Source: Candidatus Thorarchaeota archaeon
GTDB lineage: Archaea; Asgardarchaeota; Thorarchaeia; Thorarchaeales; Thorarchaeaceae
Reading direction: 5' to 3'
DNA: 10,939 nt
Assembly: GCA_016839445.1 (NCBI GenBank)
Contig: JAEOUG010000047.1
Span: 1-10,939 of the forward strand
The translations under genes and the position numbers were made by a program. The notes under the pieces are model-generated. The model was given only the letters and a program-made list of their open reading frames with translations, searched no databases and was not told where the DNA came from. Below, piece after piece: positions 1 through 10,939 of the stretch. Numbering within the stretch: the stretch's first letter is position 1; each line of letters begins with the position of its first letter.

Positions 1-363
1 CTTGATGATGAGGGAGCTGATATAGACTTCATCAGTGTAGGTTGCCCTCATGCTAGTATCAAAGAGATTGAGGAGATTGCGAAGATGCTTGAGGGTAAGC
101 AAGTGGTCAAGGGCAAGACGGTCTGGATAACCACGGCTAAGCCCACTAAGGATCTTGCGAAGATGATGGGATACTATGACACCATTGAGAGAGCAGGTGC
201 GTATCTGGTTGCAGATGCTTGTTGTGCAGTAGCACCGCTGAAGGGGAGGTTCAATGGACTGATGACAGACTCAGCAAAGGCCTGCTTCTATGCCAGAGGA
301 AAGAACAAGTTCAAGACGGAGATACGAACAGTGACAGAGTGCATTGAGGAGGCCATTACGTGA
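1..363 (+). CDS. Aconitase X catalytic (large) subunit, 3' part; probable phosphomevalonate dehydratase large subunit (5' truncated by window)
   Basis: Frame 1 is open from base 1: LDDEGADIDFISVGCPHASIKEI...DACCAVAP...TDSAKACFY. This contains the AcnX GCPH, D-x-C and T-x-S-x-K motifs. The gene is directly followed by a swivel-domain subunit. Confidence 0.88.
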   Translation, partial: LDDEGADIDFISVGCPHASIKEIEEIAKMLEGKQVVKGKTVWITTAKPTKDLAKMMGYYDTIERAGAYLVADACCAVAPLKGRFNGLMTDSAKACFYARGKNKFKTEIRTVTECIEEAIT

Positions 364-749
364 TGCAGGGCAGGAAGATATTCAAAGGGAGAGTATCCGG
401 AGAAGCGCTAGTTACAGGGGATGACATCTCCTTCTATGGCGGATGCGACCCCGAAACAGGTGAGATTGTGGAGAAGGATCACAATCTTGAGGGCAAGTCA
501 GTTGCTGGAAAAGTCCTGGTCTTTCCGAGTGGCAAGGGTTCAACGGTGGGCTCCTATGTCCTCTATGCCCTCAAGAAGGCGGGAAAAGCGCCTCTGGCCA
601 TCGTGAACCGTGTAATGGACCCTGTCGTCGCTGTAGGATGCATAATCTCCGAGATACCTGCAGTGGACCAGATTGAGATTGAGAAAATAGAAACAGGTCA
701 GATGGTGGAAGTCGACGCCGACAATGGCGTCGTTTCCATCATCGAGTAG
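363..749 (+). CDS. Aconitase X swivel-domain (small) subunit; probable phosphomevalonate dehydratase small subunit
   Basis: Contains ISFYGGCDPETG, GKVLVFPSGKGSTVGS and VVAVGCIISEIP (DUF126-type motifs). The ATG at 363 overlaps the upstream TGA (TGATG); GTG at 360 is an alternative start. SD GGAGG at 348-352. Confidence 0.88.
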   Translation: MQGRKIFKGRVSGEALVTGDDISFYGGCDPETGEIVEKDHNLEGKSVAGKVLVFPSGKGSTVGSYVLYALKKAGKAPLAIVNRVMDPVVAVGCIISEIPAVDQIEIEKIETGQMVEVDADNGVVSIIE

Positions 750-751
750 AA

Positions 752-1387
752 CTAGAATCGCTGGACCTGTGGCTCGAAGTCCTCTGGTGAGAAAGCAGGC
801 TCTGCTTCCTCTGGGAGGTCGCCTCGCTCTCTCAGTAGCTGTGCTGTTAGGAGGAAGTATACCAGGGCCAACGACTTCCGACCACGGTTGTTAGTCGGGA
901 TTACGAAATCGACGTTAGTAGTCACGTTGTCAGTGTCACACAACGCAACAACTGGAACACCAATCCGAGCGGCCTCTGAGAGGGCCTGCTGGTCTGTGCG
1001 CGGGTCTGTCAGAATCACAACATCGGGCTCTATGTACTGTCTAGGACCAGCAATGTTGGGATTTGTGAGTGTGCCTGGGACAAATCTGTCAGTGAATGCG
1101 TTCGCACCGACATAGTACGCGAATGTTTCAACAGGTCTTCGTCCATAGACACGACCTGACACTATGACGATCTTTGATGGATCGAATCGTGCTAGGAACT
1201 TCGCGGCAGTCCTGATTCTTTCATCGGTCTTCCGCACGTCTAGAACATAGAGACCAATCGGTCGTTGCCTGTAGACGAAGGGCTCCATGTCTTGTGTCTT
1301 CACTTGTGTGCCAATGTGACATCCTGCAGCCAGATACTTGTCCATAGGAGCCAAAAGGTCCAAGTCCGCAACTTCAATCTCGCTCAT
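752..1387 (-). CDS. rps2: 30S ribosomal protein uS2
   Basis: [27 protein letters not shown] and [11 protein letters not shown] are archaeal/eukaryotic uS2 motifs. Start moved to ATG 1387 (MSEIEV), 1 nt after the rpoN stop and with GGAGG upstream. The track's start at 1537 overlaps rpoN. Confidence 0.96.
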
Positions 1388-1388
1388 C

Positions 1389-1604
1389 TCATCTTGCCTC
1401 CATAGACTCCGAAGTGGAGAATGCCATGAAGCTGTCAATGATGTCGATGTGTGCCAGTAGCATCCGACGACAGCAGTATCTGTGCAGTCCAAGATTGTCA
1501 AGGACCACGGCAGGATCTTCTCCCTGTCGGACTTCACGCTTGAACTGCTCGAATTTGTCAGCGACGACCTTGCCGCAGGTGAAACACCTTACTGGAATTA
1601 TCAT
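1389..1604 (-). CDS. rpoN: DNA-directed RNA polymerase subunit N (Rpo10)
   Basis: [12 protein letters not shown]...RYCCRRM signature of the RPB10/Rpo10 family. Confidence 0.98.
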
Positions 1605-1616
1605 CTCTCTATACCC

Positions 1617-2015
1617 TCACCTGTACGATTTCTGATATTTAGACCGTGCTGATGGACCGCCAAACTTCTTTGGTTCTGTTCTTCGTGGGTCGCCAACTAG
1701 CATGGTTCTGTCATGTTCAATCATCTTTGAACGAGCCTCGAAATCCTGGCTCATTCGTATGAGTCCTGTAGCTAAGGCCATCCTTACCGCGTCGGCCTGA
1801 CTCATGTAGCCTCCACCCTTCACTCGCACCTTGATGTCGTACTTCTTCCAGTTCGATCCAAAGAGAATCAGGGGCTCCATGATTCTCATCCGAGCGATAT
1901 CAGGTTGGTAGACTTCAAGAGGGGTTCCGTTGATTCTCAGGCGCCCGGCCCCGTTCTTCACTGTGGCCTTCGCCAGACTTGTCTTCCTCTTGCCTGTGGT
2001 TACAACAACTCTCAT
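1617..2015 (-). CDS. rps9: 30S ribosomal protein uS9
   Basis: GKRKT, VKGGG..SQADA and DPRRTEPKKFGGPSARSKYQKSYR motifs. Confidence 0.98.
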   Translation of the reverse strand: MRVVVTTGKRKTSLAKATVKNGAGRLRINGTPLEVYQPDIARMRIMEPLILFGSNWKKYDIKVRVKGGGYMSQADAVRMALATGLIRMSQDFEARSKMIEHDRTMLVGDPRRTEPKKFGGPSARSKYQKSYR

Positions 2016-2016
2016 C

Positions 2017-2469
2017 TCAAACTACCTCCGGGCTCCGCCAGCCGAGCTCGTGGCTCAAGTCACCAACTGTGATGTGCTTTCGCTTCAAACTCTTGAATCG
2101 GGAACCTTCTAGAACAATCTTGTCCGTTTCTGTGAACTTCTCAGGAACTCCCATGTACACTTTGATCCGTTTGTATGCCTCCTTCCCGCGGGGAGTTGGC
2201 CAAGGTAGCATGCCTCGGATCATCTTCCGGACCATCTTGTCTGGACGACGCTCGTGGAACGGGCCTCTCTTTGGATTGTATGAGGTCCGGATGTTGAACT
2301 TCTCTTTGAAGGCCTCAATTACAGTCCTTCGGTCTCCGGTGATAACTGCCTTCTCGGCGTTCACAATGACAATCTGGTCTCCCAAGAGCGCAGCCTTGGC
2401 AGCCTTGGCTCCTAGCCTTCCCACTACCATGCTCTCAGCATCATAGACCTTGACGTGTTCTGTACTCAT
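2017..2469 (-). CDS. rpl13: 50S ribosomal protein uL13
   Basis: DA...VGRL, IVNAEKAVITG, GPFHERRP and IRGMLP motifs. ATG 2469 preferred because GGTGA lies 5 nt upstream. Confidence 0.96.
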   Translation of the reverse strand: MSTEHVKVYDAESMVVGRLGAKAAKAALLGDQIVIVNAEKAVITGDRRTVIEAFKEKFNIRTSYNPKRGPFHERRPDKMVRKMIRGMLPWPTPRGKEAYKRIKVYMGVPEKFTETDKIVLEGSRFKSLKRKHITVGDLSHELGWRSPEVV

Positions 2470-2478
2470 CTCAATCAC

Positions 2479-2850
2479 CTAAACAACAATGCTGATGCCC
2501 TTGCCCTTCGGGACCTTTGTCATCAACTCATCTATCGAAATCAACGAGCCACCAGCCCCAACTATCGCGGATCTGGCCGTTGCTGATGCATTCAATGCGG
2601 CAACAGTAACCTTGTGTGGCATCGTGCCCGATCCCAAGACCTTCCCGGGGACAACGATGATGTCGCCAGCTTTGGTGTATCTTCCGATTTTTCCAACATT
2701 CACTGCGGCGCGTTGCCGTGCAGGACGGGCAAGCAGTTCTGCAACTCGTTTCCAGATTCCCGCATCGTGTTTTGCAGATGTCTTGCGTAGTGCGTTAATC
2801 AACGCTCGAGTATTGGGGTCAGAAGGTCCTGACCTGACTGATCTCTCCAT
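2479..2850 (-). CDS. rpl18e: 50S ribosomal protein eL18
   Basis: IWKRVA..L.RP.R.RA.VNVGKI and VVPGKVLGSG motifs; canonical position between rpoD and rpl13. Confidence 0.97.
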   Translation of the reverse strand: MERSVRSGPSDPNTRALINALRKTSAKHDAGIWKRVAELLARPARQRAAVNVGKIGRYTKAGDIIVVPGKVLGSGTMPHKVTVAALNASATARSAIVGAGGSLISIDELMTKVPKGKGISIVV

Positions 2851-2860
2851 TTCTCATACC

Positions 2861-3661
2861 TCATAGGGAGTTAGCGTAATCTAAGGCTAGCCGGATTCGC
2901 TCCTTCAGAAGCTCGGCGGACTTCTCAACGATTGTTTCGGGAGCAAGTGCACCGCTAGACTCGACTCTGAACAGGAAGCTGTCACTTTTCGAGTCTATGA
3001 CAATCGCTCCGGGCTCACAGACCTCGACGCATGCCTCGCAAAGGCTGCAGTCGAGAGTGTTCTGAGTTGATATCGTATCATTCTCAACGAGCAGGATGTT
3101 TTTGGGACAGACCTCCACACAGTCTCCACAGTTGTTGCACTTGTCCTTGTCAACCTGAACTATGGGTACATACTTGTAGGATACTGTCGATACCGGCTGA
3201 AACTTGGCGTTCTCTACGCCTTTGCCAAGACGGGCATATGCCTCAATAATCAGTCTCTGATGTGGGGCGAGTTTTACGAGGGGTATGTCGTTGGAGGCAG
3301 GAACCACCTTTGGATCCTGTGAAACCATGTCACCCGAACAGACCAAGAGCTCTTCTTCCTCGGCCTCTTTCTCAAGAGTGAGTGTGACTTGGCAGAGTGC
3401 GCATCCCCTTCCGTCGCAGTCGCAGTCTTCTGGCAGATTGTAGCTCTCCAAGTCAGTGACTAGAGGAACAAGCCCTAGTCGGTGTGCGAGCATCTCATCG
3501 TACATTACGCTTGTGTTCTCGACGACGAGAACCTCATCTACTGCCATGGCAGGCAGACGAGTGAGCATAGTCCTCCTAAGCGCGTTAGCGAAGGCAACAT
3601 CAATACCCTCTGCTAGGAAGTGGATGACATTACCCTGCTTTCGTATAATCGTGATTTCCAT
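2861..3661 (-). CDS. rpoD: DNA-directed RNA polymerase subunit D (Rpo3) with ferredoxin-like 2x[4Fe-4S] insertion domain
   Basis: FANALRR, NTSVMYDEMLAHRLGLVP, CDCDGRGCALC and AKFQP motifs, plus CNNCGDCVEVCP and CSLCEACVEVC. ATG 3661 is preceded by SD GGTGAG. Confidence 0.97.
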   Translation of the reverse strand: MEITIIRKQGNVIHFLAEGIDVAFANALRRTMLTRLPAMAVDEVLVVENTSVMYDEMLAHRLGLVPLVTDLESYNLPEDCDCDGRGCALCQVTLTLEKEAEEEELLVCSGDMVSQDPKVVPASNDIPLVKLAPHQRLIIEAYARLGKGVENAKFQPVSTVSYKYVPIVQVDKDKCNNCGDCVEVCPKNILLVENDTISTQNTLDCSLCEACVEVCEPGAIVIDSKSDSFLFRVESSGALAPETIVEKSAELLKERIRLALDYANSL

Positions 3662-3792
3662 TAACTCACCTGACCGTGGAGTTTGTGTCCAATCCAAGAA
3701 GACTTGTTCTTGCCGGATGGACTCGCCATCATCTAGTAGCTAGCGATGGCTCATTCGCCCATGCCTTGGGCTCGATGGTCTGACGGATGTCT

Positions 3793-3802
3793 GCATAAAA
3801 GG
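3793..3802 (-). promoter_or_regulatory. Putative TATA box for the rpoD operon
   Basis: CCTTTTATGC on the minus strand is the main AT-rich element between the GTPase stop and rpoD. It implies a leader of about 110 nt. Confidence 0.45.
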
Positions 3803-3844
3803 CTTGTCCTGTAGCCGATGAGGCTCGCTTCCGCGGGCTGTTTT

Positions 3845-4342
3845 CTAGGAGGCAATTTGGACCATATCACGAATTCCGTTCACAATGAGCTTGTATCCAT
3901 TCAGTCGCTCCTTTGGGTCCACTGCGACCATACCGTAGGTAGGTACACCAAGGAGATCTTGTACAGACTCCGGCCTCATTGAGCCAGGGATGTCTTGCTT
4001 GTTGGCAACCGCAATGACCTTGACGCCTTGAAGCTCGGTCTTGTATTTCTCCAGAATTTGCCGTGTCTTGAGAACTGCCTTTGGGTTGCTCTCCGTGACA
4101 ACGACCACCATTTGACTCCCCCTCATGAAATCCGGCCAGAGAAACTCGAAGTGTGCCTGACCGCCCATCTCGATGAGTGAAACCTTTGTGTTCGCATCAA
4201 TCGTGAGCGTACCGCAGTTCATACCTGCTGTAGGCTGGTAGTTGCATTCCAGCTTCTTCACTCCATCCGTGAGGAGCTTGATCAGGGTGGTCTTTCCGGC
4301 GTACCCCGAACCCATCAATGCAACCTTCACATATTCTGTCAT
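3845..4342 (-). CDS. Ras-superfamily small GTPase, Arf/MglA-like (Asgard-type)
   Basis: G1 GSGYAGKT; G2 YQPTAG; G3 EMGGQ; FEFLW; G4 ANKQD. About 165 aa from ATG 4342, single domain, with no N-terminal myristoylation Gly and no CAAX. Confidence 0.9.
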   Translation of the reverse strand: MTEYVKVALMGSGYAGKTTLIKLLTDGVKKLECNYQPTAGMNCGTLTIDANTKVSLIEMGGQAHFEFLWPDFMRGSQMVVVVTESNPKAVLKTRQILEKYKTELQGVKVIAVANKQDIPGSMRPESVQDLLGVPTYGMVAVDPKERLNGYKLIVNGIRDMVQIAS

Positions 4343-4536
4343 GAGAGGCGCCATCCAAGTAGTGATTCCTTCACACAACGTATAGGTTGTAGTATTTCCG
4401 TGGTAACACTCACTGGATAACGGCGGCCCAGAGAGGAGCTACTTAAGGATGGTGAATTGTGACAGCTGATAATGGCAATCGGCGCGACAGAAGAGCTTAA
4501 CAATGCGATGAGCGTCGCAAGGCTGGAGCTGATAGA

Positions 4537-5529
4537 TTGTCCTGCCATGGGCCCAGTATCACAATTGTGTCAGAAGGAGCCCTAGAAGAACTGCGGACAA
4601 TCATGAAGGACTACGCTCGTCCACTCTGTGTGAGTGACGAAGTGATTAAGTCTGAGTATGGTGATCTCCTAGAATCCCTGACTGGTAGCTCATGTGAGTG
4701 GACTATGGCGACATCGTACAGTAATTCTGAGCCAGTGGGTGTCCAGAACATAGACATCGTCATAGGGTTCGGAGGGGGAACCAGCCTCGATGTGGCCAAG
4801 CTGATTGCCAGGAAGACTGGAATAGATTGGATTTCCATTCCCACTGCCGCATCACACGATGGCATCGCGAGTGAAGTGGCCTCGGTCAGTCACAATGGGT
4901 ACAGATATTCTGAGAAGTGCAAGGGGCCACTAGCAGTCATAGCAGACACTCGAATCATCTCGAAAGCTCCGGAGCTGCTGAAGCTAGCTGGTTTTGGGGA
5001 CATCATCTGCAAGACATCAAGCCTTGCCGAGTGGAAACTCGCCCACGAAGAGCATGGAGAACCATTTGACGAGGATGTATACGCCATTGTTGAAGAAGCT
5101 TTGAACTCGGTATTGGAGTCAGATGATTTGGAGACCCTCATCAGAGCAGAGATCGAAGCAGGTCGTGCCATGAGCATCTTCGGTAGCTCAAGGCCATGCT
5201 CAGGGACAGAGCACGCGATATCACATGCGATGGACAGGAGCACAAGTAGCCTTCACGGACTCCAAGTGGCCTTTGCAACGCCTCTCTGCCTCAGCTTTCT
5301 CGATGATGCTGGATATGCTCGGCACTCAACCGCGGCTATCCAGGAGTTCATGAGGGAGAAAGGAATACCGACAACTCTAGCGAAGATGAATACAACCAAG
5401 TCAACCTTCCTGGAGGACATTGACCACGCGGTGAAGATCATGGACAAGAGAGACCGGTACTCGGTACTGAAGCATTTGAGTATCGGACGGGCTGAACTCT
5501 CATCCCGAATAAGGGAGCTAGGATACTAG
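4537..5529 (+). CDS. egsA: sn-glycerol-1-phosphate dehydrogenase [NAD(P)+]
   Basis: GFGGGTSLDVAK, PTAASHDGIAS, AGFGD, SSRPCSGTEHAISHA and LHGLQV motifs. TTG start with GGAG upstream. Confidence 0.93.
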   Translation: MSCHGPSITIVSEGALEELRTIMKDYARPLCVSDEVIKSEYGDLLESLTGSSCEWTMATSYSNSEPVGVQNIDIVIGFGGGTSLDVAKLIARKTGIDWISIPTAASHDGIASEVASVSHNGYRYSEKCKGPLAVIADTRIISKAPELLKLAGFGDIICKTSSLAEWKLAHEEHGEPFDEDVYAIVEEALNSVLESDDLETLIRAEIEAGRAMSIFGSSRPCSGTEHAISHAMDRSTSSLHGLQVAFATPLCLSFLDDAGYARHSTAAIQEFMREKGIPTTLAKMNTTKSTFLEDIDHAVKIMDKRDRYSVLKHLSIGRAELSSRIRELGY

Positions 5530-5568
5530 TCCATGCAGAACGCAGGGCTTCAGCGAACGCTTCGACAG

Positions 5569-5576
5569 TTTTAAAA
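5569..5576 (+). promoter_or_regulatory. Putative TATA box of rpl7ae operon
   Basis: TTTTAAAA about 25 nt upstream of a structured leader that begins near 5600. Confidence 0.6.
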
Positions 5577-5628
5577 GAAACTAGACAGTCGGCGCAAGAG
5601 AGCCCGGCCCAATGAGGGGCGGGCAGTA

Positions 5629-5654
5629 TACCGATGAAGAACTGAACTGAGGTA
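5629..5654 (+). promoter_or_regulatory. Kink-turn in rpl7ae 5' UTR (L7Ae autoregulatory element)
   Basis: UACC-GAU-GA-AG-(AACUGAA)-CU-GA-GGUA gives a 4-bp C-stem, a 3-nt bulge, tandem G.A/A.G pairs and an NC stem. The SD GAGGU (5649-5653) lies inside it. Confidence 0.8.
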
Positions 5655-5661
5655 CACTAGA

Positions 5662-6033
5662 ATGCCTAAGCCAAGTTTTGTAGAATGGGAGCCAACTGAG
5701 GAGCTCCAGAAGAAGGCCCTTGAGGCCTTAGAGATTGCGAAAGACACTGGAAGGATAAAGAAAGGTATCAACGAAGTCACTAAGAGCATCGAGCGAGGAA
5801 TAGCTCGCCTTGTCCTTATTGCAGAGGATGTTGAACCCCAAGAGATCATAATGTACATTCCAGGCCTGTGTGACGACAAGAAAGCGTCATACATTTTCAT
5901 CAACAGCAAGGATGACCTAGGAAGAGCTGCAGGTATCGAGAGACCTACTGCTGCTGTCGCGATCATCGTTGATGGCAAGTCAAAGGAAATCGTCGACGAC
6001 GTTGTCGAGAAGATCAACGGTCTCCGCAAGTAG
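5662..6033 (+). CDS. rpl7ae: 50S ribosomal protein L7Ae (eL8)
   Basis: GRIKKGINEVTKSIERG.A.LV.IAEDVEP and LGRAAGI motifs. Confidence 0.98.
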   Translation: MPKPSFVEWEPTEELQKKALEALEIAKDTGRIKKGINEVTKSIERGIARLVLIAEDVEPQEIIMYIPGLCDDKKASYIFINSKDDLGRAAGIERPTAAVAIIVDGKSKEIVDDVVEKINGLRK

Positions 6034-6049
6034 AACTGGGTGACCTTAG

Positions 6050-6274
6050 ATGAGCAAGGAAGAAGAAGCAACGCCTGCAATTCCAGCAGAGGTAATCCAG
6101 CTCTTGGCAAGAACAGGAGTCACTGGCGAGATTACACAGGTCAGAGTTAAGATTCTGGATGGCAGAGATAAGGGTCGCGTCCTGACCAGGAATGTCAAGG
6201 GGCCAATTAGGCAGGGAGACATTCTCATCCTTCGTGAAACCGAGCGAGAAGCCAGAAGAATGAGGAGGCGCTAG
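6050..6274 (+). CDS. rps28e: 30S ribosomal protein eS28
   Basis: [11 protein letters not shown] and [24 protein letters not shown] motifs; SD GGTGA. Confidence 0.98.
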
Positions 6275-6278
6275 CCTA

Positions 6279-6479
6279 ATGGTGGGTACTCAGAAATGCT
6301 CCTTCTGTGGCAAGGACATCGAGCCCGGAACTGGGTCGGCGTATGTTCAGACGAAGGACGGGTCTGTCTTTTGGTTCTGCTCGAACAAATGCAAGGCCAA
6401 CAGAGTCAAGCGCCGCATGAAGCCTCGTGATACCAAGTGGACTGCAGATTATCAGAAGGGCGGCAAGGCAGCCCGATGA
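6279..6479 (+). CDS. rpl24e: 50S ribosomal protein eL24
   Basis: CSFCGKDIEPGTG...FCSNKC...PR..KWT, the TRASH zinc motif. Confidence 0.97.
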   Translation: MVGTQKCSFCGKDIEPGTGSAYVQTKDGSVFWFCSNKCKANRVKRRMKPRDTKWTADYQKGGKAAR

Positions 6480-6504
6480 TAGTTCTAAAAGCCACGTGAA
6501 GAGG

Positions 6505-6533
6505 AACCGGAGTGGGATGCCCCACTCTCGGTT
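6505..6533. terminator. Hairpin between convergent rpl24e and ndk (possible bidirectional terminator)
   Basis: AACCG-GAGTGGG-ATGC-CCCACTC-T-CGGTT inverted repeat in the 61-bp convergent gap. Confidence 0.55.
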
Positions 6534-6540
6534 TCATCTG

Positions 6541-7200
6541 CTATTTCTCAGCCTCTTCCTCAATGAAGGAAAAGACTGCCTTTGCCAGTGCATCAGTATC
6601 CAATGCGCTAATCCCTTGAGAGTCCCTTGAGAAGAGGTCCTTCAGCAAACCGAGGACCGCATTGGATGTATCCTTCTCTTCAATCGCCCTCTTCACCACA
6701 TCGCGGATTTGCATGGTGTAGTCTGCAGTGCCCTTGCTGTACTTCTCGATGTACGCGCTTGCCCGCTCCTCTGCACTCGGTTCGATCTTGAGGCCTCCCT
6801 TCGTTGTCCAAAGCTGTATCTCCTTCTCGGCGGTCTCTGGTGCATCAGAAGCATGAGCGATGTTGACGCCAGCCCAAATACCGTATCTACCTCTCAAGGA
6901 GTCAGAGGAGGCCTTCTGTACAAAAGTAGCTCCCAGCTCATCTCTGACTCCCTGAATTACGTCCTGTCCCTCCAGGATCATGGCTAGAACAGGAGCCGAT
7001 GAGATGAACTCCACAAGCCATGGGAAGAATGGCTTTTCTTTGTGTACTGCATAGTGCAGTTCAGCCAATGGCTCTGGCACCTTCATCTCCTGAAACGCAG
7101 AGACAGTGTATCCTCTATCGAGAAGTGCCCTGAGAACAAGCGCACTGATTCGTCGGCGCGCTGTTCCATCAGGCTTGATTATGACCAACGACTGTTCCAA
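6541..7200 (-). CDS. ndk: Nucleoside diphosphate kinase with ~85-aa C-terminal extension
   Basis: IIKPDG, HYAVHKEKPFF, R..LGAT, SLRG and NIAHASD (catalytic His) motifs. TTG start with SD GGTGA 6 nt upstream. Confidence 0.93.
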   Translation of the reverse strand: MEQSLVIIKPDGTARRRISALVLRALLDRGYTVSAFQEMKVPEPLAELHYAVHKEKPFFPWLVEFISSAPVLAMILEGQDVIQGVRDELGATFVQKASSDSLRGRYGIWAGVNIAHASDAPETAEKEIQLWTTKGGLKIEPSAEERASAYIEKYSKGTADYTMQIRDVVKRAIEEKDTSNAVLGLLKDLFSRDSQGISALDTDALAKAVFSFIEEEAEK

Positions 7201-7260
7201 ATTGAATCACCTGAGATCTAGAAACCTGCCTTCACTCTGAGGTCCGCCCTTCAAATGCAC

Positions 7261-7268
7261 ATATAATA
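7261..7268. promoter_or_regulatory. Putative (bi)directional TATA element between ndk and infB
   Basis: ATATAATA reads as TATA-like on both strands within the divergent gap. Confidence 0.45.
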
Positions 7269-7365
7269 CATTTCATGCGTCGGAACACTCCGAGGGGGGA
7301 CCAGAGCGACACTTTCATAACCGTTGCACTTGGACCAACAGTCAATTCCTTGTTGGGTGCGACCA

Positions 7366-9147
7366 ATGACAGAGAAGGCCAAATTGCGTTCGCCGATTGT
7401 GACAGTTCTAGGCCACATTGACCACGGAAAGACCTCTCTCCTAGACAAGATGCGCGGCACTGGGGTCCAAGAGAGAGAGGCCGCTGGCATCACGCAACAC
7501 ATTGGTGCTTCATTCTTCCCAACAGAAACAATCAAGGCAATATGCGGAGACCTCCTGCAGTCGGTCAAGACAGAGCTTACGATAGACGGACTTCTGTTCA
7601 TAGACACTCCGGGGCATGAGGCGTACCTCAATCTCAGGAGGAGAGGGGGAGCCATTGCAGATATTGCCATTCTTGTCGTCGATGTGAATGAGGGAGCTCT
7701 CACTCAGACCTATGAGTCCTTGAAGATACTCCGATCGGGTAAGACCCCATTCTTGGTTGCCGCGAACAAACTAGACAAGGTTCCAGGCTGGAAGCACAAG
7801 GATGGAATGAACCTCCTTCAGTTGATGGCAGCACAGCCAAAGTCAACACAGATGGAGCTTGACCGCAGGATCTACGAGATTGTTGGAGCTCTTTCCGCAA
7901 ACGGGATACAATCTGAGCGTTTTGACCGTATCAAGGACTTCTCAAAGAACGCAGCGATAATACCTACGAGCGCCAAGACGGGCGACGGGATTCCAGAGCT
8001 ACTCATGGTTCTCTCTGGTCTGACGCAGCAATACATGAAGGAGCGCTTGGTTGTGTCAAAGGGCCCAGCCCGCGGAGCGATTCTCGAAGTCAGAGAGGAA
8101 ACAGGTCTTGGAATCACTCTGGACACAATCATCTATGATGGTGTGTTGAAGAAGACAGACACTGTTGTAGTCGGAGGTCTTGACGGAGTAATAGTTGCCA
8201 AGATAAGAGCGCTGTTACAGCCAAAGCCTCTGGATGAGATTCGGGACCCGAAGGAGAAGTTCACTAGCGTAGATCAGGTGCATGCAGCTGCCGGCGTGAA
8301 GATTGTTGCTCCGGACATAGAGGGCGCTGTGGCAGGTGCGCCTGTGTACTCCACGAGCCGCCCAGATGAGGTTGAGGGACTTGTGAAGAAAGTCCGAGAG
8401 GAAGTAGCGGCCATCCGGATCCAGACCGACAAATCGGGTGTTGTTCTGAAGACGGACACACTCGGCTCACTTGAGGCAGTGACTCAGTTCTTCCGTGACC
8501 GGAAAATCCCTGTGCGTGCAGCAGATGTCGGACCAATTGTCAAACGAGACATCATTGAGGCACAGGCTTCAGGTGACTCAGATCCCGTAAACGCCGTTGT
8601 TCTTGGCTTCAACGTCAAAGTAGCTCCTGGTATCGAAGACCTTGCTGCGGAGTTTGGAGTTGAGATTTTCCTCAATGAGGTGATCTACCGCCTCTACGAT
8701 GACTACAATGCATGGATGATAGTGAAGAGAGAGCAAGCCAAGGCCGAGTCGCTTGGTTCCATTATCAGACCGGGAAAACTGGAGTTGATGCCCGAGTACA
8801 TCTTCAGACACAGCAATCCAGCAGTGGTGGGCGTCAAAGTGCAAGGAGTCATTCGGCCAAGAACTGGGCTCGTCAATTCAGAGGGCAAGAGGATTGGAAC
8901 CATACTCCAGATCCAAGATAGGAGCCTGGCAATCGATGAGGCCACAACAGGAATGGAAGTGGCCGTTTCCATTCGAGGACCTACTGTTGGACGGCAGATT
9001 AAGGAGGACGACGTACTGTACGTGGACGTCCCTGACAAGCACGTTCTGGCAATCAGAAAGAAGTTCTTGGATGACCTCTCGCCCCCGGAGAAGGAGGTCT
9101 TGGACGAGTACGTGGAAGTCAGACGAGCTGCTGGCGCTTTCATCTAG
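7366..9147 (+). CDS. infB: Translation initiation factor aIF5B (IF-2)
   Basis: LRSPIVTVLGHIDHGKT, REAAGITQHIGA, DTPGHE, NKLD and DTLGSLEA motifs. ATG 7366 with SD GGGTG; about 593 aa. Confidence 0.97.
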   Translation: MTEKAKLRSPIVTVLGHIDHGKTSLLDKMRGTGVQEREAAGITQHIGASFFPTETIKAICGDLLQSVKTELTIDGLLFIDTPGHEAYLNLRRRGGAIADIAILVVDVNEGALTQTYESLKILRSGKTPFLVAANKLDKVPGWKHKDGMNLLQLMAAQPKSTQMELDRRIYEIVGALSANGIQSERFDRIKDFSKNAAIIPTSAKTGDGIPELLMVLSGLTQQYMKERLVVSKGPARGAILEVREETGLGITLDTIIYDGVLKKTDTVVVGGLDGVIVAKIRALLQPKPLDEIRDPKEKFTSVDQVHAAAGVKIVAPDIEGAVAGAPVYSTSRPDEVEGLVKKVREEVAAIRIQTDKSGVVLKTDTLGSLEAVTQFFRDRKIPVRAADVGPIVKRDIIEAQASGDSDPVNAVVLGFNVKVAPGIEDLAAEFGVEIFLNEVIYRLYDDYNAWMIVKREQAKAESLGSIIRPGKLELMPEYIFRHSNPAVVGVKVQGVIRPRTGLVNSEGKRIGTILQIQDRSLAIDEATTGMEVAVSIRGPTVGRQIKEDDVLYVDVPDKHVLAIRKKFLDDLSPPEKEVLDEYVEVRRAAGAFI

Positions 9148-9164
9148 ATGGCCAATTGGCAACG

Positions 9165-9172
9165 TTTTTAGG
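9165..9172 (+). promoter_or_regulatory. Putative TATA box of SRP RNA gene
   Basis: TTTTTAGG about 25 nt upstream of the predicted SRP RNA 5' end. Confidence 0.55.
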
Positions 9173-9194
9173 CACACTGACCAAAGCTGCGAAA

Positions 9195-9508
9195 TGCGGC
9201 GGGTAGGGCCGGGTCGTTTGCCGCGACCTGTAACCGGAATGGCAATACCGGGGCCAGTAACCGAATTGGAGAGTGAACCGAGAAATCAGCGGGTCCAGTC
9301 GCAGGACGTTGACGTGCGGTCTCTGGAGTCTGTCACAGCCACAACAGCATTCGAAGGTCTGCTGCGAGTGGCATAAACCGTCGAACCGGGCCAGGCCCTG
9401 GCGGGAGCAGTCCTAAGGCGGGGTGGTGGAGCCCCAGAGGGTGCCGCATTGAGAAATGCACTGATTCGCCCGTTGACGAACGACACACGATAACTAGGAG
9501 CCGTCGCA
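9195..9508 (+). ncRNA. ffs: Archaeal signal recognition particle RNA (7S RNA)
   Basis: Helix 1 is UGCGGCGG (9195-9202) / CCGUCGCA (9501-9508). Alu domain: helix 2 GGCC/GGCC, helix 3 GGUCG/CGACC, UGUAA motif, helix 4 CCGG/CCGG, kissing loops UUGCC/GGCAA. Helix 5 segments AAUCAG/CUGAUU and CUCUGG/CCAGAG. Helix 6 GCCAC/GUGGC and CAGCA/UGCUG. Helix 8 SRP54 motif GCCAGG-CCC-nnnn-GGG-AGCAG. Length about 314 nt. Confidence 0.93.
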
Positions 9509-9543
9509 CCTCTTCTGACTTCTGTCTCAGCCCCACGACAATG

Positions 9544-9551
9544 TTTAAGAG
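9544..9551 (+). promoter_or_regulatory. Putative TATA box of tRNA-Ser
   Basis: TTTAAGAG preceded by CGACAA (BRE-like), about 30 nt before the tRNA. Confidence 0.5.
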
Positions 9552-9579
9552 AAAATCAGAGTCCCGAGCCCCTAACTGC

Positions 9580-9691
9580 GCTGGGGTATCCAAGCCTGGT
9601 ATGGAGCTGGATTGCTATAGGAAGCGAGAAGCAATCCTGCAAACATCCAGTGTCGTAAGACTCGAGGGTTCGAATCCCTCCCCTAGCGCCA
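9580..9691 (+). tRNA. tRNA-Ser(GCT) with 27-nt intron at 37/38 (9618-9644); CCA encoded
   Basis: Acceptor stem GCTGGGG/CCCTAGC with G73 and CCA. D-stem TCC/GGA. Anticodon stem CTGGA/TCCAG with TT-GCT-A. Variable hairpin GTC-GTAA-GAC. T-arm GAGGG-TTCGAAT-CCCTC. Strict BHB: central TTGC/GCAA, two 3-nt bulges, outer AGGA/TCCT. Confidence 0.94.
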
Positions 9692-9737
9692 CTTCTTCTT
9701 AGAATCCGGCTGCGCCTAATGAATCGATAGGAGAGTT

Positions 9738-9779
9738 TAGGAAAAGGAGAAGACACTGAAGCAGGATGTACCGCTTCAG
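9738..9779 (-). terminator. Hairpin plus pyrimidine/U tract after small ORF 2
   Basis: Minus strand reads CUGAAGC-GGUACAUCCU-GCUUCAG followed by UGUCUUCUCCUUUUCCU. Confidence 0.55.
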
Positions 9780-9865
9780 CGTCTGAAGTAGGCTTCAGTG
9801 ATTGCTTGAGTAGAGATGCGCTTGTTGAGAGCCTTTCTCTCGGACCTGATCTTGTCGAGTGCCAT
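9776..9865 (-). CDS. Small basic peptide, 29 aa (MALDKIRSERKALNKRISTQAITEAYFRR), unknown function
   Basis: ATG is 4 nt after a strong SD, GAGGTGA, which overlaps the upstream small ORF's stop. The geometry is like that of the r-protein genes here. A terminator follows, and the peptide resembles the upstream one. Confidence 0.6.
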   Translation of the reverse strand: MALDKIRSERKALNKRISTQAITEAYFRR

Positions 9866-9869
9866 TCTA

Positions 9870-9977
9870 TCACCTCACTACAGTTGTGTACGCGTAGGCA
9901 AGAGCATCAGTTGACTGGGCCTTGCCGGTCTTGTTCTTCAGCACAGATGTGTTGGGATTGTTAGTTGTTAGAGCCAT
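9870..9977 (-). CDS. Small peptide, 35 aa (MALTTNNPNTSVLKNKTGKAQSTDALAYAYTTVVR), unknown function
   Basis: ATG lies about 33 nt downstream of a TTATATA box, implying a short leader. It ends in a TGA-TAG double stop and shares MAL...NK...ST-x-A-[LI]-x-x-AY with the downstream peptide. Confidence 0.55.
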   Translation of the reverse strand: MALTTNNPNTSVLKNKTGKAQSTDALAYAYTTVVR

Positions 9978-10009
9978 GATAGTTCACAAGGAATACTACC
10001 CAGAATCAG

Positions 10010-10017
10010 TATATAAT
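10010..10017 (-). promoter_or_regulatory. TATA box for the small-peptide operon
   Basis: CATTATATAC on the minus strand, at a suitable distance from ATG 9977. Confidence 0.55.
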
Positions 10018-10062
10018 GCGGAGCCACGAATCAGGGTCACAGAACGAAGTCACATAATGTTA

Positions 10063-10079
10063 CTAGCTGCTGCAGCTAG
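10063..10079. repeat. Perfect 8-1-8 palindrome CTAGCTGC-T-GCAGCTAG
   Basis: Directly visible, about 45 bp upstream of the small-peptide TATA box. Confidence 0.7.
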
Positions 10080-10115
10080 AGTGAGTGTTCTGAGCACCTA
10101 GACCCATAATCACGG

Positions 10116-10535
10116 CTATTCTATGTGAAGACGGTTGTCACAGAAGGGGCAAAGGTACACATCAGCGTCTACTGGCAATGCGTTGCTGATGTCAAACGAG
10201 TGACCGCAGTTAGGACAGCGATAGGTCTCTCCTAGTGAATCACGTTCAGCAGTCAGGGCATGCTTCCTCATAGTTTCAAGGATGCGGTCATCCTCAGAAA
10301 CGTCAGTGTGTGCAATCGAGCGTCCCTGAGCCCAGCGGAATGTTGCGTACAGAAGAAACACGATTAGTGGCATGTACATGAACATGTAGACTGGAATCAT
10401 GTCCAAGGGCAGACTGATGATTATGCCGTAGAACCCAATAAGAGCAAGCACTAGTGCGAAGATGAAGACTGCCCATCTTCCGAGGTTCGGAACACGTTCA
10501 TCCTGATAGGATCCTGGATAGTCACTATCCATCAT
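10116..10535 (-). CDS. Hypothetical membrane protein with two TM helices and C-terminal Zn-ribbon
   Basis: Hydrophobic segments WAVFIFALVLALIGFYGIIISL and IPVYMFMYMPLIVFLLYATF; CPNC...CPFC near the C-terminus. Confidence 0.8.
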   Translation of the reverse strand: MMDSDYPGSYQDERVPNLGRWAVFIFALVLALIGFYGIIISLPLDMIPVYMFMYMPLIVFLLYATFRWAQGRSIAHTDVSEDDRILETMRKHALTAERDSLGETYRCPNCGHSFDISNALPVDADVYLCPFCDNRLHIE

Positions 10536-10600
10536 GTTTGATGACCGAGTGTTGCTTCTCAGGTCGTTCCTTCTAAGCTCTTCTATCTATGCTGTAGATG

Positions 10601-10639
10601 AAAAAGAGAAGAGGAACGCGGGCCTCGCGGGCCCGGTTC
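10601..10639 (-). terminator. Hairpin plus U-tract terminator of tuf
   Basis: Minus strand reads GAAC-CGGGCC-CGCGA-GGCCCG-C-GUUC followed by CUCUUCUCUUUUU, 10 nt after the tuf stop. Confidence 0.75.
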
Positions 10640-10649
10640 TTGTAGTGTA

Positions 10650-10939
10650 CTACTTGGCTCTAGGAGTGACCTTCTGGACAATACCGACAGCCACGGTCAT
10701 ACCCATGTCTCGTACAGCGAACCTGCCGAGCTGTGGGAAGTCCTTGTAGCTCTCAATGACCATTGGCTTGAGCGGCACAAGGGTGGCAATCATGGATTCT
10801 CCCTTCTTGACGAAGTCGGGATTCTCCTCGATGACCTGTCCAGACCTCTGGTCAAGCTTCTGCAGAATCTTGTCGAACCTGCACGCGACCTGAGCGGTGT
10901 GAGCATGGATGACTGGTGTGTATCCAACAGTGATTGCGC
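10650..10939 (-). CDS. tuf: Translation elongation factor aEF-1alpha, C-terminal part (5' truncated by window; absent from ORF track)
   Basis: Minus-strand translation: [95 protein letters not shown], which is EF-1alpha domain III. Confidence 0.97.

Follow-up and report, generated by a model that had tools for sequence, protein, structure and literature searches.

A multi-copy family of predicted micro-proteins in one family of Asgard-like archaea

Features of the locus and its surroundings

The window, a stretch of 10,939 nt, carries two very short open reading frames in tandem on the minus strand between positions 9741 and 10064. The frames are preceded by candidate promoter elements and followed by a terminator-like hairpin, and in the direction of reading the features are as follows.

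10048..10064, minus strand: palindromic operator-like site, AGTAACA-TTA-TGTGACT (family consensus AGTCACA-N3-TGTGACT)
10022..10041, minus strand: third half-site and BRE-like block, TGTGACCCT-N5-GTGGCT
10010..10017, minus strand: TATA box, ATTATATA (family consensus TATATATAC), starting 40 nt 5' of the ORF1 ATG
9978..9989, minus strand: short conserved leader, TTGTGAACTATC, including GTGA as a partial Shine-Dalgarno (SD) motif; TTGTGAAaTATcATG is kept in aligned loci
9870..9977 including the stop codon TGA, minus strand: ORF1, type-A micro-protein of 35 aa, MALTTNNPNTSVLKNKTGKAQSTDALAYAYTTVVR; profile match E 1.1e-17
9870..9876, minus strand: candidate SD motif GAGGTGA, formed by the last Arg codon of ORF1 and its stop codon
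9776..9865 including the stop codon TGA, minus strand: ORF2, type-B micro-protein of 29 aa, MALDKIRSERKALNKRISTQAITEAYFRR; profile match E 3.4e-13
9741..9784, minus strand: intrinsic-terminator-like hairpin with a 14 bp stem and a T-rich tract, overlapping the last codons of ORF2

The TATA box, ORF1, the SD motif within its stop, ORF2 and the hairpin all lay on the minus strand where the initial annotation had placed them. The TGA of ORF1 is followed directly by TAG, and 4 nt separate GAGGTGA from the start of ORF2. As expected from archaeal promoter architecture, the TATA box would mark the promoter of the unit. The 14-bp hairpin spans 9784-9751 and runs into the T-rich tract; its predicted folding energy was -25.2 kcal/mol (z = -5.6), and none of 200 shuffled sequences folded equally well. 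In both peptides the family motif S-T-x-A-[LIV]-x-x-A-Y is present, with Arg after it. They are polar and basic with a longest apolar run, read from the sequences, of about 3 residues, and the absence of a transmembrane stretch agrees with the earlier remark that they are not hydrophobic.

The surroundings of the locus were those given by the initial annotation.

7324-9147, plus strand: aIF5B
9197-9506, plus strand: archaeal SRP RNA (Rfam, 98 bits)
9580-9688, plus strand: tRNA with a 29-nt insertion in the anticodon loop (Rfam, 44.1 bits; not called by ARAGORN)
10116-10535, minus strand: 139-aa ORF with a weak Zn-ribbon match
10650-10937, minus strand: C-terminal end of EF1A

Near the locus, Rfam reported the SRP RNA and the tRNA only. 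A contig scan with the neighbouring 139-aa protein gave a single, irrelevant Zn-ribbon match. One RNA run contained any of the stretch, and it covered 9204-9502 alone, which is the SRP RNA; DNA runs contained parts of the peptide locus.

Family membership and evidence for coding

A DNA search with positions 9700-10115 revealed three further copies in the source genome of the window (G000, 89.8 % complete), on contigs C97, C157 and C43 with 82-87 % identity, and in 24 congeneric genomes it gave between 2 and 8 matches per genome. The conserved DNA block reached from about 90 nt 5' of the ORF1 ATG to about codon 16. That the peptide motif might recur elsewhere in the genome, as the initial annotation had considered, was borne out. 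The pattern [ST].[DQEN]A[LIVM]..AY, which was built from the studied pair itself, matched 9 of the 46,839 ATG-started small ORFs (15-80 aa) of the source genome, and all nine matches fell in four intergenic loci. Two of them, at C43:2706-2813 and C97:12137-12235, had not been known before and belonged to loci to which DNA similarity had led independently, and a tenth family ORF, without an ATG, was located next to the first of these at C43:2813-2891. Thus the hidden operon of two peptides that had been described stands as a pair but not as a single case, with 10 family ORFs at 4 loci in this genome and six classes of locus in the genus.

All 28 of the 28 genomes of the genus were positive, with 3-13 copies each and 232 profile matches in total; the genomes are related within the genus, so these counts express breadth and not independent events. 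Within the order, 78 of 87 genomes were positive, representing 16 of 17 genera. In a phylum sample of 400 genomes, matches were obtained in 75 of 85 genomes of the window's taxonomic family, in addition to the source genome, and in none of the 314 genomes of other families at E ≤ 0.001; the latter doubled as a false-positive control. The source genome also has a gene for a true actin (Pfam Actin, 440.6 bits), which fits its Asgard label. Of 1.84 billion protein cluster representatives, 53 matched at E ≤ 0.001. Fifty-one of these were inspected and consisted of 50 family-like peptides of 29-72 aa and one 229-aa repeat protein, and the remaining two (2655 aa and 1347 aa) were each matched in several short stretches. 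Twelve cluster members were looked up; two were named 'hypothetical protein' and the others were nameless. The locus had no blastn match in the phage and plasmid collections, and scanning IMG/VR with the promoter pattern gave no match.

BLASTP clustering of the ORFs of 80 aa or more that flank 77 loci yielded six syntenic locus classes across the genus, and no neighbour was common to different classes among these 77 loci. The loci are stable chromosomal positions. In the source genome they adjoin EF1A and the Zn-ribbon ORF, a desulfoferrodoxin gene, and two further ORFs that by eye were ScpB-like and 3-hydroxyacyl-CoA dehydrogenase-like. Because the flanks differ at this genome's three other loci and in the remaining locus classes, the SRP/tRNA/EF1A neighbourhood is uninformative on function, and the earlier idea that it might hint at a ribosome- or RNA-related role was dropped. 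The four type-A units of the source genome were 78-87 % identical to one another and 68-79 % identical to the compared units elsewhere, which included positional orthologues, and a second genome (G001) showed the same pattern. With identity higher within than between genomes, the type-A unit appears to evolve in concert, presumably by gene conversion.

A profile search within the collected loci returned 107 matches to 78 distinct peptides, which fell into two types. Type A (32-36 aa) has the form MALTTNxxNTSVLKNK...ST.AL.YAY..RR, with a conserved N-terminus and C-terminal motif and a variable middle. Type B (27-32 aa) begins with MALAK and a basic stretch and ends in ...ST[DE]A[IV]..AYFRR, and is conserved at MAL(A)K and in the motif only. 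The mutual similarity that had been claimed for the two peptides of the window could not be recovered from the pair alone (BLASTP E = 0.97), but it was evident between the family profiles, by which types A and B are judged homologous (hhalign 98.6 %, E 6.7e-16). With the frame also conserved in relatives, the description of ORF1 and ORF2 as two diverged paralogous micro-proteins in a complete, putative transcription unit is upheld.

The pattern of substitution was that of protein-coding sequence. In frame, pooled pN/pS was 0.52 for type A (38 sequences) and 0.55 for type B (40 sequences), compared with 1.06-1.15 in the two shifted frames, so that the synonymous bias was confined to the annotated frame. 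The mean pairwise differences per codon position were 0.24/0.21/0.39 for type A and 0.39/0.34/0.61 for type B, with third positions the most variable in both. For example, the codons for A25 (GCT 24, GCC 7, GCA 5), for A29 (GCT 14, GCC 13, GCA 7) and for the Thr of the type-B motif (ACT 16, ACA 12, ACC 10) differed at the third position, and those of the type-B MAL varied likewise. None of the listed profile matches contained an internal stop, the open frames being about 29-45 aa long, and start codons, SD and ORF length were kept across 16 genera. Positional orthologues, with the same EF1A/Zn-ribbon and tRNA/SRP RNA flanks, were compared in G001, G013, G008 and G024. In these, both ATGs and the SD core GAGGT were invariant, the indels inside the ORFs were of 3 nt only and hence multiples of three, and the terminator was retained as a hairpin followed by GTCTTCTCnTTTT; the orthologue in G024 contained one additional type-B copy. 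Conservation of frame, starts, SD and indel phase in close relatives, on which the initial annotation had staked its case, was therefore found. With a pN/pS of about 0.5 the constraint is only moderate, and conservation was poor in the central part of the peptides. In the first 15 codons of type A the third positions were conserved too, which indicates some constraint at the nucleotide level at the start of this gene. We conclude that both ORFs are very probably real coding genes under selection, and on the grounds of this conservation they would be transcribed and translated.

The peptides had been described as unlike anything recognised, and the searches agreed. Pfam, NCBIfam (E ≤ 1), PADLOC and PHROGs returned no family for ORF1, ORF2 or the tested relatives, a 77-sequence profile had no match among PDB chains at E ≤ 1, and the ESM Atlas offered no usable match for ORF1 or for the longer database protein P0014 that is described below. 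In the portion of the literature available to us no description of the family was found; the supplementary tables of small-protein atlases might contain the sequences. PqqA follows the rule of an invariant E-x3-Y and adjacent pqq genes. A PqqA-like E-x3-Y was rejected for the present peptides, since Asp occupies the acidic position in just 38 % of type-A and 55 % of type-B sequences, and the first Tyr varies as well. No cofactor-synthesis genes were present among the named neighbours, the other neighbours being either without a Pfam match or unscanned. Likeness to a PIP box or an HbYX C-terminus extended to part of the family only, and neither idea was kept. By these comparisons ORF1 and ORF2 are members of a previously undescribed multi-copy family of putative proteins of about 30 residues that is limited to one Asgard-like archaeal family.

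Promoter module, gene order and a third ORF type

The 37 full-length upstream regions of type-A ORFs that were aligned shared a block consisting of TAGTCACA-N3-TGTGACT, TGTGACCCT, GTGGCTtCGc-TATATATAC, CTGAG and TTGTGAAaTATcATG. The combination TGTGACCCT-N5-GTGGCT has exactly 4 occurrences in the source genome, where one precedes every one of the four type-A ORFs, and this block is conserved across the genus. The region around the predicted mRNA start is A/C-rich and was less structured than its shuffles (z = +1.62, with 191 of 200 shuffles folding at least equally well), which led us to reject a structured RNA for the conserved 5' block. Taken jointly, this low 5' structure and the third-position conservation of the first 15 type-A codons suggest selection on the initiation region itself.

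Downstream of this block the family ORFs are arranged in short arrays. Among the collected loci there were 55 distinct arrays, 42 with two family ORFs, 5 with three, 1 with four and 7 with one, some of the single-ORF arrays being cut by contig ends. Successive family ORFs were 0-7 nt apart in 40 of 55 pairs, and an SD-like motif was present at all 40 of these junctions, where the upstream stop codon was TAA in 33, TGA in 4 and TAG in 3. The frame relation between A and B was random, with 21 pairs in frame and 19 out of frame. The SD of type B, made of the last codons of A and 4 nt away from the start, suggests that the two peptides would be produced jointly by translational coupling.

Many loci contain a third type of ORF, type C. 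The 70-aa database protein P0014 corresponds to type B over residues 1-29, continues with a Q and then has a 40-residue extension ending in ...VEDVLMWEAT. In all, five database proteins have a Q at the position of a TAG. In the genomes examined, the Q position of P0014 is a stop codon; matches to the protein came from 52 of the family's 86 genomes, and the full-length ones mostly contained exactly one TAG. We collected 20 distinct type-C ORFs from three syntenic classes, which end in an acidic, hydrophobic helix (...EEVLMWEAT). Type C is in frame with the upstream type B in 19 of the 20, with a TAG between the two in 18 and a start codon exactly two codons on in 18. This rigid frame, spacing and stop identity at the B-C junction stand in sharp contrast to the A-to-B junctions. 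The single type-C ORF of the source genome (C157:18926-19036) follows a TGA and has a GTG start, and the locus in the window is without a type-C ORF.

Recoding of the TAG as pyrrolysine at the B-C junction is unlikely, since TAG is the commonest ordinary stop in the genome (697 of 1370 ORFs of at least 250 aa) and no tRNA with a CUA anticodon was among the 19 tRNAs found by ARAGORN, a program that misses intron-bearing tRNAs, in a genome 89.8 % complete. The simplest explanation of the data is that type C is initiated separately, from the nearby ATG. A more elaborate proposal is a three-part system with a basic A, a basic B and a C with an acidic helical end, in which the stop of B would be a deliberately leaky TAG, so that one message would yield B and a B-C fusion in a regulated ratio, and which, with a bactofilin-domain gene under the same operator, would form a cell-state regulon specific to this family. 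We consider this proposal clearly unlikely.

The operator is not confined to the peptide genes. In the 28 genomes of the genus, the palindrome with at most 1 mismatch was found at 142 sites, compared with 10 for a reversed-pattern control. Sites away from the peptide loci carry the palindrome, TGTGACCCT, GTGGCC..GC and TTTATATA, which is the same module. The module precedes the gene for a 413-aa Bactofilin-domain protein (42.7 bits) in 5 genomes, including the source genome (G000:C98:1682-2923), a nitroreductase-family gene in 2 genomes and the gene for a membrane protein of about 370 aa in 4 genomes. About 50 nt before the C98 site ends the gene for a 124-aa winged-helix protein (HTH_45, 26.5 bits), which is located at C98:1170-1544. 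Another winged-helix protein encoded next to operator sites, of 265 aa, adjoins the A'-B-C loci. Since the same promoter module stands before bactofilin-domain, nitroreductase-family and membrane-protein genes, the peptide genes appear to belong to a putative regulon, the common DNA motif being the sole element of this link.

Possible function and relation to known systems

To explore how the peptides might fold, structure models were made with AF2. For type A, with a 77-sequence alignment, no regular structure was predicted over residues 1-22, and the one helix, at 23-33, coincided with the motif; the model is of low confidence (mean pLDDT 65, pTM 0.26). In this model the helix would place A25 and A29 one turn apart and so form a small-xxx-small face. 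The read-through form B-Q-C was modelled with short helices at 19-35 and 61-68 and no confident packing (pTM 0.23). The prediction of a complex between type A and type B scored 0.02 against a mark of 0.32, in a run without controls, and so weighs neither for nor against the heterodimer that the initial annotation had suggested.

The comparisons show that 9741-10064 on the minus strand belongs, as one of several loci, to a lineage-restricted multigene micro-protein family. The unit consists, in order, of a palindromic operator-like site, a third TGTGAC half-site, a TATA box, an unstructured A/C-rich leader, A, B and a terminator-like hairpin. Each peptide would combine a basic N-terminal tail, for which no structure was modelled, with a short amphipathic helix at the C-terminus, and may fold only upon binding a partner. 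The helix would then dock onto a common cellular target while the basic tails would touch an acidic surface or nucleic acid. The peptides would thus act as small regulators or adaptors, induced jointly with the genes under the same operator, and the sharing of this operator with bactofilin-domain, nitroreductase-family and membrane-protein genes suggests a stress or cell-state response. Taken as a whole, with the conserved promoter, the translated A/B unit, the terminator and the partner-binding mechanism included, we place this account just short of an even chance. The mechanism of partner binding by a regulator or adaptor, considered by itself, is tentative, and we would sooner doubt than assert it.

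The peptides could instead be precursors from which RiPPs, signals or antimicrobials are made by modification or export, with the maturase and exporter encoded elsewhere, in the way that a single enzyme serves dispersed multi-copy precursor genes. The 3-13 scattered paralogous short ORFs per genome, the recognition-like conserved motif beside variable stretches and the Tyr/Arg-rich C-terminal ends would be in keeping with such a role. However, no maturase, protease or transporter gene was common to the six locus classes, no signal or known leader family was detected (Pfam and NCBIfam were empty), and a conserved C-terminus with a variable centre seems unlike the usual arrangement of a conserved leader and a hypervariable core. 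A precursor role is for these reasons rather unlikely.

We regard it as very unlikely that the loci are toxin-antitoxin-like or defence modules, in which basic A and B would be effectors held in check by antisense RNA or by the acidic C-terminal part of type C. Multi-copy small ORFs with conserved 5' regions do resemble multi-copy type I toxin loci, the nucleotide-level constraint on the first 15 codons of type A would suit an overlapping regulatory RNA, and type C has the acidic, hydrophobic terminal helix. Against this, the peptides have no hydrophobic transmembrane stretch, PADLOC gave no match, and the loci are syntenic and stable and were not in the phage, plasmid and viral collections searched. 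Furthermore, with no type-C ORF in the window, the locus there would lack the proposed antidote.

That the conserved element is non-coding (a promoter, an RNA element or a repeat) and the ORFs incidental is scarcely tenable: the best-conserved DNA, from about 90 nt 5' of the ATG to codon 16, does lie largely upstream of or at the start of the coding sequence, the third positions of the early type-A codons are conserved and the paralogues are homogenised within a genome, but purifying selection is frame-specific, in both ORF types the motif residues stay fixed as third positions drift freely, the protein profile finds type-B ORFs where DNA similarity is gone, starts, SD and ORF length are kept in 16 genera, and the 5' mRNA is less structured than its shuffles (z = +1.62).

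The finding is larger than first described, in that it takes in a family, a third ORF type and a putative regulon. Annotation of Asgard-like archaea skips ORFs this short, and a family of about 8 copies per genome has stayed below the cutoff of the ORF callers, with its sequences partly public already as unnamed or 'hypothetical' entries. The host archaea are studied for their link to the origins of eukaryotes, and an operator common to a cytoskeletal (bactofilin-domain) gene offers an entry to a lineage-specific regulon. The family is also natural material for the study of archaeal translation, with an SD formed from the last codons and stop of the upstream gene and a possible TAG read-through. 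If the peptides are abundant regulators, they would belong in the proteomes used for comparative studies of these archaea.

Ldr, Ibs/Sib and Hok are multi-copy bacterial type I toxins with a transmembrane helix and an antisense RNA. They share with the present family several copies per genome, an ORF of about 20-50 aa and a highly conserved promoter and 5' region. In contrast, the hydrophobic segment of type I toxins (Hok/Ldr/Ibs/TisB) is absent from the family peptides. Leaderless two-peptide bacteriocins of the enterocin L50A/L50B type are hydrophobic or amphipathic and membrane-active, and their immunity and transporter genes adjoin. They consist of adjacent, co-transcribed, leaderless paralogous peptides of similar length, an arrangement that types A and B, homologous by profile and 4 nt apart, would share. 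The peptides described here are, however, polar and basic, and there are no recurrent immunity or ABC-transporter neighbours.

The small acid-soluble spore protein genes of Bacillus are scattered paralogues that encode abundant small proteins from regulator-dependent promoters and have strong terminators. By analogy, the present loci may be compared with them as scattered paralogous small-protein genes, each with its own conserved promoter and a strong terminator. In contrast, the spore proteins are unrelated in sequence and about twice as long, and their genes are monocistronic.

Micro-proteins of Methanosarcina have been found by Ribo-seq or peptidomics. The same approaches have revealed archaeal micro-proteins in Haloferax, as reported in a small-proteome study (PMC10117724). 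Like the peptides described here, the micro-proteins of both genera are shorter than 50 aa, are missed by ORF callers, are encoded singly with a promoter and terminator of their own and are thought to bind larger partners. The present family has no sequence relation to them and differs in being multi-copy, in its putative SD-coupled arrays of paralogues and in its occurrence in one Asgard-like archaeal family.

Homogenization of type-A units and choice of stop codon

Within the genome that contains the window, the units carrying a type-A micro-protein gene, taken as promoter plus ORF, were 78-87 % alike (window 9870-10072 compared with the copies on contigs C97, C157 and C43). Between genomes the similarity was lower, at 68-79 %, and this included positional orthologues. 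The greater likeness within than between genomes indicates that the promoter and the ORF of the type-A unit evolve in concert.

Among ORFs of at least 250 aa across the whole genome, the stop codons were TAG (51 %), TGA (39 %) and TAA (10 %). TAA ended 33 of the 40 type-A ORFs that have type B close behind, and this preference is probably explained by GGAGGTAA acting as a Shine-Dalgarno sequence.

A third small ORF and a variant locus class

Three syntenic locus classes carried a third small ORF, type C, after type B; it was absent from the window's own peptide locus.

Type-C ORFs, located 3′ of type B
C157:18926-19036 (+), genome of the window
L007, L022, L026, L027, L029, L030, L034, L042, L049, L054, L056-L062 and L064-L066, other loci

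Type C is about 35-40 aa long and ends in ...[IV]T.E[ED]VL[ML][WL]EAT. It shared the frame of type B in 19 of 20 cases, was preceded by TAG in 18 of 20, and started two codons past the preceding stop, also in 18 of 20. In five public proteins, Q stood in place of the stop between B and C.

The loci L056-L067 formed a separate class, with one locus in each of 12 genomes, that was not found in the window's genome (89.8 % complete). Here a variant type A (MYRMKLTN...TT.AIGYAY.YRR) was followed by B and C with all three in a single frame, the promoter differed in having GGTTGG-N5-CAAACC adjoining the TATA box, and the loci were adjoined by a gene on the opposite strand, transcribed divergently, whose 265-291-aa product gave only weak PadR/HTH matches.

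Neighbours of the window locus

9580-9688 (+), tRNA whose anticodon loop carries a 29-nt insertion and whose variable arm is long (Rfam, 44.1 bits)
10116-10535 (-), 139-aa ORF containing hydrophobic stretches, with a CxxC...CxxC Zn-ribbon in its C-terminal part

The tRNA was not called by ARAGORN. As this program found no more than 19 tRNAs genome-wide, those bearing introns are probably undercounted. The Zn-ribbon had a weak Pfam match below the cutoff (E 1.4e-4), and the 139-aa ORF was conserved next to the peptide locus in five further loci from four genomes among the loci compared.

The peptide-gene module before other genes

In five genomes, the module that precedes type A, a palindromic operator-like site (AGTCACA-N3-TGTGACT) with a downstream promoter block, was also present before a Bactofilin-domain gene encoding 413 aa.

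Module before other genes
C98:1592-1608 (site) and C98:1682-2923 (gene), Bactofilin-domain gene, genome of the window (L078)
L068, L069, L074 and L075, Bactofilin-domain gene, other genomes
L070 and L077, nitroreductase-family gene
L071, L072, L073 and L076, membrane-protein gene

A 124-aa winged-helix (HTH_45) gene ended about 50 nt upstream of the C98 site, and the membrane-protein gene was accompanied by a TPR-like ORF, divergent and about 160 aa long. The occurrence of one promoter module before these further genes suggests a putative regulon of mixed content.
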